64,000 nucleotides of DNA from NCBI GenBank assembly GCA_964234715.1, contig OZ174286.1. The stretch is one strand, 5' to 3'. Position numbers and translations under genes: made by a program. The notes under the pieces are model-generated. The model ran no database searches. It was not told where the DNA came from and saw only the letters and a list, made by a program, of their open reading frames with translations. The stretch is from Podarcis melisellensis. Taxonomy: Eukaryota. Positions 1 through 64,000 of this stretch are shown piece by piece; positions within the stretch are counted from its first letter, which is position 1, and each line of letters begins with the position of its first letter.

Positions 1-396
1 CGAAAACAGACTCATCAAGCTGTCTTCTTACAGAAATTCCTTGGTAAAGACTCTGCATACTAGCCCACAGGAGGTTTCGCACCTTCCAAGTCACTGGACA
101 ATGCTGATTTCTTTACTCTATCTATGATGTGTGGCTTGACCTAGCCCTGTAAGACAAAGACACTTATAATAAGGTGTTGTGAAGACAAAGCCCTTTCAAA
201 TTCAGTTTTACCCAAAGTGATGGGTGCAAAAGAAGATGTCACTAAGCAAATTATTTGTTAGGGAGCTTTTTAAAACACAGATCCCTAACCAAGTGCAATT
301 GATGTTTCTAGTGCCTTTGCTAGTGCTCATTTCCAAAAGGAGATACTAATTTCTCCCAGCCTGCCTTCAGCTATCTTTGTTTTATATTGGAACATT

Positions 397-397
<1 letters not shown>

Positions 398-442
<45 letters not shown>

Positions 443-465
443 TACTACTACTACTACTATTATTA
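398..465. repeat. (ATT)n/(ACT)n microsatellite
   Basis: Tandem trinucleotide run; source of the poly-N/poly-S ORF 327..620. Confidence 0.95.
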
Positions 466-470
466 ATGCA

Positions 471-793
471 GGGATGCAGGTGGCGCTGTGGGTTAAGCCA
501 CTGTGCCGCTTGGGCTTGCTGATCGAAAGGTCGGCGGTTCAAATTCCTGCGACGGGGTGAGCTCCCGTTGTTCAGTCCCAGCTCCTGACAACCTAGCAGT
601 TCAAAAGCACGCCAGTGCATGTAGATAAATAGGTGCCGCTCCAGCAGGAAGGTAAACAGCGTTTCCGTGCACTGCTCTGGTTTCGCCAGAAGAAACTTAA
701 GTCATGCTGGCCACATGACCCGGAAGCTGTCTGCGGACAAACGCCAGTTCCCTCGGCCAGTAAAACAAGATGAGCGCTGCAACCCCAGAGTCA
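471..793 (+). mobile_element. Sauria SINE, 3'-truncated
   Basis: tRNA-like head GGGATGCAGGTGGCGCTGTGGGTTAA...GGTTCAAATTCC; body motifs GTAGATAAATAGGT and CTGGCCACATGACCCGGAAG. Confidence 0.9.
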
Positions 794-2019
794 TTTGCTC
801 CCTGCTGACTGACAAGGAGATAACGCTTTGTTTGCACATGCTAAGCAACAGAAAATGATAGCGCCTTGTTTGCAATAGTTGGCTGCAGCCAAATTAATAA
901 AGCACAGACTATCATACTGATTTTGTGGTTAGGTAGGTAAGTGTGTGAAGAAGGGGGGGGGGGTGGAATATATATGGATCTGGGCTTAATAGAACAGCCT
1001 CCAGACAGAACTTTTGACCGCTAGTTAAACATTTATCAGGAGCTTGCGTTTGCAAGCTGCAAAAAACCAAGCTAATCAAATTCCACTTCAACTGACTATC
1101 CAACTTTATTGCTCCATAGTGACACTAATTTCATCAAACAATTAAAGAAGGAAATCCGCACTGTTACTAAGAGGATATTGGGTTGGCTATTGCTTTCCCC
1201 GAGATTTAATAAAGCTATTAAGAGATGCAACTACAAGGATTGATGTATTTAAAGAAATAGGGGAAATTCACACACCGCTTCTAAAAATCTGTAAGAAATC
1301 CAGCAGGGCCAGAATGCAGCTGCACGAATACTCTGGGTGCCGCACGGTCAAGCAGTTTTGGTTGCAACCACTATTATTTTAAATGTCGTGGGTCAGTTCT
1401 TCACAGCTATTATCAACCTGCCAACACTCTGAGGTCAGCAATGCAGATCTTTGCTGCAGAAGCTCCAAGATTCTGGCATTCATAGCCCACCAAGATCTAT
1501 CAAGTCACAACACTGCAGCTTTCAGGAAACACCTGGAGACATACCTTTTCTCAGAGGTTTTAGGTGTTGTTATCGGAAGCAGACCTTAGTGACTTTCTTT
1601 TCTACTTGGCTATATTTTGGTCATCTTGACAGTTGCCAGTTTTTTCACATTTTACCAATGAGTATTTGCTTATTTTTTGCATTTCACTGGAATGTTTTAT
1701 AAATCATTGTTAGAGTTTTGTTTAACTTCATATAGTTGTTTGTCACCTTCTGGGAAATTTTCTAAAAGGCAGGACATGGATTTATCAAATAAACCAAACA
1801 AACAACTTTACACGTTTCGTACTCCATAGCTACCTGGTCCTATTATGAGATATAAATGTAAAAGACTTGGATTTAATTTCTTTTCTTTATTTATTTTTTT
1901 GCTGGGGATACCTAATGTTTTGCTAAAATCTGTCTTGTGCGTAATCTGCTTATCAATAAAAGATGTCAGTACATTTATTAAGAATCAGCAGTGTTTAGCT
2001 GAAAGGGTATTGTCAAGAT

Positions 2020-2246
2020 CAAGGGTAGGCAAACTAAGGCCTGGGGACCGGATCCGGCCCAATCACCTACTAAATCCTTTTACATGAGAAGAATGTGTGC
2101 TTTTATTTAAAATGCATCTCTGGGATATTTATGGGGCATAGAAATTCGTTCATTCCCCCCCCCCGCCCCCAAAATATAGTCCAGCCCCCCACAAGGTCTA
2201 AGGGACAGTGGACCAGCCCCCTGCTGATAAAGGTAGCTGACCCCTG
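2020..2246 (-). mobile_element. Non-autonomous hAT (Charlie-like) MITE
   Basis: CAAGGGTAGGC...GCTGACCCCTG ends; perfect 8-bp TSD GTCAAGAT (2012-2019, 2247-2254); same family as 51047 and 53849. Confidence 0.85.
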
Positions 2247-2766
2247 GTCAAGATGAACAGAAATCTAGTCTACATAGGGAAAGTCATGTATAACTATAAC
2301 TGCATTTTTTAAATGTTTGGGAAATACTATCTTACAGGACTTATTACCCAAAGGCATCAGATTGATCATACAATGAATAGAGAGAGTGATAACCCTTGTC
2401 CAGCTGATTTGATTGGATCAGCTGAGGAAGAGGGGTGTGGTCTTTGAATGCTGGTGTGCTCTATACAAGCAAGCGTGTGTGGTGACTACACCAAATACTT
2501 GCATGTGGCCCTTGGTGTGTTGGCCAAGATGGAATGTAGAAAAAAAATGTTAGCCACCCCTAGAAATTGTCCAGGATTAACTGTGGGGGGAAAGCTCCCT
2601 ATACCCAACGTCAGCAAAGCCTGTCCCTTATCATGGCATAATCAAGCCCGCTGGAAGAAGTGGTCAGCACACACAATGCCAAGGAGCCTCTCAAGTCCAG
2701 AAATGCCTATGCTTTGATTAATTTCATCCAGTATAAAATATATATACTATTAAGAAACAACCTTAC

Positions 2767-2857
2767 TTGTTGCCAACTATGCTAAATAGTGAAGAGTTTT
2801 TCCATCTAACCACTTTTAAGTCAAGACTTTGGTGCGGAAAGGGAGCATGGAAAGTCG
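2767..2857 (-). other. Candidate internal exon (91 nt) of the minus-strand gene, probably 5' leader
   Basis: Minus strand ttgttttattttcatttttgcag|CGACTTTCC...GGCAACAA|gtaagg; strong polypyrimidine tract and consensus donor in non-repeat sequence. Confidence 0.5.
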
Positions 2858-4406
2858 CTGCAAAAATGAAAATAAAACAACACCCACAGGACACCCGCTT
2901 TGTCAGTGAATTCTGCACCAGGACACCCAAGTTGATGGATACCAAATAAAAAACTGAAGAGTTTAGGAAAGGCAATTATGAACTTGCCCGTTTGCCCTCT
3001 GCTCTAATGAAGATGAGACGTTTCTCCAGGAGAAAGAGTCAGGCTACAGAAAAATGAAACTTCAAGAGTAAATAAAGGACTCAAGGCATGAAATTAAACA
3101 CTACATCCAGAATCTACAGCAAAAGCTTCCAACATCCTAGGTTCCTTCCCCCCTGCCAAAAAAAGGACCACATTCCAGCAAATCAGCTTGATTGCTCATA
3201 AATACACGTTATTCTCAGCACATTTCTTCTTTAAGGTTATTTGGAGAAGCTCTGGAAGGTTAAGATTGGGATGGAAGGTGAAATCAGCTTATTCCAAAGA
3301 TAAAACTTTATTTCCATCTTTTATTATCCTCCACGAATGTTGCCTTACTCTTGAATTTATTGTTAGTGCGGGTTGCTAGCAGATGTCTGTAATATACTTT
3401 GAATACTTCTGCAAAAACTGCACATACTGATAAATAAAACGCTTCCACTTTTTACCCAGCATATGGCTTTATTCTTTGATATTTCTATGAAAACTATTCC
3501 TTTTCCAAAACGAAAACTTCAGCAGAATCCCCAAACTCAGCCATATTTCAGTCTAATAGTAACTGTGCTACGTTTCCAGTAGTATTGCACTGCATATATA
3601 ACAAGCAGTTATGCCCTTCAGAGTCTCCTTTGTAGTTCCTAAAGTAACGGTGTGCTAACATTTAACTTTCTTAATGGATGTAAAATGCATTTATAAATAC
3701 CCGCTTGAGGATTTGTATTAAAACAACAGCAGAATTGTTTGGTTTGGCGAAACCATGCACTTGCCAATTAAAGCTCAGAATCTTCAAAATTGAATACTAT
3801 ATGCAATGAGGGCAGACAACTCATAACCTTCCAGATTTTTATTCATTCATTCATTCTATTTACATCCAACAGTGGGTGGCTTGGTAGGGTTGTCACCATG
3901 TTTGCACTGTGCCCGCCTCCCCACCACCTTGCCACTCTCCCTCTCCTTGCCTGTAAGTTGCAGTGACTCAGCCATCATGAGCTCAGGTGAGCATCACTGC
4001 CCCACCCCACTATCCACTACTGTTTATATCCCACCACAACTGGTCCATGCAGGGAGGGCGGCAACCTGGTACACTTGCCCAGGGTTTCCGATGGCTAAGC
4101 TGGTCAGGGGGTCCCACCAGGGACCGGCCGTTTTTTCGTTTTGTTTCTTTTCATTTCACTTTTAAATTTTACACCATCTTTTATACCACAAATACAATTT
4201 CAAACACAAACCTTCAAATCCTTCCATCTGAACATACTGTTATCCAAATGCCTGCTGAAAGAGCAAGGCTTTCTGTTGGTGCCAGAAAACATACAAAGTA
4301 GGAGCGATCTCTGGAGATCTTTGAGTTCTGGAACTCTGCCAATGATAGCACTCTGAAGAGCCTCTGCAGTTGACCTCAGAATCTGGGTAGGACTTGGGGT
4401 GTGGGC

Positions 4407-4680
4407 AGGGGCATAGCTAGTTGCTCCGGTACCGACAGCGGTAGGGGTGAGGTGATCCACCCACGGGGCGGGGCGATCCACGCACAGGGGTGCCACGGCG
4501 AACCGCACACAGGGGCACCATGGCGATTCACCCAGTGCAGTGAGCTGCCCACGGAGTCCACCTGGCGGACGCAAGCCCCATGTTGCCATTTCGGGCAGCG
4601 CAGGGCCCCAAGCCACCACGTGACTCCCAGGAGAGGTGCGTGGCTTGGGCACGCTGCAGGCCAGGCCCCACAGTGTGCCA
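4407..4680. mobile_element. GC-rich hAT-like non-autonomous element, degraded
   Basis: Starts CAGGGGC; internal motif CACCACGTGACTCCCAGGAGAG shared with the remnant at ~17770-17890; right end uncertain. Confidence 0.5.
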
Positions 4681-7600
4681 TTTTGTTAGCCCTCTCAAGG
4701 TTGACACCCGGGCCAGGCCACATTCCCCTTCCTATTTCCCTGGGTGCAGGGAGAGATGTTCCTTCAGATACCCAGGTTGTTGGACTCACCTCTAAGTACT
4801 GGCCATGTTGACTGGGGTTTAGGGGACCTAGAATCCAATAACATACAGAGATCCACAGGTTTTCTGTTTCTGTTTTATGCAATGTTGATTAGAAAGACCA
4901 ATGCTTTAAGCGTCAAGTCATGTTCATCTATCTTTAAAAAAAATAAAAATCCACACGTTGTCACAAGTCACTCCTCTGCTGGCTAAAGCAAGTGGAGTTT
5001 TCCATCTTACCCCTCAGAAGGCAGATGAGATGGGGGGGGTGCAAACAGGACTGTGTAAGAAACACAAAAGGATGTGTGGCAAAAGCAATAGCTCTAGCCA
5101 GAATCAAAAAGTTAAAAGGTGTACTGGCAGTTTCTGGCCTGCAGAAATTATGCTGAGCACTTTGTACATGCTTGCCCCATGAAAAACATTTGCACGCTAT
5201 TTTTTAAATCCTTGACTACAGATTGAAATCTGCAAGGAATGGCTGGGAGATTGGAAGAGGGGGTCTTCCCCCCCCCCCAGTTTTTTGGCCCCTGTAATAA
5301 AGTGCTTGTGGGTCTTTTGTGCAGTATGAACAAAGTGTGGTGTACTTTTTTGAGATCAGTCTTGGCCCACATCAGTTTTGCAGGCCAGTGCATGTGGGGT
5401 ACTCCTGCTAATTTTCTGCATTGCCCAGTCTCAACATTTCATAGCAACTATGCTTTCCTACAGCCTTTTGAAACAATTCTCAACTACACCTGCACTTCGA
5501 AGGTTACAGATATTTATAATCGCATCATACATACATTACGGATACCTTATGCAATTCAGAAACTCCTTAAAGCCTGGGGGAAGAGGGTAATAGAAACATA
5601 TATATAGAACATACAAAATGGTACCCGGAGGCTGGCAATTCAAAAAGCCATAAAATCCATTAAGGATATTTTAAAGAGCATTTAATTTCACTTGGAAGCA
5701 TTTTGATACCAATTAAGGCCTTTATGGAGAGCCCTAATGCATATAAACAAAAAATGGAGTTTTCCAGTAGAGCTATGAGGCGGAATGACCAGGATTTGCC
5801 AGATCCATTGTGATAAATGACTCGCTATGATGCAAACTATAAAACTTTTTTTATATATAATAAAAAACAAGTCAGAACAATTATAAAATTGATGCTATAG
5901 ACACAATGATGAATGGAAGAAGGTGAAGTGTTAGAAGACCTAGCACCATACACAAAAATCATTGATTTTTCTTTGATTACTGCTTAGGTGATCAGAGTGT
6001 ATTAGGTACTTGTTGTCTGCCTGCCCTGTGTTTTATTAATGTCCCAGATCAGACACCCAATTTGGAAATCAATGCTTACTTCATCATTTTTTCTCTGAAA
6101 GCTTCTATTATTCACAATTGATTTAACAGAAATGAAAGGCTTACCATTAACAAGAGCCAGCTGCTGACACTTCGAAGATGAATTATTGAACTTCTGAAAG
6201 TGAATTAACTGAACCATCATCAAGACTATTGTTTGATGTTACTCCTACTGAAGCCAGCATAGTTATAATCACAGAAGCGACACAACCCAAACTAGCCTCT
6301 GGGTCCCCTTCCCAAACCAAAAGTGAAGAAGAGAACAGGAAAACCAGAGAGAGCTGGACCTGAATGTCTCTTTGCCTTCATTGGTTTTACAGATTCCTAC
6401 CAATTCATCTCAAAATGTGGAGACAAAGTTACTTCAGCATTCAAGCATATACTTCTTTTGTTATAAAAGGGCATACGGTATTTAAGACCGCCAAATATTT
6501 TTAACTGAATGATAAAAATCCAGATGTCAGGAAACATAAACAACGGTTTTGTGCCTATTCAAGTTTGCTGCCAGAGAAAAGAAAGCCTGCAAGACCACTC
6601 CCATTATGTTAACTCTCCAGCCTAACCCAAAATCTACATAAAACACATACGTTCTTTTGATTCATAAATTAGGCAAGAGAATTTCATCTTAATTTCAAAC
6701 AGCTGAAGTTCTACGCATTTCCAGTTGAGAGACAGTGGCATCAGCCTTGATGGTCTTAAGAAAAAAGACTAGAGAGCTACTAGTTGTAGGTTATTATAAA
6801 TAAAAAAATGATTCCTTATAATTGATTCTGTGTGATGAGAACAGGAGACATTCAGATTTCTCCTGGCCAAATATTCTACCAATAAATAGATACAGACACT
6901 TTGCCAATAAACATATAAATTAATCAGGCTTTCCTTATTTTTGTGTTTACTGGACATAGGGGTCAACTAAAGCACATATATGCTCATCAAATGCTTGATT
7001 CAAAACGTGATTAATTCATAAAAATCAACAATTTTTTTATTCCCACAGCCAACTTCATATATATCAGAAATCCAATTCTCAAAGAGTGGCAAATCCCCAG
7101 CAAAATTTGCTTGCTTTATTCTTTAGGCCAAGCCAGATGTGATATGAAAGATCCAGATTTAAGATTTCCCACATTTTTTATTTCATTTTTGTTCATTAAC
7201 AGCCACAAGTAGTTTTAGGAGGTAGTACTATGCAGAAGAGTATTTAACCCTTTCTCAGATGCAAATCACTCTCCCTGCCCAGCAGTTGTTAATAGCTTCA
7301 CAGGGTAATCTGCCCTTGTTTTTTCGCCCTGACCAGATAATAGTTGCTGCAGAAGGCAGGATTTATATCAAGGGGAAAGCATGGGAGTAATGGATTAAAC
7401 GTTCTCTCCTAGAGCATCAGATCCGCAAACTTCAAAGCTTCCCTAGGGGTCTCCTAATGAGCAAAATAAAAACCATGGGAGAGTCTAATCACAATCTCCC
7501 ACCAGTGCTTAAAATATGTTTATTTGGGATACTAGTTGCACAAATACACACTCTCCCTCTGTCAACCTCACATAAACATTGAAGAGCATATTAACTGAAT

Positions 7601-10252
7601 TATGTGTTCCTGCACTTAATGTTAACTTTTCACTGGACAAAATGTCTATTTCTGAATTGGTCAGGTAGCTGATGTGGTGTTAAGGCACATGCAACGGTGC
7701 TAAGGCACATTTCTCCAACCATGCTCCCAGCTCCTTGATTATGTGTTTCTGTGGATTTCAGTTGGTATATAATTTTAGCTTTTTTAAAAGTGTCCTTATT
7801 TCTACACCTGTTGGCTAGAGAAAGGACACAGTCTATATAAAGAATTCCTGCCACTCAGGATTCCTCAGAATTTGGTTCTAACTGACAGTTAATATAATCC
7901 AGCCTAATATACTCACAATGGTACATTTATGTACATTTATAAATATATCCAGCGGAATTATCTTAATTGTAATTGATCATGTGTGAGATCGGTTACATTT
8001 TTCTCCAATAAATGTACCTCTAATCTAATCTTGAAATTTCCCCAGGTCACACAATTTATCAGTTTGGGGAGAGCTGGAAATTCCAAAAGGTTGCCTGACT
8101 GCCATTTCCAAGTAAGACATCATAAGGTTTGCCAACCATGATTTAATAAATAAATAAATAAATAAATAAAGGGTTCACAACATTTAAATAGTTTAGAACT
8201 GAAGCCAATTTTTTTATACTAAGAAATCTACATCTACAAAATCAACAAGGGCAGTTTCTCAGCCATTTTACCCACCTCAAAAATCTACTGTTTTGTTTTG
8301 ACTGAATAATCATAGGCTTATTGAATAAGCTGAAAAGTTTGTGGCCAAAGGCACTCGTCTGCGTTTTCCAAGTCACACTTTGAGGGAGGGACCTAATAGA
8401 CATGAGATATACTTCTTCAGCTAGTTGTTACAGTAATTTATAGGACACAACGGCAGATGCAGAAGGCTAAGTGCTTTGGGGATGCTGGACATGCCACAAT
8501 GGCAAACTGGAGGCGAGTTCAAAAGTTCAGTTTGCAACTGTCATCACATGTTGCATGATGCCTGACATGCAGAACAGATAAAGGCCTGGGAGTGATAAGA
8601 GGTAATTGTGACTAATAACTTCTCACCTGACACACTGTTGACAGCACTTCCACACATTCGAGTTATCAAAGTGATCGTGTGAATAATGTAATGTATGAAT
8701 TCACACTTAGGAATCCTATCTCCGATAGGGAAAACTCGGGTTCCCTGTGCTATATTGCAAGAGACCAAATACAGATCTTTCCATGTAAGCTTGTCAAGAA
8801 GCTGGTGGAAGGAAAACACACAAGATGAGACAAGGTGAGAAAGAAAGGGATACATCTGGCGGTCTGCGTATCTTTGTACGCCACAAGAAAAAGAATTAGG
8901 GCACTGCAATGCGGATCTGAGAATGCAGCCAATCAAATAAAAATTATATGGTCCTTCCATCTCCAAAAGACTCACTCTCAAGCATAACTGTGGACAAAAC
9001 CAGGACTTATCTGAATTTTAAAACAGTAGCAAAGGGGTTATCCTGAACTACTGGCCATGCTTGTTGAGACTGTTGTGGGCAAACTTCAACAACAGCCAAC
9101 AAGCCACAGATTCCCCACCCCTGCAATAGTGGCCAAGTACATCAGTTTATATTTTCCACCCCTCCTGCATATTCAAACCAAGCTCCAACACGTTAGGAAA
9201 GGGCTTCTTAAGGTCAAACTACACACATATAGGACCTTCCCTCCCACGGCTGGTAGCATTAGGGCAATGATATTCATCCCGATCCTACTTATGTGTCCTC
9301 CCCCACCAGCATAATCTAGTTCTGATTTTTTTAAAAAATAAGCATGTACATTATTTTCACACAATTACTTGAGTGTGTACCTTGATTCTTAGACAAGGCA
9401 ACTTCGAGGGAAATTTGAGCCCTTCTGCTTCTTCTCACCTTTGACATTAAGCCAGGCACAGCTCAATATTAAGAAATGCTTAATGCGCACCACTGTCATA
9501 GCCAATGAATTGTTCCTAGGCAAATCCTCCTTCCCTCGTGCAACAGAAAGCAGAATTTCGTGGCACTGACAATTGTACGCCTTGGTTCAATTGCTGAGAA
9601 TACTCTTACAATTGCTCACTTGAAGAACATCCCTTTACTGTTGATTAACATACTGTAGCTAAAATAGCTCAAGCATTGTTGCATACAGCAGAGTACTGGG
9701 CTGGTTCACATAACCTAACCATGGTTAAGCAATGCGGAGAAAGCCATGAAATTACATACTTCCAAACCTCCCTTCCATAGAATGAATTCCACCACCACCC
9801 TTCCCCTTAATTGTGTTAAGCGTTACACCAACATAAAACTTTAGCCATGGTTAAGTCTACATAGACACAAATAGTGCTTTTGTCTAGAAAGATAGGTGCC
9901 AGTACTCACCATGAAGTTGTTACAGTAAGTGTCACACTTTTTAACAAAAAAAGAGAGGTGCCGGTATTGCATACTCGAGTACCCCCTGGAAAAAAAGCCC
10001 TGGATACAAATTAGCATCCAATTCTGGTACCTTCTCAAGGAGGAACCTTGGTTGGCCTGAATCATGTTTAATGACAGTGCCAAATGCCCTCTTTAGAGAG
10101 AGTGGGGACCATTTAGGCTCCAAAAGAAGAGGAGTCAGCATGCAAGGCCAGCTCCTGATTGCTTAACAATGGCAACATAATCCAGAATGTTACATGTCCA
10201 CCAGGTCCATAACTTGATTCTTCTTTTAGAAATATTTTAAAGCTTAGCTTAC

Positions 10253-10325
10253 CTCTCATTGCACCATAGCAACTGAAAAAGAGAGGGAAAGGAGCTGGGA
10301 AGATGGCACTTGACATGACTTCCAC
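10253..10325 (-). other. Candidate internal exon (73 nt) of the minus-strand gene
   Basis: Minus strand ttctttaacttccttcctctttttctag|GTGGAAGTC...AATGAGAG|gtaagc; very strong acceptor and donor. Confidence 0.6.
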
Positions 10326-12133
10326 CTAGAAAAAGAGGAAGGAAGTTAAAGAACAAAACAACAATGTGGTTGACATTCCCAGCCTCCATCATCATATAGA
10401 ATCATAGTAAAAACAAACTCCTAGTAATCACCTCCTGTCCCATGAAAATGGCTAAAGGAGGCACTGAGTTTAAATGAGTTAATTTGTAACGTGTTCCCTT
10501 TCTTTGTACAGTAATTATATCCTGGAAATATAAAGAGGACAGTATGAATTCAACAACTGGGTATATGGGGGGGAGGGGGAAAACTCTAATTAACCAGTGT
10601 GTGTTTCATTTTATAATAAAATCTATTTTATGAACGTATCATACATTGAAAGCAAGACAATGAGCTCAGCAAACTATTTTAGGAAAACTGGTAGAAGGCA
10701 CTATTAAATGTAAAATTAGAAAGGTTATAGAAGAAGAAGTCTTGCAGAAGAACCAAAATTGCTGAAGAAGAACCAGGGTGGCTTCAGCAGCAGAAGGCCT
10801 TCAAGGGGTTGGAGGAACTACCCTATGAGGAAAAGTTACAGCGCTTGACATTTTTAGTTAAGAAGGTGACGGCACAATCCTAACCCCAAGTAGACAGTGG
10901 TGGGTGACAGAATGGTATAGCCACTCTTGAATCTGCAGACTTGCCACTAGCAATGGGCAGGGCAGAAGGCGGGGAGCAGGCACCAGTCTGGAGGTGGCAC
11001 GCTGATGAGGCTGGCCTTGGCCCAATGCCATCAAGCAACAACTGGCCGGGTGGCTCAGCATCCAGACTCCAGGCTGCCTCTGTCCTTCTCTATCCCATTT
11101 TGTAGTAATGGCCACAAACTTAAGACTATTTTTAAGGAAATTAAACCAATTTATGGCAAATAAGGCTATCAGTAGTTACTAGTCATGATGGCTGAGTACT
11201 ATCTGAGTACAGTACAACTTGCAACTCTCAAACGTATGCTAGGGTTACATTCCAGAGATAGCACCTAAAGCCAAAGTCAAGTGTAGTCAAAACTCACCAG
11301 GCTCAATGGCAGGTGAAATTGCTAAAGGGTTTATTTTTTCCCCTGGACATCCGCCCCCTTTTTGCTAAGTATGTAAAGCTTTTGCAAGCACATGAGTTAA
11401 AGGTGCATAAGTTGCAAAGTACAAAAACACTTCTTGCAGCTGGCTTTCTACATTCTGGTCTGCTGGTCTTGCAGAAAGGTAGGTTGTTGTTTTTTTGCCA
11501 GAGACAGCATTTGGAAGAACTGCTCACAGCAGTGCATAGTCACAAATTGTGAAGCAATTTTAAGTGTAGGGTTCCTGAAGGTTGGAAGTTGTTCTGAATA
11601 TCTGCATCCTCTCTCTTTTCACACTTCTACTGCCTGGCCTTTAATTTGATCAGGGCTTGCTAGCACGCAGGTCAAATTTTTATTCTATGTTTTGCTGTAC
11701 AGAAACATGCAAAACATTAAGCTGAATTTGAACATTAACACATTGTCCTTTTTAAAAAATTACTCACCAACAGATCACATACAATAAGACACACACCCTC
11801 AAACAAACTCTAGCAAAAACAAATTTCAAGCTATTTTCAAAAAGGCAGCAAATGCAAACTAGTTGCGGGTTCGCTTCCTATGACAACCTCAGGGCAACAA
11901 AAGATAATAGGAATTCCTTCAAAGGAATATGTCCAGAGCAAAGACAATCCTCTGACTCTGGGTCACTGTTAGTCTTGAACAGCACAAGTAGGTTACGAAC
12001 AACAGGGAGTTCTGGTATGAAAACATTGGATCAATAACTGGCAGAAGTCCAGCCTGTTTGAACTGATCATAGCCAATAGATTTCATTTTTTAGTCAAGTT
12101 AGGGAGGAATGCCTCAATATCAGAGGCTCTGAC

Positions 12134-12417
12134 CAGTGGCGGAGCTTCATGCTCCGGCACCGGGGGGCAGAGAGCAGGCGGTGGCGGGGCTGGCGCACGT
12201 CCCGGGGGCATGGCGCACCACCCACAGGGGTGTGGCGCACGTCTTGGGGGTGCACCACCCCACCCACAGGGGCGTGAGGTGCATCCTGGGGGCGTGGTGC
12301 GCCGCCTGAGGGGGCATGGCACCCAGCGCAGGCCGGGAGCAGCCGTGATGGCACCCCACAAGGATTGCGCTGCCAGGGGCGGTGCGCTCCCCCTGCGCTC
12401 CTCTTCCTCCACCAGTG
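12134..12417. mobile_element. GC-rich hAT-type MITE with internal tandem repeats
   Basis: CAGTGGCGGAG...CTCCACCAGTG ends; perfect 8-bp TSD GCTCTGAC (12126-12133, 12418-12425); repeated CCACCCACAGGGG units. Confidence 0.85.
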
Positions 12418-12578
12418 GCTCTGACTATTTCTAGTCACTACAGGTGACCCAATGACACATCCTGAATCCAAGTACAGTAACGTAAAAAGGAAATAAATTT
12501 TGACAAAGAAAATATGTAATGAAATGTGTGTGTGTTAATGAAATACATATAAGATACAAAAATCCATATACATATGTA

Positions 12579-12820
12579 CAGTGGTACCTCTGGTTACGAA
12601 CTTATTTCGTTCCAGAGATCTGTTCTTAAGCTGAAACCAATCTTATCCTGAGGCACGTTTTCGCTCATGGGGTCTCCTGCTGCGTGTGCACCTCCGGTGC
12701 ACAATTTCTGTTCGCATCCTGGGGCAAAGTTCGCAACCAGGAGCAGCTATTTTCGGGTTAGCAGAGTTCGTAACCTGAAATGTTCGTAACTAGAAGCGTT
12801 CGTTACCAGAGGTACCACTG
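12579..12820. mobile_element. Tc1/mariner (Tigger-like) MITE
   Basis: TIR CAGTGGTACCTCTGGTTACGAA / TTCGTTACCAGAGGTACCACTG with flanking TA. Confidence 0.9.
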
Positions 12821-14879
12821 TAGTACATACTGGCACACAAGGTATAAATGTTGTATGCAAGATACCTGATGTGGATGAACAAGTGAAAATCACACATTTG
12901 CTGTGTGGGTTTGACAAATTTGTGACAAAGTTGCAAGATTTGCAGCTTCTGTCCAAAAACTGTAAATGTTCATTGAGGATAATAGGATGGACTGTAAAGA
13001 TTTAACTGGAAATGAAATATAAAAACCTATTTGTATGTTTGTATTTTAATATAGCTAGATAGCTAGAGAAATAGATACAGATACATTGATATTGCATTTT
13101 AATTTTGTATTTATGTATATAGTCTATAGGATGTACATTCTTTCTTGATGGTTGATATGACCATGATTGTTGGAACAACAACAAACATTAAATGTTGGTG
13201 TTCTGACCAAGGCAGGTTTTTAAAAATGATCTGGCAAGTGAGCCTTCAGATCATGAGGCCTTGGACTGTTCTTACCTCTCATGACAGTTCAAGGCCGCAC
13301 AATTTGAAGGCTCACTAGCCGGATTATACCATGTGTACCCATTAGATCGAACACTATATTATTCACTTATATGGCACACTCAAAGTCCCATTGAGTGTTA
13401 TCATTTATAGCTCTAACTGGTGATGCTACTTTGCAATTTGCTCATGATAACATTTGGTTTATTATCTGTTGAGTTATAACTTGCTTTGCCAAGCAGCTTT
13501 CATGAGACCGCCGAGGAAGACCACAGTCAAAACCTGTTTGGGTTTTGTTATAGCTTGTTATTTTGACTGTTCAGTTTATCAGCATTTTTATGTGCTCTGC
13601 AATATTTCATGAGCTGCATTTGTTCAGTTTGTTGATACTGTATTAGGTTTATTTATACTATTCAATGTTGGATTATTATTATTATTTGTTTCGGATACAA
13701 ATAAAGATGCCCATGGTTTCTTTTTAATTGGTACTATGCTTGATTAAAACATACAGAATACACATAGTCTTTTAATCCCAATTTTCTTCACTAAGCCCTG
13801 CATCCAAGGAAAGGTGTTTATTAGCCTATGCTGTGGCTGAGTGTCTTGCACTCTGATTTGCAACGCTATCCTGGATCACCACCCCTAGAGAGATCACTTA
13901 AGGCAAAACAAGCTTGAGATAGGAGATGCACTGCAACACGATGTTTTCAAAGTAATTAGCTCTGAACAAATCATGTCGATGGGACACGTATCACAAGCAA
14001 GAAGTCCAGTGAAATTCTCCTGACAATGGAAAAAAATGCAAGCCAGTATCAGAAGGAATGCATGCTTTCTGTGGAAAAGGTTCCAAGTTCATTCCAGTCA
14101 AAAGGATTGGGTACGAGATAGTATGAAATACCTCTGCTTTGGGACCCCTGGCCACCCCTGCCAGTGCTTATTTTCAAAAATGGAAGTACTGTAGTATCAG
14201 CAACAGTAACCTGAGTGAAGGCAACCATAGAATTACTGTGAATTTCTTGTTCCTCTCTTGTTTGTGTGACCTTGATGCTTGGCAGTAAAATTACACAGTC
14301 AATCACCAAAGTACTATAAATCACTTTGTCTCTTGCCCTTTCTGTCTTGTGAAAACTTATTTACTGCCTTTTGAAATTTCAGATTTAGAAAATGCTCTTT
14401 AATTTAAAAGTATCCTGGGCTGCAAAAGTTGTGGGGAAATGCAAGTATGAAAGCCGAACATATTGAGACACTTGTGCATATATTAGCACTGATCCTGCAC
14501 CTCTGCAGACGTCTGTTAAGCTGTATAGGCAAGGAACGCAACTACATACATAATGTACTCCTACTAATCCTGGCTCCAAATCTACCTCTCTCCATGAAGC
14601 AATTTTTTTTGCGGATACATGGCCATTAGGTAAAGCAAAAATTATGACAAAATATTTGAGTATAATTTCATTATCATCATATATACCAAATGTGAACTCA
14701 GTTTTCAAGTGCTGGTCTTTCTGTATCCAAAACAGCACCCCATCTACATGCAAGTGGAAAATACTGGCAGGCTTGGGGGAACTCAAATGGTATTTTGTGG
14801 AAATGCCAACGAAATATTCAGAGGTAGGTAGACTCACAAGGGAAACCCCTTCCAAAACAGTCCAAAGAGGACTCAGCAT

Positions 14880-15139
14880 TAGAGCTGGGCAATATCTGGT
14901 TTTCAATGTCATGCTATATCACCAGCTAAACATCTCAATATACTGATTTATCACAATATCTGAAATAAGGATGGAGCTATGTAGAGGCATTGGCTGGCTT
15001 CAAATTTTTCCGATGTCATGATTTTTGGATAACACACACACAATTCATGATATTGCCAGGTCAAAAATTATGAAACCGTTATGAAGATATGGACTTTAAG
15101 CTGGTTTGAGATGATATATTGATATATCACCCAAATCTA
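14880..15139. mobile_element. Old hAT-like MITE (TAGRGCTGGGC TIR)
   Basis: TAGAGCTGGGCAATAT...ATATCACCCAAATCTA; partial inverted sibling at ~18055-18166. Confidence 0.6.
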
Positions 15140-15714
15140 CACTTAGCATGCCAGTAGACACAGACTACTGACTGCTTGGTGGGGGAGAGAGGAAAAACCA
15201 CATGGGGGGGGGGGAATGGCATGGACTATCCTTACAGAGGGCAGGGCCGGACAGAAGCAAACCACCTTGAAACACTTCATTTCCAAAAATATTAAATGTA
15301 AACTTCCATGTCAATGTGTGATTCCTTTACAGACCCACATGCAACAAATGACAGGTACAGTCCCTGCATCTTCAATCTCTTCCAACCACACAGCTTGAAA
15401 AAAGGACTGTGTACGAAGCCCAGGAGAGTTGCTACCACTCACTGTAGCCAATGCTGGATCAATGGCAGCTTCTCATGTGCCTTACCGTTTCTATGGAAAC
15501 TTCTTCAGAAGATCCAAAACTGCCACAAAACTTTTTCCTATTATTTAAGAGCCCTTACTTGTATCCTTGATGCAAATATGGTTCAGCCCTGTATTATTGC
15601 TTCCAATGCCGTTATATTAGATAATAATATAGGAGTAGCTTACCAGCAAGAAAAGGTAACACTGAAATTAATGCAAATACAACCATCCTTTCCTTTACAG
15701 TTGGATGGATATGT

Positions 15715-16680
15715 TGTTGCTGTTGGCATCTGTCTGTCTTGGGAGACAATAGTGCGCCTTCATGGGTGAAGCAGTCGAACTGTTGGAAGGTTACAGCTCC
15801 TCCATGGCTGTAAAGACCGATACAGGAGAGACACCTTTTGTTGCAGCTGGGCCAAATGAATGCGTCCGGTTGTGCTGCTGCAGATGCACCATGGTGCTTC
15901 TTCTCTCTGTGCTCCTCCCACCAGTCATTCATCCTCTGGTCACTACTATGGATGAACAGCCTGACTCAACACAGTGCGGTTGATGTTGCCAGCCTTCATG
16001 TCATGTTTGCAGACGTCTTTGTAACAGAGTTGGCCTGCCAACGGGCCTGGTGCCTGAAGCCAGCTCCCCACAGAGCATGTCCTTGGAGATCCCACCTTCT
16101 CCCATTCTGTGTACATGACCAAGCAAGACGTCGCTGAGGCAGGAGTGTGAACATGCTGGGAATGTGGGCAAGAGAGAGCACATCTTTGTTTCAGACTCTG
16201 TCCTGCCATGTGATGCCCAAAGACTTTCTGACACAGCACATGCAGAAGGCGTTGAGGCGTCGCTCTACTACCATAAAGCAGCATGCTCAAGCCTGGTAGA
16301 ACTTCATCTTGGTATTGGACATTAGCATCACATTCTCCCATACTCTTTTGGAGAGGTGAGTCATTGCCATAGCTGCCTTGCCAATATGCTTGTCCAGCTC
16401 AGCATCAATGGAGAGGCTGCTGGTTATGGTGGAACTCAGGTAGACAAAATTGTCTTACCACATCAAGTGTATGATCACCAATGCTGATGTGTGAAATGCT
16501 GGCGATGTCCTGATCTCTGCCAGGCTGATGGTAAGACTGAACGCCCTGAAGGCTTGGGCAAAACGGTTCATGAGTCTTTGTAGCGCTTCCTCAGAGTGTG
16601 CTGTCAAGGCTGAGTCTGCAGACAACATCTCTCATATAAGGACCTGCCCCATTTTTGTCTTAGAGTAGAGATGTGTCGTT
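15715..16680 (-). mobile_element. RTE-clade LINE, 5'-truncated and decayed
   Basis: Minus-strand fragments ALTAHSEEALQRLMNRFAQA, LGHVHRM..GISKDMLCGELASGTRPVGRP, YKDVCKHDMK and C-terminal CNKRCLSCIGLYSH; frameshifted. Confidence 0.85.
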
Positions 16681-16892
16681 AATGTAAATAAGGTTCAGTC
16701 TTTGTACTGCTTAGCATAGACCCATCACTGTCATGGATCCTGAAGACAGTGCAATGATTTTCTATACACATCTCTTTAGGATGCTGCATGGATAGTATTT
16801 TTACAATGCAGTCCTATGCATATTTACTCTGAAGTAAGTCCAACTGAGCTGATTTTCTTGTGTGTCCAGGATCTCAGCCTTAATCAGAACAT

Positions 16893-17097
16893 CAGAAAGA
16901 ACTTTATGCCAGTAAGTGCTGTTCAACAGTGGGATAGATTCCCATGAGAGGTGGTGGCCTCTCCTTCCTTGGAGGGTTTTAAGCAGAGGCTGGGTGGCCG
17001 TCTGTCATGTATGATCCAGTTTAGATTCCTGCAATGCAGGGGGTTGGACTAGATGACCCCTGGGGTCCCTTCCAACTACAATTCTATGATTCTATGA
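16893..17097 (+). mobile_element. CR1 LINE 3' end
   Basis: GGTTGGACTAGATGACCC...CCCTTCCAAC...ATTCTATGATTCTATGA tail. Confidence 0.9.
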
Positions 17098-18184
17098 AAA
17101 AGGACATCAAGTCCAAATACAGAATAAATGCAACTTCACGTATTTAACCCATTAAGAATAAAAGATGTATGATCTGTAGCTAATGCCCAGTTTTGATTGA
17201 TCTTTTCTTGAAAACAAGAAAAACAATGATTCTTGTTTATGCCTCTTTTATAAAGTGCATTCATACTCTAATGGATTTTAATGTTACAGCAAAGTACACT
17301 CCATACTTTGGCGCTTAAAACAGACTTTGGGAATCATTTGCCAAAGAGGGGTTATTAAATTTGGACTAGTACGTTTAAAGACATATCAAGGTTCTATGCT
17401 GTCACTTATATCAGAGCACCTAAGAGTCAAGTAATAAGTGATATAAGAACAAAGGCAAGAGCACCATTAGAACCAAACTGAAATCAAGAGGACTGTGGGA
17501 AATGTAGTTGGTGGGCCTGGTTGCTTTGGGAAATGGGGTGCCTTTCCTTCTCCACCAGCCCTTTGCAGTGAAAACAAAGCCATCATCTTCCCTTAAGAAT
17601 GCAAGGAGAGCCTCCTGTTCTCACAGTAGCCAACCAGACGGCTGTCAAAAACACATAAGCAGGATTCAAGCACAAGACTCTCCCCTCCTGTAACTTCCAG
17701 CAACTGGTATCAAGAAGCACGGTTGCCTTCCTCGCCATTATCAATGCAATCACATTCACAACAGCACCCGCAACTGCAGGCACCCAAGTCACCACATCAC
17801 TCCCAGGAGAGACGCGTGGCTCAGGCATGGTAAGTGCCACCCCCCTCAGTGTGGTGCCCAGTGTCCCCCCCCCCCCGCTACTCCTCTGATGGCACCAATA
17901 CAGATCACGGATGAAAACCTCAAACTGTCCCAGAAAAATGACCAAACTTTTAGGCAGAGAACTTTTCAGCCAGTCCTTGTACTACTTAGGATAGACCCAT
18001 TACTGTTGTGGATCCTGAGGGCAATACAGTTATTTTCTAGCCTGGCTCTACTGTTCGCTTCTACATAGTTCCATCCTTATTTCAGACATTGTGATATACT
18101 GATACACTGTGATGTTTAGCTGGTGATATATCGCAGTGTTGAAAACCAGGTATCACTGAGCCGTACCACGTACACATCCACATC

Positions 18185-18185
<1 letters not shown>

Positions 18186-18232
<47 letters not shown>

Positions 18233-18435
18233 AAGAGAAAAAGAAAAAGAGAGAGAGGTGGAATCTACACACATATAAAAACGCTGTGAAAATGCTTTTT
18301 TAAAAAACGTTTTGAAAAATATATCGAATTTGCCATAGCTCACCATCACCATCTAGTGTCACATTTGTATATTGCACTTTACAGCACACTTAAAACGTTT
18401 TATTTGTAACTGTATAGCTGAGTCCAGAGAGAGAC

Positions 18436-18482
<47 letters not shown>
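18186..18482. repeat. (CA)n(GA)n and (GA)n microsatellites
   Basis: Runs at ~18186-18256 and ~18439-18482. Confidence 0.9.
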
Positions 18483-18486
<4 letters not shown>

Positions 18487-20849
18487 AACAGTAGTGGACA
18501 CAATGGGGAATGAGCTGGAGCCCTGAAACAACTAACTAGTCCAGGATGTGAGGAAGAAGAGTTTCCAATTGCAGCAAAGAGCGCAAATTTCTAATGTGGG
18601 AGCACCAATGCTGCTATAATGCAATTTTAGGCTCTGCACTTAAGGCCTTCTGGTGACATGCTCCTCTGTAGGGGGCAACATACTGCATGGGGGGGGGGCT
18701 TACCGAACTGCTGCTGACTGGGGCCCTGGATTTCTGCCTCAAAGTCCTTTCCTGACACCACCAATGGGACCACTTATCTCTACAGATGGACACAGGTGTT
18801 ATGCACAGGAACACAGGTGCAGTCCTTACCCAACTTCTGTTCAACCTTGTTATCTGTTTAACAGACTGCAGCCTGTATCACGAGGAACAAAATTTGGTCT
18901 CTGGGAATTTATCTAAACACCATCACAAGCATTCTTCTTCAAACATAGCTCTGTGGAAGTGAAAAGCTTACATCTTTGCATCAGCAGATAGTGTTCTTAG
19001 AAAAGGTACTACTGCCAACTTTAAATGTTATGGGGGAAGGGCAAAGAGATGTGAGGAGATAAACCCAAAAATTTGTATACAGTTTTTGTAGATTTGCCGT
19101 CCACCATAATCAATAAACACAAAGGTATGTTTCAATCTGATTACATTAAAGATTGTGGAGTGGTTTCCCTTTTCCTTTCCCCCATAACACTTCAGCACAT
19201 AAAACGAACATCGTACCCATTTTCCTTACTTTTAATTTATTAAATAGCAGCCAGGAGTTTAAAACAGTAGTATTTCATCCCTCTCACCCTCACACACACA
19301 AAAAACATTATCTAAAGCAACACATTCAAGACCAATATCCAAAAGGTAGATAATGATGTTAAATACAAGCTTTGGCAATAAAACTCCATTTTCCTTTTGC
19401 AAAGTGAACAGATAAAGGCCAGAAGGATGTGAAGTTCCTGATTTAATTTCAATCAGAAGCTGATCAAAATTGGACACATAGCTGCTGCAGGGTAGATCAA
19501 ATTTGCATTCTGGCTGAATTTCATTCCATAAAACGTTCAACCTAATCTAAAACTGGGGCTTTTTGCTTGACTTTCCAAGGAAGAGCCTATTAGTTCTCCA
19601 ACAAATCTGTGTGCATCAAGGATTCTTTTATCCACAGAAATGGGGTTAGCATACAATTTAGCTATTCATTTATGCAAACGATAGTAAACAGAATTATAAA
19701 AGACAGATAATAAAGAGCAAATGAGGTTATTTTGTTTCCCGCTTTATGTTGTCAGACTTCTGAGCATAGTTTAGTGTTTTCTATTCATGACTTTAGAATA
19801 TCAAATTACTCCCTGATGATGTCTCAGATGTGCTTTTGTCTGCAAATGAGAAGGAATAAAATACCAAGGCATTAACGTTAAATTACAATCGTTAATGGTG
19901 TAAATACGAAAATAATTACTGCATCGTATCATCAATTGTTATGTGTTCATTACCTAAGTCCTTGCAAAGCTTTCGCTTTCTTGTTAACAATTATTTTTAC
20001 TTTGTTTTTGGCTGGCTATTTTATGGCTTCCCAGGCACTTTAGCAGCATTCAGCACTTACACAAGCCATTTAATCCTGTTTAAAGCTTCATTTAAAAACT
20101 TCCTCTCGGATACTTCTTAACTGCAGGGGCCACACTTTTCACTTCTGTCCTGATGCTCAGAAGCATAGCACAGGCACTGGGGGAAACAGAGACATTTGTC
20201 ACACAAGATTATCTAAAACCCAGCAAAAGAGCTAAAGTCTCCAAATCTCCTTTTAGCCCTTTCTCGGATGTAGCTCTGCTGCAAAAAAATAAAAAATAAA
20301 AAATCGATCACACTACCGCTTCCACCAGCACAGCATATAGTTTGAGCTCCAGTGCCCACAAGGCAGGGCAACAGCTTCATCCGGTTGCATTTTTATTACC
20401 TCTACTCCCCCTCGCCCTTAAGCAGAAATTGCAACTTTCCCCCCGTAAGCTGCCAAAAGTGAGCTCACATGCACAGAAAACTGGTTTTGCTGATGGCAGC
20501 TAAAAATGCCACTCGCCACAGTTCTTCTCAGCCCGTGACCCTTCCCTCTCGGGTTAACTCTTTTATCATTTTGATGGATTCCGGCTGCTTCACTGCCCAT
20601 TAAGCACCCCTGGCCATTTGCAAACCCACATTTGGGGCGCGCACAAAGAAATGCACCAATGCAAAAATGGATCATCGTCATCGTTATTTAGGGAGAGTTT
20701 TAATAATAAAAATAACAGCAGCAGCAGCAATCTGATGTCATGGTGAAAAGGAGCCACCTGCTCTTGAGCCAACAGCCAAACTTCTAAACAGCACCGCTTC
20801 TGAACTCGTCCCAAATTTTAAACGCACTAACGGAAAAGCACGAGGACTA

Positions 20850-22130
20850 GAAGCCTGGAAAGACTTTTACGCGCGAATGGACTCGCTCCTGCAGCACCTC
20901 TCCACTTTCGAAACATGCAACATCATTTAAACACTTTGAAAGGTTATCGAGATTCATTCCGAAACCAGATGCACAGAACCTCCCTGCTGTCCAAAAAGTC
21001 GCCGGAGCCTGGCAGGGCACTGCCACCTGAACCCGATGCAAACTTTATTCTAGCTAGACCCTTGCGCTGCTGGCACAGAAAGGGGGCGGGGAAAGAGCGA
21101 GGCTCCTTTGCCCCGGGGAAAAGCAGCAGCAGCAGCAGCAGCAGCGCTACGAACCGGCCCTACCACGCCAGGCTTGCAAAAGCAAAGCCGCTCGCCCTTG
21201 CAAGCCACAGCTCCTCACAAAAGCAATGCCAGCAGCTCCCCCTCTCCCAAGCGCAGCTCCAGCCCCGTGGCTAAAGTCGGCCAACTCCTCGGAGTGACTT
21301 TTCGCATGAGTTGGGTGGCTTGCAAGATCGCACCCCTCCGCTGTCCCCCCCCCCCCGCGGCACGCTCGACTGCAGAAGAGACTGGAAAGCAAGCAAGCAA
21401 ACAAACCAACAAAAGGGGGAGGGATGCTTTAAAGCCGAAACAGCGGCCGCGGCAAAAGCAGCCGTATGGGGACCCCGCCGACTGCGCGCATTGCCCGTAC
21501 AGCGCGTCTCCCCTCAAGGATGTGCGATTTGCAGGAGAAAAGTCCTGGGGAGCCGGGATTTTGGGCTTGAGCGCGAAGGCTGATGCACCTGATGGCAGGA
21601 GCAGCCCCCTCCGCCGGCTTCTCGGCTGCTTCGCCCAGCGCCTTGCTTACCCGTGCATACTAGTATGCCATGCAGAGGGATGGAGAGGTAGGAGCACACG
21701 CGACTACAATGGAGACGGCATGAGCACGGCCTTTACCTTGGCGAGGGGTGTGTGTGTGTGTTTGTATCTGTGTGCGCGCGCGCGCTTCTGCTGCCGGGCG
21801 CCTCGGCGATCGCCTCCTGTCAAAGCAGCGCTCGGCGCTTCTTCCCGACCCGGAGGAATAGCAGCGCCCGGTATCCCCGCGCCGCTGCCCGCGCCGGTCC
21901 ACGTGCCGCTCCGCCACGCCCACCGGCGCGCTCTCTCAGCTCCCGATTTGCCTCTCCCGCCGCCGCCGTGGTGCTTTCGGAGCTGCTGCCTTGCAAAGCT
22001 TGGGCAACGCATTTGCAGGCTGGCCCGCGCGACGCAGAGCGGCGTCTCTCTCTCTTTCGGCTTCTGGCCTGCCCACGTTGAAGAAGGAAACATGGGCTGG
22101 GCTGGGGCGGTGGAAAAGGGAAGGTAGGAG
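20850..22130 (-). promoter_or_regulatory. CpG-island promoter of an unidentified minus-strand gene
   Basis: Only long, non-repeat, CpG-dense stretch in the window; E-box CACGTG 21900-21905; Sp/KLF box CCACGCCC ~21914; minus-strand donors inside the island. Confidence 0.8.
21651..21900 (-). other. Candidate first exon (5' end approximate)
   Basis: Donor CGG|GTAAGC after 21651; alternative donor AAG|GTAAAG after 21737. Confidence 0.55.
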
Positions 22131-22441
22131 GCAGTGCCAGCTCCAGGTTTGTTATTCAGAACCCGCCTTTCATTTCAGTGGATCCCAAAAATACAGATGC
22201 TATAACTCCCCTTTTCAAAAGTCACGCATCGTTCCAAAAGAAAACACTTAGCAATAAGATCTGGGAAAACCGAAGAGCAGGTTGCTTGGTTAATTACTGC
22301 GCCGGAATTTCGAAAATGCCCCAGATTTAGAAAAGACACTTTCCACGGCCCCACAGTGGTGCGGTCAGGTATTCTTAGACTGGAGCCAATGGCTTTTCAG
22401 TCACTCCAACCATGGTGATGCATTTTATTTCGCTTCAAAAT

Positions 22442-22743
22442 CAGGGCCGGATTAAGACATTTAGAACCCCTAAGCACTTAAAAGATTTGGGTGCAGCCCG
22501 TGTATATCTAGTTCAAAATATAAACAAGAATAAACAGCAAAATAAAATTTCATTTTTTGATATGAAACCTACAATTGGATGGAAAATAATGTTTATTTTT
22601 GTATATTTGTAACAATTTTATTTTTGTTGAGCTGCACCATATGGCCCATGGTAAATCTGGAAAAGGAAAATTTATGTGGTGCCCCCCTTTCCCTTGATGC
22701 CCTAAGCACATGCTCATTTTGCTTAATGGTTAATCCAGCCCTG
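22442..22743. mobile_element. hAT MITE
   Basis: TIR CAGGGCCGGATTAA / TTAATCCAGCCCTG; perfect 8-bp TSD TTCAAAAT. Confidence 0.9.
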
Positions 22744-22994
22744 TTCAAAATGTAATAAGCCAACTCTGGAGTTTGGGGGGCTGCACTTAATGCCCAAAGC
22801 CCTGCCCCAAGGGCACCACAGTCTCTTCACCGCTGTTATCACCAGCTGCTGCAGCTCTGCATCATTGACACTGCTAGCACCTGTGATGTATGACTTAGCT
22901 GAGATTCCTGCCTCACAGGGGGTTGGACTAGATGACCCTCAGGGTCCCTTTCAACACTTTGATTCTCTGATTTCCAGGCAGAGAGTATTAAGCA

Positions 22995-24250
22995 CATAAG
23001 AAAAGGTCTGCTGGATCCCATCAAAGGATGCCTCTGAGAAGCCCACAGGCAGGATCTGAGCTCAACAGCACTTTCCTCATTTGTGCTCCCCTGTGTACTA
23101 ACTCTGATATTGGAGATATTACACAGACATCATGGCTAATAGAGAGCCTTATCGTCCATGAATTTGTCAAATCCTCATTTGTAGCCATGCAGGTTACATC
23201 ACTACATCTTGTGAGAGTGAATTCCATAGTGCTCTAAATCTTCCCAAATCTTCCAGCATTCCGTTTCATTGAATGACCTGGGTTCCAGTATGAAAATGAG
23301 AAGAACATGTATTTCTGTTCACTTTCTCTCTAGACCATGAATGTTTACTTCACCTTTTTCCATGTTCCCCTTCACTTGCCTTTTTTCTAAACTAAACCTT
23401 TCCTCATAGGGATGTTATCCTAGACCCATGATCATTTTGGTTGGCCTTTTTCTGAATCTTTTCCAGCTCTACAATGTTCTTTCTGAGGTGCAGCAAACAG
23501 AATTGTACACAGTATTCCTAGCGTGGACAAACTATGGATTTGTACAGTGGCATGATATTTGCAGTTTTGTTTTCAGTCACTCTCCTAATTATCCTCAACA
23601 TGGAAATTTCCTTTTTCACAGCCGCTGCATACTGAGTTGACATTTACCTTCATTCCGATCGGACAAATGAAGCCTGGTCACAAACTCAAATCCCTTTTCT
23701 GATCAATCACCAGTGAATAGCATTTGTTATTTGAATTCCCAGAATGCAGAAGTCCTTTGGGAGCTCCACCCAATATTTTTTTTTCTTCCCACCCTGAACA
23801 GCTTGACCACTTCACTGCTCACTCCTACTCTAGGTTATTTATGAACCAAGGCCAATACCCCCCTTGTCACATCCATCCGTTGGGAGAACTCTCAGCTTCC
23901 TTTAGTTACCAGTTACTGACCTGTCCTCTTATCCCATGACTGCTAAGCTTACTCAGGAGTCTTTTATGAGAGACTATTGAAAACTTCTTGAAAGTCACAA
24001 TGTCTACTGGATCTCTCATGCTTACTGACACTGTCAAATAATGCTAAAACAGTTGACAGCACTTATCCCTGCAGAAGCCATGCTGATTATTCTTCAGCAA
24101 TAATTGTTCTTCTATATGCTTGGTAATTCAGTTTTTAATTGTGCGTTCCACCAGTTTTCTCAGAACCAATTATAAGCTAACAGCTCTATCATTTCCTAGA
24201 ACCTCCACATCCTTTTAAAAAAATAATAATTGGTGTTACTTTGGCTATTT
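22995..24250 (-). mobile_element. Old CR1 LINE fragment
   Basis: CATAAGAA-type tail at the left; decayed RT-region motifs (TTTTCTAAACTAAA, ACACAGTATTCC, GAAGCCATGCTGA). Confidence 0.7.
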
Positions 24251-24550
24251 CTTATTTTGCATTGGATTGAACTAATTTGTTCTAGCCCAGCAAAATCTCT
24301 TGACTGGAACTCTTACAGGAATCATTAAAGCAGGAGTCGCCAACATGGTGCAATTAAAATATCATGGACTACTTCTCCCATCATCTCCAGCTAGCATTGC
24401 TAGTAGTCAGGGATGATGAGAGTTTGAGTCTAACAATTTCAGAAAGCACAACTTTGACCACCTTTACATTACAGGCTTTGCCATCTCCCTAGGTTTGACT
24501 GGGCCAGTCCCTGCGGGTCGCTGCACCAGACCATTATTCCTATGTATTTT

Positions 24551-25336
24551 TGTCAGAGCCACCCGTCTGGTCCCAGCTCACAAGAGACCCAACTCCAATC
24601 CGGTTTATTTACAGAAAGTCTTTATTGAAGATCATGGTTGCGTTTACATTCCATCTTTGTGACTCTACGTCTGTAACGTTAGACCGCTGAAGTCCCCTCT
24701 GAATCCGTACCGCCTCGGCACCAATTTAAGAGGCTTGTGCTGGACCACCTCTTCCTCTCCTTCCTTTTCCGCAGGGTCTTTCTGCCCCCCTGGGTTCCCC
24801 CTCGCCGGGACTCGCCCGAGGCTGAATCCTCTGATGCCTCTGCCCCCCTCCTTCTCGCTTTGGGGCCGGGCTCCTCCCCAGGGCTCTCCTCACTTCCGCG
24901 CGCCTCTACATTTGAACTTGGCGCGCGTACGTTGCTTCTGACCTTTCTCTCGACCGCTACACTGCTCCCGGTGCTACTCTCCACCCCCTCCGGCTGAGCG
25001 TCCTGCTCCGATCTCCTTCCCCTGTCTCCTTCTTGCTCTGCTCCCTCTGACACACTGGTAACTCCACCCCCTTCACTCCGTTCCGGCTGAGAAGCCGGCT
25101 CCGGTGTCCAACTCCCACTGGGGCTTCTCCCTTCGCTCCCCTGCTCCTCACTGCTTCCCCCTTGGCCTCCCTTTGGTCTGACCAGGGGGGCTCCCTTTTG
25201 GGAGTCCTCTGACTCACTGGACAGACTCATGGACGACCTTTGGTCATCGTCATCCTCCTCCTCATCTCTCTGGGATTCTTCCCCCTCGCTCTCTGTCTCC
25301 TCCCCCATCTGCTCTTCTCTCCCTGAAACCCTGACA
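24551..25336 (-). mobile_element. Solo LTR (Gypsy-like), 786 bp, young
   Basis: TGTCAG...CTGACA termini; perfect 5-bp TSD ATTTT; AATAAA on the minus strand at 24604-24609 and 24621-24626; CpGs retained. Confidence 0.9.
24679..25308 (-). CDS. Putative LTR-internal ORF (209 aa from ATG): acidic/Ser-rich with a C-terminal basic cluster
   Basis: Open frame MGEETESEGEE...KTLRKRKERKRWSSTSLLNW... covering most of the LTR; translation unproven. Confidence 0.3.
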   Translation of the reverse strand: MGEETESEGEESQRDEEEDDDDQRSSMSLSSESEDSQKGAPLVRPKGGQGGSSEEQGSEGRSPSGSWTPEPASQPERSEGGGVTSVSEGAEQEGDRGRRSEQDAQPEGVESSTGSSVAVERKVRSNVRAPSSNVEARGSEESPGEEPGPKARRRGAEASEDSASGESRRGGTQGGRKTLRKRKERKRWSSTSLLNWCRGGTDSEGTSAV

Positions 25337-25467
25337 ATTTTGTATTTTAAAATAGTAAAGCAAAGCAAAAAAAAAGCACAGTAGGTGCAAGCATCGCCCT
25401 AGTTTTGACAGGTTTCCTAGTTTTGCAACTGTATTTGAACACCATAGTGCACAACTATATCTGGATA

Positions 25468-25712
25468 CGGTTGTAACTTGGTTCTCGAATGCCTTGGTAC
25501 TCGTACGTTTTGGCTCCCGAACACCGAAAACCCAGAAGTGTTCCGGTTTCTGAACGTTCTTTGGAATCTGAACATCTGACGCCCTTCTGCTGCTTCTAAT
25601 TGAGTGCAGGAAGCTCCTGCAGCCAATTGGAAGCTGCGCCTTGGTTTTCTAACGTTTTTGGAAGTCGAAAGACATCCAGAATGGATTACGTTCGAGAACC
25701 AAGGTATGACTG
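25468..25712. mobile_element. Tigger-like MITE
   Basis: Degenerate TIR C.GT.GTA.CTTGGTTCTCGAA with TA flanks; related to 37886-38127. Confidence 0.8.
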
Positions 25713-26572
25713 TATTTCCTACCTTCCAAAGCATGCTATTCACACTACTACACGGTTCTAAGGGACGTTTTCAACTTCCAGCAAATGTAGTTTGATATTT
25801 AGGCAGTAATCCTATAACTACTTACCTAGGAGTAAGCCCCATTGAACTCAGTGGTACTTACATGCATAGGATCGTACTGCCATGTCTCCCAGTACATGAA
25901 ACAGGTTCATAGCCTTCCACCCTATCCAGGACTCGTTCATCATCTCGCTGCAATTTATCTTGGTTTGGTGGCTGCAGAGTCTCTACAGATAAACACAACA
26001 GAGGAAAAACAGATGAATCAGATCTTTGACAGCCATAATGGGTTCAAGGTAGCATTATGTAAACATTATTAAGTGCAATAAACACATGTCAGCATTAGAC
26101 ACTCTTATGTGGATGTGCCAGTAAGAGTTACCATGAACTTCTTAGTCATAATGTCTTTCTAACTTTATGTAGATAGTATAATAGCAGTTCAAGCAGTGCT
26201 GCAGCCTTGACGGGAAATCTTTACCCTGTAATAGATAGGCCAGGTCTGAAAGAGTGCCACTGGGAGACTGTACGCTTTCATTCATATAGATGCTGCGCAT
26301 TTGTCGGACTGACAGGGAGGCTGGCCACCAGCTTTTGCAGTGTAATTACTAGTAGAGCAGTGTTTTAGAGGCCCTGTTTGCTCCCGCCCATCCGGAAAAC
26401 AGGTGCGGTGTGTGAGTTTTAACGTGAAATGTAGGACTATGTCCTGAATGGTGATTTTTAACTCTGCTGAAATAGGTATTTTTGCATTCTTACACAAGTA
26501 AGAAGAGGGAGGATAAATGTCAAGGTTCAGGGAATCCGATCTTTCGCATGCAGGACGACCAAGAATTGGAAT

Positions 26573-26834
26573 CAGGGGTCAGCAATTTTTTTCAGCAGGG
26601 GGCCGGTCCACAGTCCCTCAGACCCTGTGGGGGGCCGGACTATATTTTGAAGAAAATATATTTTATTTCAATTTTGTAAATTTTATTAAATGATTTTGTT
26701 TAAAATGCATCTGTGGGTTAATTGTGGGGCATATAAATTTGTTCATTTTTTTCTCTCCAAAATATAGTCCGGGTCCCCACAATGTCTGTGGGACAGTGGA
26801 CCGGCCCCCTGCTGAAAAAAATTGCTGACCCCTG
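26573..26834. mobile_element. hAT MITE derivative made of two inverted copies of the same end
   Basis: CAGGGGTCAGCAATTTTTTTCAGCAGGGGGCCGGTCCAC... at both ends in inverted orientation. Confidence 0.8.
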
Positions 26835-29445
26835 CTCTAGATGTTGTTGTACACCAGCTCCCATCATCTCTGGTCACTGACCAGGCTATCTGAGGCTGAT
26901 GTAAGTTGGGAGTCCAACAATATCTGGAGTGCCACACAGGTTCCCCACACCTGCCCTAGGCACCCTAAGAAAATTTACAGCCTTCTACTTGAGGCGCTTC
27001 ACTTTCCCCCTTGCACTAGCCATTTTCTGCTACTCCAGCAGCAGGAAGTTCCACAAGTTAACACTTAGTCCTCCAGATGAAGCTAGGGACTGGTCTACTC
27101 TTGTGCTGCATCTTGGAGATTTCAATCCTTCCACGCCAAATGCTCCAAAAGGAAAATGTAAGTAGACGACAGCATTTTATTATGTTGTCTGTCAGTTTGC
27201 TTTTTATTACGTTTTTAACATTGATGTACTGTAATATGTTTTTAATGTTGTACAACACCCTGGGATCTTTGGATAAAGGGTGGTATATAAATGAATATTT
27301 ATAATAAATTGAATATTTATTATTAGTAGTAGTTTATTATTACTCCTGTTCCTTTTTCTATTTCTTCCTCACTTCCATCACAAACACAGGTTGGAGGTGT
27401 TTTAAATGCCCCCTTCTCAAGATTAGGTGTTTTAGTGACAAGGCCAGATTTGAATCAGCAGTCTGGCCCCACCCCTTGATAATGATTGACAGGAGGGGGT
27501 GGATACAGAGTGGAGAAATTAGGGCAGTGCAGCTGGTAGGTAAGTGGGCTTTGGGATCAACATTCAACCCCCATAGTGTGGAATTTCAAGCCCAAAGACC
27601 AATAGCGGCCCTCTAAACCTCTCCACCTGGCCCTTGGATCTCTCTCTCCAGGTCATACCTCTCCCCGGCTCTGCTCTGCACCCTCCCTGAGTGTTTTTGC
27701 CCAGATAGACTGTGTACCTAAGTACTGACAATGCCTACTACTTGTCTGGATGGTGGACACAGAGGAATGGGTGGGGCTAAAATACTGTGCAAAGGTTCCA
27801 TTTTCATTTGTTGCTCCACCCACTTTGCCTCTGGCTTCACCCTTCATTGATATATGGCCCTCAGAAGGTTCTGCAGAAAGGAATGTGGCCCCTGGTCTAA
27901 GAAAGGACCCCCACTCCAGCTCAAACCCTTTCTACACACACACATAAATAAAATCGGGACAGAACTAAATTCTCTATGTTCTCTCTCCCCCTGACACATG
28001 TGCACAGTGACAAATTTGATGACCCCTTTGCTAGCTGAGACTAATGGCCAATATTTAATATGATGTAACGTGTTTTCTTCTTTCTTCATTTTCTATCACA
28101 CTTCCAGTCATGCCAAACCAGATTTCCTAACCCTGGTCTCTCTTCCAGCTGCTGATCTAGTATGGGGAAGATTCCTATCTCGCTTCTTTCCCATTCTGGG
28201 TTCTGTGATTATTTAAAAACTGTAATTAAGATTGTATAGAAACATGGAATTAAACTACCAACTTCTTAAGGCAATTGGTGCCTTGTGAATAATTAAAGTA
28301 AAAATTGCCAATGGAATTGACGCCAGTGTGGATCTGTGAATCAATTAAGTTGTCAAAATATTGCTGTGTAGTGCCCTCAAAGGAAATTTGCTCCCGAAGT
28401 GTGTATTTAAGGGCAATTTCACTGTATTCCTGCAAGATTAACCATTATTTTAATATATACCTATTGTGGTGATTTAAAAACTAGCCCGCAAATGAATATG
28501 CTAATATCTGATTCTGTGGAAACGAGTGATTACGCCACTTTCTAACATCCTTGGCAAAAGCTCCTTTGATCAATTATTTCTTGTTTAACTTCTTTTGCTA
28601 TACTTTTGGATGTCACACTCAACTTCTAGCTGCGAATAAAAGGGGCTTAACAAAGATAAGAGCACTACAGGGATTCATAATGGTGAAATCACTTACTTGC
28701 GCTTCTCATCTCTACGAGCAAATGTCTGAAGTGAAATTAATTTGGTGATCCCAGGTTAGTCTGCAACGGGCCCTGGCCCATGCCTCAAATAAGCTAAATT
28801 ATTGTTATTATCGCTATGTTCTAGTTGTAACAATAGAAGTTAATTGAGCTGTCCTAATCATTTAATTTCTGGTATTAAAATGAAAATGTTTGTGTTTGAT
28901 GAGAGCTGCCATGCCTTAAAGGGATTTGAACTGAGAGAACAGCTAGCCTGCATTTAACCAAGTGTCCATTTTCACTGGTACCAGAGCCAGGTTTTCCGTG
29001 CTATGTTTTCTACATCTCTAATGCAAAGATGAGAAACTTGTGGCTGTTCAGATTTTGTTGGACTCTCAGCTCTCATCAGTCCCATCCAGCCTCATCAATA
29101 GTAGTCCAACAACACCTGGAGGGGCTACCCTGTTTTAAAGAAATGGAACCACTTGGGTGCAAGCCATATTCTGTAAATGCCCTGGGTTCAAACAAACAAA
29201 CGAATGAATGAATGGCAAGCAGGACAGAAGCAATAACTTTTAATCTCTCCCCCGCCCAAATCTGGGACATTTGCAGACTGCTTTTATTGGTATTTGGCTA
29301 GCTTCTGTCAGAAAATAGAATACTGACTAGAGGAAACATTGGTTTGATCTAACAAGACAATGATGTTGATGGATTTTATCCTACTCTTCAGCCACAAAAA
29401 GTGAACGGAAGTGATAATGCAATCCCTACCCTCAGGTTTACAGTG

Positions 29446-29447
<2 letters not shown>

Positions 29448-29477
<30 letters not shown>
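29448..29477. repeat. (TG)n microsatellite
   Basis: Tandem dinucleotide run. Confidence 0.95.
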
Positions 29478-29480
<3 letters not shown>

Positions 29481-30624
29481 CATAACACAAAAGGAAAAGG
29501 GACTGGTAGGGAGGAACTGGAAAGCTAGCTCAGGCACTCTTTCTTAAGTTATGGAATTTTTGTAGTGACCAGATAGGAGAAAGAACAGAACAGAATAGAA
29601 TATTCATCTTAAAATTCCTCAGCATAGCATATAAGCAAGGAAGAGAGTATTACTGATGCATAGGGTGGTCTTTAAAGCCATTATATCCACAGCATACATT
29701 TAAGCACATTTATGCTTTAATTCCCCCCCCCCCAATAAATCTGGGAACTGTGGTTTGTTAAGAGTGTCAGGAGTTGTTAGGACATCCCTTACAGAGCTAT
29801 AGCTTTCAGATTTCCACTGTAAGGTCACCGAATGGGCTGTTCATTCTTAAACACCAGAGCCCCAACTCATGATAGGGTTATTTTTGAGCGTTCAGTTGTT
29901 CAGCTTACATATTTGTAAATAAACTCAAATATAAACTTATTTTCTCATCTGGATAAGACTTCAATTTTCTGAAGGAAGGCTTCCTTCCTCTAATATCTTT
30001 CCTCTGCTTGCTAACCATGCAAGTATCCTGTTGGCCTTGGTGGTACTTTTCCTGCTCTGCTGTGTACCTTTCAGCTTAGCTTCTGTGATTGTGGTTTTTG
30101 AGTGTCTCCCAAACATCCTGGATAAATTTAGCCTCCTTGACTCTGTGGGAGAGCACCCAAAACAACATTCTTCTATGTATTTGCCCATAGTTCATTTTAG
30201 AACTGAAATACTGATATAGATACTATTTTATTTTAGGGGTGTCCACTTTGCATTCCTCTCTTCTGTAAAACTTCAGATATATAAAACTCATACCCTCCAA
30301 CACTTTGAAGCCAAGATCTGAGTCACCGTCTTACCATTTCTTGCGAGAGCATGGCAGCCATTTTGGTTACCACAATCTCTCATGATTTCACCCGCCCACC
30401 CTGCCCCTAAAAAGGACTTTTGGGGATCATGGCCCCCCAAAACACACATTCAGGGCACCGCACAAGATTGCAGCCTCAAAAAAGGCATTTTTGGGGGGCG
30501 GGGAGAAGAATCACACTGCAAATTCATGTGAGATCGCGATGATCAAAATGGCCGCTGTTCCCTCACGTTAAGAAACACTGGGTGTCCCAGTTTTTCCAGG
30601 ACACTTTCAGGGCATGTAATCATT

Positions 30625-30833
30625 CATTTATTGCATTAATATCCTACCTTTTTGCTCTCCAAAGAGCTCAAGGTGGCATACATGGTCTCCTCCTGGACTC
30701 ATTTAATCCCCACAACAATCCTGTGAGGTAAACTAAGCTGAGAGGATGTGACTGGCCTAAGGTCATCCAGTGAGCTTCATGGAATTGAACCTTGGTCTCT
30801 CAGGTCTTAGTCCAACATTCGAACTAACACCAC
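30625..30833 (-). mobile_element. Old MIR/CORE-like tRNA SINE
   Basis: CCCCACAACAATCCTGTGAGGTA...GCTGAGAG...TGACTGGCCTAAGGTCA core motifs. Confidence 0.7.
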
Positions 30834-33800
30834 AAACTATTTACTTTGATAAACTGTGCTGCCTCCCCCCCACCCACCCATCTTTTTCTGTTTCAATGGA
30901 TTATATTTTAGTAAGCTGGATAAATGGGTGTTTTCTGAATATGACTAGCATCGTATGGTTTTGCTTGTTTCTGAGATATTGTGACCAGAACTCTATGACT
31001 ATTGAACAACCAGATATGGATGCGCCAGTTGATTTAAATGTATGGCCTGCTTTATGCACAAGGCTACTGTACATATAAATGTACTTCGGAATAGACAAAT
31101 ATGTATACGTTATACAATAAAAACCAGCTGTTGCCGATCTATATTCTCTTGCCGACAGAGTGAAGCAGAGCAATCAAGTGCCTTGTGACCCTCAACAGCC
31201 TCACTCCTGTCCCTTTTAAATTTATCCCACGGATTTGAAATGTCTTAACTTGTATTAATTTTTTAAAATAATTTTTTATTGGAAATTTTATTTACAACAT
31301 AACATAAACCCCCCAATAAAGAAATCCACCCTTATTAAACGTGAACATAACATACAATAAGCATAACATACAACAATACAAAGAACCAAATAAAAGACTT
31401 CCTTTAGCCTGTATTTAAGTTATAATTAGAAAAATCTTAAAGGAAACAGCTGATAAGAAGTAAATAAGGAGGCCAGATGCCAGATACTGAAATGTGTTAA
31501 CTTGTAATGCCAATAAAGGGATTTGTGTTGTATTGTATTGTATTGTCTCTGAGGACCATCCTTCCAGCCATGGCTGGGCTGTTGTAATATCTTCTTAGAA
31601 TACCAGCAAAATAGCCTGGTCACAAAAAGTGATGGCCTGGTCATAATTTTGAAAACGGAACAGGTTTTGCTGAGTTGTCGTGTGTGTGTGTATTTGGGGA
31701 CATGGAGGGAAGGGATGTCTTAAAATAAAATGAGAGAGAGAGTCTCATGGGGGAAACGAACAAGAGAAGCGAGGACGAAGGGACGTGGATGAAGCTCTCC
31801 AATACTAATAAAAGGCTTCATTCACCTCAGGCCCAGAGCAAAAAGTGCTGTACTTGCACCTTGGTATTAAACAATAAAAGAAACAAGAGAGGCCTGTCAT
31901 TCAGGGAGAAGATGCGCCTCTGACTTCCATTCAGTCTGATGTGGATAAAAAGGGAGGGAAAAACCTGGGGAGGAGAGGGTTTGATTAATGAGCTTTTGTG
32001 GTTGTTTGTAACCAAGTTCACCCCTATTCTGTCTGCACTAAGGTAACCCCGTTTGAGACTAACTGCTAAATGTTTATCAACTAGCTACTAAATGTTTCTT
32101 TCATATTGTTCTGCTCCATGCTGGCTTCATAGATTTAGGCACGTGGCTGATAAGGTAAAAATATTCGCACAGGTTATTATCTTAGCTTTCAAAAACAATG
32201 AAGAGAGAAAGTACATAATAAAACATTTGCATGTCATTTGTGTAGGTTTTTTTTTAAAAATGAAGATTTCAGAATAGCCTGAAGGAATTGTGTAGGGCAA
32301 ATGTATCTATCATCTTGTTTTCACCTTTGCAGATAACAATAATCAATAATAATAATATTAATAAAAAATAAATATTTATTTATACCCCTCCCATCTGGCT
32401 GTGTTTCCCCAGCCCCTCTGGAGGCTACTCTTGTGTATCCTACATAGAATTCCTTAATAGTTTTCTGTGGGTTTCTGGGTGGCTGCTGCATTTGACAACC
32501 AAAATGGAAGTTCTTTCCAGACATTTTCCTGGACAGTTACATAAAATTTGCAACAATCCAGCTCCCTGACAGAATTGCCGTACAATAAGAGACACTTGCC
32601 AGATGGCCTCAATTCGTGAGAAATATGTGTTTCTAATGCACACACGTCAAAACCAATTCAGCATGCAATTTTAACCTTGGGGATTTGACTGTTTTTTTCG
32701 ACAGAATCTGTTGCTGGTGGAGACGAAAACATTATTGAAAATGGTGAACCGCTACATAGAGGAACAGGTCAAGACAAACAAATAGGGTCAACTTACTCAG
32801 TGAGGTCCTACCTATTCAGTTTCCTTTTGAAGAGAATTTTCAGGGACGGAGCTAGAGTTTCATCTTTTCATGTGTGAAAGGTATGTGTATCTACCACCAA
32901 AGGCACATTGAAAGTGGTCCAATACAAAAAGCTCATTGCGCAACAACTGAACTATCAACCGCAGCCTATCTAAAAGCCTGAAATCTCTAGCCTGCTTCAA
33001 GGCAACATATAACTCAAGCAACAAAGACCGGAAGTGCGGAGGTGTCTATTCTTGTAGGCATAGCTTTGAGCAAAAGAGCTTATTGCATAATCACAGCCTT
33101 TAGAAAAAGGCAGGTATAAGTGTAGAAAGAATGAAGGCAATGGGATTGAGGGTTAAGGCACTGGTGATGTAACACAGTGATACCCCACAGCTGGCTAAGG
33201 AACATAATTTAAAAAGAGGAAAAGTGTCACCAAAGCAGATGGCACAAATTTGCATATAATCTACATATGGTAATTAGTACTTACGGATGTACATTTATAA
33301 GTAATTACTGTACTTTCAAAGAAAATATGATACATCTCATCATGACTGACCTGTTTTGTTGTTCAGTCTGCTATATAGGTGCTAACCGTTGATGCATCTT
33401 TATGTCTCTCCTTCCCACTTCTTAAAGGTTTATCCTTAAATGAAACTTGAACAGAATAAGCCAGAGTTGACAGATTGAAATCTTATATGTAATTGAAGTC
33501 ACGTGTAGTAGACAGCTCTTCTTTTAACCAGCTAAAGATTTTGTCTTTTTCGAAGGTTCCAGAAGGGGTGTTCTTCAGCCTATTTTAAAAGTGATTTATT
33601 GCGCCTTGGCTTGAAGTTGCATGTGATGAGGGGCAAGCAGAAATGCTCTAAATGTATAAATATCCAAATGTATGGTACAGCATGAAGTACCCACTTGTGC
33701 GGCTTAAAAACAGAGTGTCTTGCCGAAAATTAAAGCTACAACGAATGCTTGTTTTTAAGTGATCAACCATTACTTTTGGTATTACAAGCATGTGTATATA

Positions 33801-34325
33801 GATCCCTTATAGCTTACTGTCATGTAATGCTTTATAAATGATACTTAATAAACAACAGCTGTGAGTCTTACAGAAGTATTCATCAAGGCACACATTCATT
33901 AATGGTAAATCACTTTTGACTGGTAGGATGCTAGTGGCTGGCATGTAATCTTTTAATGGCCTGTGCTTTGAGTAATGCAGATCAATTCTTTTGTCATGAA
34001 GTAATACAGGAGGAATAATGTGCTAGTGTTTTCGTAAGGACAAAATAGTTATAAAAGCTCACTTGGCTATCTGTGGGCTATGAGGGTTGCGGAAGGGATA
34101 AGGCATCCTTTGCCAACCTGGTGCACAGTGGACTAGGGCTGATGGGAGCTGTGGTCCAGAAAATCTAGAGGGCACCAGCTTAGTGAAGACAATAGCATCT
34201 ATGCAGACTTGCTATCTGTTAACGTTAGTGAACCAGCATTACAGTTATAGTTGGTTTTCTTTCCATTTTTAATTTGTATGCTGACTTTCTACATTACTGT
34301 ACTCAAAGTAGTCTAAAACCCACAT

Positions 34326-34941
34326 TTTCTTGTTGCGATTGGCATCTGTCTGTCTCAAGAGTCAATGGAGTGGACCTCGAGGGGTGAAGTCTGCTGGTTA
34401 GCAGCACCAAAGTGACCTCAGGGCACAAGCCTGGGCATTGTGCATGGAGATCCTGGGTTGCCCCAACAACAAGACCCTGCTCTCAGCCTCACTGATGTGG
34501 TCCAAAGGAAAGCAGAGCAATACGTCTGGCATCAGACTGGCTGCAGGAGTTACCGAAAGGAGGTGTACAAGGAGCCATCCAACCATCTCGGGTTGACAAG
34601 CCCCACCTGCCCCTCACTTCTCTCTACAACATGTGCAGAAACTGCCTTCTTGACCTTTAGACCTACTGTTGGTCTCGTCCGCCCAATCTGCCAGAGCCTG
34701 TCTTCGCATGCAGGAGAAGTCCCTAATTCACAGAGAGTTTGAGACCCATTGGCTACCCTGACCAGGTTTAGCTGGCCAGTCGAAGCCATTCCTGGGGTGT
34801 GGCCACTTTCACATGCTGACAGTTTCTAGGAGCTGAGTACAGGGTGGGGAGCAACTTTGGGCAAACTACCCCAGAAGGAGCATGACAGGTCCCCCAACAG
34901 AAGTACTACCCTCCCCTAAGACCCCACACACCCCAAAAATG
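34326..34941 (-). mobile_element. Non-autonomous RTE-derived element sharing its 3' end with the RTE at 15.7 kb
   Basis: 34339-34390 matches 15723-15771; no RT-coding sequence; possible 8-bp TSD ACCCACAT. Confidence 0.7.
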
Positions 34942-35813
34942 ACCCACATAAATGACAAAATATGCAACAAAAGTATGCCATCGTGCAATAACAATTCAAA
35001 ATAAAAATAAGCACTCAACAAAACTTAGGAATCCTTTTCACATGTAATATGAGCTAGTATAATATCAGTAAAGGACAGTAAAATAAGTCACATCCATCTA
35101 CTGCAATAAATGAATTCTTAAGTTTTGAACAAACTAAACAATATCAGCAAAATGTAATAACATATAGTGCCACAGACTATGCAAAAATTATAAATTTACT
35201 ACTTCCACATACATTGTTTGCGATGTTCATTTTAAATTTTATTGATTGTATTGCCAGGCAACTACTCAAGGTGATAAGCTCCCAGGGCAATGCTACCAGA
35301 CTTTTGGGGTCTTTGTAATATTTGTTTCATTTTCACAGGCCCATCCTCTCTATAAGTCTTAATAAATGGTGGAGCTTATATTGGTGAAGGCATTCCTGGA
35401 GAAACGCTAGACAATCAGAATCAAAGGCTTGTAGAATTGAAAGGGACCCCAAAGTCCAACCCCCTGCAATGCAGGAATCTCAACATGAAGGTCCCCCATC
35501 CAATTTGAAACCATGCTGGACTCCGCTTAGCTTTGCAAATGTACTAGCAGCTTTATTGCTCTTGTTGTAAAGTTTTGCAGCTGATATAACTAACACCTTA
35601 AAATACGCACAGGAAAGCATAGTAAACCAGTGCAAATTCTAATGAACTGGTCTTTGTGAGCTCTCAACCAGCAGATAGGCTGCACTAACTGTAACTCTAG
35701 ACACTCTTCAACAGTAGCTCCCTGTACAGTGCACTTCAGTACAATAATCAACATGAAAGTATAGTAATGCATGTGTGACACTGTATAACATCCCAGTTCA
35801 GTAGGATCCCAGT

Positions 35814-36190
35814 GGGACGCAGGTGGTGCTGTGGTCTAAACCACAGAGCTTCTTGGGCTTGCTGATCATAAGGTCAACAATTTGAATCCGTGTTAGATTG
35901 AAATCCCGTTGCTCTGTCCCAGCTCCTGCCAACCTTGCAGTTTGAAAGCACACCAGTGCAAGTAGATAAGTAGATACCGCTGTGGCGGGAAGGTAAACGG
36001 CATTTCCGTGCCCTCTGGTTTCCATCACGGTGTTCTGTTGCGCCAGAAGTGGTTTGGTCATGCTGGCCACATGACCCAGAAAGCTGTCTGTTGACAAACG
36101 CCAGCTTCCTCGGCCTGAAAGCAAGATGAGCTCCACAACTCCATAGTTGCCTTTGACTGGACTTAACCGACCAGGGTTTTATCTTTACCT
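35814..36190 (+). mobile_element. Sauria SINE, near full length
   Basis: GGGACGCAGGTGGTGCTGTGGTCTAAA head; TTTATCTTTACCT tail. Confidence 0.9.
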
Positions 36191-37885
36191 GACTAGGAAG
36201 CAGTCAGAATATTAACAATGTAGTTCTTTTATAAGCAAGCCTATACAGAAGTAAGCCACATGGGACTTGGGACTTACTCCCAAGTAACTCTATAGAATTG
36301 CAGCCTTAACTAGAACAAGAAATATTGGAGTTCTTATCTCAGGGCTCTCATTGTAAGTCAATTCACACAGTTCTTTTTTATGCATTGAGTGGTGGGCTGC
36401 TAGGCTATGGGGACTGCTGAGAATTCAGTGAAGCAGTGCTGGAAACCTTGTTAAACTACTGAACGTTGTACATTACACACCATACCAAATAAATTAAAAT
36501 CTGAAACTCTGAAAAATCTGAGTTTGGGTTACTAACTACACTTCCTGTTTAAGGAGTAATAATATTTAATATTCTGATTCGGTTCCCACATCACTTTGAA
36601 GGAATGTCTGCAAATGTCAGTAGGCATATCTGAGTTGAATCTCCAGAAAAGATCTGAAGAGCCACTGCATTTTATTTCCTGCACAGTCAAATCTGTAATG
36701 TGGTCATTTTGAAACAGTCTATTATTCCAGCTGCTTTCCTCTTTTATGGTTACTTTAAATTTATGGCCTCCATGATGTACTTCCCAATGGACTTAACATT
36801 GAGAATCAGCAGCTCTACAAATCTCCTGCCAACGGACTTTCATCTTCCCTGTTAATTTGTGTACTTGTGAAGAATGTGGCCATAAATCACAAAGAACACC
36901 TTAGCCAAAGCAAATGTAGCCCTATTTTCAGGCACACAGACACACACCCAGTGGCAAGTGGTGGCTAAGAGTTGCACACAGTGGTGCACTTAATTTTTTT
37001 ATTTGTCATCTCATGTCAGCTCATTCTCTTCGCGATCTTGCCACTTAGCCTGCATACAGGGCTATTTGTCAATATAATCTCTCAGATTTCCAAGAATATA
37101 TTTAATCAGCTGAAAACAAGAGCAAGTCATAAACTTCAATGAAACAGAATTTAGAAGAAGAGACAATGAATACTGCTTTGCTTTGGAGAATGCCATGTTG
37201 TTGCCCTGCAGTCTTATTCATGTGCATAATGTTTTGCTTCACAATTCTTCCAGGTATCTATCCAAATAATACATTGAAGCAGAGGGCTGTGCACTGAAGC
37301 ACAGAATGGGTGTTCAAGCTATGCATAATTAACAAATATTACTTTATCTAAGTTTCAGGTCTGATAATCTGAATATCAGATTCTACAAAATAACAAAAAC
37401 TGAGTGATTACAGAGTGAAGCAGTGAGGGGGCCCCTGTGGAATATCATGGTTATTGCCATTAAATCAATATTTTTTGTATGTGTTTGATATGATGGAAAC
37501 ATTACATAGGGAAGTGACTAGATCAGATAGATACGTAAAAATTTGCTCTGTGTGCTGGAAGAGTTAAATCAGAATTTATTTTATTGCCAGAGAATATCAC
37601 CTACCATAAGAGTAGGCAGACTTTAGGCTTGTGGGATCTACTTACCGGTATGTGTTGTTGTTGTTGTTTACTAAAACCATCAGATCCACCAGTCAGAGCC
37701 TACCCTGCTTCACACTTCACATTTGTATCCCGTATGAGAATTTATCTGACCACACGCACAGCCCAAGTCTTTCTGCAGAAAAATCGACTTCAGGCTTTCC
37801 CCAAGCTTTCTTCATTGTGGCAGTATAATTTAAGGGTGAGAGGAGAATCTTCCCCAACACAGTGCCCTTCAGCTGTTTTGGACTA

Positions 37886-38127
37886 CAGTGGCACCTTGTT
37901 TCTCAAACAGCTTAGTTGCCGAACAAATCGGCTCCTGAACGCTACAAACCCAGAAGTAAGTGTTCCGGTTTGCAAACATTTTTCAGAAGCTGAGCATCCA
38001 ATGTGGCTTCCATTTGAGTGCAGGAAGCTCTTGCAGCCAATCGGAAGCCACGCCTTGTTTTTTGAACAGTTTCATGAGTCGAACGGATTTCCAGAACGGA
38101 TTAAGTTCAAGAACCAAGGTACCACTG
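37886..38127. mobile_element. Tigger-like MITE
   Basis: TA-CAGTGGCACCTTG ... CAAGGTACCACTG-TA. Confidence 0.85.
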
Positions 38128-38820
38128 TACAACTTTCATCAGTCCCACCCAGCATGGACAACAGTCAAAATGTAGTTCAAAATATGTGTAGGACAAGAGG
38201 GAAGCCCGTTGCAACAGGCTTTAGATAACGTCTATTATGTTGAGCCACCTTAACTAACAAAGAGCATCAAGAGAACTGTCTCTTCAGCTAGCTCCATGTA
38301 AAAGCATGGCTTTAATAGTATTTACAAACCATGACTGTTCCTTCAGATGGTTTTAGATTCAGCTGTATGTCATGATTAAGGATGCAATGATACAAAATTT
38401 TCTTTGAAACCTAGGACTTGTAAGAAAAAGCAATTTATATGCGTTGTATATGCGATATAACGTTTTGCCACCAGATGACGATGTGGAGTCCCATTTTTTT
38501 CTCTACCTGTTTTCCCTGTTTAAATTTACAACACTTTAAACCAAAACACTTCTTTGATGCGTCTAGGTCCAGCCATAGAGAGCTTCTGCCGCCTCTTTGT
38601 CTTCATTGGATATGGGGTAATCGATATTGTTGGACTACAGTCCTAGCCAGTATGGCCAATGGTCAAGGTGATAGGAGTTGTAGTCTAGCAACATCTGAAG
38701 GGCATGTTGGCTACCTTTGAACAGTGTTCAGAAGCCATTGTGAAACAGGATGGGTCCAGAAAAATGAATTCCCTTGCTGTCATCAGGTGAGAGCTCACAG
38801 CATCTCTAGGGAAGATGCCT

Positions 38821-39972
38821 GTTGTTGTTGTTGTTTAGTCGTTTAGTCGTGTTTGACTCTTCGTGACCCCATGGACCAGAGCATGCCAGGCACTCCTGTC
38901 TTCCACTGCCTCCTGCAGTTTGGTCAAACTCATGCTGGTAGCTTCGAGAACACTGTCCAACCATCTCGTCCTCTGTCGTCCCCTTCTCCTTGTGCCCTCC
39001 ATCTTTCCCAACATCAGGGTCTTTTCCAGGGAGTCTTCTCTTCTCATGAGGTGGCCAAAGTATTGGAGCCTCAGCTTCAGGATCTGTCCTTCCTGTGAGC
39101 ACTCAGGGCTGATTTCCTTAAGGATGGATAGGTTTGATCTTCTTGCAGTCCATGGGACTCTCAAGAGTCTCCTTCAGCACCATAATTCAAAAGCATCAAT
39201 TCTTCGGCGATCAGCCTTCTTTATGGTCCAGCTCTCACTTCCATACATCACTACTGGGAAAACCATAGCTTTAACTATACAGACCTTTGTTGGCAAGGTG
39301 ATGTCTCTGCTTTTTAAGATGCTATCCAGGTTTGTCATTGCTTTTCTCCCAAGAAGCAGGCGTCCCTTAATTTCATGACTGCTGCCACCATCTGCACTGA
39401 TCATGGAGCCCAAGAAAGTAAATTCTCTCACTGCCTCCATTTCTTCTCCTTCTATTTGCCAGGAGGTGATGGGACCAGTGGCCATGATCTTCGGTTTTTT
39501 TGATGTTGAGCTTCAAACCATATTTTGCGCTCTCCTCTTTCACCCTCATTAAAAGGTTATTTAATTCCTCCTCACTTTCTGCCATCAGTGTTGTGTCATC
39601 TGCATATCTGAGGTTGTTGATTTTTCTTCTGGCAATCTTAATTCCGGCTAGGGATTCATCCAGCCCAGCCTTTCGCATGATGAATTCTGCATATAAGTTA
39701 AATAAGCAGGGAGACAATATACAGTCTTGTCATATTCCTTTCCCAATTTTGAATCAATCAGTTGTTCCATATCCAGTTCTAACTGTAGCTTCTTGTCCCA
39801 CATAGAGATTTCTCAGGAGACAGATGAGGTGATCAGGCACTCCCATTTCTTTGAGAACTTGCCATAGTTTGCTGTGGTCGACACAGTCAAAGGCTTTTGC
39901 ATAGTCAATGAAGCAGAAGTAGATATCTTTCTGGAACTCTCTAGCTTTCTCCATAATCCAGCGCATGTTTGC
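38821..39972 (-). mobile_element. Bov-B (RTE) LINE, 5'-truncated
   Basis: RT motifs CFIDYAKAFDCVDH, LRYADDTTL, LKLRLQYFGHLMRR; (CAA)n tail; 13-bp TSD AGGGAAGATGCCT / AGGGAAGCTGCCT; frameshifts. Confidence 0.95.
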
Positions 39973-39989
39973 AGGGAAGCTGCCTAGGA

Positions 39990-40170
39990 AGACATAAAGG
40001 TGTCTTATACCGAGTCAAACCATTGATCCAACTAGCTCAGCATTTACTACGCTGAATGGCATGAGTTCTCCAGGGTTAAAGACAGGGTTTGCTCCCAGCT
40101 GTACCTGGCAATACCAGAGATTGAACCTGGAATTCTGAATGCAAACAGACGCTCCACCACCAAGATGACG
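39990..40170 (-). mobile_element. Old tRNA-derived SINE (Squam2-like)
   Basis: GATTGAACCTGG B-box on the minus strand; related plus-strand copy at ~53135-53262. Confidence 0.6.
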
Positions 40171-41873
40171 TCTTCTTGAGTCTCCTAAGTGGGGGAAACA
40201 GCAAATATAAACAAGTTTTGTGCAAAATTGCATTTTTGGCATAATGTGCAAAAGCAGCTCATAACTGAGGTCCTAACCTTAAGCAAGGCTTATTGGAAGT
40301 AAATTCCAATGAAATGAATGGAACGTGGAATGTCTTTGTTTTGTGTGTTTTTTATTCCCAATTCATCCTTTCCCCATCTCCCTATTTTATTTCTGTAATC
40401 AACTTTTACATTATAATCAAGCCAGTTTGGAATTTTGACAGTTCCTGCTGCTGACAGCTCATGATTAAAACAGTTGCGTTCCACAGAGGTGCATTTTTCT
40501 CAAAATCCCCAAATTCTCTGTAACTGTATGTTGTACAGTACTTCAAAAAGGGGGAAATATAATATTTTAACAGTCAGAAACAGGGACATCGTATGAGGAA
40601 GAGTATGCTGCTTGTAACAGATATTATACAGCTTTCTCCTTTAACTGTACATCCTCCAGGTCAATTGGCTGATATTTTAATTTACATGGATTCTTTTGAA
40701 AGGTTTCTAAATGAAGGTCCTGAGGAAAATATATAACATTGTGATCATCATATTTTACGGTTATTACTGTGTACACGTTAAATGTGAATTAATGCAATAA
40801 AACAGTGCATTTCACATAAAAAATACACTGAATTCCACTGCTCTTGCTGACATGGTTCATGTATCAATGTAATTACGCCTTACAAATCTTGAGCAAGAAA
40901 GACTCCTTTTACACTTTAACAAAATAATAATAATAATGGTCCACCATTGTCTGAATTAAGAGGAAATTAATGCATTCCTAAGTTTAATGCATCTTCTCTG
41001 ATCACACTTTCATATACAGTATATAAAGAGAGGGAGAAAAGGGGACATATATTGCTGAACATATGAGACCTGATTGGGCACTTATTCCATGTTTAGAGTG
41101 CTCTAGAGGGCTATCATGGCAGTTCTGCTACAGGTGAGTGGTATAGGAATTGTGCCTTTGCAAGGCTAACGTAGGCAAGATATAGAGGCACACAGAGAAG
41201 AAATATACAGAGATGCTGTTTGTTCTCCCAAAGGAACCTTGCACCTGTGTAACTTTCCTATTTCCATATGTTGTTTCAGTTAAATGTATTTTATTTATTG
41301 GATTGTACTGCTGCCATCCCAACCCACCCCCCAAAAAAAAACCAAACACAGCTTACAGTCACAAAAATTCAAGCAACCACAAACAGCAATTAAGTTTACA
41401 GGGATATAAATAGCAGGGCCAGAAGATTTAAAAACAGCAGCTAAAAGTAATTGGGTGGAATCCAACTGGGGCTCCAGCACTTGCCGAAGGGCTTTCGAGC
41501 CAGTGGATGCCTGTGCTAGTAGAAGAAGTGGGGAGGCATTCTTATTTTTTTGCTGATTTGTCCTCCTGCAGCCCCTGCCCCTGATGTCACCCTCTGCCAT
41601 GACTTTGAAAGTTCTGCAACTGTCCAGAACCAGTTTTCAGTGGGTGCTTCCTGCAAAATAGGGGTGTTAGCCCATGTGGTTGTTTAATTCTATAAACCTA
41701 ACTAATATTAATACTAATGCTAATATATTATTTATATCCCACCCATCTGGCTGGGTTTACCCAGCGACTCTGGGTGGCTTCCAACAAAAGATTAAAATAC
41801 AATAATTCATCAAATATTAAAAACTTCCCTAAACGCTGGATTATTTCAACTAATTGTCTGATTCAGTAGTGCT

Positions 41874-42228
41874 AGGTAAAGGTAAAGGGACCCCTGACCA
41901 TTAGATCCAGTTGTGACTGACTCTGGGGTTGCAACGCTCATCTTGCTTTATTGGCCGAGGGAGCTGGCGTACAGCTTCCGGGTCATGTGGCCAGCATGAC
42001 TAAGCCGTTTCTGGCGAACCAGAGCAGCGCACAGAAATGCTGTTTACCTTCCCTCCATAGCGGTACCTATTTATCTACTTGCACTTTTACGTGCTTTTGA
42101 ACTGCTAGGTTGGCAGGAGCAGGGACCGAGCAACGGGAGCTCACCCCGTCATCGGGATTCGAACCGCCGACCTTCTGATTGGCAAGTCCTAGGCTCTGTG
42201 GTTTAACCCCCAGCGCCACCCAGGTCGC
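41874..42228 (-). mobile_element. Sauria SINE, full length
   Basis: (AGGTAA)n tail; GGGATTCGAACC B-box; conserved body. Confidence 0.92.
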
Positions 42229-42335
42229 TCCATATCCACCTCCATGGGATGTTGACACATCCTCAGCTGAAGTTCTGGACAAGAACAGGCTCTGCATGCA
42301 AATCAGGGCCACTGTCTTTTGTCTACAACTTGTAT

Positions 42336-42590
42336 AAAGGTAAAGGGACCCCTGACAGTTAAGTCCAGTCGTGGACGATTCTGGGGTTGCAGCGTTCATC
42401 ACACTTTAAAGGCCAAGGGAGCAGGCGTTTGTCCACTTTCGCAGTTTTCCGGGTCATGTGGCCAGCATGACTAATTCGCTTCTGGCGAGCCAGAGTAGCA
42501 CACAGAAACGCCGTTTACCTTCCCGCCAGAGTGGTACCTATTTATCTACTTGCTCTTTGACGTCCTTTCGAACTGCTAGGTTGGCAGGAG
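42336..42590 (-). mobile_element. Sauria SINE, 5'-truncated
   Basis: AAAGGTAAAGGGACCCC tail and body; head absent. Confidence 0.9.
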
Positions 42591-42872
42591 TTAGTTCAGA
42601 GAAAAAAGGCAAGTAAAGGTTGACATGAGAGAATTTTGTAAGAAAAATTATGCATGGCGTGGAGAAAATGGATAGAGAAAAACTTCTCTCCCTTTCTCAG
42701 AACGTTGGAACTTGTCAACTTCCAGTGAAGCTGAACGTTGAAATATTCCGGAGATGTGAAAGGAAGTACAGTTGTACCTCACGTTACATACACTTCAGGT
42801 TACAGACTCCGCTGACCCAGAAATAGTACCTCGGATGAGAACAGGAATGCTTCAGGATGAGAACAGAAATCG

Positions 42873-44799
42873 GGGACTTCCGGGATAGCGCGATCCGGTA
42901 ATGGCGGATTCCCTCCGAGCTCCGGAGGGAATCGGCTCCGCAGAGGACGGGTCTTGCCGTGCCGGCGACACGGGGACCCTTAAAAACCGCAGGCGCTGAA
43001 GCCTGCGGACTTGGTGACTCGGTGGGCACCTTAAACGCCCTCCCCGACCCGCGAAGAGCCTTTTTAAAGGCTGCAGAGTGGACTGGGGTGCGGCGCGGTG
43101 CTGAGAGTCCATCGCTACCTCCGCGGAGCGAAGCCGCGAGCCATGGCCGGAGAGCGCTGTCTTCCTTCCTGAAATTTGGACTGAAACAAAGAACCCGTGA
43201 GTAAAATGAAAATTCGATATTAAAATTTTACCTTTGATTGGAGTACGACCGGGGGATGTGCTAAAAGGAAGTCCACACTCCCCCCCCCCCACAAAAAGAT
43301 TCAAGCAAGGAGAGGAGCACTGAGGTGGAAAGACTTTTGTGCTTAAAAAGATAACTTGCACGAATTGGATTAAAAAGTTACTGTGCTGGAGAGGAGAGAG
43401 GAATTTTAGAAGCTTTTATGTAATCCCCCCCCCCATTCTGAACCCGGGAGTGTCCTGCGTGTGAGCCTGAGGAAAAAGAGAAAGAAAGTTTGACAGCTGT
43501 CAAAAGAGCTGTCAAACGGACGATTAAAGGCTGGAACTGTGATATTTAGAAATTTATTTTTGGATTAAAGGTGACATATTGTATCTGAACTGATTGGAAA
43601 CAAAGTATTTTTGAACAACAAAGTAACGAATTGTTGGAAAAGGACTATTGGACTGGCAATCCCCCTGGAGGGAACAAAAGATACTGCAATGGCTGCAGAA
43701 GGAAAATTACTGGCAGAGATTGAAAGGATGTTCTTTCTCGTGGGAATTCTACAACAGCAGACTGCAGATATAAACAAACAACTTGTGACCTTGAATTTGA
43801 AATTGAGCAACTCTGCTGACGACATAAAGTTGGAAAAAAACCCGGCAGCCGGAACAGAAGAGACAGCTATGGAAATGGGGGGAAGAGAAGAAGAAGAAGG
43901 AGAGGATGTTCAGACGGAAAGCACCAACCAAAAGCCTGCAGCTTTAGGAAACAAGGGAATTGAAGAAGAGGACCAGTGGACCGTAAATCTGCAAAAGGAG
44001 AGAAGGACAAAGGAAGAAGCCCCTGGAATATCTGAAATACCGGAATATAAAAGAATAAACAAACATGATTGGGACTTCTTCCTCAAGTTTGAGGATGGGA
44101 GACTGGCAGACCCTTGGCAGCAATTGCTATTGACTGATTTGGTGGAAGGAAAGAACAAGCATGACTGGGACCCTTTTTTTAAGTTTGAGCATGGGAGACT
44201 GGCAGATCCTTGGCAGCAACTGCTACTGACTTTGGTGGAAGGAAAGAAGAGGGAGTTTGGGACACAACTCCTTCGAGAACTGAAGGCCAATAAGCAACAA
44301 AACAGACGGAGAGAGACTAACTGGGGCTTGAGAGCCTCGGATGTGAGAAATCCGGGCTGAAACAGTTCTTTTAGAATAGTGACTTGGGAAGTGACTTGGG
44401 CCAGGGAGGGAGGGGGAGAGTAGAATAGTAAAAATTTATGACTTATGATTTTTTAATTTGGATATGTTTTGTTTAATATAAAAAGGGAGGATTTCGTGGG
44501 AGAGAAGGCAGGTCGACCTTAGAGAAAGGAGCTAATGTGTAAAAATTGGACAATTAAATTTGAGCCTAACAAGAGACGTTAAATATTAAGAACAGAGGAT
44601 AACAATATAATAGAGAGAAGAGGAAATAACTTGCTGAATTAACTATTGAAACTGGAATGTGGGAAGGAGAGTTGTGGGGAAGTCAAGGAAAGAGGGTAAT
44701 GAAAATTATATATGTTTTATTTTGTGTTTTGTGTTTGTGTGTGTGTTTGTCTACAAAAAATGTGAAAACTCAATAAAAATTTATTAAAAAAAAAAAAAA
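42873..44799 (+). mobile_element. Apparently full-length single-ORF non-LTR retroposon (HAL1-like, L1-dependent)
   Basis: Perfect 14-bp TSD GAGAACAGAAATCG (42859-42872, 44800-44813); CpG-rich 5' end GGGACTTCCGG...AATGGCGG; AATAAA 44772-44777; A14 tail 44786-44799; no RT or endonuclease. Confidence 0.85.
43689..44360 (+). CDS. 223-aa protein of the retroposon: heptad-like N-terminus, acidic linker, duplicated 32-aa Trp-rich module, basic C-terminus
   Basis: ATG in strong Kozak context (GCAATGG); intact frame; repeat copies differ mostly at synonymous sites plus one 3-nt indel. Confidence 0.65.
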   Translation: MAAEGKLLAEIERMFFLVGILQQQTADINKQLVTLNLKLSNSADDIKLEKNPAAGTEETAMEMGGREEEEGEDVQTESTNQKPAALGNKGIEEEDQWTVNLQKERRTKEEAPGISEIPEYKRINKHDWDFFLKFEDGRLADPWQQLLLTDLVEGKNKHDWDPFFKFEHGRLADPWQQLLLTLVEGKKREFGTQLLRELKANKQQNRRRETNWGLRASDVRNPG

Positions 44800-45005
44800 G
44801 AGAACAGAAATCGTGCCGCTGCGGCGCAGCGGTAGCAGAAGGCCCCATTAGCTAAAGTGGTGCTTCAGGTTAAGAACAGTTTCAGGTTAAGAACGGACCT
44901 CCAGAATGAATTAAGTACGTAACCAGAGGTACCACTGTACTTCACTCAGGGCATTTTGAAACTATGGAACTTTCTCCCACTGGGGGCAGTAGTAACCACC
45001 AACTT

Positions 45006-45369
45006 AAAGGTAAAGGTAAAGGTACCCCTGCCCGTACAGGCCAGTCTTGACAGACTCTGGGGTTGTGCGCCCATCTCACTTAAGAGGCCAGGGGCCAGCG
45101 CTGTCCGGAGACACTTCCGGGTCACGTGGCCAGCGTGACATCGCTGCTCTGGCGAGCCAGAGCCGCACATGGAAACGCCGTTTACCTTCCCGCTGGTAAG
45201 CGGTCCCTATTTATCTACTTGCACCCGGAGGTGCTTTCGAACTGCTAGGTTGGCAGGCGCTGGGACCGAGCAGCGGGAGCGCACCCCGCCGCGGGGATTC
45301 GAACCACCGACCTTTCGATCGGCAAGTCCTAGGCGCTGAGGCTTTAACCCACAGCGCCACCTGCGTCCC
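45006..45369 (-). mobile_element. Sauria SINE, young full-length copy of a distinct subfamily
   Basis: AAAGGTAAAGGTAAAGGTACCCC tail; many intact CpGs; head ...GCGCCACCTGCGTCCC. Confidence 0.93.
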
Positions 45370-45430
45370 ATTTTAGATGGTTTTAAAAGAGGACTAGACT
45401 GCTTTTGTGCTCAAATCCTGCTTGCAGGTT

Positions 45431-46421
45431 ATTATAACCTTTGTAAAAACAAAACCCCAAAAGCTTTTCTTTTGGGAATTACAGGGACCTAAAATGTATA
45501 GAAACTTATTCATGTATGCTACTACAGCGGCAAGAATGTCACTTGCCCCAAAATGGAAAGAAGCAGAGGTCCCAGCAAAGGAAGGATGGATACAAAAACT
45601 TTGGGAATATGCAGAAATGGCGAAACTTAATGACTGGGAGAATAAGAAATCAATATAACATTTTTTAAATAAAATAAAATAATGGTTTCTTGAATATTTA
45701 CAGATAAATCATAAACAGGTAAAAATGGTGTCAGGATTATTGTAACAACCTGCAGTTTTATATATTGAAAGAAGATGAATGAATGAATGAGCAAATTAAG
45801 TTAATTTGGATAGGCAGAAGATATTGAAAACAAATTTAATCACCTGTAGAAAGAGGGGGATTGTCAGGGAACTGCCAGGGGCGAGAGGGGCAAAGCCCGA
45901 TGGATTACAGAGAGCCCCCAAAGATCGTGGGAAGCAGTTTCTCCTCAGCGGAGAAGAGTAACCACGCCTCCAGTGGAGAGGAGCTTCAGGGCTCGGAGGA
46001 GGCAAGGCGGTGCCAGGACAACTTGCCCAGGCAAAGTGGGGAGGAGAGAGGTCCCCCGTTACCCACGCCCTCCTTGCGCAGTAAGCTTCCGCACCAAGAG
46101 GGGAGGCACAGACTGGGCGTCAAGAAACTACTCTGCTGGGGAAGGTTTAAGGACCGCCCACTCACATATTCTGCCAGTGAATGAGCGAGCCATGGAATAG
46201 TGGCACTCTGGACAGATAAAGTTTATTTTGGCATCAAAAGCAAGGCTTCACAGCCAAGCAGGGAGGCATTTGCCTGCTTGCTCTCGAGCAACCCCTTGGA
46301 ACCCTAACAGCGATCAAAGTCAAGTTTTGAAATGTCAAAATGAATGTAAAATTAGTGAAATGTATAAAACTAGTGAAATGTATAAACTTGAATAAATGAA
46401 TGAATGAATGGGGGGGGGGGG
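45431..46421 (+). mobile_element. L1 LINE 3' fragment (ORF2 C-terminus plus 3' UTR), interrupted by a solo LTR
   Basis: LFMYATTAARM.LA.KWK..EVP.KE.W.QKL.EYAEMAKL; 17-bp TSD AATCCTGCTTGCAGGTT / AATCCTGCTTTCAGGTT. Confidence 0.85.
45862..46309 (+). mobile_element. Solo LTR, 448 bp
   Basis: TGTCAGGG...CCCTAACA termini; 5-bp TSD GGGAT/GCGAT; GATAAA variant signal ~46215. Confidence 0.8.
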
Positions 46422-49386
46422 AATCCTGCTTTCAGGTTTTCTGCAGGCACCTGGTTAGCCACTGAGAGAACAGGATGCTGGGCTAGATTTGCCATTTGCC
46501 TTCTTCAGTCTTACATTCTTATCAGTTGCATCCTGAAATCTTACAGTCCGTCCCTGGGTGGGCATCCGAAGGGCCATAGGAAGCATCAGATATCCCCCCC
46601 CCAAGGATAAAAAGCAGAGTTCTTGCTTCAGAAGACATATCTGATGCCTCCTCTCCTTCCTATAGCTGTGGAAACACCTGCAGACTTCGTCCTACTGACA
46701 GGTATACTTAATGTATAAATAAGTAAAGGACCTGCAGGAGCAAATTGGAAATATGGAAGACCGGGGTGGGAAGGAGGGCTTTGATATGCAGAGTTTAACA
46801 TCTTCCCAGAGACCCAGACCCCCCAAGATACCTAAAAATAATTGGCAAACTACCCCAGCTGTTAGTTTATTACCCTCCAGTTGTTCCCAATGAAATGAAA
46901 ATTGGATTCTTAAAACACACACAAAAATAGTCTAGAGGAATGCCCTCATGTGTTGATCAGAGCATTGGATGAGGCAGCTTCCGTCAGTTCTTCCTTCCAC
47001 CTTAGGATTGCAGCTTTAATCAAGTAATTAGTGTATTAAATTTGCATCTTAGGGAAGCAGTATTTCAGAAAGAAAAGCATACTTTTCTCGCAAGAAGGCA
47101 CCATCTTTAAAGAGGCCTTCCTTTGCAGGGGAGGGGGATTAAGACAGTCCTATTCATGTGACGAAAAGGTTCCAAATCAATTAACCTATTGATGGAACAC
47201 TGTATCCCTAAAAAATGAGATATGTTATTTTAAGATAACATGTTCAAACAATATATGTCTTGTTGGATTTTAGAATGCTCTTTTTATCAGAAAGTTTATT
47301 CAGTATATCCATTTGTATGTATGTCTTCTATTGTCATCGCCTGTGGCTAATCTAAAAATAGTTGATGACAGAGGCTCAAAACTGTAAAAAGTAGATACCT
47401 AGGATAACGTTTGGCACATTTCTCTCTCATTTCCCTTTCTCACCACATTGCCTTAGGGATAATACCATCTTCGGAAGTAAGCACTAAAATTTACTGTACC
47501 TTCTAGTTAAAATCTCAACTCAAGGCTGTAATATCTATAAAGAAAACATTGCTGGAAAGATTGAAGCTTTGATACGGCTGTTCACATACCTGAGCAGACA
47601 GTAGAATAAATACTGGAAATGTTATCTTTGTTCTTTATACAAGGTGCAGCAAACATTGGTGACAAAACACTTTTTATTTTCTTTTGATGTGATGCTTTTA
47701 ACAATATATAATCATTATCAGTCAATACTGCCGTTGACAGTAGGTGTCATGAAAGGTTTATTATTATTATTATTTGTGACCTTTAAATGCCACATTCCCA
47801 GATGATCAGGTAGAAAAAATATTTCTCATATTGGTAAGCATTTTGAATAAATCAAAATGCTTCTGGGTAGGGATTTGCAAATTTCTACTTTGACACCCTG
47901 TATTTAACCAATATTCCCTTCCTTTGTCCTATCCAGCTTGCAAATGTAGGATTTTCCTTCCTGTTTGTGGGGTGAATCATACATTGTTTTTGTACTTACA
48001 CTTAAACATCTTAAATACACTTTCATTATGCAAGGAATCAGCGTTGGGTTTCTTCTGTTAAGTAGCTAGCCTGGAATATTCCCTTCTGTTAGGAGAACGG
48101 GCCTTTTCATAACTAAAAAGTTGACCAAGTATAGGTGCTTTGTTGCCATTGTAGTCAATGGTTATAAATGTCATTTGAAGCAGCAATGCCAGCATAATGT
48201 ATAAGGAGGATGATCCTGTTGAGAACCCATGAACCCTTACAAACAATGCAACTGTACGTGTACAGATGATTATGGATACTGTGTGGGGAAAAATGTAATT
48301 ATGGGTAAGGAGCCACAGTGAGCCTGAGCCTGTTGAGACTCATGGGTGCCTTTTTAAAAATGCATCTATTACATTATTATCATCATCACCCTCAGTATGA
48401 TTTGGATTTCTTACCCAAGTCCTTAGAAGAGGATTGCAAAAATGGTTAAGGAGATAGCCTGCCACATTCCCTTTTATTGGCAAAATGTGCCTTTGCATAA
48501 CTAAAGAATAAGGTGATTAGTTGCCATAGCAGCTAATGTACTAAGAAGTTGTTTGGAAGCAGTAGCCTCTGTATAACACAGTAATCACATTACAAATAAA
48601 CAAACAAAAACCCGTTTTGTGGTGTCAGAAACCACTCAGTAATTTGCCATGAAAATTTACAAACAGAAGTGAAAGAGTTAATTCCAAGGCAGTCCTGGGG
48701 TGCCAGAACATCTCCCAAGCTTATTCATAGATGCAGATTTGAATAATCTATCTAGGGATACTTTGCAGAATGCCCTCTGTGTCCTGGTTGATTTTGAAAC
48801 GTTCAAAAGTCAGCCGCCCACCCTGGTAAAATACATTCAACATGTCAAATCCAAATCTTTATCCAATCCTATATGATATAGTCATTGTGTCCTTTATTCA
48901 TTATGATAGGATGGCAAGACAGATCTGCCTGTCATTGAAAGAATGATGCTGAAAGTGAAAAGATCCCTGATAAAGTGCCATGTTCTATAATTGCTTGTTT
49001 CATTACTTTTTTTCATCCTTAGCTCCAGGATCAGGCAAAATAAATAACCGAAGCATGTCTCATACAGGAGGATGGAGTAGGGATGTAGAACAAGCAATAG
49101 CTTCACTACAAAATTAAGTTCATATTTAATTACGTTACATGTGTGATGTGTATAAAAGGAGCAGCAGTTGAATGCACATGCGTCTGTTTTCCTCCCCCCA
49201 ACCATCTCTCCATGTGGCCCCAGGCACTGGCAACCCATGCTATGCCACTGCCCTCTCTAACTTGCCCAAGCTGTTTTAACCACCAGGAAAAGCATATACA
49301 GTAGAATTCCATGCAAATACAGCAGATGGCCACTGTCAATACTGTGCAATATCACAGTTTGAAGGAGGGGGGTCTCTATTGATTGT

Positions 49387-49699
49387 AGAGTGTCTCCACC
49401 CCCATCGTTCTAGCCGGACACTGAGGTCCAGCATCAAGGGCCTTCTGGCAGTTCCCTCACTGTGAGAAGTCAAGTTACAGGGAACCAGGCAGAGGGCCTT
49501 CTCAGTAGTGACACCCGCCCTGTGGAACGCCCTCCCACCAGATGTCAAAGAGAACAACTACCAGAGTTTTAGAAGACACCTGAAGGCAGCCCTGTTTAGG
49601 GAAGCTTTTAATGTTTGATCTATTACAGTATTTTAATATTTTTTTTGGAAGCCACCCAGAGTGGCTGGGGAAGCCCAGCCAGATGGGCAGGGTATAATA

Positions 49700-49746
<47 letters not shown>
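49387..49746 (+). mobile_element. L2-type LINE 3' end with (ATT)n tail
   Basis: GCCCTGTGGAACGCCCTCCC...GAAGGCAGCCCTGTTTAGGGAAG...CCCAGAGTGGCTGGGG; same family at 56545-56892; short minus-strand tails at ~32370, ~41730 and ~53670. Confidence 0.85.
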
Positions 49747-49747
<1 letters not shown>

Positions 49748-51046
49748 GCTTCAAAACTTTCACGCATTTTGCCAATATCGGGTCTCAGAAGTTTTGGGTG
49801 CTGGGCACTCTCACTACGTCAGGAATAACATACCCACCTCCCCACACTGCTCCAAAACTTTGGACAATCTATGCGCAATCTATCTGGAAGATAAATTGTA
49901 TTTCGAGGAGTTAGTGATCTGACATGGTTACCTTTCCTGCCTCTGTTCCTTAAGTTCTTTGATAGCATGAAGAACAGCCTTTAATGCCCTAATCAGTTGG
50001 AAGGAAGTAATAGTGTTAGGTACCTTCTGTGATGTTGGACATTGTTTTGAGAAAATGGGGCATTGGGAGGGGGTGGCTAATGAATAATCTGCACATAGCC
50101 AGTAATGAATGATCTGCATGTAGCCAGTCGGGCAACCCACACAGGCTAGCTATATTGGATGGTTTTAGGCAGAGTTTTTGAGAAGCTTGTGCATGGGCTG
50201 ATCAGTCGTGGGGCCATGCAAACTGAGGCTACCTGGGGGAGTCACTTTGCTGCTTCTTGAGGGCTTCCAAGTGGCAGATTTAAGTGCTTGCTTGGTATGT
50301 ATATATTGTTTGCTGTTTAGAATAAAATCTTTAATCTGCTCACTCACTTGTGTTTTGTATTGCTTGAATCTCATTTCAAAATAAGCACCCTGCATTGGGC
50401 AAGACAGACTGCTTCATGGTTGCATTCCATGTAGTCTTGTAGGTGTTAGATACCACCTTTTCATTATCTGCATCTTGAGCGTGATCGTATAAAGGTTTGT
50501 GTGAAAGCTGAGCCCCAAATCTTTCCCCATTGCTAAAATGTAGGAAGTAATGGTTTCTCATAAGCTCATGTGTTAGATTTGGAAGACCAGGGTGGAAAAG
50601 CGTCAACCATGCTATGATCCTCTTCTCCTGCCACCATGTGAAGTTCCCTGAAGAAACAGAAAATGCCACAAGGCAACACAATGCTTTCTTGATGGATGAA
50701 GATTCATAAGCTGAGGAAGCTAGGGGTAGTAGGTGCTGCTGTTTTAATGAAATTAATGTTTTGCTGATATGCTACACATCATGTCTTAGGTCACATCCAC
50801 ACCGCAACATGCTTTAAAGGTATGTTGTGGGTGTGACCTGTATGACTGGGGAAGTAATGTTACTGAACTTAGTTTTATTGAAGCTGGGTTATCCACCTGA
50901 GTTGTTTGTGTTTTAATCTCAATAAATATATATTTAAAATGAAGTAATATGGACTTTCTGAGCCTTCATATTACTAATACTATTGTCATTACATTTTCTC
51001 TGCTATGCTTGCTGCAGACTCATGAGGAAAGGGGAATGTTCCAGAA

Positions 51047-51296
51047 CAGGGGTCAGCCATCTTTTTCAACAAAGGGCCGGTCCACTGTCCCTCAGACCTT
51101 GTGGGGGGCCGGACTATATTTTGAAGGGGGGGGGAAATGAATTCCTATGCCCCACAAATAACCCACAGATGCATTTTAAATAAAAGCACACATTCTGCTC
51201 ATGTAAAAACACGCTGATTCACGGACCATCTGCAGGCTGGATTTAGAAGGCGATTGGGCCAGATCCGGCCCCCAGGCCTTAGTTTGCCTACCCTTG
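51047..51296 (+). mobile_element. hAT (Charlie-like) MITE
   Basis: CAGGGGTCAGC...GCCTACCCTTG; TSD TTCCAGAA/TTCCAGAG. Confidence 0.88.
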
Positions 51297-53261
51297 TTCC
51301 AGAGGATATTTGCACTATGTGGTTGTCTGTACAAGCTCAGGCCAATGATGGTAGTGTCCTGGGATATTTAGTCGTAATGTGGTACTTCTGTGAAGGTCAT
51401 CACTTCCTTCCATCACAATGAGTGATGGACTCAACAAGAAGTTCATATTGCACTATGTACTTTCAAAAATGATTCATGTTAATGGCGCGTCTCGAGGGAT
51501 TGATGCCGAACAGAAGCAACACCGCTAAAGCTTAAAGAATGATTTAGCAATATGGAAGCCTACTGAGCAAGAGCTCATGTAGACAGGGCTGATGGTAAAC
51601 ATCAAAGAATAAATACAACTTGAAGTCATAAAACTGGATAGACAATAAATCTGACAGTTCAGGACCTTTTGGGACGCGAATCATAAAAAATAAAATTACT
51701 TACGCAGGCATTCCTTGATTTTTGCCATACGTCTTTTATAGGGTAGTGAACGAAAGACATTTCCAGAATCCTGACATGTTGGTGCAGCTTAAAGAGGTGA
51801 TTGTGTCAAAAGTATCAAAGGATGCTATTGAGGAAGCATTGCTCTCCCCCATCCTAACTCTGATCGCTTGTCATTATCTGATGTTCACAGGAAATTTATT
51901 TTCAACATTGGCAAATGGAATGTGGTCTTTGCTGTTGTTTAGTTTTCCAGACGCTGTGCTGTAAACGGTGATACAGGAAACGACTGACATTCTTGGGGTG
52001 CATTTCTCTGACACTTGATGGCATTGTAGTCCCAATTTAATACCTGGCACCCGTGAGACTCCGGTCCAATTTAGACTTGCAGAAAATGCAAAGTGGTGCA
52101 CTTCCTTCATGGGCTGTGCCACATGGAAAGGGCTGGGTGATCACATGTTTAAATAGTTCCCTGTGTCAAAATCCTGCTGCAGATGGAAAACTAGCATGTC
52201 GGGAAGAAAGTGAAAACCAGATGTGCTATTCCTAGTATGCCAGTTTTCCACATGTGTGTGGGACAAGGAGGGCATGTGAAGGGCAATCTAAATGAAACAA
52301 ACCACAGTCCTATGGTGTATGTACTATCGGTTTCCATCATATTCGAAGCTGCTTTCTGTCTCAGAAGACTGAAACCTTCTCCTAGTTTACTCCAATATTC
52401 ATTTAGTGCCTCTCTCTATTTATTTCTTAAAAGGCAAATATTCCTGCTAATCAAGACAATGTTCCTGCGAATCAATATAAGTTCTTTTTTATTTATCATT
52501 GGCATTTCCATAACATCCTTTGATTTGAAATGCTACAGACTTGACCTGCTTCCCTCTTATATTCAAAGCATGTGATTTATCAATGATCTAAGGCACCTTT
52601 TTTTTTTTTATTCAGACATCACTGTGTGGACCCTGATTTAATTTCACTAGATTTGCAAACTAATGTATTCATCTATGAGCCTTTAATTGTTTAGGGGTCA
52701 TACAAGCACGTAGTCTATTTTCCTCCTGCTTTGTTCTCTAAAAATAAGACATTATTTTTTTAAGCAGCTCTGAACAAATGAAAATGATGTGAAAGAGAAT
52801 TCAGCAATATAAGATGCTTCACAACAGCTGAAAAGTGTTTCTATTTGTCCAAAGACACAAAAGGTTGATATCCAATCAGCCTTAAATTTCCACACCTCTT
52901 AGAGAAGTCCGAATGGCCATTCTGGACCTTACAACAGAGGTGGGTAACGAGAAGCTTTCGGCCTAATTTAATATGTCCCTTAGCCTAATTTCATAGGACG
53001 GTGGGAGGAACGTGGTGTGTGTGCCAAAACAGATGGAGCAATAGAAAGAAGAGGGAACAAACCCTCTGTAAGAAAGCAAGTGCTCTAGCAAGACTGATCT
53101 GCCTTGGCAACCTGCTTGGATAGAAAAAGCTTCATGGATAAACATTTGCATAAGATCCCAGGTTCATTCCTGGCACCTCCAGGTAGGACTGAGAGGGACT
53201 GTGGCCTGAAACCATGGGAGGTGCTACCACTCTGTGTAGACAATTCTGAACTAGATGGACC

Positions 53262-53495
53262 AAGTTCAAGGAACAAGAAAGGAGATTGCTACTAAACACC
53301 AGGAAAACAACTTTCTGACAGTAAGAGCTGTTTGACAGTAGAACGGTCTTCCTGGGGAGGTTGAGGACTCTCCTTCCTTGGAGGCTTTTAAGCAGAGGTT
53401 GGGTGGTCATCTTTAATGGATACTTTAGCTGAGATTCCTGTATTGCTGGGGTTAGACTAGATGACCGCTGGGGTCCCAACTCTATGATTTTATGA
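53262..53495 (+). mobile_element. CR1 LINE 3' end
   Basis: Same family as 16893-17097; GACTAGATGACC...CTATGATTTTATGA tail. Confidence 0.85.
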
Positions 53496-53584
53496 CCAAT
53501 GGTCAGACTTAGTGCAAGTCAGCTTCCTATGCTCACAGATGGGTCGCACTAGATCCCAATAGAGAGAAGGGAGGTCAGGGAGCG

Positions 53585-53585
<1 letters not shown>

Positions 53586-53625
<40 letters not shown>
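53586..53625. repeat. (TG)n microsatellite
   Basis: Tandem dinucleotide run. Confidence 0.95.
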
Positions 53626-53628
<3 letters not shown>

Positions 53629-53848
53629 CATAAGAGGTTTGGCCTACCATTTTAAATAATAATATTTTTTTTTTCATTTATACCCCTCCCATCTGGCTGG
53701 ATTCCCCAGCCACATTTTTGCGAATTGCTGGCTCTAGTCCACCCCACTACAGCTGCTCCGTGAAAACGTGAGCAGATTGGGTGTGCTGTTTCAACAATAT
53801 GGAGAGGACACCCTATTTTCCCCCTATGCCTAAGCTTAGACTGTAGTC

Positions 53849-54098
53849 CAGGGGTCAGCAACCTTTTTCAGCCGTGGGCCGGTCTACCGTCCCTCAGACC
53901 ATGTGGTGGGCCGGACGATATTTTGAAGGAAAAAAGGAACAAATTCCTATGCCCCACAAATAACCGAGAGATGCATTTTGAATAAAAGCACACATTCTAC
54001 TCATGTAAAAACACACTGATTCCTAGACCGTCCGCGGGCCAGATTGAGAAGGCGATTGGGCCACATCCAGCCCCTGGGCCTTAGTTTGCCTACCCCTG
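53849..54098 (+). mobile_element. hAT (Charlie-like) MITE, intact
   Basis: CAGGGGTCAGC...GCCTACCCCTG; perfect 8-bp TSD CTGTAGTC. Confidence 0.92.
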
Positions 54099-56544
54099 CT
54101 GTAGTCTAACTGCTTGATCAGCTTGTGTTGCATTTGACAGGAACTTGGTATGCAGCAATTAGGAAGTAATAAAGTGTCCCCATGCTACGAAAATCGTCAC
54201 CTACTAATTTCTGCATATCACACTGCTGTTGAAGGCACAATTACAGAAGCCGGAAAGGTCGGAAAATTGGTGACCCTCTGCAGGTGAGCCAATTGAAGTG
54301 AGATCCAGTCAAGACAAGGGACCAGTAGCCTTTCCCCTTTGGCCTTTTATTTTCGTGAAAGGGGAGAAGGAACATCCCTATTTTCAGGGCTGTGCAAATT
54401 CTAGCATGCGCAGTTTAGCACATGCATTCCCATTTTCTGTCCCTAAGATTCAAGAAAACCAACATAGTGGGGTTGGATAGTCACAGAAGCTTAATGCAGG
54501 AGCCAGCCTTGGCCCGGTAATAAGGGTGCATGGATCACCAATAAAGAAATGAAGGCATATGAAGCAAGATACCCTTTCTAGAAACCGAGAGTGACTGAGC
54601 TTAGTCGTGGGCTTTATTGGGATTCATGAAACTTTCCAGTTCATCGGCAGCATCAGATTTCAATTTCGGTAGCTGAAAGAGCAAAAATCGCCAGCCATCA
54701 GATAAATTTAAAAAATGATTCCTACCCGCCCCCCTTCCAGTGGGGCTTGTAGTTTAATTATTTTATTAATGTCAAGCCTTGGATGGGAGAAATCCCGCTT
54801 CAGTAATATTAATCTTCGGTGCCAAGATTCAGTGAATCTTCCGGATAAAATCTTGCTCACTTCTTGGAGAATTTGGTCATGGTATTAAGATGTCGAATCC
54901 AGATATGGCAATTAGCGACCTGAAAGCAACTCCTTAAGACCTTGACCTGTTTCAAATTTTGTCCTTTCAAGCTATCTGATTTGCTGAAAAGACCTTAGAG
55001 GAAACGTCTTAAATTTTTACAAAATGCTGTAAGCAGGAGGCGGTGGAAGGGACACTAGCCTGGCTTCTTATTACTGGGCAATAAATCCTTGTGCAACTAG
55101 ACTCTGTGCAGCTATAACGGGTACACAGATTGGTAGAGCAACTGGAGGGAGGGAGAAGGTGGAACAGCGTCAGACTCATAGAGCCACCATCCTGCAGCTT
55201 ACCTGGACAGGGCAGCACAGTGCTGAGGTTGGCTGCACCTTGGGATTGCAAGATTGGCTCCTCCAGTGTCCAGACAGCCCCCTACCTTGCTACCCCCCTG
55301 CCCCAGCCTAGGCCCATCTAGGGGAGCTGCAATGATGCCAGTGTCAAATGGGTGTCTCCATGCCTCCAACTCACCACACCGCCATTGTCTTTTGCATATT
55401 AATTGGGCAAGTGGGAGCAAAATGAAACCTTCCTGAAAATTTGTGGTAAGGGGCAGAGATATCTCTGAAATGTTTGGGAGCATGTTACAGTTCACTTTAA
55501 TTCACATTTCGAGGTGACCAAGGGTTTTCCTTTTCTTCCTCTTGCTTTTTTCCCTTTTTTTAAAAAAAAAGCTGGCTCCACAATTTCCTGCTGTGTCTTA
55601 GAATGCCTTGGCTTGTGTAATGAGCACCATGAGTATTTGCAGGAGCCAGACCCTGAGCGCTGTGAGGATTTGCAGGGACCAGGCCCTGGCCAGGCTTCCC
55701 TTGGGGGAATTAAGTGTTGGCTGGCAGGCATGGTCAGATGAGGTGATGTGTGGCACCTAGAGGCAAGCTCAGGAGGACTATATAAGGCTGCATGTCAGCT
55801 TTGACTTGCCACAGCAACGTGGTTTCATGCCATGCTGTAGCCAGTTCCAGAGTTCCAGTTATCTTGCATCCTGGCCTTCTCTGGTCCCTGACCTCCATTT
55901 GACTTGTTCTTGACAGTGAACCCACCAGTTGGACTGCTACCAGCACCACTGCTCATACCCCGGTCCCAATGTGTTGGTCCAGAACTCTTGCCGCCCACAC
56001 TCTGGATTGTGACAGCTTGGGAAAACCACTGTAAGTGGGGTGGCCACTGGGAAGTAGCACAAGGCTTCCTCCACATCTTCCCACCAGCTAAACTTCCTGG
56101 CAACACCCAGATCGGCTGCAACCTGCTTCCAAATTGTCAGAGGCCATATGGGTTCATGGAGCAGCTCCATCCATATGTAAGACCCCCCCAAAAAAAAAAC
56201 CGCATTGCTGTTTTCTGTTTGACTTACTGCAGGTCACTGTGGAGTGTCTCTGCCCCGATGTAGATGTTCCTGCTGCCATGTCTGCTACTGTCCCCTATCT
56301 AAGATAAGAACCCTGTGATCACATTATATCCAGAAACAGAACAAAAACCCCAAGGAGAAGGATTCTGTTCAAATTCTAGTTCATCCCTTGAATTAAATGA
56401 GTTTGAGTTACTCAATAATAATCAGGAGCTAAGGCAGAAATGGAGTACCTCTGGTCCATAGGTCAAATGGACTCTGGTGTCCTCTGTAAGTCATACACTA
56501 GGCCACACCCCATTCTCCCTCATCATTTCCATGTACTGCTCATC

Positions 56545-56892
56545 TGTCCCACTGTATATCTGAAGGAGCATCGCCACCCCCATTGTTCAGCCTGGACATT
56601 GAGGTCTACCTCTGAGGACCTTCTGGAGGTTCCCTCCCTGCGAGAAGTGAAGCTACAGGAAACCAGCCAGAGGGACTTCTTGGCAGTGGCACCCTCCCTG
56701 TGGAACACCCTCCCATCAGATGTCAAGGAGATAAAGAATGTCACAACTTTTAGAAGACATCTGAAGGCAGTCATGTATTGGGAAGGTTTTGATGTTTGAC
56801 GTTTTATTATGTTTTTATATGTTCTAGAACCCGCTCAGAGGGGCTGGGGAAACCAAGCCAGATGGGTGGGGCATATATTATTATTATTATTA
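56545..56892 (+). mobile_element. L2-type LINE 3' end
   Basis: Aligns with 49387-49746; (ATT)n tail. Confidence 0.85.
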
Positions 56893-58704
56893 CCTCTATA
56901 ACAGAAGTTAACTAGACATGGTAAAAGGCAACACATTCTGGGTGTGCCTGTGTGTGAACATGTTATGTAGGTGTGTGCGCATACATATGGGCTGTGCATG
57001 TATGTTTTGTCCAGCCCACTTTGAGTTTTTGCCATGCTGGTACGAGGCCCCTGACCACTTTCCCCCAAAGGAAAGGTGGATCTCATTAGCAAAAGGGTTG
57101 CTACCCTAGCCCTCAGGCAAGCTAGAAACAGAAGGAGAGAAAACCTTTTGTGAGCATCTGTATGTGTAACAACCAAGTAAGATTATGGTTAAATAGGCTA
57201 AGCATTCTATATGAGCTAAAGGCTGTGCCTGCTGTGCTGTGCCTTTTCACAGTTCCACAATCTCAGCATTTCAATTTATTGTGCAATAATTAGATACCAT
57301 TGTTGGTTGAAATAAAGGAATCAGAGCCCAGTAATTACTTCACTGTAAAATGTAATGAGTTTTCGAGTACTGGCTTACTGTAAAAATTGCGCCATAATAA
57401 ATAGAATGCAGTTTTCTAACAATAAACTAGCAGTGAATTCTCTTAGTGTATTTCTTCATGAAACATGTTTATGTGATAGTCTTCCAATTTTATGGCTGAA
57501 GTTTATCACTATAAGGTGCATTTCATGACAGCCGAATAACTACATTCAGTTAGACATGTCACCATGTGCCTTCGGTATCAAGACACATGCTGATTGTATC
57601 AAATACTGTTGACTGTCTTAGTGCCGCAAATAGAAAAGATGATTACATTGTTCTTTTTAGATGTGATGTAATATTATTCACATTGCAAGGAAGTAAAGGT
57701 CAAGGTTGTCTAAGGAACACAGGATAGATTGGCTGTTGAAAGCTTGGTAATGTGTTGATAACACACTAATAGACTCAGACCTAGTTTTACATGAATGTTC
57801 CTGTGATTTCTTACACAAGAGGCAGTATTTGGGTATTGGTGAAAACCAACCAGGATACTAACTAGATCTGTGAAAACAGAACAATGCCATAGCAGCCAAT
57901 TAAAATATTCATCGGTCTGCAACACAAACAAGAACAATGTGGGTGAAATTATATAGCCCAGGAATAGGTTGCATAGGAAACCCCTTAAAAACACAAGATG
58001 TGAATGTGCGGGTGTGGGTATGTGGGTGTCTGCACATATGAGTGTTTTTGTATGCAATGTTTGGGAGGAAATAAGATGGCAAATAACAAATAACAAACTA
58101 AATATTGATGTATGTAAATTTTATTTCTTGATTATGTTTGGTGATGGTATGGCTGTATAGTTTTTTGTCACATAAAATCATTCAATAAAAATTATTAAAA
58201 AATAAAAACAAAAACACAAGATGTGGAATCAGGTGAACATCATGAAGTATGATTAATAATAATAATAAATATTGATTCCAAGGAAAACAGGAAATCACAA
58301 AGTTCCCAGTTACTCCTTTTCAGACACCAAACCATGGCAACAAAATAAGAAATACAATTCTTCAGATTAGATTTTAGGAGGAATGAAGCAATGGATAAGG
58401 GTCAGGGGCAGTAGCCAGAATCCTTGCCCACCTGACTTGCATTTTAATTTTCCCACAATGCCCTGGAAAACCTGGCATGGCATAGGCACCATCTATGGGG
58501 GGGCATGTGGGCCCAGGCCCCCAGAAATTTTCAATGAAGGGGCCGGGCTCTTCAAAGTTCTACACGCTGGCATGCCTACACCATGGAGTATGCCAACCGC
58601 ATATGCGCATGCCGCAGTGATGTCAGCAGGCCCCGGGCACCTGTGACATGGCACCCCCCTGAAACATTGCAGGGAAATTTAAAATGGTGGGTACAATGCT
58701 TCCA

Positions 58705-58959
58705 GAAGAAGAAGAAGAGGAGTTTGGATTTGATATCCTGCTTTATCACTACCCAAAGGAGTTTCAAAGCGGCTAACATTCTCCTTTCCCTTCCTCCCCC
58801 ACAACAAACACTCTGTGAGGTGAGTGGGGCTGAGAGACATCAGAGAAGTGTGACTAGCCCAAGGTCACCCAGCAGCTGCATGTGGAGGAGTGGGGACGCG
58901 AACCCGGTTTCCCAGATTACAAGACTACCGCTCTTAACCAGTACACCACACTGGCTCTC
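58705..58959 (-). mobile_element. Squam3-like tRNA SINE
   Basis: Reverse complement of 59012-59259; (CTT)n tail. Confidence 0.88.
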
Positions 58960-59011
58960 TCTCCAGGGGACACCATGTCAGGTTTTCCAGGGCATTGTGG
59001 GAAAATTGAAA

Positions 59012-59259
59012 GAGAGCCAGTGTGGTGTAGTGGTTAAGTGCGGTAGACCTGTAATCTGGTGAACCAGGTTCGCGTCCCTGCTCCTCCAAATGCAGCTGTT
59101 TGGGCTAGTCACCCTTCTCTGAAGTCTCTCAGCCTCACTCACCTCACAGAGTGTTTGTTGTGGGGAGGAAGGGAAGGAGAATGTTAGCCGCTTTGAGACT
59201 CCTTAGGGTAGTGATAAAGCGGAATATCAAATCCAAACTCTTCTTCCTCCTTCTTCTTC
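59012..59259 (+). mobile_element. Squam3-like tRNA SINE
   Basis: GAGAGCCAGTGTGGTGTAGTGGTTAAG A-box; GGTTCG B-box; (CTT)n tail. Confidence 0.88.
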
Positions 59260-59756
59260 AGCGAAGAGAGATCCCTTTCTCCCCATTGGTAAGGGAAAGC
59301 AAGTGAGCTGCTAGAGGAGGAACATAGAGTTCTCTTCCATCTTCTGCAGCTGACCCCATTTCCACGCTGAGAGGAAAGAAGAGAAGACTCTTTCCCCCCA
59401 TCCAGCAAGGAAGCTCCGTCCTCTTCTGTTCTTCACTTCCCACTGCTAAACTTTCAAACAGAGATAGACTAGGCTGTCTGCAAAAGGTAAACGTAGCCAG
59501 TTTGAAGGATGACAGGATAAGGAAGATTGCTTCTTTTGACGAGGGGTTTCATTAAACTGTTGTGGTTTCCCAAAGGAAAGAGAGAGACAGATAGAGAGAG
59601 AGAGAGAGAAATGTGAAGTCGCGTAGCTACTTACCAGAAGCTGAAATGGAAGTAAATTATGAACCTGAAACAGTTTTTGTAGTAAATGATAGAATAGTTC
59701 TCAGATAATTGATTGTGCTAATAAGAAGCTATACATTTCCTGCAACAATACCATTA

Positions 59757-59991
59757 CAGTGGTACCTCGGGTTACATATGCTTCAGGTTACATACGCTTC
59801 AGACTCTGCGAACCCAGAAATAGTACCTCAGGTTAAGAACTTTGCTTCAGCATGAGAACAGAAATTGTGCTCCGGTGGTGCAGCAGCAGCAGGAGGCCCC
59901 ATTAGCTAAAGTGGTGCTTCAGGTTAAGAACAGTTTCAGGTTAAGTACGGACCTGTGGAACGAATTAAGTACTTAACCTGAGGTACCACTG
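59757..59991. mobile_element. Tigger-like MITE, intact
   Basis: TA-CAGTGGTACCTC ... GAGGTACCACTG-TA. Confidence 0.93.
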
Positions 59992-61483
59992 TATGGGACA
60001 TGAAAATAGGTAAGTCCTAGACCTGGCAACCATCTTTCCATGACTCCTTTGTCTTATTTGGATTCATATTCAGTATTTTGACTCTCATCCAGCCCATCAC
60101 TGGCAGTCTTCTACTACCATTTTGACTTTTAATTTGAACAGGACTTCAGTTAGAAGACCTAAAACTCTTCCTTCTTGCAGCACCAAAAGTGAAAATGAGA
60201 CATAAACAACCAAATTTGGTCTGGATATGACAAGACACAACACTGTTCTGCCGAATGAGTGCATTCCACAAAATGGCAGTTCATAGACCCTGTTCCAGGA
60301 TGAAGTCAGGTTGAGAGGTTTTAGAGCAGGAGGAACTAATTTGATAAGTACATTAGGACCTTTTTGCAAAAGAACGAAGAACGTATCTCATCAGCTAGCA
60401 CTGCCCTTGTTCTGTACGCTTCCGTATCTGTGCTATTGAAACCCTGCCTGTTTCAACAAACAGAGAATATGATCTTGGCTTATTCCAGTTTTATTTCCAA
60501 ACAGTTTTTATATTCCATCTCCTCCTAAGGAAATCTGATAGCCAGAACCGGCGAGGCTTTCAAAGGAAACATCCAGCAGGAAATACAAATCTCATTTCTA
60601 GCTCTCAGCGCTAAATTATTGTTATAGGACGTTCACATTTACAGCAGCAAACATTGCATAACAAGGCAACATTCATCTGTCCTTTAGTATTCCGCACATT
60701 CCCACTCTATTGCCTATCTCGCCATACTCCCTGGATCATATAATGTGCAGTCCCGCTTACTGAACACACCTAATATTATTTCCTGAATTTGCTATAACTA
60801 TTCAAATGGAGGGTTGAAAAGACAAATGGCCCTTCATTGTGAAGTCTTAAAACAAAACAAAAGGCACCATATTGCCACTTTAGGGACCCATTTGTTGCCT
60901 GCTGATGCTATTACACATGTCATTTCAGCCCTGCCGTTAGCCATAAACCACATATTTTCCTTTCTTTTTCCCAGGGAGAAATAGGTGCCTGAAGGGAAAC
61001 AAGAATGGAAAGCATCTTTAAAATGACTGATTTACAATTGGCAAGGAGATACAATATGAAAATTATAGCCTTCTTATTGTGAGTGTCACATTCCAAGCTC
61101 ACTCAGGGCTCCTGCATTAAGAGAACCCCACAGGCCATCTGGCTGAATAAGTCTGCATGACGTGAAAGCTTTCTATGTGGCAGAGTTGGGAATAGCATTC
61201 TGTGTTAGTATGTCAAGGAATAAAAAGGGTGGGAGGAGAGAGAAATTCAATCTTAATATATCACATATATCTTCTTTAGACCCTTCTCATAAGTTGGTCA
61301 GAGAGGACCAGTATTCTTCAGTAGTGTGTTCTGTAGCTTACAGAAGACTCAGAAAAGTAAGGCCTTTCCTTCTGTTACCATTGGGACTGGGGACACTGAA
61401 AGCATGAAGCTCAGCAGTAGGTGGGGCCAAAACCAATGATAGGCTGAGCTAGAGCCACTGACAGGCAGAACCAACTAATTCTA

Positions 61484-62333
61484 TTATTTACTTATTTTGT
61501 GAATTTTTTTGTTTTGTTTTACAAATACAAAGTACAAATAAACACAAACTAATAATACATAACTATATATAGAGATTATCCAAATCTTGGGACTTCCCCC
61601 CGCCCTTGGAGTTTAATTATAAACATTGGCAACTGCATATTCACCCGTACTCCTATTTTTATATCAAACCATATTGTCCATAATAATTTTTACACTACAA
61701 GTGAATCAAAATCCTGCTATTGTTTCCATCCAATTACAGTGGTCTCCTAAGTAGCTTACATATTTTTCCCATTTCCCATTCCCAGTTAAAGTTTTTATCC
61801 TCTTGGTTTCTGAGTTTTCCAGTCAGCTTTGCCAACTCGGCATAGTCTATCAGCTTGGTTTGTCATTCTTCTCTGGCAGGAACTTTGTCTTCTTTCCAAC
61901 TCTGGACTAATAACATCCAAGTGGCTACTGTTCCATACACGAGAAGTATTTTCTGCTCCTTTGGTATGTTGGCACCTATAATTCCTATAAAAAAGCTTCT
62001 GGGTTCTTAATAAAAGTTACTTTAAGCATTTTTTCCCCATTTCATTATATATCATCTCCCAAAAAGCTTTTATTACCTAACAAGTCCACCACATATAATA
62101 AAAGGTACCTTCTTTTTCTTTACATTTCCAGCAGATATTTGAACTTGTCTTATACATTTTTGCTAATTTAGTAGGAGTCAAATACCACCAGTACATCGTT
62201 TTTCATATAATTTTCTTTCAATGTACAACATGCTGTAAATTTCAAATCTGATTTCCATAGCCTTTCCCATTCTGTCATCAGAATATTATGTCCCAAATCC
62301 TTTGCCCAGTGTATCATAACCGACTTGACCTGT
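61484..62333 (-). mobile_element. L1 LINE 3' fragment
   Basis: Minus strand [37 protein letters not shown] zinc-knuckle region; 18-bp TSD CAGAACCAACTAATTCTA / CAGAACCGACTAATTCTA. Confidence 0.9.
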
Positions 62334-62673
62334 CAGAACCGACTAATTCTAGTTTCGTGCTCATCCTCCTCTGAAGGCGATACTATGGAGAAAGAAGCTG
62401 AGAGCCAGGATTAGTTATAAGAAGACAGGCAGGTGGGGGCAGATTGAGGTTAGTGGGGCAGTACCCCATTTGCCCAATCAACCAGTCCTCACTTCCTGCC
62501 AGAACACTCAAGAGAACAGTCAGTGTTGGCTCCAGATTTTGGAGGGCCTTTGGGCAAGACATCCTCCATGAGCCTTCCTCCCTCAGTAGGTTTACCTACT
62601 CTCTGCAGCAAGTGTAGGAGGCTTTTGCCAGTGGAACATCTGTTGAGGGGTGAAACTTCAGCAAATGTCCATC

Positions 62674-63259
62674 TTTTGTGGATTGGCTGGATGCAGACAA
62701 GAGGTGGGTGGCACCAGCTTGGGAACCACCAGGGGAAGAAGGCTCAGAGCCAGGGGATTGGCAATGGGATGCCAATGATTGGTCAGAGAGAGAAGAGGAA
62801 GGAGATTGGGAGGAGGAGGTGTGGGAATCTGAAGAGGTAACAGGGTTTAGTGAGCAGGAAGAGGCTGTGGCAGAAGGCAGTCCAGAAACAGTGGCAGAAG
62901 AAGAGGCTGGAGAGGAATGGGGGAAGGCTGTTGAAGAAGCCATGGAGTCTTCCCCTCCTGACCAGATCCCCTTCCCCCTAGTCTCCTAGAATACAGAGAA
63001 GAATGAAGAGGGTGGAGCAAAGAGAGACAAGACGAAGGAGACTCAGGTTGCTGGAGAAGGACCTGGGGGAGGAGTCTTAGAGAGCAGTGGGAAGAAAGGG
63101 ACCTTCAGTCCTAGCAACTGCCTCATTGGGGCAAGACCTACTGATAAGGGTTGCTGTGACCACTAGGACTGAGCTGTTTTGGTTTCTTTGAATAAAGAGT
63201 TAACTTCACTAACACCACGGGGTTTTATTGCTGACCTGCTTCTGATTCAGGCTCTGACA
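62674..63259 (+). mobile_element. Solo LTR (Gypsy-like), older
   Basis: Ends CTGACA; AATAAA ~63191; probable TSD CCATC/CCAAC; 5' TG appears mutated. Confidence 0.7.
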
Positions 63260-63761
63260 CCAACCATATCAATCCTTGTTGCTGGCTCTAACAGCAGGAA
63301 TAAGGTTTACCTCTTTGGGTAAATGTGGAACTCTTTCCTGTGAACCAGGCTAGCAGAGATGATGGAGCAAAAACAGTTTGCCAAGGAAACCATAGGCGTT
63401 TACAGTGTAGACTGAAATGGATTTGGCAAGGATGGGTTTTTTTGGCTTCAAGGAGCCAAATGGTCTCTTTAGGAACCATACCTCATCCCACTGAAGATAG
63501 ATCTAACAGAATACCTGAGTGCACTTTTCAACTCAGCTATGTAACATACTGGGACTGTGTACGCATCATACCTTTAAAGCATATTTGAAGTAAATTATTT
63601 CTCTTAAAGAATTATGGGCGCTGAAGTTTGTTAGGGGTTGCTGGGGATTGTAACTCTGTGAGGAATGAACTACGGTGCCCAGAATTCTTTGCGTGGAAGA
63701 ATGTGCTTTGAATGTGCTTGAAAGGCATAGTGTGTACATAGCCTGGGTGTAATTGTTACTG

Positions 63762-64000
63762 ATTCCATCAACGGTGTCTCCGAAAATTTTTTACACATCA
63801 CTTGGGAAGACAGGTGAACTAATGCCAGTGTACTGGAAGAGGAAAAGATCACCAGTGCCAAAGCGATGATTCTTCAACATCAACTTTGTTGGACTGGTCA
63901 TTTTGGATGCCTGATTATCATCTTCCAAAGCAACTGCTGTACTCTATTCTGAACTTAAAAATGCAAAGTGTAATGCTGGTGGTCAACAAAAGAGGTTTAA
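63762..64000 (+). mobile_element. RTE-clade LINE fragment, runs off the window
   Basis: FHQRCLRK.LHITWEDR.TNASVLEE.KITS..AMILQHQL.WTGH...LPKQLLYS, frameshifted. Confidence 0.85.

What the first reader, a model, noticed from the sequence alone, without database searches (positions are those of the whole stretch)
42873..44799. Intact ORF-only retroposon (HAL1-like L1 parasite) with an unrecognised protein
Seen: a 1927-bp insert with a perfect 14-bp TSD. The uninterrupted host MITE at 59757-59991 has the target only once (ATGAGAACAGAAATTGTG), which fixes the boundaries. The insert has a CpG-rich 5' end with ETS-like GACTTCCGG and YY1-like AATGGCGG motifs, an ~815-nt 5' UTR and one 223-aa ORF. 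Its 3' end (GGGGAAGTC, then TG-rich, then AATAAA and poly-A) resembles the true L1 tail at ~61484-61600. There is no RT or endonuclease, and I see no canonical L1 ORF1 RRM motif. Known: mammalian HAL1 elements encode only ORF1 and borrow L1 ORF2. Inference: this is a young squamate analogue with a divergent or novel cargo protein that still mobilises as a full-length unit.
Basis: partly seen in the sequence, partly recalled or inferred. Interest (0 to 1): 0.78.

Follow-up and report, generated by a model that had tools for sequence, protein, structure and literature searches.

The report
Protein-coding L1-dependent lizard retroposon copy
This is one complete copy of a many-copy, 1.9-kb lizard jumping element that has no copying enzyme of its own, probably borrows L1's, and carries a small conserved protein that matches no known family, L1's ORF1 protein included.

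Summary
Window 42873-44799 is a 1927-bp insert ending in AATAAA and 14 A's. It is flanked by a perfect 14-bp target duplication and sits inside a MITE whose intact copy has the target once.

It is not single-copy. Contigs of public runs from at least two organisms cover the whole 1.9 kb with many variants 5-15% diverged.

The 223-aa ORF has about 20 full-length relatives (170-215 aa, 24-60% identity). All but one are unannotated. The exception is a Podarcis lilfordi hypothetical protein. All share an N-terminal heptad helix and an invariant C-terminal ASD-x-R-x-PG followed by a stop.

No Pfam, PDB or profile search links the protein to L1 ORF1p or to any longer protein. Structure models are helical or disordered, with no RRM.

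The last ~105 nt align colinearly with an L1 tail in the same window, weakly but above chance.

Best reading: a non-autonomous retroposon moved by L1, HAL1-like in lifestyle but not shown to be HAL1 by descent.

This scan already found the same family on other DNA of this genome (s1-509518, s1-498183, s1-505002, s1-489287).

The parts
42859..42872 (.). 5' target-site duplication GAGAACAGAAATCG
   Evidence: Exact 14-nt direct repeat with 44800-44813 (family D15). The target is present once in the intact MITE.
42873..44799 (+). Whole retroposon copy, 1927 bp
   Evidence: Bounded by the duplication and the poly-A. The whole length is covered by many diverged contigs in runs of organisms A and B, and thinly in C.
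42873..43172 (+). CpG-rich, strongly structured 5' head with ACTTCCGG (42876-83) and AATGGCGG (42900-07); presumed internal promoter and 5' leader
   Evidence: G+C 0.60-0.68 and CpG o/e about 1. RNA fold -164 kcal/mol, z = -5.9 against shuffles. No Rfam family and no tRNA. Summed contig depth is 2-3x (X1) to over 10x (X4, X5) that of the body, so the head is probably shared with other repeats.
42957..42973 (+). Hairpin in the head with a compensatory change among copies
   Evidence: In the predicted fold, 42960 pairs with 42970. Family variants T>C at 42960 and A>G at 42970 have similar shares in each run. Both were read in organism C's only contig at those two places, apparently the same one (12.5 of 12.5 depth, one contig each; record 26 spans both) (table 3).
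43173..43688 (+). AT-richer remainder of the 816-nt 5' UTR
   Evidence: Composition shift at about 43173. No long ORF.
43653..43688 (+). In-frame 12-codon N-terminal extension that is coding in several relatives; here CTG replaces their ATG
   Evidence: Relatives P0001, P0002, P0004, P0006 and P0007 begin M-x-(I/T)-P-L-x-G-T, 12 residues upstream. The window reads L-A-I-P-L-E-G-T in frame.
43689..44360 (+). ORF of 223 aa plus stop: N-terminal heptad helix, acidic disordered linker, aromatic D-W-D module, basic C-terminal helix, invariant end ASDVRNPG
   Evidence: relatives. (models: helices only, pLDDT 44-46). (no Pfam).
44050..44145 (+). Tandem module 1 (96 nt, 32 aa)
   Evidence: Direct repeat D4, 83% identity. 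Absent from all database relatives. Apparently present in organism B: a 742-nt contig is near-colinear over 43717-44452, 731 of its letters for 736 of the window's, though 15 gap letters could offset (record 21).
44146..44238 (+). Tandem module 2 (93 nt, in-frame 3-nt shorter)
   Evidence: From K-H-D-W-D to L-L-L-T the two modules differ at 9 codons, 6 of them synonymous. The last 13 codons differ only synonymously.
44361..44785 (+). 3' UTR
44676..44785 (+). L1-tail-like 3' end (GGGGAAGTC, then a T/G-rich run, then an A-rich end)
   Evidence: Colinear alignment with the L1 tail 61490-61625 (-): score 19 against shuffles 11.1 +/- 2.0, reached by 1 of 300. The shared 9-mer occurs only at these two places in the window.
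44772..44777 (+). AATAAA polyadenylation signal
44786..44799 (+). Poly-A tail, 14 pure A
44800..44813 (.). 3' target-site duplication
42763..44943 (.). Host MITE interrupted by the insert (terminal inverted repeats 42763-42791 and 44915-44943)
   Evidence: Inverted repeat I1. 87% identity to the intact copy at 59757-59991. Many contigs join 42870-72 to about 44824-41, which are MITE copies without the insert (table 5).
61490..62320 (-). Decayed L1 3' fragment (ORF2 C-terminal Cys-rich region plus 3' UTR), used as the L1 tail for comparison
   Evidence: The minus-strand translation shows W-Y-L-T-P-x-K-L and C-W-K-C...W-W-T-C with frameshifts. I read this as the L1 ORF2p C-terminus from general knowledge. 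Pfam has no hit for these short pieces.

Best explanation
The insert is a full-length copy of a lacertid-lizard family of non-autonomous, polyadenylated non-LTR retroposons, about 1.9 kb long.

Inferred life cycle:
1. The element is transcribed from its own CpG-rich, structured 5' head, which travels with the RNA. It is polyadenylated at its own AATAAA.
2. Its single ORF is translated into a ~200-aa protein that is mostly helical or disordered and has an N-terminal coiled-coil-type heptad helix.
3. The RNA is then copied into a staggered genomic nick by an L1 ORF2 protein supplied in trans. This leaves a poly-A tail and a 14-bp target duplication.
4. The L1-like last ~105 nt and the poly-A would be the handle for the L1 enzyme.
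5. The encoded protein would act on its own RNA, in the way ORF1p or HeT-A Gag do, to raise its chance of being picked up.

Shown here: the insertion anatomy, that the family is multicopy, and that the ORF is conserved.
Inferred: the promoter, the use of L1 ORF2p, and the protein's role.
For: Insertion hallmarks: perfect 14-bp TSD, AATAAA, 14 A's, and a target present once in the intact MITE.

No RT or endonuclease ORF.

Multicopy: the whole body is covered by many short contigs 5-15% different from this copy. Up to 35 contigs carry an alternative letter at one site. This is seen in runs of organisms A and B and thinly in C. Earlier scan notes report other full-length 1.86-1.96-kb copies with TSDs on other chromosomes of this genome (not re-checked by me).

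ORF kept:
- About 20 distinct full-length relatives in at least 10 deep lineages, 24-60% identical, all 170-215 aa.
- The N-terminal helix and the C-terminal ASD-x-R-x-PG-stop are invariant.
- Their contigs are 0.9-1.9 kb, never longer than the unit.
- Nucleotide-level constraint: the two tandem modules differ at 6 synonymous against 3 non-synonymous codons, plus an in-frame indel.

Head: structured (z = -5.9), with one compensatory T-A to C-G pair among copies.

Tail: aligns colinearly with an L1 tail in the window, 1 of 300 shuffles as good.

No annotated parent gene: the only named relative is a 129-aa frameshifted 'hypothetical protein' of Podarcis lilfordi.
Against: - The target GGAT/GAGAAC is not the TT/AAAA preferred by mammalian L1 endonuclease.
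- Tail similarity to L1 is weak and rests on one L1 copy.
- Depth figures from contigs are not copy numbers, and no contig spanning the whole unit was listed.
- Among the 25 best-supported family variants in the ORF, 10 are synonymous and 15 are not, which is close to neutral. So most copies simply decay, and selection is inferred only for the propagating lineages.
- No RNA run was identified, so expression is unshown.
Shared ends and dN/dS across lineages were therefore not tested.
Confidence: 0.8

Rival explanations
1. It is a true half-L1 by descent. The ORF would be a much shortened, fast-evolving L1 ORF1 that keeps the N-terminal and coiled-coil part, has lost the RRM and C-terminal domain, and sits between an L1 5' UTR and an L1 3' UTR.
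For: The N-terminal heptad helix (residues about 7-39, hydrophobic at 3-4 spacing) recalls the ORF1p coiled coil. The basic N-R-R-R...L-R-A stretch near the end loosely recalls the R-R-N-N-L-R-I start of the ORF1p RRM; this comes from my own memory and is not a test. The tail is L1-like. An earlier follow-up in this scan read the family this way (s1-505002).
Against: No ORF1p signal in Pfam for any of 14 members at E<=1. None in the PDB profile search at E<=10. None in a profile search of 1.84 billion representatives, which returned no credible relative longer than 215 aa. The models show no beta structure. Language-model neighbours are LTR-type Gag/PNMA rather than Transposase_22, and score below 0.9. 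The head could not be compared with an L1 5' UTR.
Confidence: 0.3
2. It is a processed retrocopy of a cellular mRNA. The ~200-aa proteins would be orthologues of an unannotated, fast-evolving host gene, and the other copies ordinary processed pseudogenes.
For: A CpG-island-like 5' end with ETS and YY1 motifs, a long 5' UTR, AATAAA, poly-A and TSD are exactly what a retrocopy of a housekeeping-type mRNA looks like. Relatives' contigs of 0.9-1.9 kb would also fit transcripts.
Against: The whole length is covered by many different diverged contigs in several runs and organisms. At least two lineages only 41% identical occur within one genus, if the window is Podarcis as the scan notes say (P0022 against the window). 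No annotated gene in any squamate appears among 15 billion proteins. The tail resembles an L1 tail.
Confidence: 0.07
3. It is a one-off internal deletion of a normal two-ORF L1, or a chance ORF in a non-coding retroposon.
For: Internally deleted L1s exist in this genome according to a first-reader note (s1-512606).
Against: The same ~200-aa ORF, with the same start and the same stop, recurs in about 20 diverged relatives. The family is multicopy over its whole length. The tandem modules show coding-type substitutions.
Confidence: 0.03

Closest known systems
HAL1 (half-L1) of mammals
   Same: A non-autonomous, poly-A, L1-dependent element about 2 kb long that keeps one ORF and no ORF2. It arises and persists as a family of its own (definition from PMC5753468).
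   Different: The HAL1 ORF is recognisably L1 ORF1p, and this one is not. The host is a lizard, not a mammal. L1 origin of the 5' part was not shown here.
HeT-A of Drosophila (a Gag-only non-LTR element that relies on another element's RT); from general knowledge
   Same: An RT-less non-LTR retroposon that is maintained long-term with its own conserved structural-type protein.
   Different: HeT-A Gag has zinc knuckles and targets telomeres. This protein has no known domain, and the copies are dispersed with TSDs.
SVA and other composite L1-mobilised retroposons; processed retrogenes
   Same: Pol II-type transcript, AATAAA, poly-A, 14-bp TSD, mobilised in trans. The head seems to be a module shared with other repeats.
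   Different: SVA is non-coding. Retrogenes are not self-propagating families with deep lineages.
L1 ORF1p (Pfam Transposase_22 with trimerisation and dsRBD-like domains)
   Same: N-terminal heptad helix, basic C-terminal part, encoded as the first ORF of a poly-A retroposon.
   Different: No RRM or CTD and no sequence or profile match. About 200 aa, mostly predicted disordered.

Membership tests
L1-mobilised non-autonomous poly-A retroposon | Ends in a poly-A tail preceded by a polyadenylation signal | tested here: met
   AATAAA at 44772-77 and 14 A's at 44786-99.
L1-mobilised non-autonomous poly-A retroposon | Flanked by a target-site duplication of about 7-20 bp, with the empty site known | tested here: met
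   14/14 TSD. The intact MITE has the target once.
L1-mobilised non-autonomous poly-A retroposon | No reverse transcriptase or endonuclease of its own | tested here: met
   On the sense strand the only long ORF is the 223-aa one; the other ORFs listed are mechanical, mostly antisense. The 223-aa protein has no Pfam domain; the other ORFs were not scanned.
L1-mobilised non-autonomous poly-A retroposon | Many dispersed copies | tested here: met
   Many diverged contigs over the whole length in four runs. Other copies are noted by the scan.
L1-mobilised non-autonomous poly-A retroposon | Insertion at a TT/AAAA-like L1 endonuclease site | tested here: not met
   The site is GGAT/GAGAAC. The preference of lizard L1 endonuclease is not known to me.
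L1-mobilised non-autonomous poly-A retroposon | 3' end related to that of the partner LINE | tested here: inconclusive
   Colinear ~105-nt alignment with one L1 tail, 1 of 300 shuffles as good, but no blastn hit.
HAL1 (half-L1) | The ORF is L1 ORF1p (RRM and CTD, Pfam Transposase_22) | tested here: not met
   No such Pfam hit in 14 members. No ORF1p chain in the PDB profile search. No strands in the models.
HAL1 (half-L1) | 5' UTR derived from an L1 5' UTR | not testable with these tools
   There is no L1 5' end in the window and no lizard genome or repeat library on hand. Only the excess depth of the head hints at a shared module.
Processed pseudogene or retrogene | An intron-containing parent gene exists and the copy number is low | tested here: not met
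   No annotated relative except one frameshifted P. lilfordi hypothetical protein. The element is multicopy. The parent-gene search itself was not possible at DNA level.
SINE with a small-RNA-derived head | Head derived from tRNA, 7SL, 5S or snRNA | tested here: not met
   No Rfam match at E<=1 and no tRNA.
2A-like stop-carry-on peptide D(V/I)ExNPG|P | Invariant N-P-G followed by P, with the D-(V/I)-E-x spacing | tested here: not met
   The family end is A-S-D-(V/L/E)-(R/I)-(N/S/D)-P-G followed by a stop. The N is not conserved, the spacing is one residue short, and there is no P.

The most novel reading that the evidence does not exclude
The ORF encodes a so-far undescribed kind of retroposon protein, not descended from L1 ORF1p. 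It would be an independently invented or captured adaptor: a coiled-coil head, a disordered acidic linker and an invariant C-terminal ASD-x-R-x-PG peptide. This adaptor would let an RT-less element compete for L1 ORF2p. The family would have kept the protein through at least ten deep lineages in lizards and would still be active in wall lizards.
Probability: 0.4. Interest if true: 0.75.

Novelty: new variant of a known kind. Interest (0 to 1): 0.6.

Why it matters
RT-less LINE parasites that keep a protein of their own are rare. HAL1 and HeT-A are the textbook cases, and both use a recognisable Gag or ORF1 protein.

A long-lived, still mobile lizard family whose protein has no detectable kinship to ORF1p would raise two questions. 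What is the minimum a protein must do to get an RNA onto L1's reverse transcriptase? Can that function be reinvented?

The invariant C-terminal peptide and the structured 5' head are concrete handles for experiments.

It also matters for annotation. Genome pipelines mask or miss this ORF family. In 15 billion proteins only one annotated fragment turned up.

Tried and rejected
So there was no dN/dS between lineages and no check that relatives share the head, tail and ends.
- Second copy in the window: none.
- Earlier findings by sequence: blank.
- Metagenome scan with the family profile: 22 pattern matches, none a relative.
- Pfam on the window protein and on 14 members: only scattered sub-threshold noise. 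The Parathyroid hit at E 0.005 is below its cut-off.
- PDB profile search: only the neuroguidin N-terminus, residues 1-41 on 1-41, E 1.2. This is chance level and I keep it as a curiosity.
- ESM Atlas: unnamed hits at 0.80-0.81. Named hits are LTR-type Gag and PNMA at 0.85-0.89 with only 100-124 shared features, below the level that counts.
- Structure: two AlphaFold runs gave pLDDT 45.7 and 43.8. That is too poor for a fold search, so none was run.
- Complex prediction on three copies of residues 1-60: no verdict (score 0.24, mark 0.32). This is not evidence either way.
- 2A-peptide reading of the N-P-G end: rejected. The N varies, the spacing is off, and a stop follows rather than Pro.
- Pol III or SINE-type head: rejected.
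- Pfam on the short L1 ORF2 C-terminal pieces: no model matches them.
- P0021, a 1336-aa FN3-repeat protein from the profile search: a spurious repeat match.
- Literature: searches for HAL1 or half-L1 in lizards, and for Podarcis non-autonomous LINE-1 elements, found no description of this family. Bao and Jurka 2010 is not held.
Full report
**1. What is in the sequence**

The stretch 42873-44799 is a 1927-bp insert.
- It is preceded and followed by the same 14 bases, GAGAACAGAAATCG (42859-42872 and 44800-44813).
- It ends in AATAAA (44772-44777) and 14 pure A's (44786-44799).
- The DNA around it is a MITE with terminal inverted repeats at 42763-42791 and 44915-44943.
- When the two flanks are joined with one copy of the duplication, they align at 87% with the uninterrupted MITE at 59757-59991, which holds the target once.
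- Many contigs of public runs join 42870-72 directly to about 44824-41. These are other MITE copies without the insert (table 5).

**2. Anatomy of the insert**

The first ~300 nt have G+C 0.60-0.68 and CpG observed/expected about 1. Both drop sharply at about 43173.
- This head carries ACTTCCGG at 42876-83 and AATGGCGG at 42900-07.
- It folds far better than shuffles: -164 kcal/mol, z = -5.9, 0 of 100 shuffles as good.
- It matches no Rfam family and no tRNA.

The ATG of the only long sense ORF is at 43689 and the stop at 44358-60, giving 223 aa.
- Twelve in-frame codons upstream (43653-43688) are coding in several relatives. Those relatives begin there with ATG, and this copy has CTG.
- Inside the ORF, a 96-nt module (44050-44145) is repeated in tandem as 93 nt (44146-44238) at 83% identity.

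A 425-nt 3' UTR follows. No RT or endonuclease is encoded.

**3. It is a family, not a one-off**

There is no second copy in the window. However, contigs of four public runs laid on 42373-45299 cover the whole 1.9 kb with many short pieces that differ from this copy by 5-15%.
- Up to 35 different contigs carry an alternative letter at a single site.
- This is seen in organisms A and B, and thinly in C.
- The runs are small (1.1-1.5 billion letters). The tool warns that depth is not copy number, so I claim only 'many copies'.
- The flanking MITE is roughly a thousand times deeper.
- At nine or more ORF positions nearly all contigs differ from the window. An example is 43755, where the window has Q and the family and all relatives have E. 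So this copy has drifted somewhat from the propagating sequence.
- The head (42863-43156) is 2-3 times (X1) to more than 10 times (X4, X5) deeper than the body. This suggests that the head is a module shared with other, more abundant repeats.
- Two family variants, T>C at 42960 and A>G at 42970, sit opposite each other in a predicted hairpin (42957-61 with 42969-73). They have similar shares in each run, and both were read in organism C's only contig at those places, apparently the same one. This is one compensatory pair and a hint of selection on the RNA fold.

The scan's earlier notes report further complete copies of 1.86-1.96 kb with TSDs on other chromosomes of this genome. One copy is reported absent from another individual. 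The notes also report a 1.1-kb non-coding family with a structured head. I did not re-check these notes. They agree.

**4. The protein**

The word search found 7 full-length relatives. A profile search of 1.84 billion representatives and a second word search with the profile raised this to about 20 distinct sequences in at least ten deep lineages. They are 170-215 aa long and 24-60% identical to one another.

They share the following:
- An N-terminal helix, M-A-A-E-G-K-L-x-A-E-I-E-R...L-V-G-x-L-Q-E. In the window protein I11, M14, V18, L21, T25, I28, L32, L35 and L39 fall at 3-4 spacing, as in a coiled coil.
- A variable acidic linker.
- An aromatic D-W-D-F region.
- A basic stretch.
- An invariant end, A-S-D-(V/L/E)-(R/I)-(N/S/D)-P-G, always followed by the stop.

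No credible relative is longer than 215 aa. P0021, an FN3-repeat protein, is a spurious match.

All relatives come from Logan assemblies on contigs of 0.9-1.9 kb. The exception is P0022, a 129-aa frameshifted 'hypothetical protein' of Podarcis lilfordi, CAI5779343.1. P0022 groups with P0003 and P0018, not with the window protein, to which it is 41% identical. If the window is Podarcis, as the scan's notes say, then very different lineages coexist within one genus. That is how TE lineages behave, not orthologues of one gene.

Tests for a known family or fold gave nothing solid:
- Pfam is blank for all 14 members tested.
- The PDB profile search gives only a chance-level match to the neuroguidin N-terminus.
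- Two AlphaFold models are poor (pLDDT 46 and 44) and show only helices, at residues 3-42 and 174-212 in the window protein, with no strands.
- Language-model neighbours among named clusters are LTR-type Gag and PNMA at 0.85-0.89, below the level that counts.

**5. Is the ORF under selection?**

Direct nucleotide evidence in this window is small but points one way.
- From K-H-D-W-D to L-L-L-T the two tandem modules differ at nine codons, six of them synonymous.
- The last 13 codons differ only synonymously.
- The length difference between the modules is an in-frame triplet.
- The module pair is apparently also present in organism B: a 742-nt contig lies near-colinear over 43717-44452 (731 of its letters for 736 of the window's, with 15 gap letters) (record 21). 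It is therefore a feature of this subfamily.

By contrast, the 25 best-supported differences between this copy and other genomic copies split 10 synonymous to 15 non-synonymous, with no codon-position bias. That is what decaying dead copies give.

Retention of the same start, stop and end motifs over lineages down to 24% identity is the main argument that the propagating copies need the protein.

**6. Link to L1**

At 61490-62320 on the minus strand lies a decayed L1 3' fragment.
- Its translation shows W-Y-L-T-P-x-K-L and C-W-K-C...W-W-T-C. I recognise these from general knowledge as the C-terminal Cys-rich region of L1 ORF2p.
- Pfam has no model that matches these short pieces.
- The last ~105 nt of the insert align colinearly with the last ~105 nt of that L1. 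The alignment starts at the shared GGGGAAGTC, which occurs nowhere else in the window.
- The alignment scores 19 against 11.1 +/- 2.0 for dinucleotide shuffles, and 1 of 300 shuffles reaches it.
- blastn sees nothing.

This is weak, above-chance support for an L1-type tail. It rests on one L1 copy.

The insertion site GGAT/GAGAAC is not TT/AAAA.

**7. Mechanism proposed**

Shown:
- A retroposed, polyadenylated unit with a TSD.
- A multicopy family.
- A conserved ORF.

Inferred:
- Transcription starts at the element's first bases and is driven by the CpG-rich head, which is downstream of the start and so is carried along.
- The ~200-aa protein is translated and acts on its own RNA.
- L1 ORF2p supplied in trans nicks the target and primes on the poly-A and L1-like tail.

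I put 0.8 on this overall reading. Whether the protein is a drastically reduced ORF1p (0.3) or something unrelated (0.4 for the novel case) is open. All homology tests run here were negative. A coiled-coil-only remnant of a fast-evolving ORF1p could, however, escape them.

**8. Comparison with what is known**

The element works like HAL1, which is defined as a non-autonomous L1 derivative that encodes only ORF1p and has arisen several times in mammals (PMC5753468). It also works like HeT-A (general knowledge). I do not file it as HAL1, because the defining ORF1p homology was tested and not met.

It is not a SINE, not a plain processed pseudogene, and its N-P-G end is not a 2A peptide.

I found no paper describing it. 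Repbase and Dfam could not be consulted, so an unclassified library entry may exist.

**9. Limits**

The relatives' DNA, ends and dN/dS could not be examined.
- No RNA run was identified, so expression is unknown.
- Complex prediction gave no verdict.
- Run organisms are coded. The lacertid assignment rests on P0022 and on the scan's notes.

**10. Verdict**

The same family was already found by this scan elsewhere in the genome.

It is a new variant of a known kind: a protein-coding, RT-less parasite of L1 with an orphan protein. Interest 0.6.

Noticed in passing
window 42763-44943 (host) and 59757-59991: A ~235-bp MITE with ~29-bp terminal inverted repeats. It is extremely abundant: summed contig depth is about a thousand times that of the retroposon in all four runs. 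The host copy also has a local 22-bp duplication, 42833-48 and 42855-70.
   Followed up: partly
window 42000-42590 and 45011-45361: Another dispersed repeat flanks the MITE on both sides. 42059-42210 matches 45199-45350 at 84%, and 42000-42119 matches 42471-42590 at 88%. Depth in the runs is very high, so it is probably a SINE-like family.
   Followed up: no
window 61490-62320 (-): A decayed L1 3' fragment with the ORF2 C-terminal Cys-rich motif, several frameshifts and a degenerate A-rich end.
   Followed up: partly
window 42873-43172: The element's CpG-rich head is 2-3 to more than 10 times deeper in contigs than its body, most of all in organism B. The head may be a module shared with other retroposons. 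One candidate is the 1.1-kb non-coding family with a structured head noted elsewhere in this genome (s1-494029, s1-494030).
   Followed up: partly
window 43689-43811 (protein residues 1-41): The family's N-terminus aligns residue 1-41 on 1-41 with human neuroguidin (7mq8 chain NC) at E 1.2. This is not significant, but the register from Met1 is curious.
   Followed up: partly
window 44334-44360 and relatives' C-termini: Every intact full-length relative ends in Pro-Gly directly before the stop, within an invariant A-S-D-x-R-x-P-G; the only exceptions are the frameshifted P0022 and the truncated P0035. The role of this terminal peptide is unexplained. It could be a docking motif or a C-terminal glycine degron.
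   Followed up: no
window 21108-22127 (+), 24679-25368 (-), 37584-38228 (+): Three ORFs of 214-339 aa elsewhere in the window, all starting with TTG, have no Pfam match at E<=0.01. I did not examine them further.
   Followed up: no
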